A stretch of 64,000 bases of DNA from Fidelibacterota bacterium. GTDB lineage: Bacteria > Fidelibacterota > Marinisomatia > Marinisomatales > UBA2128. Both the position numbers and the translations under genes were made by a program. Location: the NCBI GenBank assembly GCA_046861645.1, contig JBHHUM010000001.1, forward strand, positions 27,379 to 91,378. Direction: 5' to 3'. Below, piece after piece: positions 1 to 64,000 of this stretch; position 1 is the first letter of the stretch, and every line of letters starts with the position of its first letter. The notes beneath the pieces are model-generated. The model had not been told where the DNA came from and made no database searches. It saw only the letters and a program-made list of their open reading frames with translations.

Positions 1-717
1 TTTGCCGATGTTATCAAAAAGTTCCAATAATTCGACAAATGTATTATCCCCACCAAGATAATCCCAAAACTGTTCACCAATTAAGAAATCTTCACCAGGT
101 TTTAACAGTCCTTGAAGTGTGAATCTTTCGTAAAGATCGGGATGATAAGGGTTATATGGAAAAGCCAAAAACACCTTCACATATTTCCTTCTTCTAGCAA
201 TCCATTCCAAGAGTTTTGCCTTTGATTTTGTGAATACATCAATATTTGGTTTAACGGTTTTTATTTCAAAATACTGTTCAATCCCGTTTCGTTTCATATA
301 AAAATCTGCTATACGACCTTCTTTTTGTACTTTACCATTTGAAGGATCTGCATTTAAAACTTCTTGGGTTTCTTTTTCAATATTTGATTCACGATCACCA
401 TTTCTTAATTCTCGAATTATATTATCAATTACAGATTTTTGATTTCGTGAAATAACTCCGCCAATATCATATTTTGTAAAACATTCTTCAGTGCTTTCAT
501 TCGTAATAATCTTTGACACATCTTCATAAATTGACATTCCAAGTGTTGTTGCAAGAGAATGAATAAAAGAATATGCTGCCACCTTTTCCTTGTCCTGCAT
601 TAACTTGACAAGAAATGGCATTGATGTGGATTCTCTTGCGTATCTTTGTAGTTTTGCATCTAATTTAGAGGACAGAAGATCAGTAATTAGTTGTTTTTGA
701 CCATTAGTTAAACTCAA
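1..717 (-). CDS. Type II restriction endonuclease, TdeIII-like PD-(D/E)XK family; C-terminus cut off by window edge
   Basis: Absent from the ORF track because it runs off the window. Manual minus-strand translation from TTG (717-715) gives MSLTNGQKQLITDLLSSKLDAKLQRYARESTSMPFLVKLMQDKEKVAAYSFIHSLATTLGMSIYE...GRIADFYMKRNGIEQYFEIKTVKPN...FLAFPYNPYHPDLYERFTLQGLL...EQFWDYLGGDNTFVELLELFDNIGK, open through position 1. It has a D...E-x-K core (ADF..FEIKT). The MPF/YSFIHSL/PYNPY/FWDYLGG blocks match my recollection of the TdeIII restriction-enzyme family. The start lies 1 nt after the methyltransferase stop (TGAtTTG), with AAGGG about 7 nt upstream, and an in-frame TGA at 738-736 closes the frame upstream. 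Confidence 0.6.
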   Translation of the reverse strand, partial: MSLTNGQKQLITDLLSSKLDAKLQRYARESTSMPFLVKLMQDKEKVAAYSFIHSLATTLGMSIYEDVSKIITNESTEECFTKYDIGGVISRNQKSVIDNIIRELRNGDRESNIEKETQEVLNADPSNGKVQKEGRIADFYMKRNGIEQYFEIKTVKPNIDVFTKSKAKLLEWIARRRKYVKVFLAFPYNPYHPDLYERFTLQGLLKPGEDFLIGEQFWDYLGGDNTFVELLELFDNIGK

Positions 718-718
718 A

Positions 719-2140
719 TCAGTTACCCTTTTTCTTCATATAAAAAATTGTTTCTTGATATGCATTATTCCCTTGTTCAGTTCTTTTTGTTACTGCACGA
801 TGATGCTCTTTTACAATTGTCAATCCACTTTTTTCTGCGATAGTAGGATAAAGGTTAAACCTATCATTTGCCACAATAAATATTTTAGCATCATCTTTCA
901 AATACTTATTCATATTGCTGAATACAGCAGATATTCCATTCACATAATTTTCTTTTGCCTTAATCGATTTTCCTGATTTTTTAGGACCAATTTCTTTATC
1001 ATCGTATCTTTTAATTCCAAATAATTCATAAGCGTAAATATGTTGTTCGTGATAATCAATTTGTCCCACATAAGGCGGGGAGGTATAAATACCATCGTAT
1101 TTTTTATTGCCAATCGGTGAATTTTTCAATTTTTCCAAAAGGTTGATTTTTGTTGAATCACCTTGTATAACTGAAATTGATCTATCCGATCGCAATTTAT
1201 TAAATTGTTTAATTCTTCTTACTGTGTCCATACCATAATTATGAATTTTCACTAAAAGTTGTTCAATAGGTTTACAGTATTTGTTATGTTTTCTGCACCA
1301 ATATTCTTTTCCCGGTTCAACTGGTTTCTTTGGAGTTGCTAAATCGTAATGAGGGACGAGTCTTGAAGAACGGGTTGCACGACTTAATAAAACTGATAGT
1401 AAATCCTGATAATAAAATTCTTTGATTAATCGTTTGTAATACATCATTTCAAAAAGCGTCCGTTCAGCAAACCAGGTTTTAAGATACTCACTTGTAACAC
1501 CAGCTAATAGAGATTTTTTTAGTTCATCCATTTTTTCTTCGGGAAAAAGTTGGATTTGTTTTGGGTCATTTGTTATCAAACGATTACTAAATCTTGTAAG
1601 ACGATTTTCTGCTTCTAACACTTCATTTTTTAATTTATATAAATCATATTTATTTGTTTTGACTTTTGCGATTCGACAATTGAATTCAGAAATATCAACA
1701 CCAATTGTATGAATTTTTAATTCGTTACCTTGGACAAGAGTTGTTCCTGAACCCATAAAGGGATCAAGAACAATTTCATTTTCTTTAAAATATTTGATGA
1801 GAAACCACTCTACTAATTGAGGAATAAATTTCCCCAAATATGGATGAAGTCGATGAACGTGTTTTGTCCGCTCACGTTCGGGAAGATTATAGAAACCGAG
1901 TTCTGCGTTTAAACCGGCTCGGTGGTGATGTGAGTTTCCTTGCTCAATTAGTTTAAGAAAGGTTTTTAATTCCTTCAAAGAAACTCGAAGTTCACCATTT
2001 TTGGCTTTTCTTTTGATAAGTTTACCATCAGGTGTGTATTTTCCAATCCGTTTGTAATCAATATAATAGCGAATATTGTGGACAGTTTTCCCAACTATCT
2101 CTGCCGCTTCTGAAATTGTTAAAAGGTCAGAATGAATCAT
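719..2140 (-). CDS. Site-specific DNA methyltransferase (N4-cytosine or N6-adenine class) with N-terminal helix-turn-helix domain
   Basis: 473-aa ORF. The N-terminus LLTISEAAEIVGKTVHNIRYYIDYKRI looks like a MerR/excisionase-type HTH. The SAM-binding motif I is VLDPFMGSGTT, preceded by HRLHPYLGKFIPQLVEWFL. Catalytic motif IV is TSPPYVGQIDY, about 220 aa downstream, so the order is motif I - target-recognition region - motif IV. SPPY favours N4-cytosine but is not decisive. It is translationally coupled to the downstream endonuclease. Confidence 0.85.
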   Translation of the reverse strand: MIHSDLLTISEAAEIVGKTVHNIRYYIDYKRIGKYTPDGKLIKRKAKNGELRVSLKELKTFLKLIEQGNSHHHRAGLNAELGFYNLPERERTKHVHRLHPYLGKFIPQLVEWFLIKYFKENEIVLDPFMGSGTTLVQGNELKIHTIGVDISEFNCRIAKVKTNKYDLYKLKNEVLEAENRLTRFSNRLITNDPKQIQLFPEEKMDELKKSLLAGVTSEYLKTWFAERTLFEMMYYKRLIKEFYYQDLLSVLLSRATRSSRLVPHYDLATPKKPVEPGKEYWCRKHNKYCKPIEQLLVKIHNYGMDTVRRIKQFNKLRSDRSISVIQGDSTKINLLEKLKNSPIGNKKYDGIYTSPPYVGQIDYHEQHIYAYELFGIKRYDDKEIGPKKSGKSIKAKENYVNGISAVFSNMNKYLKDDAKIFIVANDRFNLYPTIAEKSGLTIVKEHHRAVTKRTEQGNNAYQETIFYMKKKGN

Positions 2141-2228
2141 TAATTCTTCAATTTCCCTTTAAATCTACATTCCAAAGATAATAAAACCATTTGAATTAAG
2201 AAGTATCGTATCCTGAATTTTATAAAGA

Positions 2229-2297
2229 AATTTCTGGAAATATAACTCGTCAATAAATGGAAATATTTCCACTATATCACCCTTATAGACTGGAAAT
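2229..2297. promoter_or_regulatory. Candidate operator region: palindrome GGAAATATTTCC plus repeated TGGAAAT half-sites upstream of the HTH-methyltransferase
   Basis: There is a perfect 12-bp palindrome GGAAATATTTCC at 2259-2270. ATTTCtgGAAAT (5+2+5 inverted repeat) lies at 2229-2241. TGGAAAT occurs at 2235-2241, 2258-2264 and 2291-2297. On the minus strand the 12-bp palindrome lies just upstream of a TTGACG hexamer. Function is inferred only. Confidence 0.3.
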
Positions 2298-2404
2298 TAT
2301 TCTTTATAATATTATCCATTACTTGAAAAGAAGGAAAATATCCTGTAAGTTATCCATATATTTAATTAACTCCTCTATAATGATGAAATCTACCAGAATA
2401 GCAT

Positions 2405-3523
2405 TTGGAAAACAAGAAAAAAACCTTACCCCTGTACGCCCCTGCCTTGTCGGCAGACAGACAGCAGATGGGTAAATTCCCTCCAGACACTGAACTGTAC
2501 ACAGCACACAACGTCCTGCGGACATCCTATGGGGAGCTGATGGATCAGGTCCGGCAGGTACTGCGTTATCACCATTACGCCTACCGTACCGAGTTGACTT
2601 ATTGTAATTGGATTGTTCGCTATATAAAGTTCCATGGCAGCAAAAAGCATCCTCGTGATATGGGCAAGTGTGAAATTGAATTATATCTCCATCATCTTGC
2701 TGAGGATAAGGATGCTTCGGTGGCGACACAAAGGCAGGCTCACAATGCCATTATCTTTCTCTATGATCAAGTTCTTTGTTTTCCAGTCAGTGAATCTATT
2801 GAACCGGTCAAAGCAAAGCAGCAGCGTCATTTACCGGTTGTGATGACTCAAGAGGAAGTGAAGTTGGTTCTCAACCAGATGTAGAGGTATCATTTAATGA
2901 TGGCGAAGCTACTGTACGGAGGCGGTCTGCGGTTAATAGAGTGTATCCGACTGAGAATTGGAGATCTCGATTTTGAAAGGAACCGGATCAATGTCCGGGG
3001 TGCCAAAGGAGGTAAAAATCGTCTGACCTTATTCCCACAGTCAATCCAGGAGGAGTTACGAATTCATATAGCAAAAGTAAAACAATTACATGATCAGGAT
3101 TTAGCTGAAGGATACGGCAGTACCTATCTTCCTCATGCGTTAGCTAAAAAGTACCCCTACGCTGCCAAAGAGTTGACTTGGCAGTATCTGTTCCCAGCAA
3201 AAAAATTAAGTGAAGATCCACGAACAGGAATCATACGTCGGCACCATGTAATGGAATCCGGGTTACAAAAAGCCGTCATGGCTGCAGTGTCTCGAGCGGG
3301 CATTACAAAACGAGTTAGCTGTCATACTTTTCGTCACTGTTTTGCTACTCACTTATTAGAAAATGGTGTCAATATTCATGCTGTCCAAGAGTTGATGGGG
3401 CATAAAAGTATAAAGACAACTGAAATTTATACTCATGTCATGGAAAAGGAACTTGAGGAAACTCGCAGTCCTTTGGATATACTGGGAGAAAGAGAAAACG
3501 ATATACTTGACGAGAAGAAATAG
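2405..3523 (+). pseudogene. intI: Integron-type integrase (IntI, tyrosine recombinase) interrupted by a single in-frame TAG at 2882-2884
   Basis: ORFs 2405-2884 and 2897-3523 are in the same frame (2897-2405=492). They are joined by TAG plus 4 sense codons: ...VKLVLNQM*RYHLMMAKLLYGGGLRLIE... The catalytic set is present: R (GGGLRLIE), K (GAKGGKNR), H-x-x-R (CHTFRHCFATHLL), H (LMGH) and Y (EIYTHV). The IntI-specific insertion LPHALAKKYPYAAKELTWQYLFPAKKLSEDPRTGIIRRHHV is present (compare IntI1 ALERKYPRAG..W.WVF....STDPRSGVVRRHH). The likely true start is ATG 2468 or ATG 2540 (MDQVRQVLRYHHYAYRTE...), giving about 326-350 aa. Confidence 0.85.
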
Positions 3524-3935
3524 CCTTCCAGAAAGATAAGAACATACCTGTCTTATTAAGATTGTCACCTGTCTACCACCAACTTATACTTGAACCATAA
3601 TTTTCCTAATTTAGAGGATTTTCAAGATTACTTAATCAGGTTAATCATTGTAGTCCTTGTCATCCCTGTCTATCGGTAGGCAGGAGGGTTCAGGCAGTTT
3701 GAGGATTATCATAGAGCTGGCTATTTCGACCTGGCAGGACTTTTCCGATCGGCCTGGTTTGCTGCCATTGTAACCCGTTTACGTTTTCTTTACGACTGAC
3801 GGGTTGCCACCAGCTAACTGCCAACTATCAACTGTACTGGTTGTTGTCTTCTCTATAATTCCCAATGTCAATATATCTTGCACCTCTCTGACGCTCTCGA
3901 CTAAATTTGTTAGCTTTTCTCGAAACGGAAACGGT

Positions 3936-5264
3936 ATGTTCACACTTTTACAGGAAAAATTTGGTATTATCCTCCGCAACCTGAGGGGTCTGGGGAAGAT
4001 TTCTGAGAAAAATATCTCGGAAACTAACCGTCTGATACGGCGGGCGCTTTTAGAGGCTGATGTGAATCTCCAGGTCGTGAAAGATTTTGTTACCTCGGTG
4101 GAGGAAAAGGCTCACGGATTAACGGTAACCAAATCGGTTACACCCGGTCAACAGTTTACCAAGATCATTCATGATGAATTGACTGATCTACTGGGCAGGG
4201 AAGTAGCACCTCTAGTCTTTGCACCCAAGCCTCCCACGGTAATTTTATTGGCCGGGCTCCAAGGATCTGGGAAGACCACCACGGCAGCAAAGTTGGCTAA
4301 TAACCTGAAGAAGGAAGGTCGACAACCCTACCTGGTAGCGGCGGATGTGTATCGTCCTGCAGCAGTGGAACAGTTGCAGACCCTCGGCCGGCAGATTGAG
4401 GTTCCCGTTTGGACTGAAGACCGTGATCCTGTTGCTATTTGCCGGAATGGTATGGATGAAGCCAGACGTCAATCATACGATGTGGTCATTCTTGATACGG
4501 CCGGTCGTCTCCATGTGGATAGTGAGATGATGGAAGAGATTGTAGACATCGCCGATGTGACGAAACCTACGGAGATACTTTTCGTAGCGGACGGGATGAC
4601 CGGTCAGGATGCAGTACACTCTGCCCAGGCTTTTGCTCATGCTCTGGAGATTACCGGATCGATATTGACAAAACTCGATGGCGATGCCCGGGGAGGTGCA
4701 GCAGTTTCTATTGCCGCTGTCACCGGTAAACCCATTAAGTTTATTGGTGTTAGTGAAAAGATGAACGGTTTGGAGATATTCTATCCGGATAGAATGGCTG
4801 GTCGTATCCTGGGTATGGGTGATATTGTCACCTTGGTAGAAAAGGCACAGGATGTAGTAGCTCGGGAACAGTCAGCCCAAACGGCAGAGAAATTATCACA
4901 ACAAAAGTTTACACTGGAAGATTTTCAGGAGCAACTCCATCAGATGCAAAAGATGGGTTCTCTCGACCAGCTTATGGGAATGATACCCGGCTTGGGGAAA
5001 CTGACTAAAAATATGGTATTGGACGAAAAAAAGCTGGTATGGACAGATGCCATTATCTATTCCATGACTCCAGAGGAGCGACATAACCCGGTGATTATTG
5101 ATGGCAGCCGCAGAAAAAGAATTGCCCGGGGTAGTGGCAGGTCTATTCAGGAAGTGAACAGTCTCCTGAAACAATTCGGACAGCTTCAGAAAATGATGAA
5201 GACTCTCTCCCGGTCGAAAAGGAACCGTAAGATGATGGGACAACTAAACAGTATATTTAACTGA
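3936..5264 (+). CDS. ffh: Signal recognition particle protein Ffh (SRP54)
   Basis: MFTLLQEKFGIILRNLRGLGKISEKNISETNRLIRRALLEADVNL is the canonical Ffh N-terminus. It has the GTPase motifs GLQGSGKTTT, DTAGR and TKLDGD, plus a Met-rich M domain. The ORF-track start at 3804 is an upstream extension, and ATG 3936 fits homologs. Confidence 0.95.
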   Translation: MFTLLQEKFGIILRNLRGLGKISEKNISETNRLIRRALLEADVNLQVVKDFVTSVEEKAHGLTVTKSVTPGQQFTKIIHDELTDLLGREVAPLVFAPKPPTVILLAGLQGSGKTTTAAKLANNLKKEGRQPYLVAADVYRPAAVEQLQTLGRQIEVPVWTEDRDPVAICRNGMDEARRQSYDVVILDTAGRLHVDSEMMEEIVDIADVTKPTEILFVADGMTGQDAVHSAQAFAHALEITGSILTKLDGDARGGAAVSIAAVTGKPIKFIGVSEKMNGLEIFYPDRMAGRILGMGDIVTLVEKAQDVVAREQSAQTAEKLSQQKFTLEDFQEQLHQMQKMGSLDQLMGMIPGLGKLTKNMVLDEKKLVWTDAIIYSMTPEERHNPVIIDGSRRKRIARGSGRSIQEVNSLLKQFGQLQKMMKTLSRSKRNRKMMGQLNSIFN

Positions 5265-5274
5265 GGAGATAAAC

Positions 5275-6000
5275 TTGGCTACAAAAATAAGATTGAAAAG
5301 ATTAGGACGACGAAACAGACCTTTTTTCCGAGTAATCGTTATTGATTCACGTAAACGTAGAGATGGCGCTGCTATCGAAGAAGTAGGCTGGTATGATCCC
5401 ATTAAGCAAGATAGTAAGAATTACAAGCTGGAAGCAGAACGTATCCTCCACTGGCTGAATAATGGGGCACAACCAACGTTTACCGTACGCAATTTAATGA
5501 AAAAGGAAGGACTCCTTTACCGCTGGCATTTAATGCGTCAGGGTTTAGATGAGAAAACTATCGACCAGGAGATGCAGAAGTGGGCGATGGATCGCGAAAT
5601 TCGTTTGAAGGAGAAAGCTGAAAAAACTCCGGAAAAGTCGAAGAAGAAGACTGATATTGAACCAACGGCTGAAGAGACAGTTGCAGAGGCAGAAGCAGCT
5701 GTGGAAACTGAATCAAAGGGTGAGGGTGTATCTGAGGCTGAGGAGGAAATAGAAGAAGTAACACCTGAAGATGAAAGTAAGACAGAAGCAGAACCGGAGT
5801 CTGAAGCAGAGGCAGGAGCTGAGTCAGAGGGTGAGGGTGAAGCTAAGGCTGAGGAGAAGATAGAAGCAGCAACGACTGAAGATGAAAGTAAAGTAGTGCC
5901 AGAGGCGGTATCAGAAACAGAAGAAGAGGATGAAGGTGCAACTGAAACCGAAACAGAAAATAATTCCAACGACACTGACGAAAAAATTAAGGAAGAATAA
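5275..6000 (+). CDS. rpsP: 30S ribosomal protein S16 with a long acidic C-terminal extension
   Basis: MATKIRLKRLGRRNRPFFRVIVIDSRKRRDGAAIEEVGWYDP is the S16 core. It has a TTG start with a GAGGAG RBS 6 nt upstream. The product is 241 aa against about 80-90 aa for typical S16, and the tail is rich in E/A/T/S. Confidence 0.9.
   Translation: MATKIRLKRLGRRNRPFFRVIVIDSRKRRDGAAIEEVGWYDPIKQDSKNYKLEAERILHWLNNGAQPTFTVRNLMKKEGLLYRWHLMRQGLDEKTIDQEMQKWAMDREIRLKEKAEKTPEKSKKKTDIEPTAEETVAEAEAAVETESKGEGVSEAEEEIEEVTPEDESKTEAEPESEAEAGAESEGEGEAKAEEKIEAATTEDESKVVPEAVSETEEEDEGATETETENNSNDTDEKIKEE
5718..5898 (+). repeat. Internal 111-bp-period duplication inside the S16 tail (cores 5718-5787 and 5829-5898)
   Basis: GGGTGAGGGTG...GCTGAGGAG...ATAGAAG...CTGAAGATGAAAGTAA occurs twice, 111 bp (37 codons) apart. 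I count about 56 of 68 positions identical by manual alignment. The protein units are GEGVSEAEEEIEEVTPEDESK and GEGEAKAEEKIEAATTEDESK. Confidence 0.6.
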
Positions 6001-6029
6001 TCTTTAGGTTCGTACAAGGGTATAGTTCT

Positions 6030-6773
6030 GTGAGTGATACTGGAGATAATTTAAGTGTGACTTTAAAGAAGATATTCATTATTACACCATTTCCTGAAAT
6101 GGTGGAAGCAGTATTAGGAGAGAGTATACTCCGACGGGCTGCTGAGAAAAAGATTGTGGAATACCACATCATTAATTTACGTGATTACGCTACAGGAAAA
6201 TTTAAACAGATAGACGATTACCCTTTTGGGGGTGGTACAGGTATGATCATGATGCCAGAGCCCATTATGAAAGCCATGGATCGAGTTAAGGAAATCGATA
6301 CCTCTGCTTCAAACATGAGTGTGATTTTTCCAACTCCTCAGGGGGAGCAACTTACCCAGGAGAAATCCTGGAAGCTATCCCGGTCAGAGGCGTTGGTATT
6401 TATTTCCGGTCACTATAAGGGGATGGACGAGCGCATTCGGGAGTCCATTATAACTGATGAAATATCGATTGGTGATTATGTATTAACTAACGGGGAACTC
6501 CCCACGCTGGTAATCCTTGATACGGTCGTCAGATTAATTCCCGGAGTCCTGGGTGATGAGGAATCGGCTAACAGCGATTCTTTTACGAATGAGCTACTGG
6601 ATCATCCGCATTATACCAGGCCGGCAGAAGTTCGCGGCCTGCAAGTTCCAGAAGTACTTTTAAGTGGGCATCATAGCAGAATTGAAGAGTGGCGGTTAAA
6701 ACAGCGCGAAAAGCGAACTCGATCCCGCCGTCCAGATCTATGGAAGGCATATAAAGGAAAACAAACCAGTTGA
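6030..6773 (+). CDS. trmD: tRNA (guanine37-N1)-methyltransferase TrmD
   Basis: [36 protein letters not shown] and [14 protein letters not shown] are TrmD signatures. The position after rpsP is conserved. The start is uncertain (GTG 6030 or GTG 6057). Confidence 0.9.
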
Positions 6774-6783
6774 GGTAAATACG

Positions 6784-7122
6784 ATGGAACCACAGAAATT
6801 TACAAAAAATTATCTGCGAGATGATATTCCGGATTTTCGAGCAGGAGATACCGTGGGCGTAAATGTGAAAGTAGTTGAAGGAGGTAAGGAACGTATTCAA
6901 CGGTTTGAAGGAGTCGTGCTCTCTAAAAGAGGTTCAGGAACCAACTCTACATTTACAGTACGCAAGGTCTCTTCAGGTATCGGCGTGGAGCGTATCTTTC
7001 CCCTCCATTCACCCACTATTGCTAATATTGTTGTAACACGTAGGGGAAAAGTGAGAAGGGCAAAACTGTATTATTTACGGAAGCTCAGGGGTAAAGCAGC
7101 CCGAATCAAGGAACGCCGATAG
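6784..7122 (+). CDS. rplS: 50S ribosomal protein L19
   Basis: [36 protein letters not shown]...[18 protein letters not shown] is typical L19. It follows trmD, as in many bacteria. Confidence 0.95.
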
Positions 7123-7152
7123 AGTTCTTATTAATAAAGATGGAATCTGTGG

Positions 7153-7190
7153 CAGGGGTGAACAGTTTGTTTAACCCCTGTCTTGTCTTA
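7153..7190 (+). terminator. Rho-independent terminator-like hairpin after rplS
   Basis: CAGGGGT (7153-7159) pairs with ACCCCTG (7174-7180) across a 14-nt loop, followed by the T-rich TCTTGTCTT. This loop is longer than in classical terminators. Confidence 0.4.
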
Positions 7191-7218
7191 AATAGTATTG
7201 ATTTGCAGCTCTGAAAGT

Positions 7219-8385
7219 ATGGCGACTCGCGAATCTAAGACTATTATTATCATTACCGGGTTATCCCATTTTGCTGTGCACAGCAGTATGCTTTTTTTCC
7301 CTGCTCTTTTGTTAGTTTTTCAAAATGAATTCTCTGCTGAGCCTGTCTCTCTGGCCAAGCTTGGATGGATCTATACCTTATCCAATTTCATGTTCGGATT
7401 AGGTGCGATACCTGCCGGTTGGATTGAAGGAAAAGTTGGTGGCAGAAAACTCTTATTAGTTTACCAGTTTGGAGCTGCAGTTTCAGCTTTGATGGCGGCA
7501 TTATCATGGAATTTAGCTTTTCTGACCATCGCCCTTGTCTTTCTGGGGTTGTTTTCCTCTATCTACCATCCAGCCGGCCTAACTATTATATCTCGTAGAA
7601 TTCGTCAAACCAGTCGAGCTATGGGATATCACGGGATAGCCGGTAGTGCCGGTTTGGCTGCCGGTCCGATCTTTGCTTCCCTAATGGCGGTTACTGGATC
7701 CTGGCGTATGGCTTATGCTACGATTGGAATCTTCTGCCTGTTCTTAGCCTGGGCGACTAAGTTCTTCATTCCGGCTCGAAAAAGCGAAGTTGAAGAAGAT
7801 ATTATCCAGACGGAAATTACAAGGATGAAACCACTGGCAATTTATTATCTAATAGCTGTTTTTATCGGACTTACCTTCTACGGTTTTAAAACTTACATGC
7901 CGGTACATTTCAGCTTGAATGCCACAGGACTATTGGAAAAGTGGGATATTATCATCCGGGGTGGATTGTTTTCAACTATTGTGCTTTTAGCAGGAATTGG
8001 GGGGCAGATTATCGGTGGTAGATTAGGTGATCGGTATAATCGTCCTAATCTGTTGGTCTTGATTTTTATGATACAAACCCCTGTGTTAATTGCTTTTGGT
8101 CTTAGCACTGGACCTTCTGTCTTGGTCTGGGGTGTATTGCTGGGAGTGTTACACTTCTCCCATCAACCCGTCGGGAATTCATTAATAGCTCAATATACTA
8201 CCTCACTCAACCGGGGAATGGGTTATGGTATTTCGTTTTTTCTGAGTTTTGGATTAGGATCTTTTGCCTCTGGAATTAGTGGTTCTTTGGCGGAAAGTCA
8301 TGGCGTTCAAGTCGTTTTTCCCTTTGTCGCTATTTTTATGGCTTGTGCCTTTCTACTTGCGCTATATTTACGGAAGATTTCATGA
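7219..8385 (+). CDS. MFS-type transporter (about 12 TM helices)
   Basis: The sequence is hydrophobic throughout, with MFS-like loops (GWIEGKVGGRKLLL, GGRLGDRYNRPNLL). ATG 7219 is preferred over the TTG 7198 of the ORF track. The substrate is unknown. Confidence 0.7.
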   Translation: MATRESKTIIIITGLSHFAVHSSMLFFPALLLVFQNEFSAEPVSLAKLGWIYTLSNFMFGLGAIPAGWIEGKVGGRKLLLVYQFGAAVSALMAALSWNLAFLTIALVFLGLFSSIYHPAGLTIISRRIRQTSRAMGYHGIAGSAGLAAGPIFASLMAVTGSWRMAYATIGIFCLFLAWATKFFIPARKSEVEEDIIQTEITRMKPLAIYYLIAVFIGLTFYGFKTYMPVHFSLNATGLLEKWDIIIRGGLFSTIVLLAGIGGQIIGGRLGDRYNRPNLLVLIFMIQTPVLIAFGLSTGPSVLVWGVLLGVLHFSHQPVGNSLIAQYTTSLNRGMGYGISFFLSFGLGSFASGISGSLAESHGVQVVFPFVAIFMACAFLLALYLRKIS

Positions 8386-8450
8386 ATTATCTGTTGTTTC
8401 CCTTGCAATTAAGTGATCCCCCTTCTATCTTGTTAAGTTGAGATGATATA

Positions 8451-9827
8451 ATGAAACTACAAGAAATTCCATCGGTCAATACTATTTTGGAAAGCCTTGA
8501 TTTATCTACAATCACTGTACCTCGAAGTTTCGTCACCGACTTGATTCGCCTGGAACTTTCAATGCTGCGCCGAGAAGTTGGATTGGGGAAGATAAGGAAG
8601 ACTCGCAGTGAATTAATTGAGCAAGTCCAACAGAATGTAATTCATGCCACTGAGAAAAGCCTAAAGCAGGTTATTAATGGGACGGGAATTGTCCTGCATA
8701 CAGGTCTTGGACGTGCGCCTCTTGACCAGCAAGTCATTCTGCAATCGGTCAAACGGGTAGCTGGTTATACCAATCTGGAACTTGATCTCGAAACAGGGAG
8801 AAGAGGTGAACGACTTAATCACGTTGAGGCTCTACTTAATTCCCTCGCGGGTTCAGAAGCCTCCCTATTAGTTAATAACAATGCTGCTGCTGTACTTTTG
8901 GCACTTAATACCGTGGCGGAGGGGCAGGAAGTTATCATCTCCCGGGGGCAGTTGGTGGAAATTGGAGGTTCTTTCAGGATTCCAGATGTAATCATCAAAA
9001 GTGGAGCCATTCTTAAAGAAGTCGGGACTACAAACCGTACTCATGAAAAAGATTATAGACAAGCAATTACTCCTCAGACTGGTGCAATCCTTTATGCCCA
9101 CACCAGCAATTATCGGATTGAAGGATTTACTCAAGAAGTAGTTATCTTCGATTTAGCCCGGCTTGCAAGAAAAAAACACCTACCTCTGATTGTTGATTTA
9201 GGTAGTGGGGCTCTCTTCGATTTGATGGAAATCAACCTTCCCTCAGAACCAGTAGTGAAAGAAGTTTTAAAGCAAGGTGCTCATCTGGTTACATTCTCAG
9301 GTGATAAGCTGTTGGGAGGTCCACAGGCGGGTCTCGTCTGTGGTCAAAAGGTGATCGTAAAGAAGTTGCTGAAAAATCCTCTTTATCGAGCCCTCAGATG
9401 TGATAAAATGACTTTAGGCTTAATGGAGGAGACATTGAGAAATTATCAGGATGTTCCTACCTTGAGTAAGAATTTAACCTATCGCTTGTTGAAGACCAAT
9501 CGATCAAGTTTAATTAGACGAGCTAAACGAATAGTGGATAGTTTACCTAAACCAGTCGTACAGCAGCTTGGTATCACGGTAGTAACTTCTCAAGCGGAGG
9601 CTGGAAGTGGTTCCTTACCTACAGAGACCATGGAAAGTGCCGCTCTGCAATTTAATAGTAAAGCCATAAAACCTTCATTACTGGCAGCCGCGTTCCGGCG
9701 AGGAACTCCGCCGGTTTTGGGCTACATTTCTGATAACAAATTCTTCCTGGATATGAAAGCTATCTTACCCTCACAAACCAGACCTTTATCAGCTTTTATA
9801 AAAGCTGTTTTTAATGAAGTCTCATAA
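8451..9827 (+). CDS. selA: L-seryl-tRNA(Sec) selenium transferase SelA
   Basis: INGTGIVLHTGLGRAPL, NNNAAAVLLAL and the PLP-lysine region FSGDKLLGGPQAG are SelA hallmarks. It overlaps selB by 1 nt (taATG). Confidence 0.9.
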   Translation: MKLQEIPSVNTILESLDLSTITVPRSFVTDLIRLELSMLRREVGLGKIRKTRSELIEQVQQNVIHATEKSLKQVINGTGIVLHTGLGRAPLDQQVILQSVKRVAGYTNLELDLETGRRGERLNHVEALLNSLAGSEASLLVNNNAAAVLLALNTVAEGQEVIISRGQLVEIGGSFRIPDVIIKSGAILKEVGTTNRTHEKDYRQAITPQTGAILYAHTSNYRIEGFTQEVVIFDLARLARKKHLPLIVDLGSGALFDLMEINLPSEPVVKEVLKQGAHLVTFSGDKLLGGPQAGLVCGQKVIVKKLLKNPLYRALRCDKMTLGLMEETLRNYQDVPTLSKNLTYRLLKTNRSSLIRRAKRIVDSLPKPVVQQLGITVVTSQAEAGSGSLPTETMESAALQFNSKAIKPSLLAAAFRRGTPPVLGYISDNKFFLDMKAILPSQTRPLSAFIKAVFNEVS

Positions 9828-11710
9828 TGATGTCTCAAGTCATAATTGGCACCGCCGGACATATCGATCATGGTAAAACAGCTCTGGTTAAAGCGTTAAC
9901 CGGTACAGATACTGATCGATTACCGGAAGAGCAACGTCGGGGAATGACTATCGACCTCGGTTTTGCGTTCCTGACTGATCATATCACAATCATTGATGTT
10001 CCTGGGCATGAAAAGTTTATCCGTAATATGGTAGCTGGAGTTAGTACAGTGGACATTGCTTTACTGGCCATTGCTGCCGATGATGGTATCATGCCCCAGA
10101 CCCGGGAACATCTTGACATCCTGCAACTCTTAAAAGTGCAGAAAGGGTGTGTAGCAATAACAAAATGTGATCTATCTGAAAGCAAGGAGTGGCTTTATTT
10201 ATTGGAAGAAGATATTAAAGATTATATAGGTGGTACCACTCTAAAAGAAATGCCCATCGTCAGGACATCTGCTGTCACTGGGGAGGGTATTACCGATCTT
10301 AAAAAGTACCTTTTGAATCTTTCCAATCAGGTGCAAGCTCGAAGTGACCGTGGGTTTTTCCGGCAATCCATTGATCGAGTGTTCACCATGAAAGGTTTTG
10401 GTACGGTGGTTACTGGCACTGTTATCAGTGGTTCTGCCACCGTCGGAGATTCTATCGAGATTGTGCCTGGTGAAGTAACAGCTAAAATCAGGAGTTTGCA
10501 ATCCCACGGCAAAGATGTTAAAATGGTGCAGGTGGGCGATAGATCGGCTGTGAATCTGAGTGGGGTTGATCGTCAATCGTTGAAACGAGGTTCGCAAATC
10601 GTCTCAGACGGTTTTCTCAAAGCTGTAAAATCATTTGGAGCCCATATCTCTCTGACTTTAAATACGTCCCGTAAATTGAAACATGAGCAACGAGTTCGTG
10701 TTCATATTGGTACGGACGAGATCATGGGTCGGGTCTACATTGTGAGTTCTAATCGCCACAAAAGTATTCAGGGTGGAGAAGAGGCTACGGTTCTTATCCG
10801 CCTGGAAAAGCCAGCTCCATTAGCTATGGATGATCCCTTAATCATTCGCCTCTATTCTCCACCGGAAACTCTGGGCGGTGGGACGGTCATCGATACCTAT
10901 CCACCATTCAGATGGAAAGATACCAGAAAGTGGTTACAAGTTCTTGATGAATCTTCAAACGATATTCGCCCAACTCTTTTTTTCAAGCAGGATAAATCCG
11001 CTCCCAAAACATTGTTACAGTTGTGCCAGAGATTTCAAATGGGCTCAGATCAATTGCAAGCATATCTAGAGACATTGGATTTAATTCATTTTGGTCCCGA
11101 ACGCGATCCTTTTATTGCACTTGCAGATGATATTGAAGAACAAAAGTTGGCGTTGTTGGATGTTGTGAACACCTATCACGAACAGAAAGTTTATCGTTTG
11201 GGTATACCCAGGGATGAACTCCGACAGAAATTGGGTTATAGCGAAGCACTTTTTGATTTTCTCCTAAGTGAACTAGTGGGAAAGAAGGAGTTGGAGATCA
11301 GAGATGGACTTGTCAGGGCCAGTGGGTATGTAATGACACTCAGTGAAAGTGACCAGGTTCAGGTTCAGAAGGTTTTCAATAAGCTTCAGAAATATGGTAC
11401 TACCCCACCAGTGGTTATTGATTTAGCACGAGAACTGGGATTGTCTGAAAAAAAGGTCCAGGAAATTTTACATGTTTTGAAAAATGAGCAACGGGTAACA
11501 GATATCTCTAGGAATTTATGGTACAGTACCAAAGTCCTTTCTGAATTGGAGAGGACAATTCGAAAATATTTTACTACTCACCAAACTATGTCAGTCCTTG
11601 ATTTCAAGAGTCTCACCAAGACCACACGTAAACATGCGATTCCATTGCTTGAGTATTTAGATCGTCATGAAATAACGCTTCGTGAGGGTGACAGGAGAGT
11701 TTTAGCATGA
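9827..11710 (+). CDS. selB: Selenocysteine-specific translation elongation factor SelB
   Basis: It has an EF-Tu-like G domain ([31 protein letters not shown]) and a long C-terminal winged-helix extension. It is 627 aa and lies immediately after selA. Confidence 0.9.
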
Positions 11711-14319
11711 CATCCTCGAAAAAAGGAAAATCAGGGAAAATGACACCCCTCATGAAACAATATTATGAGGTTAAGAGTCAACATCCAGATGCATTGGTAC
11801 TTTTTAGGATGGGAGATTTTTTCGAGACATTTGATGAAGATGCCAAAATCACTTCCCGGATTTTGGATATTACTCTGACAAAGAGGTCAAATGGAGCTGC
11901 TGCAGAAGTGCCCTTGGCCGGCTTTCCCCATCATGCTTTGGACTCTTATCTACCCAAATTAGTGGAGGCGGGACTCCGTGTAGCCATTTGCGAACAGGTT
12001 GAAGACCCCAAACTGGCCAAAGGAATTGTCAAGAGGGAAGTGATCGAGGTAGTGACTCCAGGTACCGCTTCTGTTGAAGGTATTTCCCGTCCCCAAAGAA
12101 ACAATTTTTTAGGAGCCTTTTTCAGCGGACATGAAAGAGTAGGTTTTTCTTTTCTGGATCATTCCACAGGCGAATTTTACGTCGGTGAGTGTCCAGAAGA
12201 AAATCTATCGGAAACAGTACTGAAATTTTCTCCAAGGGAAGTTATTATAGAGGAAGGACGTCCCTACAGTGAAGAGCAATGGTATCAACGTTTAAAACCT
12301 TTCATTACTGAGATGGATGAGTGGGCTTTTGACATAAAAGCGGCACAGCAATCTCTTACCGAACAATTGGGGACACCTTCTTTGAAACCCTTTGGTTGTG
12401 ATGATCTCAATGAAGGAATTGCAGCTGCTGGAATAATCTTGAGTTATGTACAACGTAATATTCCTAACAGTGTTGCTCATATCACTCGACTGAGGAGAGT
12501 ACGAGATGAAAATGTTATGGGACTGGATGCCTTCACGATTCGCAATTTGGAGCTGTTTCAGTCTCTATCCACACAGGGAACCCATGGAACGCTCATTTCA
12601 ATATTAGATCAAACGGTTACTCCCGGGGGAGGGCGACTGTTGCGCAGACGGCTACAGTATCCCCTGGTGAACTGTAAAGAAATAGAACATAGACTGGATC
12701 GGGTGGCAGGGTTTTTAGAGGATAGTGATCTAAGATCGGAAGTGAGACATCAGCTCTCTCTCTGTACTGATTTGGAGCGTAATCTGGCCCGTTTGAGTCG
12801 AGGGCGAGGTTCACCACGAGATGCGGCAAGTATTAGTTCAACCCTCTCCTTGTTTCCAGAAATCTGTGTCACAATAGGTGAATCAGATAACAATTCCTTA
12901 CATGAGTTAGTTTCTGAAACACCAGATACGTCATCAATTGTCCAACGAATTGTTACTACCTTGGTGGATGATGTGCCCATCAGTCTGACCAAAGGAAGAG
13001 TTATACGTCAGGGAGTGGATAGCGAACTAGACGAACTCAGGGCTATCGCCGTCAGTGGCAAAGATTGGATTGCAGCTATGCAGGAAAGTGAACGGCAGGC
13101 CACAGGTATTCCTTCCTTGAAAGTTGGTTATAACAAGGTATTTGGATATTATTTGTCTGTCACAAAGAGCCAACTGGAAAAAGTACCTGAACATTATATA
13201 CGAAAGCAGACGCTCGTTAATGCAGAAAGATATGTGACACCTGAGCTGAAAGAATATGAGGAGAAAATTCTCACTTCCGAGGAGAAGATACTGGAAATTG
13301 AATTACGGATCTTTAACGAGTTGCGGTTGTGGATTTTGGAACAAGCTAAGCTTATTCAGCAAAGTGCCTTTCTGCTAAACGAAATTGATTTTATTACTAC
13401 GTTAGCCGAGGTTGCCCAGCAAAATAATTATGTTAAGCCACGTATAACTGATGAGACACGTTTAATCTTAAAGGAGTCTCGACATCCAGTGATAGAAGCT
13501 ATTCTTCCTTCTGGCGAAGAGTTCGTTGCCAATGATTTAAGCATGAATTGCTCTAAGAGTCAGATTCTACTCATTACGGGACCTAATATGGCTGGGAAAT
13601 CCACTTATCTACGCCAGATAGGCTTAATCGTAGTCCTGGCTCAGATGGGCAGTTTTGTACCTGCCCGAGAGGCTGAAATAGGTATAGTAGATCGCCTTTT
13701 CACACGTGTAGGTGCAAGTGATAACCTGGCTGGAGGGGAATCTACGTTCCTCGTCGAAATGATTGAAGCCGCCAATATACTCAATAATGCTACCCCTCAA
13801 AGCCTGATTATTTTCGATGAAATCGGTCGTGGAACGGCCACTTTTGATGGTCTGTCGTTGGCCTGGGCTATAACCGAATTTGTACATAACACGCCTTATG
13901 CTCAGGCTCGTACGCTTTTTGCCACCCACTATCATGAACTGACTGAATTAGAAGAAATTCTGGAAAGGGTAGTTAATTATAATGTAGCCGTAAAGGAATT
14001 TGGTGATAAAGTGGTATTTTTAAGAAAGATTGTTCCTGGTCCAACTGATAAAAGCTATGGCATTCATGTGGCGAAAATGGCTGGACTACCCGGTCCGGTG
14101 ATTAACCGAGCTACTGAGATTCTCAGTCACTTAATCAGACACGAATCTCTACAAGTTGATGGAACCGCACCGCCCAAGGATGCGTCTAAGCAGATAAACT
14201 TGTTTCAGGAAGAAGAATCCAATTTGAAAAAAAAGTTGGCCGAACTCGAGATTAATAACATGACTCCATTGGAAGCTCTGCAAGAGTTAGACAGGCTCAA
14301 GTCTGAATACGGACTCTGA
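11707..14319 (+). CDS. mutS: DNA mismatch repair protein MutS
   Basis: TPLMKQYYEVKSQHPDALVLFRMGDFFETF is the mismatch-binding domain. It has the Walker A motif ITGPNMAGKSTYLRQ, plus STFLVEM and DEIGRGT. Confidence 0.97.
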   Translation: MTSSKKGKSGKMTPLMKQYYEVKSQHPDALVLFRMGDFFETFDEDAKITSRILDITLTKRSNGAAAEVPLAGFPHHALDSYLPKLVEAGLRVAICEQVEDPKLAKGIVKREVIEVVTPGTASVEGISRPQRNNFLGAFFSGHERVGFSFLDHSTGEFYVGECPEENLSETVLKFSPREVIIEEGRPYSEEQWYQRLKPFITEMDEWAFDIKAAQQSLTEQLGTPSLKPFGCDDLNEGIAAAGIILSYVQRNIPNSVAHITRLRRVRDENVMGLDAFTIRNLELFQSLSTQGTHGTLISILDQTVTPGGGRLLRRRLQYPLVNCKEIEHRLDRVAGFLEDSDLRSEVRHQLSLCTDLERNLARLSRGRGSPRDAASISSTLSLFPEICVTIGESDNNSLHELVSETPDTSSIVQRIVTTLVDDVPISLTKGRVIRQGVDSELDELRAIAVSGKDWIAAMQESERQATGIPSLKVGYNKVFGYYLSVTKSQLEKVPEHYIRKQTLVNAERYVTPELKEYEEKILTSEEKILEIELRIFNELRLWILEQAKLIQQSAFLLNEIDFITTLAEVAQQNNYVKPRITDETRLILKESRHPVIEAILPSGEEFVANDLSMNCSKSQILLITGPNMAGKSTYLRQIGLIVVLAQMGSFVPAREAEIGIVDRLFTRVGASDNLAGGESTFLVEMIEAANILNNATPQSLIIFDEIGRGTATFDGLSLAWAITEFVHNTPYAQARTLFATHYHELTELEEILERVVNYNVAVKEFGDKVVFLRKIVPGPTDKSYGIHVAKMAGLPGPVINRATEILSHLIRHESLQVDGTAPPKDASKQINLFQEEESNLKKKLAELEINNMTPLEALQELDRLKSEYGL

Positions 14320-14326
14320 ACTGTAC

Positions 14327-15352
14327 ATGAAGTTTCTTGAATTAACACTAATATTTACTCTTTCAGTGACCCTTCTTCCTGGTGAGTCCATTTGGATAAA
14401 GTATGGAAATCAGGCTTTTAAAGGTGCAGGTGATGCTCGTACTATCGCCCTTAGTGAATCTAATTCGGCTGTTATTACAGGTCCCTTTGCCGCCCTCTGG
14501 AATCCATCTAATTTAGCTTTGGAGGGTAGACAAACATTTGTTTATGCACATCAAGAGCGGTTTGCAGGGATCGTGAATTTTGATGTTGTAGCAGTTAATC
14601 TTAAGAAATACTTGGATATGAATTGGTCCTTGGTACTAATTAGACAAGGGGTGGAGGGAATACCTAATACTACTCAGGCTCTTTACCTCGGTACAGGATC
14701 ACTTGATAATCCAGATGAAAGAATTCTGGAATCAGAAGTGACCTATTTCAATCAGGTACAATGGGCTGCGGTATTCGGAGGAGGATTTAAAAGAGGACAG
14801 TGGGATTTGGGCAGTAATTTGCGTTTGTTAAATCATCGCTTAGGAAGATATTCTGGTTATGGGGTTGGCTTTGATTTAAGTATATCCCGGAATTTCTTCC
14901 GAGGGAACAGAAGTGCCCTTATCCTTAAAGATATTACTACCTCCTGGGTTGTGTGGGATTCTGGAACAGTAGAACGAATTGCTCCTACCATCGTCTTAAG
15001 TGATGGTCAAAAGCTGAAATTGGAAAAAATGAATACGGATATTACTCTGACTACCTCAGTGAATCTTAATCTTAACGGTAGAAACCTGACGGATGATTTT
15101 ACTTTAGGTACTATAGGGGCTCAGTATTTTGGGGGGGTGGAAATTGGCTATCGGGATAGGGTTCATCTGCGTTTAGGCAGACATCCGCTAACTGAATTTA
15201 CATTAGGAGTGGGGTTGACTTTTCCCTTTGGTGGACTTGATTATGCTTTTTCTCCTTCTCCAGGAAGTAGCATCCTGGGTAATAGTCACCATGTTGCTTT
15301 GAAACTAAGGCTTGAATACCTACATTTACTGCGTGAGCGTTTGCTTGGTTGA
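14327..15352 (+). CDS. Hypothetical outer-membrane beta-barrel protein (PorV/FadL-like N-terminal motif)
   Basis: It has a signal peptide, then GAGDARTIALSESNSAVITGPFAALWNPSNLA, which resembles the G.G.RA.AMGGA....NPAGLA motif of PorV/FadL-like barrels. Alternating beta-strand-like segments follow, with an aromatic-rich C-terminus. The family assignment is tentative. Confidence 0.4.
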   Translation: MKFLELTLIFTLSVTLLPGESIWIKYGNQAFKGAGDARTIALSESNSAVITGPFAALWNPSNLALEGRQTFVYAHQERFAGIVNFDVVAVNLKKYLDMNWSLVLIRQGVEGIPNTTQALYLGTGSLDNPDERILESEVTYFNQVQWAAVFGGGFKRGQWDLGSNLRLLNHRLGRYSGYGVGFDLSISRNFFRGNRSALILKDITTSWVVWDSGTVERIAPTIVLSDGQKLKLEKMNTDITLTTSVNLNLNGRNLTDDFTLGTIGAQYFGGVEIGYRDRVHLRLGRHPLTEFTLGVGLTFPFGGLDYAFSPSPGSSILGNSHHVALKLRLEYLHLLRERLLG

Positions 15353-15453
15353 ATGTGGATAACTTCTTGATAATCGGAGTTTTATTCATCCAGTTTGCTG
15401 TTGCACCACCGAGTGAGTTCCGGTAAATTCCAACTCTTCATCGAAAGATAAAA

Positions 15454-16317
15454 TTGATAAAAAGTATGACAGGTTTTGGCTCTGGTTCTTTAGAGTCGAT
15501 AGATCACAGATTATTCATAGAAGTCCGTGCAGTAAATGGACGTTTCTTTGAGGCAAAAATTAGACTGCCTCGAACGGCGGTTTCTTTGGAGCATCTCATC
15601 AGAAAGAAGGTTAAGGAAATCTGTCAGCGGGGGCATTTCTCTGTGCTGGTGGAAATTGAGAGAAATGTGGGTGAGAATGGTTCTACACTCTTCGATAGAG
15701 AGAAGTTTGAGAACTATCGATCGATACTTGCCGCAATTAAAGAAGAATATGGAGAAAGTCTTGACATTGATCAAGTCATCACTATTAATGATCTATTGCA
15801 GCATCAAAAAAAGTTTGAGGTTAGTACTGATGATCTGATGAGAATTTTAGTGGATGCTTTAGAGCAATTAGATAAAATGCGCGCTGCTGAAGGTATGATT
15901 CTCGCTGAAGATATGCAGGCACGAACTCAAAAGTTAAGTAGCTACCTAAAAGAAATTGAGGACTACTGGGGAAAACGGTCATCGTTAATTCGTGAGGAAT
16001 ATGAATCCAAAATAGCTCAAATAGCAGGGGAAGTGAACACTGAATCTTCAAGGATAATCCAGGAAGCGGCCATATTAGCAGAAAAGTTAGATATCACCGA
16101 AGAATGTGTCCGCTGCCAAAGTCATCTTGATCAGTTTGCATCATTACTTGAGTCAGAGGATCCAGTAGGTAAAAGGATGAACTTTCTGTTGCAGGAAATT
16201 AACCGCGAAATCAACACTGTTGGAGCCAAATCGAATCAACTGGAAGTCATTCAAAGAGTTGTGGATATGAAAGATGAAGTAGAAAAATTGAAGGAACAGG
16301 TTCAGAACGTTCTGTGA
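15454..16317 (+). CDS. yicC: YicC-family stress-induced protein / endoribonuclease
   Basis: MIKSMTGFG is the family N-terminus, and NFLLQEINREINTVGAKS is the C-terminal signature. It lies upstream of gmk, as is common. Confidence 0.9.
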   Translation: MIKSMTGFGSGSLESIDHRLFIEVRAVNGRFFEAKIRLPRTAVSLEHLIRKKVKEICQRGHFSVLVEIERNVGENGSTLFDREKFENYRSILAAIKEEYGESLDIDQVITINDLLQHQKKFEVSTDDLMRILVDALEQLDKMRAAEGMILAEDMQARTQKLSSYLKEIEDYWGKRSSLIREEYESKIAQIAGEVNTESSRIIQEAAILAEKLDITEECVRCQSHLDQFASLLESEDPVGKRMNFLLQEINREINTVGAKSNQLEVIQRVVDMKDEVEKLKEQVQNVL

Positions 16318-16895
16318 TGAAAAATTTAATAGTAATTTCTGCTCCTTCTGGAGCGGGTAAAACCACCATCTGCCGGGAACTGCAGAAACGACGCCCAGAT
16401 TTGGAATTTTCCGTATCTTGTACGACTCGTCCCAAACGATCTTACGAAATAGAAGGTGTTGATTATGAGTTTATTGATGAAAAAGAGTTCCAAAGACGTG
16501 TAGTTGACAACGAACTGGTGGAACATGAAGAAGTCCATGGTTTTCTTTATGGAACCCCCCGTAAAGTGGTGGAGAAAGTTATTGCTGAGGATAGATTATT
16601 GCTACTTGAAGTAGATGTAAAGGGAGGTCTCTCCATTAAGAATAGCTATCCAAAAAACACTTTGGCTATTTTCATAAAGCCACCTAGTGTGGAAGAACTC
16701 CAACGCAGACTAAGACGACGGGGGTCTGAACCGGAAGAACGAATAGTAAAACGGCTTGAACGGATGGAATTAGAAATGTTATATGAACCAAAGTATGATA
16801 TTACCGTGGTGAATGAAGATTTGGATGCAACGGTGACATCAGTCATGAATTCAATTGAATTAACTAACCAGGTAGAGGAGGAAACATGGGATTGA
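16314..16895 (+). CDS. gmk: Guanylate kinase
   Basis: It has the P-loop ISAPSGAGKTT, plus SCTTRPKR..E..GVDYEF. Confidence 0.95.
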   Translation: MMKNLIVISAPSGAGKTTICRELQKRRPDLEFSVSCTTRPKRSYEIEGVDYEFIDEKEFQRRVVDNELVEHEEVHGFLYGTPRKVVEKVIAEDRLLLLEVDVKGGLSIKNSYPKNTLAIFIKPPSVEELQRRLRRRGSEPEERIVKRLERMELEMLYEPKYDITVVNEDLDATVTSVMNSIELTNQVEEETWD

Positions 16896-17173
16896 AAAGT
16901 GTTCCCAATAGGGAGATTGAGAAACTTGCCGGAGATATGTTTGAAGCAACAGTAGTAACCTCTCAAAGGTCTCGTCAGATTGTGGCCAGGCGCCATGCTT
17001 TGAAGGAAATAAGGGAATTTGAAGAAGAACCGAACCTGATGGACGAAGCTTTAGTACAGGAAGAAGATTATATTGAAGAGGAAAAGGCCACCACGGTGGC
17101 TCTGAAGGAATTTCTTCGAGGAGAACTTAAATGGAAGTACAGTTACAGTGTGGAGGAAAACGAAGAGATTTAG
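16886..17173 (+). CDS. rpoZ: DNA-directed RNA polymerase subunit omega
   Basis: This is a 95-aa ORF directly after gmk, which is conserved synteny. The FEATVVTSQRSRQIVARR segment resembles the omega core (N.YELV..AA.RARQ). It has an acidic C-terminus. Confidence 0.7.
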   Translation: MGLKSVPNREIEKLAGDMFEATVVTSQRSRQIVARRHALKEIREFEEEPNLMDEALVQEEDYIEEEKATTVALKEFLRGELKWKYSYSVEENEEI

Positions 17174-17838
17174 TGGGTGAGAAAATTTCTACAAATGAAC
17201 TGATTAAACGTTATTTCTCACAGACAAAGGAAATGTTTGGGGACGATCTATTTATATCTTTTCCTGAGAACAGTTCAGTCGGAAACACTATCAAGAGTCT
17301 TGCAGATTTCGAGCGATCAATCTCGAACTGTAGAAAATGCAATCTCTGGAAGGGGAGAACAAACTTTGTGTTTGGAGTTGGTGATCCCCACGCTGATTTG
17401 GTGCTTGTAGGTGAAGCCCCAGGCCGGGAAGAGGATTTGCAGGGAGAACCTTTTGTAGGGCGAGCAGGTCATCTTTTAGACAAAATTTTGGCGGCTATTA
17501 ACTTAAAACGGGCAGAGGTATACATCTGTAATGTTCTGAAAAGTCGACCACCTGATAACCGTACACCTCATCAAGATGAAATTGATACTTGTCTGCCTTA
17601 TTTGGAAACCCAGTTAGAAATTATCGATCCTAAGCTCATTGTTGCTTTGGGCGCCACAGCAGCCCAAACATTGTTGAAAGTCAAAACTCCACTGGGGAAA
17701 TTGAGGTCGCAATTATGGAGTTGGCGGCGGTATAGACTCGTTGTAACATATCATCCTGCTGCTCTGCTACGTAATCAGAGTTGGAAACACCCAGCCTGGG
17801 AGGATTTTCAATGGATACAAAAGTTACTTGAGGCTTAA
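17173..17838 (+). CDS. Uracil-DNA glycosylase, family 4 (Fe-S type)
   Basis: [51 protein letters not shown] is the family-4 UDG signature. The start is uncertain: GTG 17173 overlaps the rpoZ stop, while the ORF track starts at ATG 17131. Confidence 0.85.
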
Positions 17839-17840
17839 TT

Positions 17841-19208
17841 ATGGCCAATGAACAGGTTCAATCTGAATTAAGAATTCCACCACAGGCTCTTGAAGCGGAA
17901 GAAGCTGTCCTCGGGGCGATGTTGACTTCAAAAGATGCTGTAGGTAGGGCTATGGAGATATTGACAGCGGAAAATTTTTATAAAGAAGCCCATGTGAAAA
18001 TATTCCGGGCGATGGAAGATATATTTAATTCAGGTGATCCGGTCGATTCCATCTCTCTTATTAACGAACTGAAGAAACGTAAGGAACTCGATGCCTGTGG
18101 AGGGTCTTATTATATCACCGGTTTGGCAGAGAGTGTTCCTACTTCTGCTAATACAGAGCACTACGCCAAGATAGTACTGGAAAAAGCTAGCTTAAGACGA
18201 CTGATTGAAGTGGCTGCTACTTTATCTCAGGATGCGTATCGAGATCAGGTTGATGTAGATGATATTCTCGATAGGGCAGAGCAAAGAATCTTTTCCATTT
18301 CCCAGAACCGCCTTAGAGGTGGATTTTTGCAACTGAATCCTGTTTTGCAGCAAACATTTGAAGAGTTGGATAGAATCCATCAAAAGCCCGGGACAGTGAC
18401 TGGAATTCCCTCCGGATTGATAGATCTTGATGAAATCACCAGTGGCTTTCAGAATAGTGAATTGATCATAGTTGCTGGTCGCCCAGGAATGGGGAAAACT
18501 GCCCTGGCGCTCACCTTTGCGCGTAATGCTGCTGTTGATTATGGAGTACCTTCAGGGGTTTTCAGCCTGGAAATGTCCAATCAACAGTTAGCCTTGAGGT
18601 TGTTGTGCTCAGAGGCCAGGGTAGACAGTCATCTCGTTCGCACAGGAAGGTTGCCTAAGGATCAGTGGAAAAATCTCTCCTTCTCCGTGGGTACTTTAGC
18701 CGATGCGCCCATATATCTGGATGATACTCCGGCAATGGGCATAACGGAATTGAGAGCTAAAGCGAGGCGTTTGAAGGCTGAGAAGGATGTACAGATGATT
18801 ATTGTCGACTATCTTCAACTTATGAAAGGACCGGCTCGTATAGAAAACCGCCAACAGGAAATCTCAACTATTTCCCGATCACTGAAAGCTTTGGCAAAAG
18901 AAATAAATGTTCCGGTGCTTGCTGTCTCTCAGCTCTCCCGTGCAGTGGAAGCTAGAAGTGATCATCGTCCTCAACTGGCTGATTTGCGAGAAAGTGGTGC
19001 AATCGAACAGGATGCAGATTTGGTGATGTTCCTTTATCGAAAGTGGATGTATTCTCGTGATGAAGAAGATAGAGGTTTAGCCGATATTATTGTTGCCAAA
19101 CAGAGAAACGGTCCAACTCGAACAATTCAAGCCACTTTTGTAGATAAGTACGCCAAGTTCGAGAGCAAGGCAAGACTTGAGGAGGCAACTGCTGAAGTAC
19201 CCTTTTAA
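17841..19208 (+). CDS. dnaB: Replicative DNA helicase DnaB
   Basis: IPPQALEAEEAVLGAML, Walker A AGRPGMGKTALAL, IVDYLQLM and SQLSRAVE are present. At 455 aa there is no intein. Confidence 0.97.
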   Translation: MANEQVQSELRIPPQALEAEEAVLGAMLTSKDAVGRAMEILTAENFYKEAHVKIFRAMEDIFNSGDPVDSISLINELKKRKELDACGGSYYITGLAESVPTSANTEHYAKIVLEKASLRRLIEVAATLSQDAYRDQVDVDDILDRAEQRIFSISQNRLRGGFLQLNPVLQQTFEELDRIHQKPGTVTGIPSGLIDLDEITSGFQNSELIIVAGRPGMGKTALALTFARNAAVDYGVPSGVFSLEMSNQQLALRLLCSEARVDSHLVRTGRLPKDQWKNLSFSVGTLADAPIYLDDTPAMGITELRAKARRLKAEKDVQMIIVDYLQLMKGPARIENRQQEISTISRSLKALAKEINVPVLAVSQLSRAVEARSDHRPQLADLRESGAIEQDADLVMFLYRKWMYSRDEEDRGLADIIVAKQRNGPTRTIQATFVDKYAKFESKARLEEATAEVPF

Positions 19209-21394
19209 TGAAAATCGCTAGCCTTATACCAACTGTCACAGGAGCTTATCCTAAGGATTTCACATTACTTGTAGATCTTGTAACGGGGAATGGTAGAGCG
19301 TCGAAAGAAGATATTACAGATTTTTTTTGGAAAGCCTATCAATATAGTCAATCTAAACATGAAGGACAAAGTCGAGAATCGGGGAAGCCTTATTTTGGTC
19401 ACTGTTATGCTGTAGCTAAGTTATTGGCCGAATGGCAAATGGACACAGCAACCATCATTTCCGGTATTCTTCATGACAGTTTAGAAGATACTGAGGCAAC
19501 TTACGACGAACTGGTCGAAATGTTTGGACTTGATGTTGCCGATCTTGTTGATGGAGTGACAAAGTTGGCTGACGTTCGCTTCAGTAGTCGAAAACAGGAG
19601 CAAGCAGAGAACCTGATGAAAATGCTATTATCCATGGCCAGGGATATTCGGGTTATTATCATAAAATTCGCCGATCGCTACCACAATATGATGACTATCG
19701 AACATCTACCTCTCAGGAGACAACACCGCATCGCCATAGAGACGAGAGACGTTTACTCTCCTCTGGCACACCGCTTGGGGATGCATCAGGTAAAGAGCCA
19801 GTTGGATGACTTAGTTCTTAAAACTCTTGAACCCGATTTATTTAAGGAAATCAGAAAGAGCTTGAAATCTACATTTGGGTACCGACAAAAGTATGTTCGT
19901 GAAATAACTTTACCTTTGAAAGAACAATTACAAAAATTAGGGGTAGAATATTCGGTAAGTAGTCGACTTAAGTCCTACTCTTCTATTGCGGGAAAGATGA
20001 AAAAAAGCCAAAAACCTTTGAATGAGCTTTACGATATTTACGCTATCAGAGTTATAGTTCAGGATATTCCAGCTTGTTATACTGTTCTTGGTACAATCCA
20101 TCAACTCTTTACTCCCGTTCATGAACGATTCAAAGATTTTATTGCTACACCTAAAATTAATGGGTACCAATCATTACATACCACAGTTGTGGGATCCTCA
20201 GGTCGAATGGTGGAAATACAAATTCGTACTCAGGAAATGGATAGAACTGCAGAAATAGGGGTTGCTGCTCATTGGCGTTATAAAGAAAACGAAAAAAGCG
20301 ATGGTGATTTGGATAGGCATATTAATTGGTTACGGGATTTGGTAGCCATTCTTCAGGATGAATCTTCTAATCCAGCAGAATTTATGAATCTTCTCCAGAT
20401 TGATCTTTTTCAGGATGAAGTATTTTGTTTTACTCCAGCTGGCGATCTAATTCAGCTTCCGGTCAATTCTACACCAATTGATTTTGCATATGCTGTCCAC
20501 ACCGAAGTAGGAAACCATTGTCTTAGCGCCAAGGTTAACGGTAAGATAGTACCCCTCAATACTTCTTTACAGAGTGGACAGACCATAGAGATAATCACTT
20601 CTGATTCTCAATCTCCAAGTTACGGTTGGCTAAAGGTTGTACGAACGAGCAAAGCACGTACATCTATCCGTCGTTGGATTCATAAAGTGGAACGTGAGGA
20701 AAGTATTAAATTAGGACGGGAAATTCTCGATAAAACACTCCGTCGTTTGAAATTGACTCACTTGATTAAGGAGATAAAGAAAGCCCCTCCAGCTACGGGA
20801 TATGGTGATGAGGAATCCATCATGGCGGCTATCGGAGCAGGTCAGATTACAGTTCGAGATCTCATCCTGAAAATATCTCCAGAAACTGAAGAATCAGGGC
20901 TTAATGAGATTGATGAAAAGGAGCGTTTCTTATCTGCTGCTCGTAGAACTGTTAAAGGAGTTCGCGTTCATGGAATTGACAATATTATGATGAATTTTGG
21001 TAAGTGTTGTAATCCTATTCCAGGAGATGATATTATTGGTTTTGTGACCCGGGGTAGAGGTGTAACAGTTCATCGTCTGGCGTGTAAAAATCTTCCCGTC
21101 ATGAGTGAGGATTTGGACAGGATCTTAGAAGTGGAGTGGAATGTTAGTCGTAAAGAGGAATTTTTAGTAAGACTAAAGGTAGTTGCTGAGGATCGGAAAG
21201 GATATCTCAAAGATTTAACAGAAGCTATCTCGGGATTAAATATCAATATCACGAGTGTAGACATCAAAGTGGATGAAAGCGGTGTAGCAAACTGCTTCTT
21301 GGTTGTGACTGTACCTAATCTGCGCCGGTTGAATTCGGTACTGCGACGGATTGGTGAGGTCACAGGAACAATATACTCAGAAAGGGCATCTTAA
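19208..21394 (+). CDS. relA: Bifunctional (p)ppGpp synthetase/hydrolase (RelA/SpoT homolog)
   Basis: It has the HD hydrolase domain (GILHDSLEDT), a synthetase domain (YRSLHTTV-like: GYQSLHTTVVG, IQIRTQEMD), and TGS and ACT-like C-terminal domains. Confidence 0.95.
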   Translation: MKIASLIPTVTGAYPKDFTLLVDLVTGNGRASKEDITDFFWKAYQYSQSKHEGQSRESGKPYFGHCYAVAKLLAEWQMDTATIISGILHDSLEDTEATYDELVEMFGLDVADLVDGVTKLADVRFSSRKQEQAENLMKMLLSMARDIRVIIIKFADRYHNMMTIEHLPLRRQHRIAIETRDVYSPLAHRLGMHQVKSQLDDLVLKTLEPDLFKEIRKSLKSTFGYRQKYVREITLPLKEQLQKLGVEYSVSSRLKSYSSIAGKMKKSQKPLNELYDIYAIRVIVQDIPACYTVLGTIHQLFTPVHERFKDFIATPKINGYQSLHTTVVGSSGRMVEIQIRTQEMDRTAEIGVAAHWRYKENEKSDGDLDRHINWLRDLVAILQDESSNPAEFMNLLQIDLFQDEVFCFTPAGDLIQLPVNSTPIDFAYAVHTEVGNHCLSAKVNGKIVPLNTSLQSGQTIEIITSDSQSPSYGWLKVVRTSKARTSIRRWIHKVEREESIKLGREILDKTLRRLKLTHLIKEIKKAPPATGYGDEESIMAAIGAGQITVRDLILKISPETEESGLNEIDEKERFLSAARRTVKGVRVHGIDNIMMNFGKCCNPIPGDDIIGFVTRGRGVTVHRLACKNLPVMSEDLDRILEVEWNVSRKEEFLVRLKVVAEDRKGYLKDLTEAISGLNINITSVDIKVDESGVANCFLVVTVPNLRRLNSVLRRIGEVTGTIYSERAS

Positions 21395-21395
21395 A

Positions 21396-21701
21396 ATGAG
21401 CACAAAATACACAAAAAAAGATATTTCAAAAGAAGTCGCATCAAGAATGGGAAAAAGTTTTCTTGAATCTCATTCCCTGGTTTCGGAAGTATTCAATATT
21501 ATCCAGGAAATGCTTTCCGGGGATGATCACAATATTCGCATCGAAGTCAGGGGATTTGGTACTCTTCAAGTTAAGCCGACCAAGGCAAAACCTCGAGCTC
21601 GTAATCCTCGGACCAACGAAGAAGTTTTCGTACCTCCTCACCGGAAGACCCATTTTAAACCCGGCCGAATCCTGAAAGAAAAACTTTCTCGACCCATTTA
21701 G
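21396..21701 (+). CDS. HU/IHF-family DNA-binding protein
   Basis: RIEVRGFGTLQVKPTKAKPRARNPRTNEEVFVPPHRKTHFKPG is the HU/IHF beta-arm signature. ATG 21396 is preferred over the ORF-track start 21351, which overlaps relA. Confidence 0.85.
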   Translation: MSTKYTKKDISKEVASRMGKSFLESHSLVSEVFNIIQEMLSGDDHNIRIEVRGFGTLQVKPTKAKPRARNPRTNEEVFVPPHRKTHFKPGRILKEKLSRPI

Positions 21702-21715
21702 TTCTGTCCCTAAAC

Positions 21716-22129
21716 ATGGGTAGGATCCTTGGAATCGATTACGGCTCCAAACGAGTAGGTCTGGCTATTTCTGATGCCAACCAGACAATCGCTTCTCCGT
21801 ATATTACAATTTCAACCAGTGATCTAAATGAATTATTAAGAGAACTGGCTGGGATTGTGGAAGCTGAAGAAGTGAAACAGATTGTGATTGGGTTGCCAAT
21901 TGGACTCAAGGGTGGTCATACTGAACAGACTAACGAAATTATTTCCTTTACTGATACCATTCGAAAACAGTTTGCTGTGAAAGTGATAAATTTCGATGAG
22001 AGGCTAACTTCAATTCAAGCCAAACGGGCCCTTATGTCAGTAGGAAAAAAGCCAAGTCTGGAACGGGATTTAGTGAATAAAACTGCTGCTGCTATTATGC
22101 TACAGGCATTTCTCGACAGCAGAAAATGA
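21716..22129 (+). CDS. ruvX: Putative pre-16S rRNA nuclease / Holliday junction resolvase-like YqgF (RuvX)
   Basis: ILGIDYGSKRVGLAISD and DERLTS motifs are present, and the product is 137 aa. Confidence 0.9.
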   Translation: MGRILGIDYGSKRVGLAISDANQTIASPYITISTSDLNELLRELAGIVEAEEVKQIVIGLPIGLKGGHTEQTNEIISFTDTIRKQFAVKVINFDERLTSIQAKRALMSVGKKPSLERDLVNKTAAAIMLQAFLDSRK

Positions 22130-23634
22130 ACGTCTTCCTGCCCTTATTAAAGAGACCATACTGGCAATTAGCAGTTGCATCGGGTGTTCTAACAGGACTT
22201 TCTTATCCGCCCTTTAAACTGGGTGTACTGGCCTATATAGGATTCATTCCTTTTATAGAAATTATCACTTCAGCTCCCCCAGGAAAGGCGTCTCGCTGGG
22301 GATTAATTACTGGCTTAATTTCCAATACCATCGTTCTATATTGGTTGGCTTTTAACTCTGGGGCAACATTCTGGGTAGTCTTTTTATCTCTATTAGGTGC
22401 TGTAATTTACTTATCGTTTTATTGGTTTCTTTTTTCAGCTATTATCTCGTGGTTCCATTCTCGCACTGGAAAGGGTTTATTACTCATTCCCTTTCTATGG
22501 GTTACCATGGAATTATGCCAATCATTTGGACTGTTGGCTTTCCCCTGGATCTCACTGGCTACCACACAGGCAGACTATTTACCACCTATTCAAATAGTAG
22601 AATTTACAGGAATTTATGGGATATCATTCTGGATCATCCTTTTAAATACTCTACTGTACCAAATGTTTCGAGCACCCGCCCCTTTGTACCCTCGATTGCA
22701 AAAGTGGGCGGCTGTTATTCTTGTCCTGCCCTGGCTTTATGGGTATAGCAGGCTGGTTACTCTTCCGAAAGATAATAATGGTGAGGAAAAAATTACAATC
22801 GCTGTCGTGCAACCCAATATGGGTCCTCATGATAAGTGGGATAGTACCAAGCGTCAATGGGTTTTTGATGTTTTAGATTCCCTATATGTTCAGGCTGCTC
22901 AAGAGGGAATTGACATGGTGGTTTGGCCAGAAAGTGCCGTTCCTACTTATCTACGGAGTGATCGCTATAGACGAAGACGTATTCAACAAAGAGTTACAGA
23001 ATATGATACTCCTCTTTTCACTGGTGCTTTAGACTATAGTAGAAAAGAAGGGTATCTGGAACACTATAATAGCATATTCATGTTTTCAACTGATGGAAAT
23101 ATTGTTTCGTATGATAAGATTCATCTTGTACCTATGGCAGAATACAATCCCCTTGATGCTAAAGTATCTTTGACCGAGAATTTGAGTTTTGGTCAATTTA
23201 ATCCAGGAACACGTTACACAGATTTTTTCCTGGATGATATTCAGTTTGCGGGTGTAATCTGTTATGAGTCCACCTTCCCACGACTCGTTAAGCAGTTGGT
23301 TTCTCAAGGGGCAAAATTTTTAGTTGTGGTGGTGAATGATGGTTGGTTTGGGAATACTTCTGAACCCTATCAACATGCCGCCTTAGCTCGTTTACGGGCG
23401 GTGGAACATCGTATGCCAGTATTGCGTAGTGCGAATACTGGAATTTCTCTTCACATTGATAAGTCAGGGAGGTTTATTTCTAAACTGAATTTAGACGAGA
23501 GAGGGGTGATCTATGCTGGCATTTCTCCAGCTGATGAATTAACCTTCTATGGTCAGAATGGTGATATTTTTGCCTGGATAGCAACCTTATGTACTTGTTT
23601 AGGAGGATTTTTGATTTGGCGCAGAAAACAATAG
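22126..23634 (+). CDS. lnt: Apolipoprotein N-acyltransferase
   Basis: It has an N-terminal polytopic membrane domain plus a CN-hydrolase domain (VVWPESAVP, ICYES..P) and is 502 aa. Confidence 0.9.
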   Translation: MNVFLPLLKRPYWQLAVASGVLTGLSYPPFKLGVLAYIGFIPFIEIITSAPPGKASRWGLITGLISNTIVLYWLAFNSGATFWVVFLSLLGAVIYLSFYWFLFSAIISWFHSRTGKGLLLIPFLWVTMELCQSFGLLAFPWISLATTQADYLPPIQIVEFTGIYGISFWIILLNTLLYQMFRAPAPLYPRLQKWAAVILVLPWLYGYSRLVTLPKDNNGEEKITIAVVQPNMGPHDKWDSTKRQWVFDVLDSLYVQAAQEGIDMVVWPESAVPTYLRSDRYRRRRIQQRVTEYDTPLFTGALDYSRKEGYLEHYNSIFMFSTDGNIVSYDKIHLVPMAEYNPLDAKVSLTENLSFGQFNPGTRYTDFFLDDIQFAGVICYESTFPRLVKQLVSQGAKFLVVVVNDGWFGNTSEPYQHAALARLRAVEHRMPVLRSANTGISLHIDKSGRFISKLNLDERGVIYAGISPADELTFYGQNGDIFAWIATLCTCLGGFLIWRRKQ

Positions 23635-24290
23635 TATTGTTGTACATATTTGCTCTGGTATTTCCTTGCCAAATTGATGCCTCTGGATTTGAAACAGAAA
23701 CCAGCAATTCCTCAGTAAATTTATTTCTATCAACTCAGAGTAGTCAAAATACAGTGCAACGAACTATAGTAAAATCACTTTTACTTCCAGGATTAGGGGA
23801 ATTTTCCATGGGAGAAAATAGACGAGGACGTTTTTTTGTACGAAGTGAACTTGGATTTTGGCTTATCTTGGCTGGAAGTTTGTGGTCAGCTTCCTCTGAT
23901 GACTCTCGATTAAGGGTTTATGCTATTCAATATGCTGGGGCAGATCTTTCTGGAAAAGATGATCGATTCTTTGTTAATATGAGTACTTACGAAAGTATGG
24001 ACACTTACAATGCTTATCAGCAGCGAGCCCGTTCACCTTATGATACTTATTCAACTGCTGCTGGTTATTACTGGTCTTGGGTGAGTGAAAATCATCGACA
24101 GAAATATCGTGATTTCCTCATTCGTCGTGATCAAGCAAAATCTGTAGCATCTTTTTCTTTAGCTGGAATGATTCTGAATCGAATAGTATCTGCTATTGAT
24201 GTAGTCAGCTTAAATAGAAAAGGACTTTTTGAGGCGAACGTTCAACAAACGCCTGAAGGAGCAGAACTGAAATTAATATTCTGTTTTTGA
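23589..24290 (+). CDS. Hypothetical exported/membrane protein
   Basis: It has a signal-like N-terminus (IVLLYIFALVFPCQIDA) and the motif LLLPGLGEFSMGENRRGRFF. I recognise no family with confidence. The start (ATG 23589 or TTG 23616) overlaps the lnt 3' end. Confidence 0.45.
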   Translation: MYLFRRIFDLAQKTIVLLYIFALVFPCQIDASGFETETSNSSVNLFLSTQSSQNTVQRTIVKSLLLPGLGEFSMGENRRGRFFVRSELGFWLILAGSLWSASSDDSRLRVYAIQYAGADLSGKDDRFFVNMSTYESMDTYNAYQQRARSPYDTYSTAAGYYWSWVSENHRQKYRDFLIRRDQAKSVASFSLAGMILNRIVSAIDVVSLNRKGLFEANVQQTPEGAELKLIFCF

Positions 24291-24294
24291 TAAA

Positions 24295-25023
24295 GTGAAA
24301 AAGACCCGGCTGAATCCTCTTACCTGGCTTTTGATAGCGGCTATTATGTTAGTTTTGATCTTTAGTGCTTCTTCTCCCGAACATTTTATCTGGCTTGCGT
24401 TCAGTATGGGTTTGATTGCCTTAATTAACCGACTTTCTTTTTCGACCATAATTCATAGAATAAAACCGTTTATTTTTTACTTACCAGTCATGGTGGTTTT
24501 ATACCTGTTATTGTCAATACTTTTGACGGGAACAGGTGTTATCATGCAATTAAAAGTACTTGTAATGCCAGTGTTAAGGATGATATTTATACTCTTGAGT
24601 ATGGCAGTTTTTCTGGAGCTTGTATCAGCGTCAGAAGTGCTTGATTCGGTAAGGACACTCTGGCGAGTAACCGGGAGGAAATGGCGATGGGTAGAATTTG
24701 CTTTTCAGATGCTATATCTGGTTTTCCGTTTTTTTCCTTTGTTTCGGGATGAATTTAATACCCGAAGAGAGATGGAACAGGCTCTTAGTTTTCATTATGA
24801 AACTGGAAAATTTTCAAACATAACCAGATTAGCGCGATATCTCCCCGCGATAGTTTCTAATATTTTTCACCGGGCTGAGAATCTTGGTCTGGCAATGACA
24901 ATCCGCAGATTCGGTGAAACAGTTCCCCGGGGAATTGCTCTACCAAGATATTTCGGACTGGTTGATATGATTGCTATGGGAGTCATTATTTTAGCGTTTC
25001 TGGGATATAATTCGCTTGCCTAA
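24295..25023 (+). CDS. ecfT: Energy-coupling-factor transporter transmembrane component (EcfT/CbiQ family)
   Basis: It is polytopic, with the C-terminal coupling-helix-like motif HRAENLGLAMTIRRFG. Its adjacency to truA mirrors the ecfA-ecfA'-ecfT-truA synteny known from Firmicutes. It has a GTG start. Confidence 0.6.
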   Translation: MKKTRLNPLTWLLIAAIMLVLIFSASSPEHFIWLAFSMGLIALINRLSFSTIIHRIKPFIFYLPVMVVLYLLLSILLTGTGVIMQLKVLVMPVLRMIFILLSMAVFLELVSASEVLDSVRTLWRVTGRKWRWVEFAFQMLYLVFRFFPLFRDEFNTRREMEQALSFHYETGKFSNITRLARYLPAIVSNIFHRAENLGLAMTIRRFGETVPRGIALPRYFGLVDMIAMGVIILAFLGYNSLA

Positions 25024-25747
25024 CTATTGTATCACTATCGAATATGATGGGAGCGCCTTCGCTGGTTGGCAACTCCAGCCTGAGCAACGTACAATCCAGG
25101 GGGAGTTGGAGTCAGCATTAGCCAGGTTGAATCGTGGAAAACCCACTCGTATTCATGGTGCAGGCAGGACGGATACAGGTGTACATGCCCGGGGACAGGT
25201 TGCTAATTTCATTATTGATCAGAAGTGGGATGAAGAAGAACTACGTAGAGCCATAAATGGCAACGTGGGCCGCGATGTTTATATACATAAATGTCAAAAA
25301 GTAGATGATGATTTTCATGCGCGCTTCAGTGCCCGAAGCCGACGATATTCATATCGCTGTCGAATAAACAATGCTATTTTAGATCGTAATTATGTCTGGC
25401 GTCTAGGATGGCTTCCTGCTGTCGAGATATTACAAGCCTGTGCTGATATAGTTAAAGGTGAACACGATTTTACTTCATTCAGTAAATGGTCATCTGGTGT
25501 AAAAAATAGAAGTTGTATTGTTCAGCAATCGAGGTGGATAAATGACGGGGATTTTGTAACTTATACGATAGAAGCAAACCACTTTCTACAGCATATGATC
25601 AGGTATTTAGTTGGGACGATGATAGAGGTAGCAAAAAAAAAGATTTCTGTTGAGGATTTTCAATTCCTTTTGGAGGAACGTAATCCTCAAGCGAGGATTT
25701 ACAAGGCACCTGCAGAAGGTTTAATTCTCGAAGAAGTGAATTACTGA
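25016..25747 (+). CDS. truA: tRNA pseudouridine(38-40) synthase TruA
   Basis: It has GAGRTDTGVHARGQV with the catalytic Asp, plus the R.YSY motif. Confidence 0.95.
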   Translation: MPNYCITIEYDGSAFAGWQLQPEQRTIQGELESALARLNRGKPTRIHGAGRTDTGVHARGQVANFIIDQKWDEEELRRAINGNVGRDVYIHKCQKVDDDFHARFSARSRRYSYRCRINNAILDRNYVWRLGWLPAVEILQACADIVKGEHDFTSFSKWSSGVKNRSCIVQQSRWINDGDFVTYTIEANHFLQHMIRYLVGTMIEVAKKKISVEDFQFLLEERNPQARIYKAPAEGLILEEVNY

Positions 25748-26850
25748 TGAAAGATAATTTGTCCATCTCTCTTATAGCTTTATTCATGACATTATTTATT
25801 TTGAATGCTCCTGCAGCTGCTGGTTCACTTGATAAAAGTCGTGAAACAGCTATTACACATACCATTGAAAAAGTGGGACCTGCTGTGGCCAGTGTAAATG
25901 TTATCCAGACGGCTGAGTTTAGTAGATCGCCATTTTTCAATGATCCTTTCTTTGAATTTTGGTTTCCGCGAGATATTTATCGCCGTTCAGTCAAAACCTT
26001 TGGCTCCGGAGTCGTTATTAGTCCTGATGGATACATCATTACTAATCAGCATGTAGTTGAAAAAGCACAAGAAATAAAGGTAACTCTTCCCGGAGGATTA
26101 GAATACAAAGCCGAGATTGTTGGTTCGGATCGAAGCAGCGATATTGCTCTTCTAAAGATCGAAGGAAAAGACCTCCCTTATGCGGATCTCGGTAACTCAG
26201 ATGATATCATTATTGGTGAGTGGGTCGTCGCAATGGGAAATCCTTTTGGTTTGGCTGATGTTAACAAACAGCCTACTGCGACGGCAGGGATAGTAAGTTC
26301 AGTAGATCTTAATTTAGGACGGGAGATTGATGGAAGAGTGTACATTGGTATGATTCAAACTGACGCTTCCATAAACCCGGGACATAGCGGTGGTCCTCTA
26401 TGCAATGCCAGAGGAGAAGTCATTGGGATCAATGCTTTTATTTACACTGGAGGTGGTTATTCTGAAGGATCCATTGGTATTGGTTTTGCCATTCCTATCA
26501 ATAGAGCCCGGGAGATCGCCCAGGAACTTAAATTGTACGGCAGAATTGATCGGAGCTTTGCAACTGGACTAAGGGTGCAGAGGGTAGATCGTTATCTAGC
26601 TCAGACTCTTGATTTACCTAAAGTTACCGGGGTTATTATAACCGATGTAGCTGTAGGTAGTAGTTCAGATGATGCCGGGCTTCAAGTGGGAGATGTTATC
26701 CTAAAAGTCAATGGTTTCGCCGTGAATTCCAGACATGATATTCTTAAGATAATTGAAGAAGCTGATCTCCGTTCAGGTGATTCCATTCATATTTCTTTTT
26801 TTCGGGATGGTCTCTATTTTGAGACTGCCGTTACTCTATCGGATGTATAA
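25747..26850 (+). CDS. htrA: S1C-family serine protease with one PDZ domain (HtrA/DegS-like)
   Basis: It has a signal peptide and the catalytic triad contexts ITNQHVV, SDIALLKI and NPGHSGGPL. The C-terminal PDZ region includes GLQVGDVILKVNG. Confidence 0.9.
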   Translation: MKDNLSISLIALFMTLFILNAPAAAGSLDKSRETAITHTIEKVGPAVASVNVIQTAEFSRSPFFNDPFFEFWFPRDIYRRSVKTFGSGVVISPDGYIITNQHVVEKAQEIKVTLPGGLEYKAEIVGSDRSSDIALLKIEGKDLPYADLGNSDDIIIGEWVVAMGNPFGLADVNKQPTATAGIVSSVDLNLGREIDGRVYIGMIQTDASINPGHSGGPLCNARGEVIGINAFIYTGGGYSEGSIGIGFAIPINRAREIAQELKLYGRIDRSFATGLRVQRVDRYLAQTLDLPKVTGVIITDVAVGSSSDDAGLQVGDVILKVNGFAVNSRHDILKIIEEADLRSGDSIHISFFRDGLYFETAVTLSDV

Positions 26851-27513
26851 ATGTTGAATAATAAACTGACATTGTCTCCAGAAGGTGGCCCTTTTGTTGT
26901 CAGTGCCATGGTTGCGGCAATACTCTGTGGATTTTTTGGATGGAGAACCGATCTAACGCCACTACTTTTATTATCAGTCATTTTTGTTACCTTTTCAATT
27001 TTCTGTTTTCATTTTTTCCGTGATCCCAAGAGGATACCTCCAGAAGGAGAAACTCACATCCTTGCACCTGCAGATGGTAAAGTTATCTTCGTTGGAAATA
27101 TTGAGTATGATCCCGACATGCAAACTCCTGCTCGACAAATTTCAATATTTTTATCTCTATTCAATGTACATGCTAATCGAATGCCTGTAACTGGAACCAT
27201 TACTTCCATCAGTTACCGAAAAGGACGTTTCCTGGCTGCTTTCAAAGAGGCAGCATCTAAAGTTAACGAACAGACGGAAATTCATATCATGACTAGAGAA
27301 CACTTGGTAAAGGTCAAGCAGATAGCAGGAATTCTAGCCCGACGAATTCTCTGCTATCTGCAGGAGGGTGATGAAGTATCCTCAGGTTATAGATTTGGTT
27401 TTATTCGATTTGGTTCCAGAACCGACATTGTACTCCCATCGGAAGCATCCATACTGGTTACGGTAGGACAAAAAGTTGTTGGTGGAGAGACAATCATAGG
27501 AGAATTAATGTGA
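26851..27513 (+). CDS. psd: Phosphatidylserine decarboxylase (short, membrane-anchored type)
   Basis: FIRFGSRTDIVLP is the self-cleavage (G-S-T/R) motif. It is 220 aa, has N-terminal TM helices, and is followed by pssA. Confidence 0.85.
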   Translation: MLNNKLTLSPEGGPFVVSAMVAAILCGFFGWRTDLTPLLLLSVIFVTFSIFCFHFFRDPKRIPPEGETHILAPADGKVIFVGNIEYDPDMQTPARQISIFLSLFNVHANRMPVTGTITSISYRKGRFLAAFKEAASKVNEQTEIHIMTREHLVKVKQIAGILARRILCYLQEGDEVSSGYRFGFIRFGSRTDIVLPSEASILVTVGQKVVGGETIIGELM

Positions 27514-28259
27514 AGAGACGTATCAGAATCAGGAAAAATGTTATTCCCAGCATATTTACTTTAGTAAACCTATTTTTTGGTCTTTTAGCTATCCTGACAG
27601 CTGCCCAGGGGCAGTTCCAAAAGGCAGCCTGGCTTATCATTGCGGCAGCACTATTTGACGGTTTGGATGGAAAATTAGCCCGATTATTCAAGGTTCCCAG
27701 TCGATTTGGAATGGAATTTGACTCTATTGCCGATATGGTTTCCTTTTGTACAGCAACGGCAGTGTTGGTCTATTTTGCCTATCTTCATAATCTCCCGCCC
27801 CTAGTTGCAACAATCATCAGTTTTGTACCTCTTCTGGCAGGTGGTATTCGATTGGCTCGTTTTAATGTTTCCAGCGACGATTTTCCACTGCCATTTTTTA
27901 TTGGTCTTCCAACACCCGCTGCGGCGATAGTCATCTCCTCCTTTGTTCTTTTCAACAATGCGGTCACAGGTCATGTTGGAGATCCCCGTATCGCTCTTTC
28001 ACTGATGTTTGGTCTGGCATTATTGATGATTAGTCATATCCGTTATGGAAAGATTCCGGATTTAGGTGTGGGTAAAAAATCAATTCTTAAAATGACATTC
28101 ATTCTTATTTTGGTGATTACCGTAGTGATCTGGCGAGAATACGCTGTTTTCCCTGGAGCTGTACTCTATGTTATCTGGGGGTTAGTTAACGCCATGACAC
28201 AACGGGATGAAATTGAAGTACAACTTGAGATAAACGAAGATACCAGACACGAATTGTAA
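27510..28259 (+). CDS. pssA: CDP-diacylglycerol--serine O-phosphatidyltransferase
   Basis: It has the CDP-alcohol phosphatidyltransferase motif DGLDGKLAR....G.EFDSIAD, and the protein is polytopic. Confidence 0.9.
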   Translation: MKRRIRIRKNVIPSIFTLVNLFFGLLAILTAAQGQFQKAAWLIIAAALFDGLDGKLARLFKVPSRFGMEFDSIADMVSFCTATAVLVYFAYLHNLPPLVATIISFVPLLAGGIRLARFNVSSDDFPLPFFIGLPTPAAAIVISSFVLFNNAVTGHVGDPRIALSLMFGLALLMISHIRYGKIPDLGVGKKSILKMTFILILVITVVIWREYAVFPGAVLYVIWGLVNAMTQRDEIEVQLEINEDTRHEL

Positions 28260-28298
28260 ATATGAAGTACATTTACAATTTCCAGGTAAAAGAATTTC

Positions 28299-28583
28299 AT
28301 GCATCGTAAAACTTTGGGTTTTGTATTACTCGTAATTCTGATTGGAGCTATGTTGGGTTCCCTATTAGGATCAGGTTTGGCATACATTCTGCCTGAAGGT
28401 GTGGTAAAGGAATTTTTTCTTAGGTCAGTTGACTTTTCACTGGGAGGACTATTAGGATTGGATGATGCAATCAAAATCGACTTGCTGGTTGTGCAGTTGA
28501 TTATTGGATTGAAAATTTCGCTCAACTTTGCCGCTATATTTGGTCTGGCGGCAGCATACTACTTTTTGAGGTATTTCCGCTAA
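28299..28583 (+). CDS. Small membrane protein (DUF4321-like)
   Basis: This is a 94-aa two-TM protein (GAMLGSLLGSGLAYILPEGVVKEFF...). Its resemblance to DUF4321 is from memory only. Confidence 0.45.
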   Translation: MHRKTLGFVLLVILIGAMLGSLLGSGLAYILPEGVVKEFFLRSVDFSLGGLLGLDDAIKIDLLVVQLIIGLKISLNFAAIFGLAAAYYFLRYFR

Positions 28584-28604
28584 AACATTCAGAAGGAGGC
28601 AATT

Positions 28605-28844
28605 ATGGAACATCTAATGAGTATCCCATTTCTTATCGGTCAATTAGGTCCGTGGGAGATTATCCTAATCTTTTTGGCGATTCTACTACTCTTCGGAGCT
28701 AAACGTTTACCTGAACTTGCCCGAGGCTTGGGAAAAGGTATCCGCGAATTTAAGGGCGCCGTTAGTGAAGTTGAAAAAGAGTTGGATGAAGCCACCAAAA
28801 CGGTAGAAGAAAAGCCTGATGAGAAAAAATCTGAAGGGGACTGA
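28605..28844 (+). CDS. tatA: Twin-arginine translocase subunit TatA/E
   Basis: GPWEIILIFLAILLLFGAKRLPELARGLGKGIREFK is the canonical TatA TM plus amphipathic helix. Confidence 0.9.
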   Translation: MEHLMSIPFLIGQLGPWEIILIFLAILLLFGAKRLPELARGLGKGIREFKGAVSEVEKELDEATKTVEEKPDEKKSEGD

Positions 28845-29003
28845 ATATTTCCCCTTAGAAGTAGCGTTAAGCTTTGTACTAACTCTGATAATATTTTTAG
28901 TTGTGTAATTCAGAGTACATTATCTACAGCGAAGAACTTTCCTATAAAGCGGAAACTTCTAATCATACCGTGCATTATTTCATGAGAAATATTATTGTTG
29001 AAC

Positions 29004-29999
29004 ATGTTTGAATTCGCACACCCTTGGATTTTGCTCTTGCTGGGAATTGTCCCCGCCCTCGTCTGGTGGTACCTCCGCTGGGGTCGCCATTGGGAAGGGT
29101 CTGTAAGATTTTCTTCTCTAAGCCTGATCCGAACTTTACCAGGTCTTTCTGGACAATGGAAAGTTTACATCCTGAACATAATGACTTTATTAATCATTGC
29201 ATTGCTCATCATCGCCTTAGCCCGGCCTCGAATATCTATACAAGAAAACGAATCTTCCTGGGAAGTAGTGGACATTATGCTGGTTTTGGATATCAGCGGT
29301 AGTATGCAGGCAGAAGACTTCAAGCCTAACAGGTTAGAAGCAGCTAAACAAGAGGCTTTAGATTTCATTTCCGCCCGACAGCATGATCGTATCGGTTTAG
29401 TTGTATTTGCTGGAGAAAGCTATCTTCAATGTCCGTTGACTGTTGATATTGATGTAATTGCTAATATCCTTAAACAGGTTACAATAATCGATGAGCAACA
29501 TGACGGTACAGCCATCGGAATGGCCTTAGCCATGGGTATTAATCGGTTGAGGGATAGTGAGGTGGAGAACAAGGTGTTAGTACTTCTTTCTGACGGGAGT
29601 AATAATGCTGGAGAGCTTGATCCGCTTACAGCTGCAAGAATGGCAAAGGACTATGGGATAAAAATACATACAATTGGAATTGGTAGGGAAGGTAAAGTTC
29701 CTTATCCAGTCATCGATCCGTTTACCGGTCGGAAGCGGTTGGTTTATCAGGAGATGGAAATGGATGAGGAAACGCTATCTACCATTGCTGAGACAACCCA
29801 AGGACAATACTCCCGAGCCAGTGAAAGAGAAGGATTATCTGCTATATTTGCTGAGTTAGATACCTTGGAGCGATCTGAAGTGTCAGTGACCAATTATACT
29901 GAATATAAGGAAATTTTTGCCTGGTTTCTTTTTCCTGCCATTTTTCTTGCAGTTAGTGACCGTTTCATCCAACAATTTTTATTTCGTCAAAGGTATTAA
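29004..29999 (+). CDS. batA: VWA-domain aerotolerance protein BatA
   Basis: It has the MFEFAHPWILLLL N-terminus, two TM helices and a VWA MIDAS motif (DISGSM ... SDGSNN). ATG 29004 is preferred over TTG 28995. Confidence 0.85.
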   Translation: MFEFAHPWILLLLGIVPALVWWYLRWGRHWEGSVRFSSLSLIRTLPGLSGQWKVYILNIMTLLIIALLIIALARPRISIQENESSWEVVDIMLVLDISGSMQAEDFKPNRLEAAKQEALDFISARQHDRIGLVVFAGESYLQCPLTVDIDVIANILKQVTIIDEQHDGTAIGMALAMGINRLRDSEVENKVLVLLSDGSNNAGELDPLTAARMAKDYGIKIHTIGIGREGKVPYPVIDPFTGRKRLVYQEMEMDEETLSTIAETTQGQYSRASEREGLSAIFAELDTLERSEVSVTNYTEYKEIFAWFLFPAIFLAVSDRFIQQFLFRQRY

Positions 30000-31031
30000 A
30001 TGATAACGTTTCGTTACCCTCTGATATTTGTTCTATACGGATTGCTGCTTGTAGTAGCAATTTTGAACAGATTATGGCGAGGTAATAGGGAAAGAGAATT
30101 GGACCAATGGGGAAATGAAAAGGTCAGGGAGAGACTCTTTTCCCGGGTGCATCAATCCGCGCGTAGATGGCGTCAACGATTGTACTGGAGTGGTATTCTA
30201 GTACTGATTTTTGCAGCAACTGGTCCCCAAATTGGAACTCAGTTAAGGGAAGTAAAACGAGAAGGTGTAGATGTATTAGTGGCGCTGGATATATCCAACA
30301 GTATGTTGGCTAGAGATGTTCGTCCTTACCGGTTGGCGCGGGCCAAATTCGAAGCCCGGCAGCTCTTTTCCCGTCTGAGAGGGGACAGAGTGGGAATGAT
30401 TGTTTTTGCTGGTACCAGCCATCTCTATCTACCTTTTACTGGTGATTTTAATGCAGCTCGACTCTTTCTGGAAGCCGTAACAACGTCTATGATCGAAATT
30501 CAGGGAACTGCACTGGCGGATGCCATTAATCTGGCTTTGGCATCTTTTCCAGTGGACGATCCTAAATTCCGAACCCTGGTTCTAATTACTGATGGGGAAG
30601 ATCATGAGGGCGATGTCATGGCTGCTGTGAGAAATGCTAAGAGTAAGGATATTATCATTCATGTGGCGGGAGTGGGATCTCAAGATCAGGTTCCAATCCC
30701 AATACTTGATTCACAAGGTCTAGTCTCTGATTATAAGAAGCAAGAATCTGGTGAACTGGTTACTACTGGACTTAATGAAGAGATACTCCATACTATTGCA
30801 TCTGAAACGGGTGGTCAGTATCTTCGTATTGATGACGGCTCAGCTGGAATTGTCCCTATCGCAGATGCTATTAGTGGAATGGAGAAAAAGACTCTTCAGA
30901 CTCATGAATATGCTGGTTTCGAGGATAGATACCAGTTTTTTACTGCTGTAGCCTTAATCATGTTTCTTGGAGAGATGTTAATCTCAACTCGCAGAAAAAA
31001 AGAGAGGAAGTGGCGTGGTCGTTTTGTATAA
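30000..31031 (+). CDS. batB: VWA-domain aerotolerance protein BatB
   Basis: It has a VWA MIDAS motif (LDISNSM ... TDGEDHEG), a TM N-terminus and a C-terminal TM. It directly follows batA. Confidence 0.85.
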   Translation: MITFRYPLIFVLYGLLLVVAILNRLWRGNRERELDQWGNEKVRERLFSRVHQSARRWRQRLYWSGILVLIFAATGPQIGTQLREVKREGVDVLVALDISNSMLARDVRPYRLARAKFEARQLFSRLRGDRVGMIVFAGTSHLYLPFTGDFNAARLFLEAVTTSMIEIQGTALADAINLALASFPVDDPKFRTLVLITDGEDHEGDVMAAVRNAKSKDIIIHVAGVGSQDQVPIPILDSQGLVSDYKKQESGELVTTGLNEEILHTIASETGGQYLRIDDGSAGIVPIADAISGMEKKTLQTHEYAGFEDRYQFFTAVALIMFLGEMLISTRRKKERKWRGRFV

Positions 31032-31752
31032 AAGTGGTATGCTATTATTACTGAGTTTAACACTCCTTTACGCTCAAAGCGAAGATGTTCTTGATGAAAA
31101 GCTGAAATTCAACACTATGTTAAAAAGTCATCCTGATGTTCCCGAATTACGATTTGATGCTGGCTATGAAGCTTACCTAAATGGGGATTTAAATCAAGCT
31201 CAATCTCAGTTTAAGTCTTCGGCAGAAATGGGTTATCAAGCTTTACAGTTTCCTGCTCTCTACAATTTAGGAAATACACTTTATTCTCAAGCTGAACAAC
31301 CCGGGAATAGCAACACAGGAACTCCACCGGAAAATTCCACATCTTATGCTGATGCAGTCAACGCCTTCCGACAGGCTCTTCAACTTAATGCATCAGATGA
31401 AAATGCTAAGTATAACTATGAGCTTGCATTAAAGAAAATGTTAGCACAACCCCCACAACAACAGAATCAAAAACAGGACCAATCCAAAGAGAATTCTGAA
31501 GAACAAGAGAACAAAGACCAAAAGCAAAAAGAGTCAAATAATAAATCCGAACAACCTCAACAGTCTCCTGAACAAGATAAGAGTCACGAAGAGCATTCAC
31601 AAGAACAGGAAAATAGTTCCCAAGAGATAGAAAAGAGTGATCAGAAACCCGATTCGGAGTCAATCTTGGATGCTCTCCGAGCGCAAGAAAAGCTGCAACC
31701 CCGGTTATTCATTGATAAGATGAAAATTAGGAAACCAGAGAAGGATTGGTAA
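31015..31752 (+). CDS. batC: TPR-repeat protein BatC with Q/E/K-rich tail
   Basis: It has TPR-like repeats (ALYNLGNTLY, AKYNYELALK) and then a low-complexity QQQNQKQDQSKENSEEQENKDQKQKE tail. The position in the bat operon fits. The start is uncertain (GTG 31015 or ATG 31039). Confidence 0.7.
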   Translation: MVVLYKSGMLLLLSLTLLYAQSEDVLDEKLKFNTMLKSHPDVPELRFDAGYEAYLNGDLNQAQSQFKSSAEMGYQALQFPALYNLGNTLYSQAEQPGNSNTGTPPENSTSYADAVNAFRQALQLNASDENAKYNYELALKKMLAQPPQQQNQKQDQSKENSEEQENKDQKQKESNNKSEQPQQSPEQDKSHEEHSQEQENSSQEIEKSDQKPDSESILDALRAQEKLQPRLFIDKMKIRKPEKDW

Positions 31753-31753
31753 T

Positions 31754-33502
31754 ATGAATCGTCTAACGGTTCTTATTTTTGGATTTTGTACTCTCATTTC
31801 AGCCCAGGTAAATGTCGTTGCCTCAGTAGATAAGAATAATATTTACCTGAATCAATATATCAATTTTGAGATTCGATCTGAGGGTAGTGAAGGGTTTCCT
31901 CAAGTTGATTTAAGTCCTATTAAAGATTTCACTATCACCAGTGGGCCAACTCAGAGCAGCAGTTATCAGATGTTTAATAATAGAGTAACTACAGCGTTTA
32001 CACTGTCGTGGAACTTCAAACCCCGCAAGCAGGGAAAGCTTACTATTCCTTCTTTAAAAGTGGTTGTAGATGGGAAATCTTATCGTACTAAAAAGATTTC
32101 TGTTGAAGTTTCCAAATCCACTAAAACTCAAGCCCGCCGCAAGCAAAAGAAAAAACAGGAAACACGATATGTATTCTTAGTAGCTGAAACAGATAAAAGA
32201 GAAGCATATATCGGGGAGCAAATAACAGTAGAATTCCTTCTTTATACACAAGTTACAATAAACGATATTTCAATGGTACAAAAACCTCAGGGAATTGGCT
32301 TCTGGAAGGAGGAACTCCAATCACCCCGCTCTCCCAAATTCCACTTGCGTGAACGGAATGGAGTACGATTTAATGTAGCCTCGCTGGGGAAGATTGCCTA
32401 TTTTGCAACGGAGACTGGGCAGTTATCTCTGGATCCAATGATTTTAGATGTGGCAGTTGAAAGCCGTTCGGTCAACCGCTTTTTAGATGATTTTCGGTTT
32501 GGTGATCCTTTTTCTATTTTTCCACGTAGTGAACGAAAAAGGTTGGAATCTAAACCGGTGGAATTGACGATTTATCCTTTGCCTGAAGAAGGTCGTCCGG
32601 AGAAGGCGAGCCAGGCGGTGGGAGAATTTTCTCTTCGTACTTTTATCGATACTTCAGTTGTAGAAATGAACAAGGTTGTCACTTTTACCGTTGAACTTGA
32701 GGGAACTGGGAATCTGAACCTAGTGGAAATCGATGAGCCTGATTTTCCTGGCGGAGTGGAAATCTTTGATAGACGAAGACCGGTTTTTGACCGTGATGTA
32801 TTCCGAGATGATTTAACGGGAGTTAAGCGTTGGGAATATATTATTATGCCCCGTCGTGCAGGTCGCTTTGTTATTCCTGAAATGGAATTAGCCTACTTTA
32901 ATCCATCAGAGAATATCTGGAAGATTACTCACTCTAAACCTGTTAGACTTAATGTAGATCAGGGTAGTGAGTCTTCTTTAGGTAGTAGTAGTACATCCCG
33001 TCCGGTGATGCTGTTAGATGAAGACATCCGTTATATCAGAACTAATCCAGTTCGATTCAGCCTTATCCATAATAAAGTAATACCAACTTTTTTCTGGTGG
33101 ATAGTAATAACGGGTACTGTTTTTTTTATTTCTCCTGGTGCAGTTAGACTCGTACAGGGTGATAAAGAATCCCGTCGAAAGGAGGCTCTTTCTCGCAGTG
33201 CTTTGCGACGATATCAACGTCAACTTAAACAGATTTCTTCTCCAGAAGGTTATGGAGAAGTAGCTGACGCGGTTTCTGGATATGTAAGTGATAAATTCGG
33301 ATTGCCTCATGCCGGAATGGATGGGGAAAGCATTGATGTACTCTTAAAGGGAAATATCTCTGATGTAAAGCGGGAGGAATTAGGTCAAATCTTGAAGGAA
33401 TGTAACGAAGGACGATTTTCTCCTAAAGCCGCGGTAAAAAGTGCCGTTGAACTCGCCCATAAAGTTGCTGAACTTTTGAAAAATCTGGAAGAAGAGCTTT
33501 GA
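31754..33502 (+). CDS. batD: BatD (oxygen-tolerance) protein
   Basis: This is a 582-aa signal-peptide protein with one late TM segment (VIPTFFWWIVITGTVFFI). Its size and its position between batC and batE match BatD. Confidence 0.7.
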   Translation: MNRLTVLIFGFCTLISAQVNVVASVDKNNIYLNQYINFEIRSEGSEGFPQVDLSPIKDFTITSGPTQSSSYQMFNNRVTTAFTLSWNFKPRKQGKLTIPSLKVVVDGKSYRTKKISVEVSKSTKTQARRKQKKKQETRYVFLVAETDKREAYIGEQITVEFLLYTQVTINDISMVQKPQGIGFWKEELQSPRSPKFHLRERNGVRFNVASLGKIAYFATETGQLSLDPMILDVAVESRSVNRFLDDFRFGDPFSIFPRSERKRLESKPVELTIYPLPEEGRPEKASQAVGEFSLRTFIDTSVVEMNKVVTFTVELEGTGNLNLVEIDEPDFPGGVEIFDRRRPVFDRDVFRDDLTGVKRWEYIIMPRRAGRFVIPEMELAYFNPSENIWKITHSKPVRLNVDQGSESSLGSSSTSRPVMLLDEDIRYIRTNPVRFSLIHNKVIPTFFWWIVITGTVFFISPGAVRLVQGDKESRRKEALSRSALRRYQRQLKQISSPEGYGEVADAVSGYVSDKFGLPHAGMDGESIDVLLKGNISDVKREELGQILKECNEGRFSPKAAVKSAVELAHKVAELLKNLEEEL

Positions 33503-34257
33503 GGTCTATCTTACTGACAATATTGTATTTAGCTTCGTTTTCTTTAGCTGAAGATGATGGCTTACTGATGCTGTTTCAAAAGGGAAATCGAGCCTTTGAA
33601 GATTCTTCCTGGACTGAGGCAATCGATAGTTATGAAACGATCTTAATGAATGGGTTTCATCATTCCGATCTCTACTATAATCTTGGGAATGCTTATTATC
33701 GCTTCCGATCTTTAGGACAAGCAATTTGGGCTTACGAAAGGGGGCTGCTCTTAAAGCCTGGAGATGATGACCTTCTACACAATCTAGCTTTTGTGAAACG
33801 TGAAGCAGGAATTTCTGAACTGCCACAACCCTTCTTCTTGTTCAGAGTTTATGACTCACTGAAAAGTTCTATACAGCCTCAACAATGGTTATTGATTTCT
33901 GGGGTAGCTTTCCTAATGAGTGGTATACTTTTTGTCCTATCACATTTAAGTAACCCAGGGTTTGCCCGAATTACCCAAATACCTTTTATCATGATGATAG
34001 GTATAATTTTGATTTCCGGATTAATCTTTTTGGATGTACATCAGGATGAAATTACCTTGGTGGATGCAATTATTGTTGCTCGAGTAGGTATAGAGGCCAA
34101 ATCTGCACCTCAAGGAAATGCTAAAACCCTATTTCATCTTCCGGAAGGGACCAAAGTAAAAATTATCCAGGATCAAAAGGATTGGTTAGAAATTGAGACG
34201 ATTGACGGCAGTAAAGGTTGGTTATCATCGATGGATGTGAGAAGTTTGGCTTGGTGA
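33499..34257 (+). CDS. batE: BatE-like protein (TPR + TM + C-terminal SH3-like domain)
   Basis: It has TPR repeats (DLYYNLGNAYYRF, AIWAYERGLLLKP), TM helices, and a C-terminal KDWLEIETIDGSKGWLSSMDV SH3b-like motif. Confidence 0.7.
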   Translation: MRSILLTILYLASFSLAEDDGLLMLFQKGNRAFEDSSWTEAIDSYETILMNGFHHSDLYYNLGNAYYRFRSLGQAIWAYERGLLLKPGDDDLLHNLAFVKREAGISELPQPFFLFRVYDSLKSSIQPQQWLLISGVAFLMSGILFVLSHLSNPGFARITQIPFIMMIGIILISGLIFLDVHQDEITLVDAIIVARVGIEAKSAPQGNAKTLFHLPEGTKVKIIQDQKDWLEIETIDGSKGWLSSMDVRSLAW

Positions 34258-34718
34258 AAACCTTAATATCATTCCTCATTCCCTTTTTACTGTTTCCACA
34301 GCAAAAACAACCTTCATTGGACGAAAGTTTCAACCCAAGTGAACTACAGGAACCCAAGTTGGAATTACCACCCATCATCCTACCTGGTGATGATCTTTCT
34401 GGCAAGGAATTGGAAGAAGATTTTCCATCAGACTCGACTCGGGATGGGTATCGTGTTCAGGTTCTGTCAACGCGGGATCATGAGGAAGCAGATACCCTTC
34501 AAGCGCAGCTCATGGAAAGATTTCCGGGTGAAGTTTATGTTACTTATGATCCACCTATCTACAAGGTACGAGTGGGGAATTTTATCAATCGTCCTCTCGC
34601 CGAGGAAGCCCAAACCCGTCTCAAACGGATGGGTTTTCGCAGAGCTTGGGTGATCAGAACAAGAGTGCTGATGATAACTCAGACCCAAGAGCAGTCCACC
34701 TCAACTATAGAGAAATAG
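34254..34718 (+). CDS. SPOR-domain (peptidoglycan-binding) protein
   Basis: The C-terminal GYRVQVLSTRDHEEADTLQAQLMERFPGEVYVTYDPPIYKVRVGNFINRPLAEEAQTRLKRMGFRRAWV is a SPOR fold signature. GTG 34254 (gtGA overlap with batE) is preferred over ATG 34218. Confidence 0.8.
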   Translation: MKTLISFLIPFLLFPQQKQPSLDESFNPSELQEPKLELPPIILPGDDLSGKELEEDFPSDSTRDGYRVQVLSTRDHEEADTLQAQLMERFPGEVYVTYDPPIYKVRVGNFINRPLAEEAQTRLKRMGFRRAWVIRTRVLMITQTQEQSTSTIEK

Positions 34719-35051
34719 GTTTTGTTTTGTTCAATTGTGAAATAATGATAATACACTTTTCGGATATGTCTTTAATAATCTGACACTTTCAACTTTTTAC
34801 TTTTTATTTAATATATCGTCCTTAATTGTGTCCTGATTATCTCTCGTCGGGAAAACTGTTGATGCCCTTAGGCATTGTCGCTAAATTTTAACACACTGGT
34901 CGTACTCATACTACTACCAATACTTAATGAAAAACCTCGGAGATTGTTCTTGAATAGTACTTTACACTGCACCTTCAATGCTCTACACTCTTTATACACA
35001 ATTCACCATTTTCGAAGGACTCTGTGGGATAGCTAAACCAAGGATACACTA

Positions 35052-35795
35052 ATGTCCGGTCATTCTAAATGGTCCAGTATCAAGCGGAAGAAAGCAGCGC
35101 TAGATGCCAAGCGGGGGAAGATTTTTACTAAGATCATCAAAGAAATCACCGTTGCAGCACGGATGGGAGGTGGTGATGAGGAGACTAATCCTCGATTACG
35201 ACAAGCCATCCTCGCCGCAAAAGATGCGAATATGCCTGCTGACAATATTAAACGGGCAATACAGAAAGGGACGGGCGATTTAGAGGGGGTTAACTATGAG
35301 GAAGCCACATTTGAAGGTTATGGACCGGGAGGTGTAGCTATCATGATGGAGGTTTTGACCGACAACCGGAAAAGAACGGTGGCTGAACTTCGACATCTTT
35401 TAACTAAGTATAACGGGAATTTAGGTGAAAGTGGATGTGTGGCGTGGATGTTTACGAAAAAGAGTCTCATTACGGTGGATAAGCGTGGTGTAGATGAGGA
35501 TTTATTATTGGAGACTATTTTAGAAGGGGGTGGTGACGATTATTTGGAAGAGGATGATGCCTATGAGATCACAGCTACCCCTGAAAATTTGTTGGTCGTT
35601 AGGGCGGCTCTAGAACAGGCTGGATTCAATGTTAAAAGTGCTGAGATTACCATGATTCCTCAAAATACGGTAAAAGTAGAAGGTAGGGAGGGATTATCCT
35701 TATTAAGCCTTATGGAAGCTCTGGAAGATCATGATGATATTCAGACTGTATCAGCTAATTTTGACATTGAGGAAACTGAATTGGAAAAGGTTTAA
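35052..35795 (+). CDS. yebC: YebC/PmpR-family DNA-binding transcriptional regulator
   Basis: [40 protein letters not shown] is the invariant family N-terminus. It lies upstream of ruvC, as is typical. Confidence 0.95.
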
Positions 35796-35797
35796 TC

Positions 35798-36283
35798 TTG
35801 ACTCGCGTTCTCGGCATAGATCCTGGCATTACTACTACCGGTTACGGTATTCTCGAACATGTAAAAGGAAGTCAGTCGGTAATTACTTTTGGTACTATCA
35901 CCCCACCAGCAAAGAAGTCCAATCCTGAGAAATTAGCCCATCTTTATACGGAGATAACTGCTATCATTCATGAATTTTCACCTACTGAAATTGCTGTTGA
36001 GGAAGCTTTTTTCAGTAAAAATGCTCGGACAGCCTTTGTATTGGGGCAAGCTCGTGGGATGGCGCTTTTGGCAGCGGCTCGACTCGAGTTACAATGTTTC
36101 GAATATTCTCCTAAAAAGGTAAAACTGTCTGTAGTGGGTAACGGTAGTGCCTCTAAGGAACAAGTACGTTTTATGGTCAAAGCTATTCTCTCATTAGATC
36201 AGATTCCAGAAAAGTTTGATATTACTGATGCTTTGGCTGTTGCACTTTGTCACATTAATCATTCAGGGAGTCCTGTACGGTGA
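35798..36283 (+). CDS. ruvC: Crossover junction endodeoxyribonuclease RuvC
   Basis: VLGIDPGITTTGYGIL, VEEAFF and DITDALAVALCH supply the catalytic acidic residues. It has a TTG start. Confidence 0.95.
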   Translation: MTRVLGIDPGITTTGYGILEHVKGSQSVITFGTITPPAKKSNPEKLAHLYTEITAIIHEFSPTEIAVEEAFFSKNARTAFVLGQARGMALLAAARLELQCFEYSPKKVKLSVVGNGSASKEQVRFMVKAILSLDQIPEKFDITDALAVALCHINHSGSPVR

Positions 36284-36870
36284 TTGAGTCTGTTCGGGGT
36301 AAGCTGGTACAAAAAACACCTACAACAGCAGTTGTTGAAGTGGGTGGGATTTCCCTATCCATCGCCATTTCAGTTTCCACATTTGATAGACTTCCCGAAA
36401 CAGGGAATGAAGTAGCAATAAAGACCTTTCTGAATGTGCGTGAAGATGTATTGGAACTGTACGGTTTCCATAGCAGTACCGAGCGAGGATTATTTCGTCT
36501 GCTTATTGGTATTTCGGGGATAGGACCTAAAATGGCCATCAATATCCTTTCAGGAACGACCACGGAAGAGTTTAAGAATAGAATTATTGCTGGTGATGTG
36601 GGAGCACTTACTGCTTTACCAGGAATAGGGCCTAAAACTGCTAAGCGCATTATTGTGGAATTGAAGGAAAAGTTTGTTGTTTCAGATCTGTCTGATATTC
36701 CCGGTGGAGATGGTGGAATACCTTCAGAGTTTGAAGATGCTCTGTCTGCTCTGGGAGCTCTTGGATTTACCCGAGGTGAAGCCTTTAAAATTCTCTCTGA
36801 TATGAAACGGAAAGGTGAATTCAAGGGCGAACTTGAGGATATCATCAAAATTGCAATTTCCAGGAATTGA
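36280..36870 (+). CDS. ruvA: Holliday junction branch migration protein RuvA
   Basis: MIESVRGKL is followed by the HhH motifs LIGISGIGPKMAINILS and LTALPGIGPKTAKRIIVELK. Confidence 0.95.
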   Translation: MIESVRGKLVQKTPTTAVVEVGGISLSIAISVSTFDRLPETGNEVAIKTFLNVREDVLELYGFHSSTERGLFRLLIGISGIGPKMAINILSGTTTEEFKNRIIAGDVGALTALPGIGPKTAKRIIVELKEKFVVSDLSDIPGGDGGIPSEFEDALSALGALGFTRGEAFKILSDMKRKGEFKGELEDIIKIAISRN

Positions 36871-36873
36871 AAA

Positions 36874-38073
36874 ATGGATCTTACTCTTGCGAATCGATTA
36901 AAACTATTGGGTACAGAGTCTGCTTTCGAAGTTTCCCAACTGGCTGCGGAATGGGAGTCTGAAGGACACAAAGTTTATCCTTTTCATCTCGGAGATCTCA
37001 ATATTTCCACTCCTTCGAGTATAATGGACCGAGCATACAAATTCATGAGGGATGGTAAGACTGGTTATTGTCCACCTGCTGGAGTTCCCGAATTACGAGA
37101 TGCATTAGCAGATGACGTTGGGCGTCGAAGAGGGTTGAATTATCAGAGGGTAAATGTTGCTATTCAACCGGGAGGAAAACCAGTTGTGGGCAAATTTATT
37201 ATGGCTCTTATGAATACTGGAGACGAAGTACTTTACCCTAATCCAGGTTATCCTATCTATGAATCTCAAATTGAATTCCATGGAGGTCAAGCAATTCCCT
37301 ATCACTATATCGAAACTACCGATGGTTTTGTACTTGATCTTGATGAAATTCGTAGCCTGATAACTCCTCGCACTCGACTATTGATTTACAATAACTATCA
37401 GAATCCCATTGGGGCAGAATCAACCCCGGAGGAGATGGAAATAGTGGCGGAATTAGCCCTTGCAAATAATCTCTGGGTTCTGTCGGATGAGGCCTATTTT
37501 GAAATCCGTTATCTAGGTGAAGGGAGATCTATTGCTGCTCTTCCAGGCATGAAAGAGAGAACGGTTATTCTCTATACTTTTTCAAAGAAATACGCTATGA
37601 CCGGTTGGCGGTTAGGAGCTGCTATCGGTCCTGAAAAGGTAATTGATGTAATAGCTAAGCTTAATGTAAATGATGAGTCCTGTAGTAATCACTTTATTCA
37701 ATGGGCGATGATTGATGCTCTGAATGGTTCTCAGGATGAACCCCAGGAAATTCTCTCGATACTGAAAGAGCGTCGCGATATGACTAGCTCTCTTCTCCAA
37801 GATATTAAGGGAGTAAACCTGTATATCCCAAACTGTACTTTTTATCTCTTTCCTAATGTGACTGAAGTAATGCAACATAAAGGATTTGAAAACATCTCCC
37901 ACTTTCAAAAAGCTGCTCTGGAAGAGACCGGAGTAGCCTTCTGTACCCGGAATCATTTTGGACGACCAAGCCCCAGCGAGACTGAATACTATATCCGCTT
38001 TGCTTATTCTGGGATAGATACTGACGAAATCAGGAAAGGTCTTAAGCTCCTGAAAGAATACTTCGAGAATTAG
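36874..38073 (+). CDS. Pyridoxal-phosphate-dependent aminotransferase, class I (aspartate aminotransferase-like)
   Basis: It has NPGYPIY, N.QNPIG and the PLP-lysine motif FSKKYAMTGWRLG, and is 399 aa. Confidence 0.85.
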   Translation: MDLTLANRLKLLGTESAFEVSQLAAEWESEGHKVYPFHLGDLNISTPSSIMDRAYKFMRDGKTGYCPPAGVPELRDALADDVGRRRGLNYQRVNVAIQPGGKPVVGKFIMALMNTGDEVLYPNPGYPIYESQIEFHGGQAIPYHYIETTDGFVLDLDEIRSLITPRTRLLIYNNYQNPIGAESTPEEMEIVAELALANNLWVLSDEAYFEIRYLGEGRSIAALPGMKERTVILYTFSKKYAMTGWRLGAAIGPEKVIDVIAKLNVNDESCSNHFIQWAMIDALNGSQDEPQEILSILKERRDMTSSLLQDIKGVNLYIPNCTFYLFPNVTEVMQHKGFENISHFQKAALEETGVAFCTRNHFGRPSPSETEYYIRFAYSGIDTDEIRKGLKLLKEYFEN

Positions 38074-38105
38074 GAGTGTATCATTGTTGCTTCTAAATTT
38101 AGCAT

Positions 38106-39203
38106 GTGAAAAGAACAGCTCTGTATAAGAAACATGTCAAACTTGGGGCAAGAATGACAAGATTCGCAGGATTCGAGATGCCAATCCATTATCAAGGTAT
38201 TGTGCAAGAACACCTAACGGTTAGGAACAGTGTAGGGCTTTTTGATCTTTCACACATGGGAGAATTATATATAACAGGAAAAGGTGCTGAAGCTTTCCTG
38301 CAAAAAATGACAACCAATGATGTTTCCATCCTCGTTCCCGGGCAGGCACAGTATACGGCACTATGTTACGATGATGGGGGTATAGTTGATGATGGTGTTC
38401 TTTACAAGCTTGATTCGTCGTATCTTCTGGTCATTAATGCCAGTAATATTGAGAAAGACTTTTACTGGTTGCAAGATCATCTTAATGAAGAAGTGGAGTT
38501 AAGTAATGCATCTGATCATACCAGCTTGATAGCTATACAGGGTCCTCAGGCACGAGAAGTGCTCCTGTCCGTTATTAATGATAAACATCTACTGGTTAAT
38601 TTACCGTTTTACTATTGTACTGAAGCAACTATTGGTACAGTTGATCTGTTACTGGCAAGAACGGGTTATACTGGTGAGTTAGGATACGAATTGTACATAG
38701 ATGGTGAGGAGGTTGAAATTGTCTGGGACGCTCTATGGTCTGTTGGTCAGGAATATGGAATTGTTGCGGTAGGTCTTGGAGCCCGGGATACCCTTAGATT
38801 GGAAATGAAGTACTGTCTATATGGTCAGGATATAGATGCAACAACCAACACATTAGAAAGTGGTTTAGGGTGGATTACTAAATTGGAAAAGGGAGACTTT
38901 ATTGGACGGAGGGCATTGGAACAGATTAGACAACAGGGTCTGTCTCGAAGATTATCTGCTTTTATGATACAAAACCGGGGAATCCCTCGTCATGGGTATA
39001 GCATCTTTAAAAATGGAGTTGAAATAGGAATCGTAACAAGTGGGACTCACTCACCCTCTTTGGGTATCGGAATTGGTCTCGGTTATGTGGATGTCCCTTA
39101 CCACCAGGTTGGAACAGAAATTGAAATTGATTTACGGGGGAAATCTGTACCAGCAGTGATAGTAAAACCTCCTTTTTGGAAAAAGGGATCATTGTTGAAT
39201 TAA
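38106..39203 (+). CDS. gcvT: Glycine cleavage system aminomethyltransferase GcvT
   Basis: TALYKKHVKLGARMTRFAGFEMPIHYQG, SHMGEL and RTGYTGELGYE are present. It has a GTG start. Confidence 0.95.
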   Translation: MKRTALYKKHVKLGARMTRFAGFEMPIHYQGIVQEHLTVRNSVGLFDLSHMGELYITGKGAEAFLQKMTTNDVSILVPGQAQYTALCYDDGGIVDDGVLYKLDSSYLLVINASNIEKDFYWLQDHLNEEVELSNASDHTSLIAIQGPQAREVLLSVINDKHLLVNLPFYYCTEATIGTVDLLLARTGYTGELGYELYIDGEEVEIVWDALWSVGQEYGIVAVGLGARDTLRLEMKYCLYGQDIDATTNTLESGLGWITKLEKGDFIGRRALEQIRQQGLSRRLSAFMIQNRGIPRHGYSIFKNGVEIGIVTSGTHSPSLGIGIGLGYVDVPYHQVGTEIEIDLRGKSVPAVIVKPPFWKKGSLLN

Positions 39204-39207
39204 TTTT

Positions 39208-41586
39208 ATGAGAAATCGTACATTTGAAATCTTAGGTATCTTACTCATAATTATCTCAGTATTTATACTCCTGAGCTTATTAACCTATAAGCCTTATGAA
39301 GAACCAACTATTTCTCCAGATGTGGTAATAGAAAATGCCATGGGAATTCTAGGTGTTTATGTATCCTTTTACCTTATCAAATTTACTTTTGGTTGGGCTG
39401 CCTTTGTTCTACCAGTGCTAGGTATTGTGTGGGGTTGGTGGCTTTTCAGTGGAAAGAAGTCAACTCCTTTATCTCGTCTGACGTTTTATACCTTATCTCT
39501 TGCTTTGCTTACTTCTGTTTCAATTGGTATTCAGGCTGTCTATTATGATCTAAACTATGACAATTCAGGTTTGTTAGGAGGTCTGCTGGCTAATTTGTTA
39601 TACAATTTCCTGGGAACTATAGGTTCAATCCTGTTTCTGATCGGTGCTGCACTAATCTTAATCCGGGGATATTTTAATATCAGTTTCTATGCTCTCTTCG
39701 ATAAAGTAGGAAGTTATTTATTAACATTGATAGCACAACAAAAGGCAATACTATCAGATAAACGCAAAGAAAAAGAAAAGCGGAAGCATACTTCCAAGTT
39801 GTTGACAAAATTAAAAGAAAAGAGGACATCTGAATTTGAACAGGAATCCAAAGATGCTGAGATAAAACCTGCAGCTGATTATCCAGTTGGGGAAAAAGTC
39901 AGACCTGAAGGTAGTGCTATTACTCCACCTCCTTCCCAGGCTGGGTCTGATGATGAAGTAGTAGAGAAAAAAGTAGTTGAATCAATTTCAGATCAGGGAA
40001 GAGATTCCGAAGCCGATTCCGCAAAGGTACCTCCTGAGCAAGATATACAAGCTATTCAGATTGGGGAAGAGGTCATGGAAGCAGAAGTGGATCTTAAACC
40101 TGGGAAATTGCAGGTTTCTAGAAGGAAATATGTCCTTCCTTCTACAGATCTATTGAACCGCTATGAAGATGCGGCTCCAAGTACCAGTCATGAGGAATTG
40201 GTGGATAAAGCCAACTTCTTGGTCCAGTCCTTGCAAACCTTCGGAGTATTGGGTACTGTAGTAAATATTTCACCCGGTCCTATCATTACACTTTTTGAAG
40301 TTGAACCTGCTGAGGGAGTAAGGGTAAATAAGTTTATTCAATTATCAGATGATTTGGCTCGTGTTATGGAAGCGCCTCGAGTGCGGATTATTGCGCCCAT
40401 TCCTGGAAAATCATCAGTAGGTATTGAGATTCCAAATAAAAGACCTTCTATAGTTTATCTGCGTTCGGTAGCAAAATCGGAACGGTTTGCGCAATCCGAA
40501 TCTAAATTAGCAGTAGCTCTGGGTAAGACTACCAGTGGAGAATCTTATATCATTGAATTAAATAAACTACCCCATTTGCTTGTAGCGGGCACAACAGGTT
40601 CAGGGAAATCGGTTTGCATTAATACCATCATCACCAGTATTCTTTTTCGTTCTTCACCCGAAGATGTACGTTTTATTCTAATCGATCCCAAAAAGCTTGA
40701 ATTGGCTGCTTATCGAGCACTGGAAAATCATCATCTTTTGTCCAGCGATGATGTAGACGAACTGGTTATGACTACACCGGAAAATGCTGTTTCTGCCCTC
40801 CGAGCTGCAGAACAGGAGATGAACCGTCGTTACGATGTTTTTGCTGAGGCTGTGGTTCGAAATATTGATGAATATCGTACCAGGGCAGAAAACAATAACG
40901 AGAGGGAGAAAATGCCTTACATTGTGGTTATTATTGATGAGTTAGCGGACCTTATGCTCAGAGCACCTAAAGAAGTAGAAGCCCCTATAGCCCGTCTGGC
41001 TCAGATGTCTAGAGCAGTAGGTATACACCTTGTTGTAGCGACTCAGCGTCCCTCTGTTGACGTTATTACTGGAGTAATTAAGGCTAATTTCCCAGCCCGT
41101 ATTGCCTTTCAAGTAGCTTCTCGTATTGATTCTCGAACTATTTTAGATGCTAATGGTGCAGAAAAACTATTAGGGAAGGGTGATATGCTTTTCATGCCTC
41201 CAGGTTCATCTTCTTTAATCCGTTTACATAACTCATTTGTCACTTTAGAAGAAATTAATCGGATTGTTAACCATGTCTCCAGGCAACCTTCAGCCGAGGA
41301 GATGAAACTCAAGGGAGCCAGTGTACAGTTAAGTGGCATTGAGGGGGGAGAAGATATTCAGACTGATGATGAACTTCTCACAGAAGCAATTAAGTTGGTA
41401 GTAATTCATCAGCAGGGGTCTATCTCTCTCCTGCAACGTAGATTGAGAGTGGGCTATTCCAGGGCGGCCAGGTTAATTGACATGATGGAACAGTTAGGTA
41501 TTGTTGGCCCATTTACCGGCAGTAAAGCTCGGGAAGTTCTGGTGGATGAATCCTATCTCCAGATGCTGGATGATGATGCCGAATAG
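39208..41586 (+). CDS. ftsK: DNA translocase FtsK
   Basis: It has N-terminal TM helices, a K/E/P-rich linker, a motor domain with Walker A GTTGSGKSVCIN and Walker B VVIIDELADL, and a C-terminal gamma domain (LLQRRLRVGYSRAARLID). Confidence 0.97.
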   Translation: MRNRTFEILGILLIIISVFILLSLLTYKPYEEPTISPDVVIENAMGILGVYVSFYLIKFTFGWAAFVLPVLGIVWGWWLFSGKKSTPLSRLTFYTLSLALLTSVSIGIQAVYYDLNYDNSGLLGGLLANLLYNFLGTIGSILFLIGAALILIRGYFNISFYALFDKVGSYLLTLIAQQKAILSDKRKEKEKRKHTSKLLTKLKEKRTSEFEQESKDAEIKPAADYPVGEKVRPEGSAITPPPSQAGSDDEVVEKKVVESISDQGRDSEADSAKVPPEQDIQAIQIGEEVMEAEVDLKPGKLQVSRRKYVLPSTDLLNRYEDAAPSTSHEELVDKANFLVQSLQTFGVLGTVVNISPGPIITLFEVEPAEGVRVNKFIQLSDDLARVMEAPRVRIIAPIPGKSSVGIEIPNKRPSIVYLRSVAKSERFAQSESKLAVALGKTTSGESYIIELNKLPHLLVAGTTGSGKSVCINTIITSILFRSSPEDVRFILIDPKKLELAAYRALENHHLLSSDDVDELVMTTPENAVSALRAAEQEMNRRYDVFAEAVVRNIDEYRTRAENNNEREKMPYIVVIIDELADLMLRAPKEVEAPIARLAQMSRAVGIHLVVATQRPSVDVITGVIKANFPARIAFQVASRIDSRTILDANGAEKLLGKGDMLFMPPGSSSLIRLHNSFVTLEEINRIVNHVSRQPSAEEMKLKGASVQLSGIEGGEDIQTDDELLTEAIKLVVIHQQGSISLLQRRLRVGYSRAARLIDMMEQLGIVGPFTGSKAREVLVDESYLQMLDDDAE

Positions 41587-42205
41587 TCTCTGTAATAGAA
41601 CTCTTTTTCTCATAAACTTATTCCTTTTCAGTAGCCTTCTATCAGGAAGTGATAAATATCATCCCGATGATGTTATTAATCAAATTCGATCCGCTATCCT
41701 GGCTCCGGGAGGATACAGTTTTGATGTTTTATGGACTTATGAGTATGATGATGATTTATGGTCGGGAGAGGGTGATTTGAAAGTTCTTAGAGGGAATTAC
41801 CTATTATTGACTCTTGATCATCAACAGGTTTTAATAAAGAATGATACGCTTTTTACCTTTTATCATGAGACAGGTCAGGTAGTTGCAGATTGGTTTGATC
41901 GTAAGGATCCGGCTAACTTTTTCTCTATCCTTTTAGGTGAATTGCCAAGTTTTAAAGTGATTGAAGTGAAGGATCAGTCTGATTCACAGGTTGCAGTGAC
42001 TCTTCGAGCGGATACCATGGTAGGATTTGATCAATTAAGCATCATAGTTGATAGTCAAACATGGCTTCCCATTTCCATGACAGCTGAGGCCGGAGAGGAT
42101 ATCCTCGTAAGTGTAGTAATTAATAAAGTGGAAACTTTAGCTGATCCTTTCGATCTTATTCACGGTATACTCAAGGGTACAGAATTTATTGATCTCAGAA
42201 AGTAG
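41570..42205 (+). CDS. LolA-like outer-membrane lipoprotein carrier family protein (tentative)
   Basis: It has a signal peptide (LFLINLFLFSSLLSG) and is about 210 aa. The position immediately after ftsK matches the ftsK-lolA synteny of many Gram-negatives. Sequence similarity was not checked. Confidence 0.45.
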   Translation: MMMPNSLCNRTLFLINLFLFSSLLSGSDKYHPDDVINQIRSAILAPGGYSFDVLWTYEYDDDLWSGEGDLKVLRGNYLLLTLDHQQVLIKNDTLFTFYHETGQVVADWFDRKDPANFFSILLGELPSFKVIEVKDQSDSQVAVTLRADTMVGFDQLSIIVDSQTWLPISMTAEAGEDILVSVVINKVETLADPFDLIHGILKGTEFIDLRK

Positions 42206-42206
42206 C

Positions 42207-43190
42207 ATGATCAAAGTTATTATAGGATTAATCTTTAGTTTGGGGGGGTTATATTTGGCCTTTAAAGATATTAATCTTATAGCCTTAGGAAATGTTTTCT
42301 CCAACGCTTCTGTTGGATGGATTATCCTAGCTGTTGTATTAATGATTCTCAGCGTTTGGATCAGAGCCGTTCGTTGGCAAGCATTAATGGATCCAATAAA
42401 AAAGGTTCCTATAAAAGAACTTTATTCTGCCACAATGATCGGGTATTTTGGTAATTCTGTTCTACCTATGAGATTAGGGGAAATCTTGCGTGCGTACGCC
42501 CTGGGAAAAAGTGATCCATCAGTCAGTCGGGCAGCCGTATTCGGGACGATTGTAATTGAGCGTTTCGTGGATATGATAGGAGCCCTGGTATTGATGGTAT
42601 TATTCTTTTTACTTTATGATGTTCCTCAGGTATTGAAACAAGGAGGTGTGATTTTAGCTGGAATAGTTGTTGCTTTCATCCTGATATTGTGGTGGTTAGT
42701 AAAAAACCATGAAGATTGGATTAAGAAGTACGAAGAAGCATCAGATTTTCAAGAGGGTGCTTGGGGGCAACTTCGTCAGATTTTCAATTCCTTTATACAG
42801 GGATTAATTGCACTGAGTACAGTACAGAAAAAGGGCGCTGTTATTGCTATTTCAGCTCTACTATGGGGTATTTATCTGGTGATAACTTATTTGTCTGGCC
42901 TGGCAGTCCATGAGACACTTACTTGGATAGAAGCCGGGGTAATTCTGATTGGTACAACGATGGTTATCGCAGTTCCTTCTGCGCCGGGATATATTGGTAC
43001 TTATCATGCTTCGGCTATATTCATTTTAGTACAAGTATTTAATCGGGAAATAGCCGGTGCCCAAGCCTATGCTTTATTAAATCATGCCGTTGGCTTCATC
43101 CCACTCGTAGTAGTCGGTGCTTATTTTTTCCTGAGTAGTTCTATAAAAATAAACGACTTAAGCAGGTTAAAGATTGAATCAATTGAATAA
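42207..43190 (+). CDS. Flippase-like / UPF0104 (lysylphosphatidylglycerol-synthase TM region) family membrane protein
   Basis: This is a polytopic protein with the family-typical WIRAVRWQALM and GYFGNSVLPMRLGE motifs. ATG 42207 is preferred as the start. Confidence 0.6.
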   Translation: MIKVIIGLIFSLGGLYLAFKDINLIALGNVFSNASVGWIILAVVLMILSVWIRAVRWQALMDPIKKVPIKELYSATMIGYFGNSVLPMRLGEILRAYALGKSDPSVSRAAVFGTIVIERFVDMIGALVLMVLFFLLYDVPQVLKQGGVILAGIVVAFILILWWLVKNHEDWIKKYEEASDFQEGAWGQLRQIFNSFIQGLIALSTVQKKGAVIAISALLWGIYLVITYLSGLAVHETLTWIEAGVILIGTTMVIAVPSAPGYIGTYHASAIFILVQVFNREIAGAQAYALLNHAVGFIPLVVVGAYFFLSSSIKINDLSRLKIESIE

Positions 43191-43755
43191 GGTTGTTTTT
43201 CTTGATCGAGATGGAACTCTCAATCCTGATCCGGGATATATTTCTACTATTGAAGATTATGAATTTTATCCGGACACCTTATCATCATTGTCTACTTTAG
43301 TGGAACGTGGCTACAAATTTGTCATAGTTACTAATCAATCCGGTATTGCCAGAGGATTCATTCAAAAGGACGCTTTAGATGAAATTCACAGGTATATTGA
43401 AACAAAATTTTCCAGCGCTGGAATTTCACTGCTAGGGATTTATTGCTGCACTCATCATCCTGAAGAAGATTGCAACTGCCGAAAACCTGCAACAGGACTC
43501 ATTGAAGACGCTGCTACCCAACACAATATCGATCTTTCTTCTGCAGTCATGATAGGTGATACTGTTGCGGATGTGCAAGCGGGTAAATCGCTTGGAATGT
43601 CGACTTGTTTAGTGCGTACAGGAAGAGGCAGGAAAGAGGAGTTGATATTGAGAAGGAATAGGATTGAACCTGATTTTGTTGGAGATAATTTAACTGCTTG
43701 TACTTCTTTTATTCTTGGAGAATCCACAGTCATGGATGAGGAATTTAACGGATGA
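43174..43755 (+). CDS. gmhB: D-glycero-beta-D-manno-heptose-1,7-bisphosphate 7-phosphatase (HAD-IIIA)
   Basis: It has VFLDRDGTLN, the zinc site C.HHPEEDCNCRKP and GDTVADVQAG. Confidence 0.85.
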   Translation: MNQLNKVVFLDRDGTLNPDPGYISTIEDYEFYPDTLSSLSTLVERGYKFVIVTNQSGIARGFIQKDALDEIHRYIETKFSSAGISLLGIYCCTHHPEEDCNCRKPATGLIEDAATQHNIDLSSAVMIGDTVADVQAGKSLGMSTCLVRTGRGRKEELILRRNRIEPDFVGDNLTACTSFILGESTVMDEEFNG

Positions 43756-44660
43756 AAATAGCAGTATTAATGGGTGGAAACTCTTCCGAACACGACATAT
43801 CGCTTACAACAGGGGAAGCAGTAACGAGGACCCTATTAAAAATGGGACACGAAGCTATTGCTTGTCCTTATGAAAAGAATATTTCTGAAGTATCCCCCCT
43901 CCTTCAGGAAGCTGAACTGGTCTTTAACGCCCTCCATGGTGGAGAAGGTGAAGATGGCACTATTCAACAATTCTTAGAAGGAAATAATATCTGTTATACA
44001 GGTTCCGGTCCTGAAGCCAGTGTCCTGGCGATGGATAAACATCAAACCAAAGCACTGCTCAAAAAGAATCATATATTGACTCCTTCATGGCTTCATCTGA
44101 AACTGAATGAAAATGATAATGTAGATTATAGCGATGAGAAATTTACTTTCCCGGTAGTGGTTAAACCAAACGGAGAAGGTAGCACACTGGGATTCTCTCT
44201 AGTAGAAAAAACTTTTGATCTAGATGAAGCAATTACTTTTGCTACTCAGTTTGATTCCAGGATCTTAGTAGAAGAATACATTCCAGGACGGGAAATAACT
44301 GTTGCGATTTTACACGATGAAGCACTTCCCATAGTGGAAATCAAACCGTCTCACAACTTTTATGACTATACTTGTAAATATACACCCGGTATGTCTCAAT
44401 ATATCTGTCCAGCAGATCTAAATACCAATTTGACTGAGGAGATTCAAAAGGTATCATTACAGATATTTCAACTCTTGGGATGTCGGCATTACGCCCGGGT
44501 AGATTTTCGTCTAAATCCTGAAAATAAGTTCTATTGTCTGGAAGTAAACACCCTTCCAGGAATGACGGGGACCAGTTTGGTTCCCAAAGCTGCTGAGGCT
44601 GCTGGATTGACTTTCTCCAAATTGATTTCAGAAATAATTAACATGGCAATTAATGACTGA
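43752..44660 (+). CDS. ddl: D-alanine--D-alanine ligase
   Basis: KIAVLMGGNSSEHDISL, LHGGEGEDGTIQ, an ATP-grasp domain and EVNTLPGMT are present. Confidence 0.95.
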   Translation: MKIAVLMGGNSSEHDISLTTGEAVTRTLLKMGHEAIACPYEKNISEVSPLLQEAELVFNALHGGEGEDGTIQQFLEGNNICYTGSGPEASVLAMDKHQTKALLKKNHILTPSWLHLKLNENDNVDYSDEKFTFPVVVKPNGEGSTLGFSLVEKTFDLDEAITFATQFDSRILVEEYIPGREITVAILHDEALPIVEIKPSHNFYDYTCKYTPGMSQYICPADLNTNLTEEIQKVSLQIFQLLGCRHYARVDFRLNPENKFYCLEVNTLPGMTGTSLVPKAAEAAGLTFSKLISEIINMAIND

Positions 44661-45162
44661 GGATAGTAAAAAGCGGTTCTGGTTAGCAGTTTATACTAAA
44701 CCTAGGCAAGAAAAGGTAGCTGATAAAAATCTTCAGGAAAAAGGGATTGAATCTTATTTGCCTTTGGTGAAAAGAACTCGTCAATGGAAAGACCGCAAGA
44801 AAAAGATATGGATGCCTCTATTTAGGAGTTACCTCTTTGTGAGAATTCCTCTTAAAAATACTTTGCATGTACTTCAAACTTATGGGGTTCATCATATTGT
44901 ACGGTTCAATAACGCTTATGGTATAGTTCCTGATCATCAAATTGAAGCTATTCGTCAAATTTTAGAAGGAGGGTTTGTCCCAGAGAATGATGATTATTTT
45001 GAAGTTGGAGAAGAGGTTGAAATCATTTATGGTCCTTTACAGGGGATAAGGGGGATTATTACCACTAAACGAGGAGAGACTAAATTCATTTTAAAGGTAG
45101 ATGGGATATATCAAGCTATTTCTGTCCATATTGATTCCAACTGGTTGGTTAAGGTCAAATGA
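44653..45162 (+). CDS. UpxY/RfaH-like NusG-paralog transcription antitermination protein
   Basis: The NGN domain is WLAVYTKPRQEKVADKNLQEKGIESYLPL...PLFRSYLFVR and the KOW domain is VGEEVEIIYGPLQGIRGII. It is 169 aa and distinct from the bona fide nusG at 49275. Confidence 0.75.
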   Translation: MTEDSKKRFWLAVYTKPRQEKVADKNLQEKGIESYLPLVKRTRQWKDRKKKIWMPLFRSYLFVRIPLKNTLHVLQTYGVHHIVRFNNAYGIVPDHQIEAIRQILEGGFVPENDDYFEVGEEVEIIYGPLQGIRGIITTKRGETKFILKVDGIYQAISVHIDSNWLVKVK

Positions 45163-46562
45163 CATTAAAACTGTATAATACATTAACGAAAAAGAAAGAG
45201 AAATTTAAACCCCTGAATGGGAATCAGGTGAAGATTTATAGCTGTGGTCCAACGGTCTATACCAATGCCCATATCGGAAATTTCAGAACCTTCGTGTTTG
45301 TAGATTTTCTGAAGAGATATCTTCAATACCGTGGTTATGAAGTTTATCATGTCATGAACATTACTGATGTGGATGATAAAATTATTCAGCAATGTAGTTT
45401 AAAGGGAAAAACGAGGGAAGAACTTGCTGAAAAATACACGGAAACGTTTTTTCGTGATATGAAATCCTTAAATCTTATTCCAGCATCTTTGTCTCCTATA
45501 GCGACGGATCACATTAAAGAGATGCAAAAACTTATCAAACAACTTATCAAGAGAAAATATGCTTATCAAACTGAGGATGGTTCTGTGTTTTTCAAGTTAT
45601 CAGAATTCTCTACTTATGGTCGATTGTCCAGAATAGATAGGGCAGGATTATCACAAACTGAACGAGTTTTAAATGATGAGTATGGAAAAGAAAGTATTCA
45701 CGACTTTGCACTCTGGAAGGCCTGGAAGGAGGAGGATGGTGATATTGGATGGGACTCACCTTGGGGGAGAGGTCGACCTGGTTGGCATATAGAATGTTCG
45801 GCCATGTCAATGCTCTACTTGGGTGAGGACTTCGATATACACACAGGAGGAGTGGATCTTATTTTTCCTCATCATGAGAATGAGATTGCCCAAAGTGTCT
45901 GTGCCACAGGAAGTGGTTTTGCCAGATATTGGATTCATTGTGAACATCTATTGGTTGATGGTTCGAAAATGAGTAAATCGGCCGGTAACTATTATACTTT
46001 ACGTGATCTTATAAATAGAGGTTTTTCTCTAGCAGCCATCAGATATTTATTACTTGCTACCCATTATAGACAGAAAGTGAACTTAACTTTCGATGGTTTA
46101 AGAGCTGCTACAAATGCAGTAAGTAGACTTCAAGAATTAAGACGCAGGCTGCAGATGACAGTTAATGATTCAAGTACTACACCATTAAGAAGTCCAGAAA
46201 TGGATTTCAGGAATGCACTGGACAATGATCTGAACATTTCAGTTGGATTAGCGGTATTATTCAATTGGCTTAGGGAGTTAAATCGTAAACTGGATACCAA
46301 CACTATTTCCAGGGAAGCTGTTCAGGTAGCTCTTGCTTTTCTTCATGGAATTGATTCCGTTTTAGGTGTGATTGAGGGTGATGAATTGAAGCTCAGCGAA
46401 GAGGACCTGGAATTAATTGAAGAGAGGGAAGCAGCTCGGCGGAGCAAAAATTGGTCTCGTGCTGATGAAATTCGAGAGTATTTTCTTGGAAAAGGAATTG
46501 TTTTAGAGGATACACCAAAGGGCACTATTGCAGTACCTTTAAGTCCGGAAATTGGTTCCTAA
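45159..46562 (+). CDS. cysS: Cysteine--tRNA ligase
   Basis: It has the HIGH motif (TVYTNAHIGNFRT), zinc/cysteine-site residues (PGWHIECS), the KMSKS motif (GSKMSKSAGN) and HHENE. Confidence 0.97.
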   Translation: MTLKLYNTLTKKKEKFKPLNGNQVKIYSCGPTVYTNAHIGNFRTFVFVDFLKRYLQYRGYEVYHVMNITDVDDKIIQQCSLKGKTREELAEKYTETFFRDMKSLNLIPASLSPIATDHIKEMQKLIKQLIKRKYAYQTEDGSVFFKLSEFSTYGRLSRIDRAGLSQTERVLNDEYGKESIHDFALWKAWKEEDGDIGWDSPWGRGRPGWHIECSAMSMLYLGEDFDIHTGGVDLIFPHHENEIAQSVCATGSGFARYWIHCEHLLVDGSKMSKSAGNYYTLRDLINRGFSLAAIRYLLLATHYRQKVNLTFDGLRAATNAVSRLQELRRRLQMTVNDSSTTPLRSPEMDFRNALDNDLNISVGLAVLFNWLRELNRKLDTNTISREAVQVALAFLHGIDSVLGVIEGDELKLSEEDLELIEEREAARRSKNWSRADEIREYFLGKGIVLEDTPKGTIAVPLSPEIGS

Positions 46563-46613
46563 AAATATTACGTTAACATAATAAATTTTTTTTCTGTTAT
46601 TTTACATAATTTA

Positions 46614-46642
46614 TTGACATACTGATAATATATAGATAAATT
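46614..46642 (+). promoter_or_regulatory. Sigma-70-like promoter upstream of the tRNA-tuf cluster
   Basis: TTGACA (46614-46619), a 17-nt spacer, then TAAATT (46637-46642), in an AT-rich context with an upstream T-run. It lies about 135 nt upstream of tRNA-Thr. This is a sequence match only. Confidence 0.35.
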
Positions 46643-46779
46643 TCAAGGCTATGCATTTCTCTCATCATATTAGTGATCTCAGTGTGTGCAATACGGTTGA
46701 AAAGTTTCGGCATGAATTTGGATTAATGAATTTGGGTTCCCGACAAACCACCACAACTCAGCAGTTTGAGTCCAGACGT

Positions 46780-46852
46780 GCCGATATAGCTCAACTGGTA
46801 GAGCAGCTGATTTGTAATCAGCAGGTTGGGGGTTCGAGTCCCTCTATCGGCT
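46780..46852 (+). tRNA. tRNA-Thr (anticodon UGU)
   Basis: Manual cloverleaf: acceptor GCCGATA/TATCGGC, D stem GCTC/GAGC, anticodon stem GCTGA/TCAGC with loop TTTGTAA, and T arm GGGGG-TTCGAGT-CCCTC. It is 73 nt with no encoded CCA. Confidence 0.9.
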
Positions 46853-47035
46853 CTATTGAATTTGATGATTTTCTGATGGTTTTTAATAATAGACTTCATA
46901 GTGTCCAAAATTTCATTATTGACAGGTAACATACTCGGTGCATTTCTTCTGCTAGACAGACTAAGAGGGAATAGTTAATTCAACCATGAAAGCACAGAAA
47001 GACAGAGATCGTTTTCAATCCCTGACAAATAATTT

Positions 47036-47118
47036 GGGGAGATGGCAGAGTGGTCAAATGCACCAGACTGTAAATCTGGCGGCGGAAGCCTACGGTGGTT
47101 CAAATCCATCTCTCCCCA
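47036..47118 (+). tRNA. tRNA-Tyr (anticodon GUA), long variable arm
   Basis: The acceptor is GGGGAGA/TCTCCCC, the anticodon stem is CCAGA/TCTGG with loop CTGTAAA, the variable arm is 14 nt (CGGCGGAAGCCTAC), and the T arm is GGTGG-TTCAAAT-CCATC. It is 83 nt. Confidence 0.9.
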
Positions 47119-47165
47119 CAGATTTCGGTTGTGGTCAGGATGCAGCTGATGCAGCCCTAAGGAAT

Positions 47166-47238
47166 GCGGCGGTAGCTCAGTTGGTAGAGCATCAGCCTTC
47201 CAAGCTGAGGGTCGCGAGTTCGAACCTCGTCCGCCGCT
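47166..47238 (+). tRNA. tRNA-Gly (anticodon UCC)
   Basis: The acceptor is GCGGCGG/CCGCCGC, the anticodon stem is TCAGC/GCTGA with loop CTTCCAA, and the T arm is GCGAG-TTCGAAC-CTCGT. It is 73 nt. Confidence 0.9.
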
Positions 47239-47258
47239 CTAGGCACGAAAGATCTTGT

Positions 47259-47331
<73 letters not shown>

Positions 47332-47349
47332 CATTTTCTCTCAACTGAA

Positions 47350-48357
47350 GGAGGAAAAGCAATGGCAAAGGCTAAGTTTGAGCGCAGCAAACCCCACTTG
47401 AATGTGGGCACGATAGGCCACGTTGATCATGGTAAGACGACGTTAACGGCGGCCATGACATTGATACTATCCAAGCGCGGATTGAGTGAGATCCGATCGT
47501 TTGATAGTATTGACAATGCACCGGAGGAGCGGGAGCGGGGCATCACGATCCAGACGGCTCATGTCGAATACGAGACGGAGCATCGCCACTATGCACATAT
47601 AGACTGTCCGGGGCACGCGGACTACATCAAGAACATGATCACAGGTGCGGCTCAGATGGATGGAGCGATTTTAGTTGTCAGTGCAGCTGATGGGCCCATG
47701 CCACAGACCCGGGAGCATGTTTTGCTGGCACGTCAGGTGAACGTCCCGGCTATTGTAGTCTACTTAAACAAGACGGATCAGGTAGATGATCCGGAGCTTA
47801 TCGAGTTGGTGGAGTTGGAGCTGCGGGAGTTATTGAGTGAGTATGAATTTCCTGGGGATGATATACCCATTATCAAGGGGAGTGCGTTGGAGGCTTTGAA
47901 TAATCCGGATGATGAGGAGAAGACGCGCAGCATCATCGAGTTGGTAGATGCTGTAGACAGCTACATACCGGAGCCGGAGCGTGACATAGACAAGCCGTTT
48001 TTGATGCCGGTGGAGGATGTTTTTTCCATCACGGGCAGGGGGACGGTAGGTACGGGTCGAATTGAACGGGGGATAGTGAAGGTTGGTGACGAGGTGGAGA
48101 TCATCGGATTAGGGGAACATGAGAAGACGGTAGTGACAGGCGTGGAGATGTTCCGCAAGGAGCTGGACGAGGGCCAGGCTGGAGACAATGCGGGGTTACT
48201 GTTGCGGGGGATTGACAAGGAGTGGTTGAAGCGGGGCATGGTAGTGTCGAAGCCGGGGAGTATCACACCGCATACGAAGTTCAAGGCGGAGGTTTACATA
48301 TTGAAGAAGGAAGAGGGTGGACGACACACTCCGTTTTTCAATGGTTACCGTCCGCAG
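47350..48357 (+). repeat. Direct repeat copy A (tuf plus 12 nt of leader), identical to 62993-64000
   Basis: Line-by-line comparison shows no mismatch. Identity begins at GGAGGAAAAGCA, 12 nt before the ATG. The track's antisense ORFs 47961-48284 and 63604-63927 have identical translations. Confidence 0.9.
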
Positions 48358-48552
48358 TTTTACTTTCGGACGACGGATGTCACGGGGGTAGTAACGTTAC
48401 CATCAGGTACGGAGATGGTGATGCCGGGAGACAACGTCAATCTGGACGTGGAGTTAATCAGTTCCATCGCCATGGAGGAGAATCTGCGGTTTGCCATTAG
48501 AGAGGGTGGTCATACAGTAGGTGCTGGTGTGGTGACAGGTATCGTGGAGTAA
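47362..48552 (+). CDS. tuf: Translation elongation factor Tu (copy 1, tufB-like position)
   Basis: The 396-aa protein begins [31 protein letters not shown] and carries DCPGHADY and NKTD. It follows a Thr-Tyr-Gly-Thr tRNA cluster, as upstream of E. coli tufB. Confidence 0.98.
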
Positions 48553-48562
48553 GGAGATTGAA

Positions 48563-48727
48563 GTGGGTGGTAATAGCAAACGAGATCTGGTTATTCTTGA
48601 ATGTCCGGCGTGTCACCGACGGAATTATTCCACATCCAAGAACAGACGAGAACATCCTGGACGAGTTGAGTATAAGAAATACTGCCCTTGGTGTCGGAGT
48701 CACACACTTCATAAGGAAACCAAATAG
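48563..48727 (+). CDS. rpmG: 50S ribosomal protein L33 (zinc-ribbon C4 form)
   Basis: This 54-aa gene is missed by the ORF track. GTG 48563 gives MGGNSKRDLVILECPACHRRNYSTSKNRREHPGRVEYKKYCPWCRSHTLHKETK, with stop TAG at 48725-48727. It matches the L33 consensus (..LEC..C..RNY.T.KN.R..P.R.E.KKYCP.C..HT.HKE.K). Confidence 0.9.
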   Translation: MGGNSKRDLVILECPACHRRNYSTSKNRREHPGRVEYKKYCPWCRSHTLHKETK

Positions 48728-48798
48728 GAATAAAATGAAATCGAGTTTGAAAGGAATCAAAGTTCGTTTGAGTTTACATGGGTTTCCACTTTACTTAC

Positions 48799-48845
48799 GG
48801 AGCGCATAAATGAATAGTTCTACTGGTAGAGCATGGGTCTCCCCG
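48799..48845 (+). other. Decayed partial copy of the tRNA-Trp 5' half (tRNA relic)
   Basis: GGAGCG-(10-nt insertion)-TAGTTCTACTGGTAGAGCATGGGTCTCC compares with the live gene AGGAGCG-TAGCTCAATTGGTAGAGCACCGGTCTCC. About 22 of 29 positions are identical over the D-arm/anticodon-stem part. No 3' half is present. Confidence 0.5.
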
Positions 48846-48863
48846 CATCAAGAAAATGGAATT

Positions 48864-48936
48864 AGGAGCGTAGCTCAATTGGTAGAGCACCGGTCTCCAA
48901 AACCGGCGGTTGCGGGTTCAATTCCTGCCGCTCCTG
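48864..48936 (+). tRNA. tRNA-Trp (anticodon CCA)
   Basis: The acceptor is AGGAGCG/CGCTCCT, the D stem is GCTC/GAGC, the anticodon stem is CCGGT/ACCGG with loop CTCCAAA, and the T arm is GCGGG-TTCAATT-CCTGC. It is 73 nt. The position before secE is conserved in many bacteria. Confidence 0.9.
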
Positions 48937-49088
48937 CAAATAGTTGAAAAGGAAAGTAAAACTACGATGAATAGCTTTACAGGTTATTTAGTCAGAGATG
49001 GATACAAATCTTGTTTTACCTGTAATAATGATCAGGCAAAACTAGTCATTAATTCAAAACCTGAAGTTCCTTTAAGAAGTGAGTAATT

Positions 49089-49271
49089 ATGATCAAGAAG
49101 ATTCGCGGCTTTGTAGAGAGTGTCCAGTTCGAGATGAAGAAGGTTTCCTGGCCAAACTGGGAAGAACTCCGGGGATCTACCTACATCGTTCTCGGTCTTG
49201 CTGTTCTCTTAGGAGTTTTTCTTTTTGTGGTTGATCAGGTGTTGAGTTTCATTATGCGGGTAATTTTGTAG
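49089..49271 (+). CDS. secE: Preprotein translocase subunit SecE
   Basis: This is a 60-aa single-TM protein (VQFEMKKVSWPNWEEL....YIVLGLAVLLGVFLFVVD) directly upstream of nusG. Confidence 0.9.
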   Translation: MIKKIRGFVESVQFEMKKVSWPNWEELRGSTYIVLGLAVLLGVFLFVVDQVLSFIMRVIL

Positions 49272-49274
49272 AAG

Positions 49275-49802
49275 ATGAATTGGTATTCCCTTAGAGTACT
49301 ATCAGGACGTGAGAAGAAAGTACGAGATGCTCTTCTTCATGAAGCTAACGATGGGGAAATGGCGGAAAAAATTGAAGAAGTTCTGGTACCTTCTGAAAAC
49401 GTTGTGGAAATGAGAGGTGGTAAAAAAGTCATTAAGAATAAGGTCTTTTTCCCAGGGTACATTCTGATAAAAATGGAGATGGATAAGGAGTCTCGACATT
49501 TCGTGGAAAATATTCCAGGAATTGTCAGTTTCGTTGGACCTAACAATCAGCCTGAAGCATTGAAAGAAGTTGAAGTCAAGCGTATCCTTGGTGAAGTAGA
49601 AAGTATGAATGGACGTGAGGTCGTTAGAACTCGATTTCGCAAGGGTGAACCAGTTAAAATAGTTGATGGTCCTTTTGTGGATTTCACCGGTGTTGTACAG
49701 GAAGTGAATTCCGAGAAACAGAAAGTAACTGTATTGATATCTATTTTTGGTAGATCAACTCCAGTGGAATTAGAATATCTACAAATAGAGCACGAAAATT
49801 AG
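49275..49802 (+). CDS. nusG: Transcription termination/antitermination factor NusG
   Basis: It has the NGN domain (WYSLRVLSGREKKVRDAL) and a KOW domain (KGEPVKIVDGPFVDFTGVVQEV), within the secE-nusG-rplK synteny. Confidence 0.95.
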   Translation: MNWYSLRVLSGREKKVRDALLHEANDGEMAEKIEEVLVPSENVVEMRGGKKVIKNKVFFPGYILIKMEMDKESRHFVENIPGIVSFVGPNNQPEALKEVEVKRILGEVESMNGREVVRTRFRKGEPVKIVDGPFVDFTGVVQEVNSEKQKVTVLISIFGRSTPVELEYLQIEHEN

Positions 49803-49811
49803 GAAATACTT

Positions 49812-50237
49812 ATGGCTAAAAAAGTGATGACAACTATTAAGCTTCAGATTCCTGGAGGACAGGCTAATCCAGCACCACCTGTGGGTCCGGCTCTTGGTCA
49901 ACATGGTGTGAATATTATGGATTTTTGCAAAGCATTCAATGACAAGACCAAAGATCAAATGGGAACTATAATCCCAGTTGTTATTTCCGTCTATGAGAAC
50001 CGAACCTTCTCTTTTATCACTAAAACTCCTCCAGCGGCAGTCCTTCTGAAAAAAGCAGCGAAAGTTTCTAAAGGTTCAGGTGAACCAAATAAAGAAAAAG
50101 TTGGCATGATTTCTGAAACAGAGATAAGAAAGATAGCTGAAACTAAGATGCCAGACTTGAATGCGAATACGATTGATGCAGCCATGAACATAATTAAGGG
50201 TACAGCCAAAAGTATGGGGATTGAAGTTCAGGGGTAA
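49812..50237 (+). CDS. rplK: 50S ribosomal protein L11
   Basis: [35 protein letters not shown] is the L11 signature. Confidence 0.97.
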
Positions 50238-50241
50238 CAAA

Positions 50242-50931
50242 ATGCGACATGGTAAAAAATATATAGAAAGCCTTAAGAAAATAGATCGAAAGCATGAATA
50301 TGCTCCTGAAGAAGCCCTGTTACTGGTAAAAGAGACTTCTAAGGCCAGATTTGATGAAACCGTAGAAGTGGTAGTCAATCTAGGAGTTGATCCTCGTAGA
50401 GCTGAGCAGAACGTTCGAGTGACAACTTCTTTACCTCATGGTACCGGGAAGGAAGTAAGTGTCTTGGTATTGACGGAAAGCTCGAATGTTAATAATGCCA
50501 TCGACGCCGGTGCAGATTTTGCAGGTAACGAAGAGTACATCAAGAAACTGGAGAGTGGTTGGGACGAGATAGATGTGATAGTAGCTTCTCCAGAAATGAT
50601 GCCCAAGTTGGGAAAGTTGGGAAAGATCTTGGGACCTAAGGGTTTAATGCCAAATCCAAAGAGTGGCACAGTTACAAAAGATGTCATGAATGCAGTAAAG
50701 GAAATTAAAGCCGGACGTGTAGAGCTGAGAGTAGATAAATACGGAATCATTCATGTTGGTATAGGTAAAAGTTCTTTTGATATCGAACATCTTGTGGACA
50801 ATCTTAAGTCAGTTGTTTCCACTTTGATGAAGGAAAAGCCGGTTGCAGTAAAGGGAACCTATTTGAAGAAGGTTACCATATCCTCAACCATGGGACCAGG
50901 AATAAAAGTAGATAAATCAGCATTGGTATAG
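50242..50931 (+). CDS. rplA: 50S ribosomal protein L1
   Basis: MRHGKKY...FDETVEVVVNLGVDPRRAEQNVR.. and GPKGLMPNPKSGTVT are present. ATG 50242 is preferred over the track start 50221, which overlaps rplK. Confidence 0.97.
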   Translation: MRHGKKYIESLKKIDRKHEYAPEEALLLVKETSKARFDETVEVVVNLGVDPRRAEQNVRVTTSLPHGTGKEVSVLVLTESSNVNNAIDAGADFAGNEEYIKKLESGWDEIDVIVASPEMMPKLGKLGKILGPKGLMPNPKSGTVTKDVMNAVKEIKAGRVELRVDKYGIIHVGIGKSSFDIEHLVDNLKSVVSTLMKEKPVAVKGTYLKKVTISSTMGPGIKVDKSALV

Positions 50932-50934
50932 AAG

Positions 50935-51453
50935 ATGCCTAATCCACAAAAAATAGATCTTGTTGAAGGATTATCGGAAAAATTGAAGAGAGCAACTGGT
51001 ATATATGTTACAGATTACCTTGGTTTGACAGTTGAAGATATCACTGAACTTCGTCGGAAATTATTCGAGAATGAGATTGAGTACACGGTTGTGAAGAATA
51101 CTCTGGCAAAGATTTCTGCCAGGAATGCTAACCTTGCAAATATCGATGATATGTTAACTGGTCCTACAGCACTAGCACTTACTTATGATGATCCCACATC
51201 ACCTGCAAGAGTCATTAAGGAATTCAAGCAAGAACGAGATCTTCCTGAAGTAAAGGGTTTTATTTTCGAGGGAAAGGTCATGGACCAGGCTTCCTTTAAC
51301 AGTATTGCGAATTTACCTTCTCGAGATCAGTTGCTGACCCAGTTAATAGTAGGTCTTTCTTCACCATTAACAAAAATCGTTTTTGCTTTGAAAAATTCAT
51401 TGAGTAATGTGGTTCACATACTTAACAATCTTAAAGAAACTAAACAGTCTTAG
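50935..51453 (+). CDS. rplJ: 50S ribosomal protein L10
   Basis: Its position between rplA and rplL fits. It is 172 aa with L10-like [14 protein letters not shown]....[10 protein letters not shown]. Confidence 0.95.
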
Positions 51454-51473
51454 AGACCAGGAGGAATATAAAA

Positions 51474-51854
51474 ATGGCTGAGGTTACACGTACTGACGTT
51501 CTCAATTACCTGGAGAAAGCCAACATGTTGGAAATCTCGGAATTAATATCAGAGATTGAAGAAAAGTTTGGTGTAACAGCTTCGGTTCCAGTTTCAGTTG
51601 CTGCCAGTCCAGTCGCTGGTGGTGAAGCTGCTGTAGAGGAGAAAGATACCTTTGATGTAGTACTTACTGCTGCAGGCGATAAGAAAATCCAGGTAATTAA
51701 AGTAGTTAGAAGTATGACAGATCTTGGGCTTAAAGAAGCGAAAGATCTTGTCGAGAGTGCTCCCAAAGCAGTTCGGGAAGCTGTGAGCAAAGAAGAAGCC
51801 GAAGAAATGAAGAAACAGTTAGAAGAGGTTGGGGCTTCAGTAGAACTCAAATAA
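51474..51854 (+). CDS. rplL: 50S ribosomal protein L7/L12
   Basis: It has an Ala/Val-rich hinge and the C-terminal [28 protein letters not shown]...[20 protein letters not shown]. Confidence 0.97.
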
Positions 51855-51933
51855 GAGGATTTATCCTGGTTTTAGCGATGATAGTTTCGCCAAAAAATGG
51901 ATGTCCATCATAAGGGAATAGGAGGAGAGTATA

Positions 51934-54900
51934 TTGTCTCCAAATAAAAATAAATTAACAAAACGACAGTCATATTCACGAATTAAATCCATTCAAAAGA
52001 TGCCTAACCTTCTGGATGTTCAAGTACGATCATTCAGACATTTCATGCAACTTGATGTCGCCGTAGAGAAAAGGGAAGCCTTTGGATTAGAAGAAGTTTT
52101 CCGTAATGCATTCCCAATTGAGGATACTCATCGGAACTATATATTGGAATTTAAGAGTTACTATTTCGGGATGCCAAAATACAGCCCCTCGGAATGTCTT
52201 GATCGAGGAGTTACTTACGCAGTTCCATTGAAGGTAAATCTTACTTTGCACATCACTGATGAGTTTGATCGATCTAAGTATGCTCATAGTATTGATCAGG
52301 ATGTCTATTTCGGTAATGTACCCTTTATGACTAACCGAGGTACATTTATTATCAATGGTGCTGAACGGGTAATTGTTAGTCAATTGCAACGATCTCCTGG
52401 TGTTTTCTTTGATGAACATACCCATCCAAACGGAACTAAACTGTATCAGGCTAGAGTTATCCCGTTCCGAGGCTCATGGATTGATTTTACAACTGATATT
52501 AATGACTGTATTTTCGTTATTATTGATCGTAGAAAGAAGTTTCCAGTAACTATGTTATTACGCTCCCTTGGCTTTTCGTCTAACGCTGATATTTTTCGTG
52601 CCTTTGGACTTATTGAAACTATCAAAATAGACAAGCGATCTCTTAAACAGAATATTGGCAAACATTTAGCTGATGATGTCATCAATATTAAGACTGGTGA
52701 GATTATCTGTGATGGTGGAGCGGAACTGACTGAGGAGCTTCTCGAGGAGATTAAGAAAGCAGGGGTCGATACTATAGAAGTTGTGGAGACGGAAAAGAAT
52801 CTCTCAGCCGAACTTCTTATTAATACTATCAAGAAAGATCCTACCCGTAATACGGAAGAATCATTAAATCTTATGTACCAGCATATCCGTTCTGGTGAAC
52901 CACCCAATCTGGAGACTGCTCAGAAATTTATCGAGCGAATGTTTTTCAGTCCTAAAAGATATGACCTGGGTAAAGTAGGTCGTTATAGACTGAATAAGCA
53001 GTTTGCTCTGGATATTCCCCTAGATCACACAGTACTTACTACCGATGACATGATCAGGGTAATTGAATTTTTAATTGATATGAGAAAAGGCAAGCGTGGT
53101 GCCGATGATATTGATCATCTGGGTAACCGTAGAATGAAAACGGTAGGGGAACAACTTACTAATCAGTTTTCTATTGCCTTGAATCGAATGTCGAGGACGA
53201 TACGCGAGAGGATGAATTTAAGAGAAGCTGAAAGTTTAACTCCTCAGGATCTAATTAATTCTCGTGTAGTCACTACAGTAATCAACTCATTTTTCGGAAC
53301 CAGCCAGCTTAGTCAGTTTATGGATCAGACAAATCCACTCGCTGAAGTTACCCATAAAAGGCGGGTCTCAGCCCTGGGACCAGGAGGTATGACAAGGGAA
53401 AGGGCTGGATTTGAAGTGCGAGACGTCCACTATACTCATTATGGCAGACTCTGTCCTATAGAAACTCCTGAAGGTCCTAATATTGGTCTTATCTCTTCTC
53501 TGGCAACACATGCAAAAGTAAACGATCTCGGTTTTATTGAAGCACCCTATCGTGTCGTAACCAATAAAAATGGTTCTGGAGCGTTCGTTACCAAGAAAAT
53601 AGAATATCTCTCTGCAGAGGATGAAGATCGCTCTATGATTGCACAAGCTAACATTATTTTGGATGAGAAGGGTCGTATTGCTGAAGAGCTAATCCGAGCC
53701 AGAATTCGGGGTGATTTCCCTATAGTTGAACCTGAAAAAGTACAATATATGGATGTAGCTCCTCACCAGATTTTGAGTGTAGCTGCTGCTTTGATACCCT
53801 TTTTGGAACATGATGATGCTAACCGTGCATTAATGGGTTCCAATATGCAAAGACAATCTGTTCCTCTGATAAATCCTCAGGCACCAATTGTCGGAACAGG
53901 GATGGAAGCCATTCTCGCTAGAGATTCCAGGGCCGGGGTATATTCTCCAGTAAAGGGGGTCGTTACGTCGGTAGATGCTAATGAAATTGTTATCGGCACT
54001 GATGAAATTCCCGACGATATTACCATAACCCGAGAAGAAAACACCGTTCGGATTCCTCTAGTGAAATATTCCCGCACTAATCAGGACACGTGTATGAATC
54101 AACGACCAGTAGTATTCGAGGGAATGCATGTTGCACGTGGAGATTTATTGGCTGATGGCCCATCCATGTCAAATAATGAGCTGGCCTTGGGACGAAATAT
54201 CCTTGTTGCTTTCATGCCCTGGAGAGGGTATAACTTCGAGGATGCCATTGTTATCAGTGAACGATTGGTGAAAGATGATGTCTTTACATCGGTACACATT
54301 ACTGATGTGGAACTCGAAGTAAGGGACACAAAGCGAGGTGAAGAGGAATTGACTCGTGAAATACCCAATGTCAGTGAGGAGGCTACTAAGAATCTCGATG
54401 AGAATGGTATTGTTCGCATTGGTTCAGAGGTATTGGCAGGTGATATTTTGATCGGTAAGGTGACCCCCAAGGGTGAAACTGATCCTACTCCTGAAGAGAA
54501 GCTATTGAGGGCTATTTTTGGAGAAAAGGCTGGTGATGTCAAGGATGCATCTAAACGAGCAGAACCTGGCACCAAAGGTGTAGTCATTAAAACTCAAGTT
54601 TTTGAACGAAAGACTAAATCCACGCGAGTTCTGGAAAAGAAAATGATTCGTGAACGTCAAAAAGAGACCTCTATCAAAAAGCGTCAAATTAAAAAGAGAC
54701 GGGATGAGCGTCTAGTACAGCTTCTAACCGATCAGATTTGTGCTGGACTTCGTGATGTCAACTCAGGAAAGACAATTATTAAGGCTTCTACTAAGTTGAC
54801 TTCAAAGCGCTTGGCAGGGCTCGATTTAGAACAGATATCCAGAGATAATCCCTGGGTACAGGACAGGAAAGTATGGATTCAAATCCAACAGGTTTGGAAT

Positions 54901-55713
54901 TCATTCCGTCGTGAATGGCGGAAAGTGGAAGAGAATCTGGAGCGGGAAATCTATAAGCTACAGGTAGGTGATGAACTTCAACCTGGAGTTTCTAAGCTGG
55001 CCAAAGTTTACATTGCCAACAAACGTAAGATTCAAGTGGGTGACAAGATGGCCGGTCGTCATGGAAATAAGGGTGTGGTAGCTGTTGTTGTACCTGAAGA
55101 AGATATGCCATTTACTGAAGATGGTACTCCCATAGACATTGTATTGAATCCTCTTGGTGTACCCTCACGTATGAATTTGGGTCAGCTCTATGAGACGATG
55201 TTAGGCTGGGCTGGTTATGAAATGGGAAAGATGTATGAAACTCCAGCTTTTGATGGTGCTTCTCATGAACAGGTAGTTGAAGAGCTAGCCAAAGCCAATC
55301 TACCAACCAGTGGTAAGATCGTGCTCTATGATGGCAGAACCGGCGAACCTTTCGACCAACCAGTAACTGCAGGTTATATCTATATGATGAAGCTTAATCA
55401 TATGGTGGATGATAAGATGCATGCCCGTTCCACAGGACCTTACTCTCTCATTACCCAGCAACCACTTGGTGGTAAAGCTCAGTTTGGCGGTCAAAGGTTT
55501 GGAGAAATGGAAGTATGGGCTTTGGAAGCGTATGGTGCTGCCTATACACTACAAGAAATACTAACCGGAAAATCTGACGATGTAGAAGGTCGTTCAAAAG
55601 TTTACAACAGCCTGGTGCGAGGTGATAACGTACCCAAATTTGGAATTCCAGAGTCATTCAATGTTCTTGTTAAGGAATTACAGGGACTTGGTGTCGATGT
55701 TCAGTTACATTAA
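51934..55713 (+). CDS. rpoB: DNA-directed RNA polymerase subunit beta
   Basis: It is 1259 aa and has the rifampicin-cluster region GTSQLSQFMDQTNPLAEVTHKRRVSALGPGGMTRERAGFEVRDVH, plus GDKMAGRHGNKGV. The start is TTG, with an AGGAGG RBS 8 nt upstream. Confidence 0.98.
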   Translation: MSPNKNKLTKRQSYSRIKSIQKMPNLLDVQVRSFRHFMQLDVAVEKREAFGLEEVFRNAFPIEDTHRNYILEFKSYYFGMPKYSPSECLDRGVTYAVPLKVNLTLHITDEFDRSKYAHSIDQDVYFGNVPFMTNRGTFIINGAERVIVSQLQRSPGVFFDEHTHPNGTKLYQARVIPFRGSWIDFTTDINDCIFVIIDRRKKFPVTMLLRSLGFSSNADIFRAFGLIETIKIDKRSLKQNIGKHLADDVINIKTGEIICDGGAELTEELLEEIKKAGVDTIEVVETEKNLSAELLINTIKKDPTRNTEESLNLMYQHIRSGEPPNLETAQKFIERMFFSPKRYDLGKVGRYRLNKQFALDIPLDHTVLTTDDMIRVIEFLIDMRKGKRGADDIDHLGNRRMKTVGEQLTNQFSIALNRMSRTIRERMNLREAESLTPQDLINSRVVTTVINSFFGTSQLSQFMDQTNPLAEVTHKRRVSALGPGGMTRERAGFEVRDVHYTHYGRLCPIETPEGPNIGLISSLATHAKVNDLGFIEAPYRVVTNKNGSGAFVTKKIEYLSAEDEDRSMIAQANIILDEKGRIAEELIRARIRGDFPIVEPEKVQYMDVAPHQILSVAAALIPFLEHDDANRALMGSNMQRQSVPLINPQAPIVGTGMEAILARDSRAGVYSPVKGVVTSVDANEIVIGTDEIPDDITITREENTVRIPLVKYSRTNQDTCMNQRPVVFEGMHVARGDLLADGPSMSNNELALGRNILVAFMPWRGYNFEDAIVISERLVKDDVFTSVHITDVELEVRDTKRGEEELTREIPNVSEEATKNLDENGIVRIGSEVLAGDILIGKVTPKGETDPTPEEKLLRAIFGEKAGDVKDASKRAEPGTKGVVIKTQVFERKTKSTRVLEKKMIRERQKETSIKKRQIKKRRDERLVQLLTDQICAGLRDVNSGKTIIKASTKLTSKRLAGLDLEQISRDNPWVQDRKVWIQIQQVWNSFRREWRKVEENLEREIYKLQVGDELQPGVSKLAKVYIANKRKIQVGDKMAGRHGNKGVVAVVVPEEDMPFTEDGTPIDIVLNPLGVPSRMNLGQLYETMLGWAGYEMGKMYETPAFDGASHEQVVEELAKANLPTSGKIVLYDGRTGEPFDQPVTAGYIYMMKLNHMVDDKMHARSTGPYSLITQQPLGGKAQFGGQRFGEMEVWALEAYGAAYTLQEILTGKSDDVEGRSKVYNSLVRGDNVPKFGIPESFNVLVKELQGLGVDVQLH

Positions 55714-55730
55714 TAAGCGGAGGTAGTCCA

Positions 55731-58700
55731 TTGGTTTACATTAAACCACGTAAAATTGGTCAGCATCAGGATTTCAGTGCCGTTTCCATCGGTCTCTCTT
55801 CTCCTGAGGAGATACTGAGGAGATCATATGGAGAAGTTCTAAAACCGGAGACCATAAACTACCGGTCTTATAAACCTGAAAAAGATGGTCTTTTCTGTGA
55901 AAAGATTTTTGGACCGGTTAAGGATTATGAGTGTCACTGTGGGAAATATAAGGGTATTCGATACCGCAGTATCATCTGCGATCGGTGTGGAGTAGAGGTT
56001 ACCCGCAAGAGAGTCCGCCGGGAAAGAGGTGGTCATATTACTCTTGCTGTGCCAGTGGTACATATCTGGTATTTGCGATCTGTTCCTGGAAAACTCAGCC
56101 ATCTCCTTGGAATTCCCACGAGAGATTTGGAGAGGGTTATATATCATGAATCATATATGGTTATCAATCCCGGCGCTTCAGATAAAAAACCCCTTGATCT
56201 CGTTGAAGAAGAAGAATATCAAACATTAGAAACTGAATTTGGTAAACGGGCAGTATCTGAGGAAGATGTGGATGAGGATAACTTTTTCTATGCTGCCATG
56301 GGGGGCACTGCCATTCGTGATGCCCTGAAGAATCTGGATATCACTTCCACAATTAAAGAACTGTTACATACGATTAAAACCTCCAAGTCTAAGCAAAAAC
56401 GTTCTGATGCTTTAAAGCGATTAAAAGTTGTTAATGCCTTTTATCCTTCACCAGATCGTAAGCGGTTGAATCGTCCTGAGTGGATGGTGGTGACTGTGTT
56501 GCCGGTAATTCCACCAGAGCTGAGACCTTTAGTACCCCTGGAAGGCGGACGTTTTGCAGCCAGTGATTTGAACGACCTTTACCGTCGTGTCATCATCCGT
56601 AATAATCGTCTTAAGCAACTGATGGAGATCAAAGCTCCAGATGTCATCCTGCGTAATGAAAAAAGGATGCTGCAGGAAGCTGTGGATACTCTATTTGATA
56701 ATGCCCGTCGCGGAACAGCCATGAGCAGTGGTACTCGCCGCCCGTTGAAGAGCCTTAGTGATATGCTTCGTGGAAAACAAGGGCGATTCCGTCAGAATTT
56801 GCTTGGTAAGCGCGTTGATTACTCAGGACGTTCAGTAATCGTGGTGGGGCCCGAACTTAAATTACATGAATGTGGTTTACCAAAAGATATGGCTATCGAG
56901 CTTTTCAAACCTCAGTTAATACATGAACTTATCGCTCGTGGTATTATTAATACTCCTCGCAGTGCCAAACTGATGGTAGAAGAAAAAAGACCAGAAGTTT
57001 ATGAGATTTTAGATTATGTAGTGAAGGATCATCCAGTATTACTGAATCGGGCACCAACACTTCACCGTCTTGGCATTCAAGCCTTCCAACCCATATTAGT
57101 GGATGGTAAAGCTATCCAGATTCACCCCTTGGTTTGTGCAGCATTCAATGCGGACTTTGACGGTGATCAGATGGCGGTTCACGTACCGCTTTCCGTCGAA
57201 GCTCAAACGGAAGCTCGTATGTTGATGCTTTCCAGTCATAATATTCTGCATCCTGCTCATGGTTATCCCATTACGGTTCCATCCCAGGATATGGTGTTAG
57301 GCTGCTATTACCTTACCAAATTGAAGAAAAGTGATGATGGAGAAGGGATGTCATTCAGCAGTTTGGATGAAGTAGCCCTTGCCTATGAGAATGGAGCTGT
57401 TGGTCTTCATGCGATTATCAATGTTCGTACAAAAGATGGATGGCAGAAGAATACCACTGTTGGCAGAGCGATCTTCAACTCTATTCTCCCCGAAGAACTT
57501 GGTTATATTGATGAAATGATTTCTAAAAAGAGATTAGAGAAAATCATTTACGATGCATATCTACTTTCTGGAAATCATAGAACTGTTCAATTCTTGGATG
57601 ATCTTAAGAACCTTGGATTCAAGTATGCTACTCGAAGTGGAGTCAGCATCGCTATTGATGATGTCTTAATTCCTGCAGAGAAATTTGATATTATCAAGCG
57701 TGCGGGTGTCGAAGTCAATTCCATACATTCAAAATATGATCGCCAGATTATTACCGAAGGTGAACGTTACAATAAAGTAATCGATGTCTGGACTCATGTA
57801 ACAAATGAAGTAGCTGCTAATATGATGAATCATCTGGAAACGGATCAGGAAGGATTTAATCCCGTTTATATGATGGCGGATTCTGGCGCTCGGGGTAGTC
57901 AGGACCAGATCAAGCAGTTGGCGGGTATGCGAGGTCTCATGGCTAAACCTAGAAAAAGTATGACTGGTGGTAAAGGTGAGATCATCGAATCCCCAATTAC
58001 TTCCAATTTTAAAGAGGGCCTATCGGTATTGGAGTACTTCATTTCGACACATGGTGCCCGTAAAGGATTAGCTGATACAGCACTCAAAACAGCAGATGCC
58101 GGTTATTTAACCCGTCGTCTTGTGGATGTCGCTCAAGACGTAGTGATTTATGAAGAAGACTGTGGTACTATTAATGGTGTCTGGATATCTGACCTCAAGG
58201 AAGGTGAGGAAGTAATTGAACCTTTGAAAGATCGAATTCGAGGTCGGGTTCTTCAGGAAGATGTATTTGGTGAAACGGGAATTCTACTTAAAGCTGGAAC
58301 CCCGCTAGGGAAAAAAGAAGCTGAATTAATTTCTGAACTGGATGTTGGTCGAGTTTTCATTCGCTCTGTGCTGACTTGTGAATCCAACCGTGGTGTCTGT
58401 GCCAAATGTTACGGTTTTGATCTGAATACAAACAAAATGGTAGCTCTTGGTTCATCGGTAGGAATTGTTGCTGCCCAGTCCATTGGTGAACCGGGGACGC
58501 AGTTAACTTTACGAACCTTCCATATTGGTGGAACAGCTTCTAGAATTATTGAACAATCTCAAATGGTATCGAAACGCAATGGGTCTATTCGATATTCGGA
58601 TAATCTTGAATTTGCCGATGTTCGAGATAAGGAAGCAGTTGGAGGTAAAAAAGCGCCTAAAGTTCGTCGTGTCCTGGTAAGAAATGCTACCATGGACGTA

Positions 58701-60017
58701 ATGGATGAGAACAAACGTGTACTCTCCACTTACAACATACCTTATGGTGCAGTTTTAACTGTGAAGAATAGTCAGGTAGTCGAAAGAGGAGATATATTAT
58801 TCACCTGGGATCCTTATTCAGATGTCATCCTTGCCCGGCAGAGTGGTTATGTAAGATTTGTCGATATGATCGAGGGAGAGACCTACCAGGTTGAAGCTGT
58901 TGAAGGTGGCAAGAAACAGATTGTAACTATAGAATCCAGAAATCGACGTTTATCGCCCCATATTGAAATCCTGGACAAGGATGAAAACATATTAGCGGGA
59001 GGTACTATTCTACCGGTAAAAGCTGTTTTAATGGTAGAAGATGGTAAGAAAGTAGATGCTGGTGATGTTCTTGTAAAGATCGGGAAGGAAATTGGTAAAA
59101 CACGTGATATTACTGGTGGACTTCCCCGAGTGGCTGAACTTTTTGAAGCACGAAATCCTAGAGAACCAGCAGTCGTTACCGAAATCGATGGTATTGTAAA
59201 GTTTGGTAGAACCAAACGGGGTATCCGTGAAATACTGGTAGAAGGAGCTCATGATGAAGTTCGTAAATATAATATTCCTTATGGACGCCATGTCATCGTT
59301 CACGAGGGAGACCGAGTAAGTGCAGGTAATCGCCTCTGCGAGGGCGCCATCTCTCCAACAGATATCTTGAATATCTTGGGTCCTGAAAGAGTGCAGGAAT
59401 ATCTGGTCAATGAAATTCAGGAAGTTTACCGCTTGCAAGGTGTACGCATTAATGATAAACATATTGAAGTTATCGTACGCCAGATGATGCAGAAGTTGGA
59501 AGTTGACGATCCGGGGGATACTAAATTCTTACCCATCGATCGAGTAAGTCGTACCGACTTATTTATCGGAAATCGCAGAATTGAACAATCTCGTTTTATC
59601 ACTGACCCCGGAGACTCGGACTTTATGGAAGGTGATTTGGTTGATAAGACTGAGTTAAAGATGGTCAATGATAGTCTTAAAGAGGAGGGAAAGACACCAG
59701 CAAAAAGTCGTAAACCTAAACCAGCTACTTTTAGACCCCTTTTGTTGGGAATAACTCGGGCGTCACTGAATACTGAGAGTTTTATCTCTGCGGCTTCTTT
59801 CCAGGAGACAACACGAGTGTTAACAGATGCTTCTACTGAAGGTAAAACTGATTATCTTCGTGGATTGAAAGAGAATGTGATCTTGGGACGTCTAATTCCT
59901 GCTGGAACTGGATTTGATAAGTACAGGAATCTATTGGTTCAAAATCCCCTTGAGGATGAAAAAGCTGAAAAAAGTGTCCTCGAAGCAGCTGAATTTGAAG
60001 CTGAAATGGCAGTTTAA
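55731..60017 (+). CDS. rpoC: DNA-directed RNA polymerase subunit beta'
   Basis: It is 1428 aa and has the zinc-binding [23 protein letters not shown] and the catalytic NADFDGDQM. The start is TTG, with a GGAGG RBS. Confidence 0.98.
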
Positions 60018-60040
60018 CTGAGAAAGGAAAAGAATCCAAG

Positions 60041-60412
60041 ATGCCGACAATTAACCAACTGGTTCGTAAGGGTAGGAAAAGGACAACTATGAAAAGTAGT
60101 TCTCGTGCTTTGAAGCAAAATCCTCAAAAGCGAGGTGTCTGTACACGAGTTTATACAACAACCCCCAAAAAACCTAACTCAGCCCTCCGCAAGGTTGCTA
60201 AGGTTAGACTAACTAACGGTATCGAAGTTATTGCCTATATCCCCGGAGAAGGTCACAACCTTCAGGAGCACTCTATTGTTCTCATTGAGGGAGGTAGGGT
60301 AAAGGATTTACCCGGTGTTAAATACCACATTGTCAGAGGGACGATGGACACCGCTGGGGTATTGGATAGGAAAACCAGCCGTTCTCGTTACGGCGCTAAG
60401 AAACCGCGATAA
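60041..60412 (+). CDS. rpsL: 30S ribosomal protein S12
   Basis: [12 protein letters not shown]...[18 protein letters not shown]...[17 protein letters not shown] is the canonical S12. Confidence 0.98.
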
Positions 60413-60428
60413 ATGCAGGCTTGAATCA

Positions 60429-60899
60429 ATGAGGAGACGTAGACCAGAAAAGAGAGTAATAGCCCCTGATCCTGTCTATGGTGAAATGCAGGTTCAGAAG
60501 TTTATTAATCATCTAATGGAGCGGGGTAAGAAGAGTATTGCTGAAAAGATTTTCTATGATGCTATGGATATCGTTAAGAGCAAAACAAAATCTGATCCTA
60601 TCGAGCTATTCCAGAAAGCAGTAAGTAATGTAAAGCCTTTAATAGAAGTTAAATCAAGGAGAATTGGGGGTGCAACTTATCAGGTTCCCATTCAGGTACA
60701 AGCTCATAGAGCTTTCGCCTTAGCCTCTCGATGGTTAATTAGTTTTGCGAAATCACGAAAGGGTAGTATGTCGCAAAGATTGGCTGCAGAGTTGATTTCA
60801 GCAGCTAATGAAGAAGGTGGAGCTGTAAAAAAGAAGGAAGACACGCATAGAATGGCTGAAGCGAACAAAGCTTTTGCTCATTTTGGCAGGAGAAGATGA
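60429..60899 (+). CDS. rpsG: 30S ribosomal protein S7
   Basis: [18 protein letters not shown]... is the canonical S7 start, giving 156 aa. The track ORF start at 60315 is an upstream read-through extension overlapping rpsL. Confidence 0.97.
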
Positions 60900-62986
60900 A
60901 ACAAATTTCATTAGATAAGGTGCGGAATATCGGCATCTTGGCTCACATTGATGCCGGTAAGACAACCACTACTGAGCGAATCCTTTACTATACCGGACGT
61001 GTGCACCGTATGGGAGAAGTTCATGAAGGTGCGGCTACTATGGATTGGATGGATCAGGAGCGTGAGCGGGGTATTACCATTACTTCAGCGGCCACAACTA
61101 CTTTTTGGGAAGATCACCGAATCAATATAATTGACACTCCAGGACATATTGATTTTACAGCTGAAGTAGAACGATCTCTTAGAGTCTTGGATGGTGCTGT
61201 AGTACTTTTCTGTGCTGTGGGAGGAGTTGAACCCCAGAGCGAAACTGTATGGCGTCAGGCAAACCATTATAAAGTCCCTAGAATTGCATTTGTCAATAAA
61301 ATGGATCGCATGGGAGCAGATTTTAATAATGTACTGGAAATGATGGAAGATCGGTTAAAATCTAAACCCCTTCCTATTGTTCTTCCCATCGGTGCTGGAG
61401 AATTGTTTGCAGGGCTGATTGATCTCATTCGCATGAAGGCCATTATTTACAATGAGTCTTCATTGGGTGCCCATTATGACTTTACGGAGATTCCCGAGGA
61501 TTTAAAAGATGAGGCTGAAAAGGCTCGTCACTATCTCGTTGAAGAATCAGCTGCTTTTGATGAACAGTTATTGGAGAAGTATTTAGCTGATGAAGAATTA
61601 ACTCCCGATGAAATTAAAAGTGCAATCCGACGGGGGTGTATTGAAAATGCTTTTATTCCAGTATTATGTGGATCTGCTTTCAAGAATAAAGGTATCCAAA
61701 GATTACTCGATGCTGTAGTCGATTATTTACCTTCCCCTATCGAGATACCTGAGGTTATCGGCCATACTCCTGAAGATTCAGATATATTGTTAGCTCGGAA
61801 ACCTTCCATTCAAGAACCATTCAGCGCTCTAGCCTTTAAGATTATGACTGATCCTTATGTGGGTCGTTTAACGTTTCTACGTGTTTATTCTGGGGAGTTA
61901 AAATCGGGTAGCTCAGTAATCAATGCCAATAATAGCCGCAAGGAACGCATTGGCCGTATTCTGTTGATGCATGCGAATAAGCGAGAGGAAAGAAGTTCTT
62001 TAGGTGCTGGAGAGATAGGTGCTGTTGTAGGACTTAAACATACTAAAACGGGTCACACTATTTGTGATCCTGCCACACCAATTATTCTTGAAGCGATGGA
62101 TTTTCAAAAACCAGTAATCTCTGTTTCTATTGAAGCTGAAAGTAAAGCTGATCAGGAAAGTCTATCGGAAGCACTAATCAAACTATCTGATGAAGATCCT
62201 ACATTTACTGTTAAGACTGATGAAGAGACAGGTCAGACAGTAATTTCTGGAATGGGAGAATTACACTTAGAGATATTAGTAGATAGATTAAGGAGAGAAT
62301 TCAAGGTAAACGCTAACGTAGGAAAACCTCAAGTTGCCTACAAGGAGACCATTACCCGCTCTTCTGAAGCTGAAGGAAAGTTTATTCGTCAATCTGGAGG
62401 CCGGGGACAGTATGGTCATGTAAAGATTGCTATAGAACCGAATGAATCTGGTAAGGGCTATCACTTCGAGAGTAAGATTGTTGGGGGCACGATACCTAAA
62501 GATTATATTCCTGCTGTGGATCGTGGAATTCAGGAAGCTCTTCGCAATGGAGTCCTCTCTGGCTATCCCTTGGAGGATGTTCGCGTGGAGTTAATAGATG
62601 GGACCTATCATGAAGTCGATTCTTCGGAATTGGCTTTTAAGATTGCCGGCTCTATGGCAATCCAGGAAGCTTGCGGAAAAGCCAGACCGGTCCTGCTGGA
62701 GCCAACCATGCGGGTAGAAGTAGTACTACCTGAGCAATATCTTGGTGATGTGATGAGTGATTTATCTTCTCGTCGCGGGGAGATTCAAGGAACCAATCAT
62801 CGTAAGGATGCAGTCGTGATTAAAGCAATAGTTCCGTTAAGCGATATGTTTGGTTACGCCACAGCTCTACGCTCAATTACTCAAGGAAGAGCTGTCTTCT
62901 CCATGGAATTCGAGAAGTACCAAATAGTACCTAAATCGATCAGTGACAAAATTGTTGAGAAAGTGCACGGTAAAGCCGTCGCCTAG
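60896..62986 (+). CDS. fusA: Translation elongation factor G
   Basis: [33 protein letters not shown] and NKMDR are present in a 696-aa product. It sits in the rpsL-rpsG-fusA-tuf (str operon) order. Confidence 0.98.
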
Positions 62987-62992
62987 TATTAG

Positions 62993-64000
62993 GGAGGAAA
63001 AGCAATGGCAAAGGCTAAGTTTGAGCGCAGCAAACCCCACTTGAATGTGGGCACGATAGGCCACGTTGATCATGGTAAGACGACGTTAACGGCGGCCATG
63101 ACATTGATACTATCCAAGCGCGGATTGAGTGAGATCCGATCGTTTGATAGTATTGACAATGCACCGGAGGAGCGGGAGCGGGGCATCACGATCCAGACGG
63201 CTCATGTCGAATACGAGACGGAGCATCGCCACTATGCACATATAGACTGTCCGGGGCACGCGGACTACATCAAGAACATGATCACAGGTGCGGCTCAGAT
63301 GGATGGAGCGATTTTAGTTGTCAGTGCAGCTGATGGGCCCATGCCACAGACCCGGGAGCATGTTTTGCTGGCACGTCAGGTGAACGTCCCGGCTATTGTA
63401 GTCTACTTAAACAAGACGGATCAGGTAGATGATCCGGAGCTTATCGAGTTGGTGGAGTTGGAGCTGCGGGAGTTATTGAGTGAGTATGAATTTCCTGGGG
63501 ATGATATACCCATTATCAAGGGGAGTGCGTTGGAGGCTTTGAATAATCCGGATGATGAGGAGAAGACGCGCAGCATCATCGAGTTGGTAGATGCTGTAGA
63601 CAGCTACATACCGGAGCCGGAGCGTGACATAGACAAGCCGTTTTTGATGCCGGTGGAGGATGTTTTTTCCATCACGGGCAGGGGGACGGTAGGTACGGGT
63701 CGAATTGAACGGGGGATAGTGAAGGTTGGTGACGAGGTGGAGATCATCGGATTAGGGGAACATGAGAAGACGGTAGTGACAGGCGTGGAGATGTTCCGCA
63801 AGGAGCTGGACGAGGGCCAGGCTGGAGACAATGCGGGGTTACTGTTGCGGGGGATTGACAAGGAGTGGTTGAAGCGGGGCATGGTAGTGTCGAAGCCGGG
63901 GAGTATCACACCGCATACGAAGTTCAAGGCGGAGGTTTACATATTGAAGAAGGAAGAGGGTGGACGACACACTCCGTTTTTCAATGGTTACCGTCCGCAG
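62993..64000 (+). repeat. Direct repeat copy B, identical to 47350-48357 (continues beyond the window)
   Basis: See copy A. The offset between copies is 15643 bp, in the same orientation. Confidence 0.9.
63005..64000 (+). CDS. tuf: Translation elongation factor Tu (copy 2, tufA-like position), 3'-truncated by window edge
   Basis: It has the same sequence as 47362-48357 and follows fusA, as in str operons. Confidence 0.98.

Follow-up and report, generated by a model that had tools for sequence, protein, structure and literature searches.

Described integron integrases and the locus upstream of ffh

Close to a third of the intI genes found in genomes are pseudogenes, interrupted by a stop codon inside the gene or by a frameshift, and such pseudogenes are usually of recent origin (Nemergut et al., PMC2426708). 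In the chromosomal intI pseudogenes of Xanthomonas, Shewanella and others, and also in intI2, an internal stop interrupts the gene and attI and cassettes are kept (PMC2426708). Suppression of the internal stop of intI2 restores activity (PMC2426708). Small type II restriction-modification systems have been reported as integron cassettes (10.1101/2024.07.02.601686). We have analysed a window of Fidelibacterota DNA (the whole stretch under study, 64 kb) in which an intI gene at 2405..3523 on the plus strand is likewise interrupted by an internal stop, with attI and a cassette adjoining. The stop of intI2, the ochre codon 179, is at another place in the protein and is fixed throughout its class, whereas the stop described here occurs in one lineage and in no relative sampled. 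The cassette is a compact two-gene type II unit, as found among the defence cassettes of sedentary chromosomal integrons and also in a second integron array (L021, see below). It differs from these in standing in first position beside an apparently dead integrase.

The closest matches to the integrase among 5.8 billion proteins were four intact IntI proteins, P0001 to P0004 (361, 341, 322 and 336 amino acids; 78, 76, 74 and 74% identity), two of which are labelled Candidatus Marinimicrobia / Neomarinimicrobiota. With these Fidelibacterota/Marinimicrobia/Neomarinimicrobiota proteins and their loci (L011 to L019) the window shares 74–78% protein identity, an attI ending in TATTGAC.AGTTA and a layout in which the cassettes diverge from intI and core genes lie on the opposite side. 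The relatives differ from the window in that their genes are uninterrupted, have CAG at the position of the stop codon, start with ATG and occupy other chromosomal sites. In one of them (L015, from a Neomarinimicrobiota metagenome-assembled genome) about 10 attC sites can be recognised, along with toxin-antitoxin cassettes. Of the more distant homologs, VchIntIA (IntI4), from the Vibrio cholerae superintegron, is an intact and active enzyme. It shares the catalytic residues and the additional domain of integron integrases with the protein encoded here, and the stop faces the Asp of its segment LEIVDPKHQL. IntI1 is 42% identical and has the same domain order. The gene in the window is no member of class 1, since it scored 285.4 bits against the class 1 integrase equivalog NF011946, below the cut-off of 435.

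The integron sits upstream of ffh. Homology with other ffh loci (L024 to L029) begins only at about position 3871, and the stretch that separates intI from the promoter region of ffh (3524..3870, no strand assigned) has no counterpart in relatives without an integron; it includes a hairpin, CCTGTCTATCGGTAGGCAGG, at 3665–3684. The nearest other genomes by Ffh (81%, Candidatus Marinimicrobia) keep the gene order ffh-rpsP-trmD-rplS-MFS-selA-selB-mutS. Upstream of ffh these genomes have no integron but a gene for a secreted LTD/Por-tail protein, and no orthologous uninterrupted intI allele was found at their ffh locus. Related intI genes occupy other chromosomal positions, near aspS/ATP synthase, yebC-ruvCA or dctP. 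As the syntenic relatives are without an integron and related intI genes are found elsewhere, the integron is a lineage-specific acquisition at the ffh position. Beyond the integron, the window is densely filled with core genes, which lie on the plus strand. An Rfam search of the window returned tRNAs only. Taken as a whole, we consider it likely that positions 1–3523 are the integrase end of a Fidelibacterota chromosomal integron upstream of ffh, whose intI was recently inactivated by a change from CAG to TAG at codon 160.

An integrase reading frame with one internal stop

Two open reading frames, 2405..2884 (with a TTG start) and 2897..3523, have a common frame and only the TAG at 2882–2884 stands between them. 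The translation of 2405–3523 reads ...LPVVMTQEEVKLVLNQM, stop, RYHLMMAKLLYGGGLRLIE..., with one internal stop and no frameshifts, exactly as quoted in an earlier sequence-only reading of this DNA. That reading gave the protein a length of 326–350 amino acids, which is too short: the frame from the TTG at 2405 has 372 codons, counting the internal TAG. The excess is made up of an N-terminal extension, common to the closest homolog P0001 (361 amino acids), and an insertion of 12–14 amino acids unique to this gene. The upstream fragment (2405..2884, plus strand, 159 amino acids) contains the N-terminal SAM-like DNA-binding domain and the first 13–14 or so residues of the catalytic domain. All the catalytic residues lie in the downstream fragment (2897..3523, plus strand, 208 amino acids, ending at the TAG at 3521–3523), as does the IntI-specific insertion.

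Our assignment relies on the score against the integron integrase model TIGR02249 and on direct alignment of the additional domain; for profile searches and alignments the joined product was used, with X placed at the stop. The score against TIGR02249 was 414.7 bits, where the curated cut-off is 265, and the match covered positions 1–314 of the 315 in the model as a single stretch, unbroken across the TAG. The two reading frames are thus no chance juxtaposition, and the proposal that they are one gene holds. In a Pfam search with a 351-residue construct, PF13495 matched residues 24–103 and PF00589 matched from residue 125, about 13 residues ahead of the stop; the PF00589 match to the concatenated translation is one that the earlier reading had proposed as a check. 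The best match to a solved structure was VchIntIA (PDB 2a3v; E=1.8e-84), with a full-length alignment.

The additional domain of about 35 amino acids, which lies between patches II and III, is absent from Xer and phage integrases. Its counterpart here, ALAKKYPYAAKELTWQYLFPAKKLSEDPRTGIIRRHHV, aligns without gaps with the corresponding segments of VchIntIA and IntI1, and the segment ALAKKYPYAAKELTWQYLFP...RRHHV aligns residue for residue with VchIntIA in 2a3v. The catalytic set R-K-H-x-x-R-H-Y is complete (GLRLIE, KGGK, HTFRH, GH and IYTHV) when compared with 2a3v, IntI1 and 10 close homologs. Both the extra segment and the full set of tyrosine-recombinase residues had been recognised in the letters alone, and the suggested alignment with IntI1 and IntI4 found both conserved in each of the two. 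What the gene lacks of an IntI is a full-length uninterrupted frame, owing to the in-frame TAG at 2882–2884. By profile score and alignment, the gene at 2405–3523 is an integron integrase gene interrupted by a single stop.

Scans of genome contigs and metagenome contigs with the repaired protein found distant IntI loci only (at most 65% identity) and no near-identical or orthologous allele. A look-up of the exact N-terminal fragment gave no match.

The attI site and a restriction-modification cassette

The region between intI and the first cassette (2246..2404, minus strand) comprises attI and the divergent promoter region, and is conserved with the DNA upstream of intI in L011 to L015 and L017 to L019. 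The attI core site GTTATAT is at 2240..2246 on the minus strand, with the crossover between G2246 and T2245. In the loci that reach this far, the 160 or so nucleotides upstream of intI are conserved up to TATTGAC.AGTTA, and past that point all diverge. Six sequences could be compared at the junction, namely the window, L011, L012, L013, L015 and L019, these being the contigs that extend to it. They read GTTAT/ATTTCC in the window, GTTAG/AATGA in L011, GTTAG/CACAAC in L012, GTTAT/GTTTCT in L013, GTTATATGTC in L015 and GTTATGTGGC in L019. L011, L012 and L013 encode an identical IntI (P0002) and have different DNA immediately after GTTA, which is the signature of cassette exchange at the attI core site. 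The site in the window thus adjoins intI and belongs to a set whose cassette junctions vary among loci, as would be required of an attI.

On the far side of the crossover, a leader of 105 nucleotides (2141..2245, minus strand) runs to the methylase ATG at 2140. The DNA methyltransferase gene (719..2140, minus strand, 473 amino acids) matches PF01555 N6_N4_Mtase with E=1.3e-18. It is followed by the gene for a TdeIII/HinfI-type type II restriction endonuclease (1..717, minus strand), of which the first 239 codons lie in the window and the last 25 or so fall to the left of position 1; PF09520 RE_TdeIII scored 184 bits, over profile positions 2–242 of 242. The endonuclease start is 1 nucleotide past the methylase stop, and the arrangement is identical in two further loci, L021 and L022. 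We note that positions 1–2140 are wholly coding. The cassette is low in GC, at 32%; elsewhere in the window the value is about 42%.

A look-up of the exact methylase product gave no match. The methylase is 86% identical to P0129, a protein encoded in the integron array of L021 (GCA_006240825.1), where intI is intact and encodes 339 amino acids. BLAST homology to the L021/L022 cassette extends from window position 2197 to 13, with 82.6% nucleotide identity. In L021 the preceding attC ends in ...TTTTTCCG and is followed by TTATATTTCCGG; at the attI junction of the window ...TTGACGAG is followed by TTATATTTCCAG. The cassette start after the crossover, G followed by TTATATTTCC, is identical in the two. 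In L021 the methylase-endonuclease pair is flanked by attC sites, and the attC that follows the unit has R'' ATAACC and R' GTTAGCT and folds in the bottom strand (z = -2.2). No attC was seen inside the window, the 3′ end of the cassette with its own attC, and any further cassettes, lying beyond position 1. The presence of the same unit in the L021 array, with attC flanks and a matching start, identifies the restriction-modification operon as a genuine mobile cassette at attI by comparison of the two loci. It follows that this intI does not lack an array. The earlier reading had placed it with chromosomal intI genes that have none, which is at odds with the conserved attI and the at least one cassette directly upstream of intI.

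Origin, age and consequences of the stop codon

The premature TAG is codon 160 (2882..2884, plus strand) and derives from a CAG (Gln) codon. In the codon alignment all four nearest relatives, P0001 to P0004, have CAG at this position, and the residue opposite the stop is Q in eight of 10 aligned homologs and K in the other two. The parsimonious origin is therefore a single C-to-T transition, CAG to TAG, and not a change from GAG. The latter had been proposed on the basis of the LEGEHRL segment of IntI1. The stop does face the first Glu of that segment, so the alignment stands, but the origin drawn from it does not, IntI1 being at 42% identity too remote a homolog to reveal what the codon was before. 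The relatives from which CAG was inferred are 74–78% identical, the databases searched holding no intact allele of this lineage. We take the CAG ancestry, the identity of the gene and the presence of the stop as shown.

The sequence-only reading had called the gene otherwise fully intact. This is correct in that there is one nonsense codon and the frame is unbroken, but other positions have also changed. The start codon is TTG, against ATG in eight related loci. The codon after the stop is AGG (Arg), where the relatives have GGG or GGA and Gly is kept in at least 90% of homologs. Among 136 columns that are at least 95% conserved, seven are changed here (six without the TTG start) compared with a mean of 1.5 in 119 intact homologs, which is the tied maximum of the 120 sequences. 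There are 40 unique amino-acid changes in this protein and 15 in its sister P0001, with P0002 as outgroup. In a three-taxon decomposition of the pairwise distances the synonymous branch is also about twice as long here and omega is about 0.1; the excess of amino-acid changes is thus matched by the longer synonymous branch and was not counted as decay.

Pairwise dN/dS is 0.07–0.11 between the pseudogene and its relatives and 0.06–0.11 among the intact relatives themselves. As the two ranges match, the inactivation looks recent. The corresponding dS values of 1.0–2.2 are near or past saturation, so this comparison has little power for dating and is a weak clock. From these substitution patterns, purifying selection probably acted on the gene through nearly its whole history, and the stop is probably recent. 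Of the origins that had been offered for the stop, very recent inactivation is the one favoured by a single lesion and a dN/dS without measurable relaxation.

TAG is an ordinary stop codon in this DNA. The window has 57 stop-to-stop frames with a length of 150 codons or more; 25 of these end in TGA, 21 in TAA and 11 in TAG, and no in-frame TAG was found in the other long coding frames of the 64 kb, rpoB and rpoC included. None of the five tRNAs in the window has a CUA anticodon. Recoding of TAG (pyrrolysine, genetic code 15 or a conserved read-through stop) was considered and rejected, there being no other in-frame TAG and no CUA tRNA in the window, and CAG in the relatives. Separately, selA and selB are both present, so that TGA is recoded for selenocysteine; this is unrelated to the TAG in intI.

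The stop is probably real and the gene a recent intI pseudogene. That the organism itself, or the majority of its cells, has an unbroken intI is unlikely; the TAG would then come from an error in sequencing or in the consensus, or from a polymorphism, of a minority or specific to a strain, that entered the assembly by chance. The source is a metagenome-assembled genome, the Ffh of the window being 100% identical to a protein of an NCBI Fidelibacterota genome of that kind, and strains in the sample are heterogeneous: compared with the window, other Logan contigs of SRR29324593 have eight SNPs clustered in the methylase gene and nine SNPs in the 11.5 kb downstream. The Logan assembly is also interrupted on either side of intI, around 2296–2639 and at 3730, and purifying selection on the remainder of the integrase gene would fit an intact allele. 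Against an error, the exact 208-residue downstream product is encoded on a further contig of that assembly (SRR29324593_3102253, L001), which is 100% identical to window positions 2639–3730 (1092 nucleotides), TAG included. What supports the TAG is this second assembly, whose sample was probably the same or a sister one. The SNPs that separate the window from the Logan contigs mean that the assemblies are not one consensus, which argues against an assembler error: two different assemblers gave the identical TAG with no mismatch in the 1092 nucleotides around it, and the Logan contig passes straight through the site without a break. In addition, a clean transition beside a second lineage-specific change (GGG or GGA to AGG) is what one would sooner expect of real mutation than of an error.

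Given a real stop, codon 160 would have changed from CAG (Gln) to TAG by a C-to-T transition. Translation would then end after the N-terminal DNA-binding domain and no full-length recombinase would be made. The resident enzyme would be lost, and with it the locus's own means to excise, capture or shuffle cassettes at attI, and the type II restriction-modification operon would be frozen in first position, where the Pc promoter would read it. Both the loss of recombinase activity and the expression of the cassette from Pc are what we infer from the gene and its layout.

The stop may alternatively have been selected rather than arisen as mere decay, if an addictive restriction-modification cassette favours the silencing of intI. 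Excision of the cassette by IntI would leave residual endonuclease to attack the chromosome (post-segregational killing), and cells with a silenced intI would be favoured. On this view the nonsense allele, along with the weakened TTG start, would act as an adaptive off-switch that one T-to-C change, restoring Gln, could reverse; in a rarer variant, the two fragments or a read-through product may keep a low recombinase activity. We hold selection of the stop to be quite improbable. The same cassette occurs in L021 with an intact intI, so that selection for integrase loss is no general rule.

Persistence of an active recombinase, through low-level read-through or suppression of the TAG or as a split enzyme made up of the N-terminal fragment and a 208-residue catalytic fragment re-initiated at the ATG at 2897, is very unlikely. 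The downstream frame does hold all the catalytic residues, its ATG is 12 nucleotides past the stop and is preceded by GAGG at 2885–2888, and the integrase gene shows no further decay. Since the PF00589 match begins about 13 residues ahead of the stop, such a split would cut through the folded catalytic domain, and we are not aware of any working IntI made of two pieces. The GAGG means little, as few start sites of this genome have a Shine-Dalgarno motif (13 of the 49 sites in a crude set). A precedent for read-through is intI2, a long-lived intI that bears a stop and regains activity on suppression (PMC2426708). The stop described here is absent from all relatives, unlike that of intI2, and in the window there is no suppressor tRNA and TAG is an ordinary stop elsewhere.

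That the gene is a XerC/XerD-like or phage-type tyrosine recombinase and no integron integrase, as the presence of PF00589 and PF13495 in Xer proteins could suggest, was the point on which the sequence-only reading would have failed and can be dismissed: the scores against the Xer equivalogs are below their cut-offs (XerD 136.8 against 329.6, XerC 130 against 335.15, XerA 165.6 against 220) while that for TIGR02249 is well above its own, the IntI-only insertion aligns to VchIntIA and IntI1, and the adjoining attI has variable cassette junctions.

For annotation, we recommend that the two 'recombinase' reading frames be entered as a single gene, marked as an intI pseudogene, and that the restriction-modification genes beside it be recorded as a cassette of the integron, whose attI is intact. 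Inactivation is an ordinary and well-documented fate for intI genes, and knowledge of integrons is unchanged by this example. What the locus offers is one clean, datable case of integron shut-down in Fidelibacterota/Marinimicrobia, by one transition and with no further decay. To our knowledge there is no cultured genetic system for this marine phylum. Sister lineages show live cassette turnover at the same attI, with identical IntI and different first cassettes, and the locus could be used to test whether addictive cassettes such as restriction-modification systems favour the loss of the integrase.

Hairpins and insertions around intI

The spacer between the intI pseudogene and ffh contains a short hairpin, CCTGTCTATCGGTAGGCAGG, at 3665-3684. 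The hairpin pattern has one exact match in the window, against 0.02 expected. Possible interpretations are a small inserted element and a regulatory site. A second hairpin-forming stretch, CCTGCCTTGTCGGCAGACAGA, lies within the 5′ coding extension of intI (around 2443-2463); the corresponding position is 4969-4989 in L019, the locus of a related intI gene. We note that the spacer hairpin CCTGTCTATCGGTAGGCAGG is similar to CCTGCCTTGTCGGCAGACAGA. The extension bearing CCTGCCTTGTCGGCAGACAGA is also present in the intact relative P0001 and in L019, and is missing from two other intact relatives, P0002 and P0004. In addition, 36-42 nt (LYTAHNVLRTSYGE) are inserted in frame at approximately 2492-2533, within the non-conserved N-terminus of intI; in a comparison with 10 close homologs, this insertion was found in the window gene alone.

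Genes downstream of ffh

The rpsP gene (ribosomal protein S16, 5275-6000) encodes 241 residues in total, with a long, acidic and repetitive C-terminal tail. Two 95-nt segments within the tail, 5686-5780 and 5797-5891, share 80% identity with each other. The counterpart reading frame at the ffh loci of Marinimicrobia relatives (L024-L029) is longer still, at 429-452 residues. Located 3′ of ffh-rpsP-trmD-rplS are selA (8451-9827; PF03841) and selB (9827-11710; SelB winged-helix domains), and the same gene order is kept in these relatives. The presence of both genes means that the organism possesses the machinery for recoding TGA as selenocysteine; this recoding has no bearing on the TAG in intI.

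Cassette variation within and between lineages

Comparison of the window with a Logan contig, from a second assembly (run SRR29324593), identified eight differences over 458-2296, all of them within 240 nt of the methylase gene in the first cassette (1706-1943; locus L020). Such clustering points to strain-level variation, or to a recombination patch in the cassette, in the population that was sampled. The Logan contigs of this run span 458-2296, 2639-3730 and 3732 onward. The assembly breaks at both edges of intI (approximately 2296-2639 and 3730), which hints at graph branching, through variants or repeats, at the boundaries of the integron platform in this sample.

The integron array of GCA_006240825.1 (L021) includes a restriction-modification cassette homologous to that of the window. 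Between this cassette and the first one in the array sits a three-gene unit at 4745-7799, comprising protein-kinase-like, VWA and PP2C phosphatase genes, which may together form a multi-gene cassette with a role in defence or signalling. Three metagenomic contigs (L011, L012 and L013) encode an identical IntI (P0002) adjoining aspS and the ATP synthase operon. Directly beyond the GTTA of attI, the three sequences differ from one another, and the first ‘cassette’ of L011 consists of a gene whose product exceeds 1015 aa. The differing DNA after attI beside an identical integrase provides evidence that cassette turnover continues in this sister lineage.
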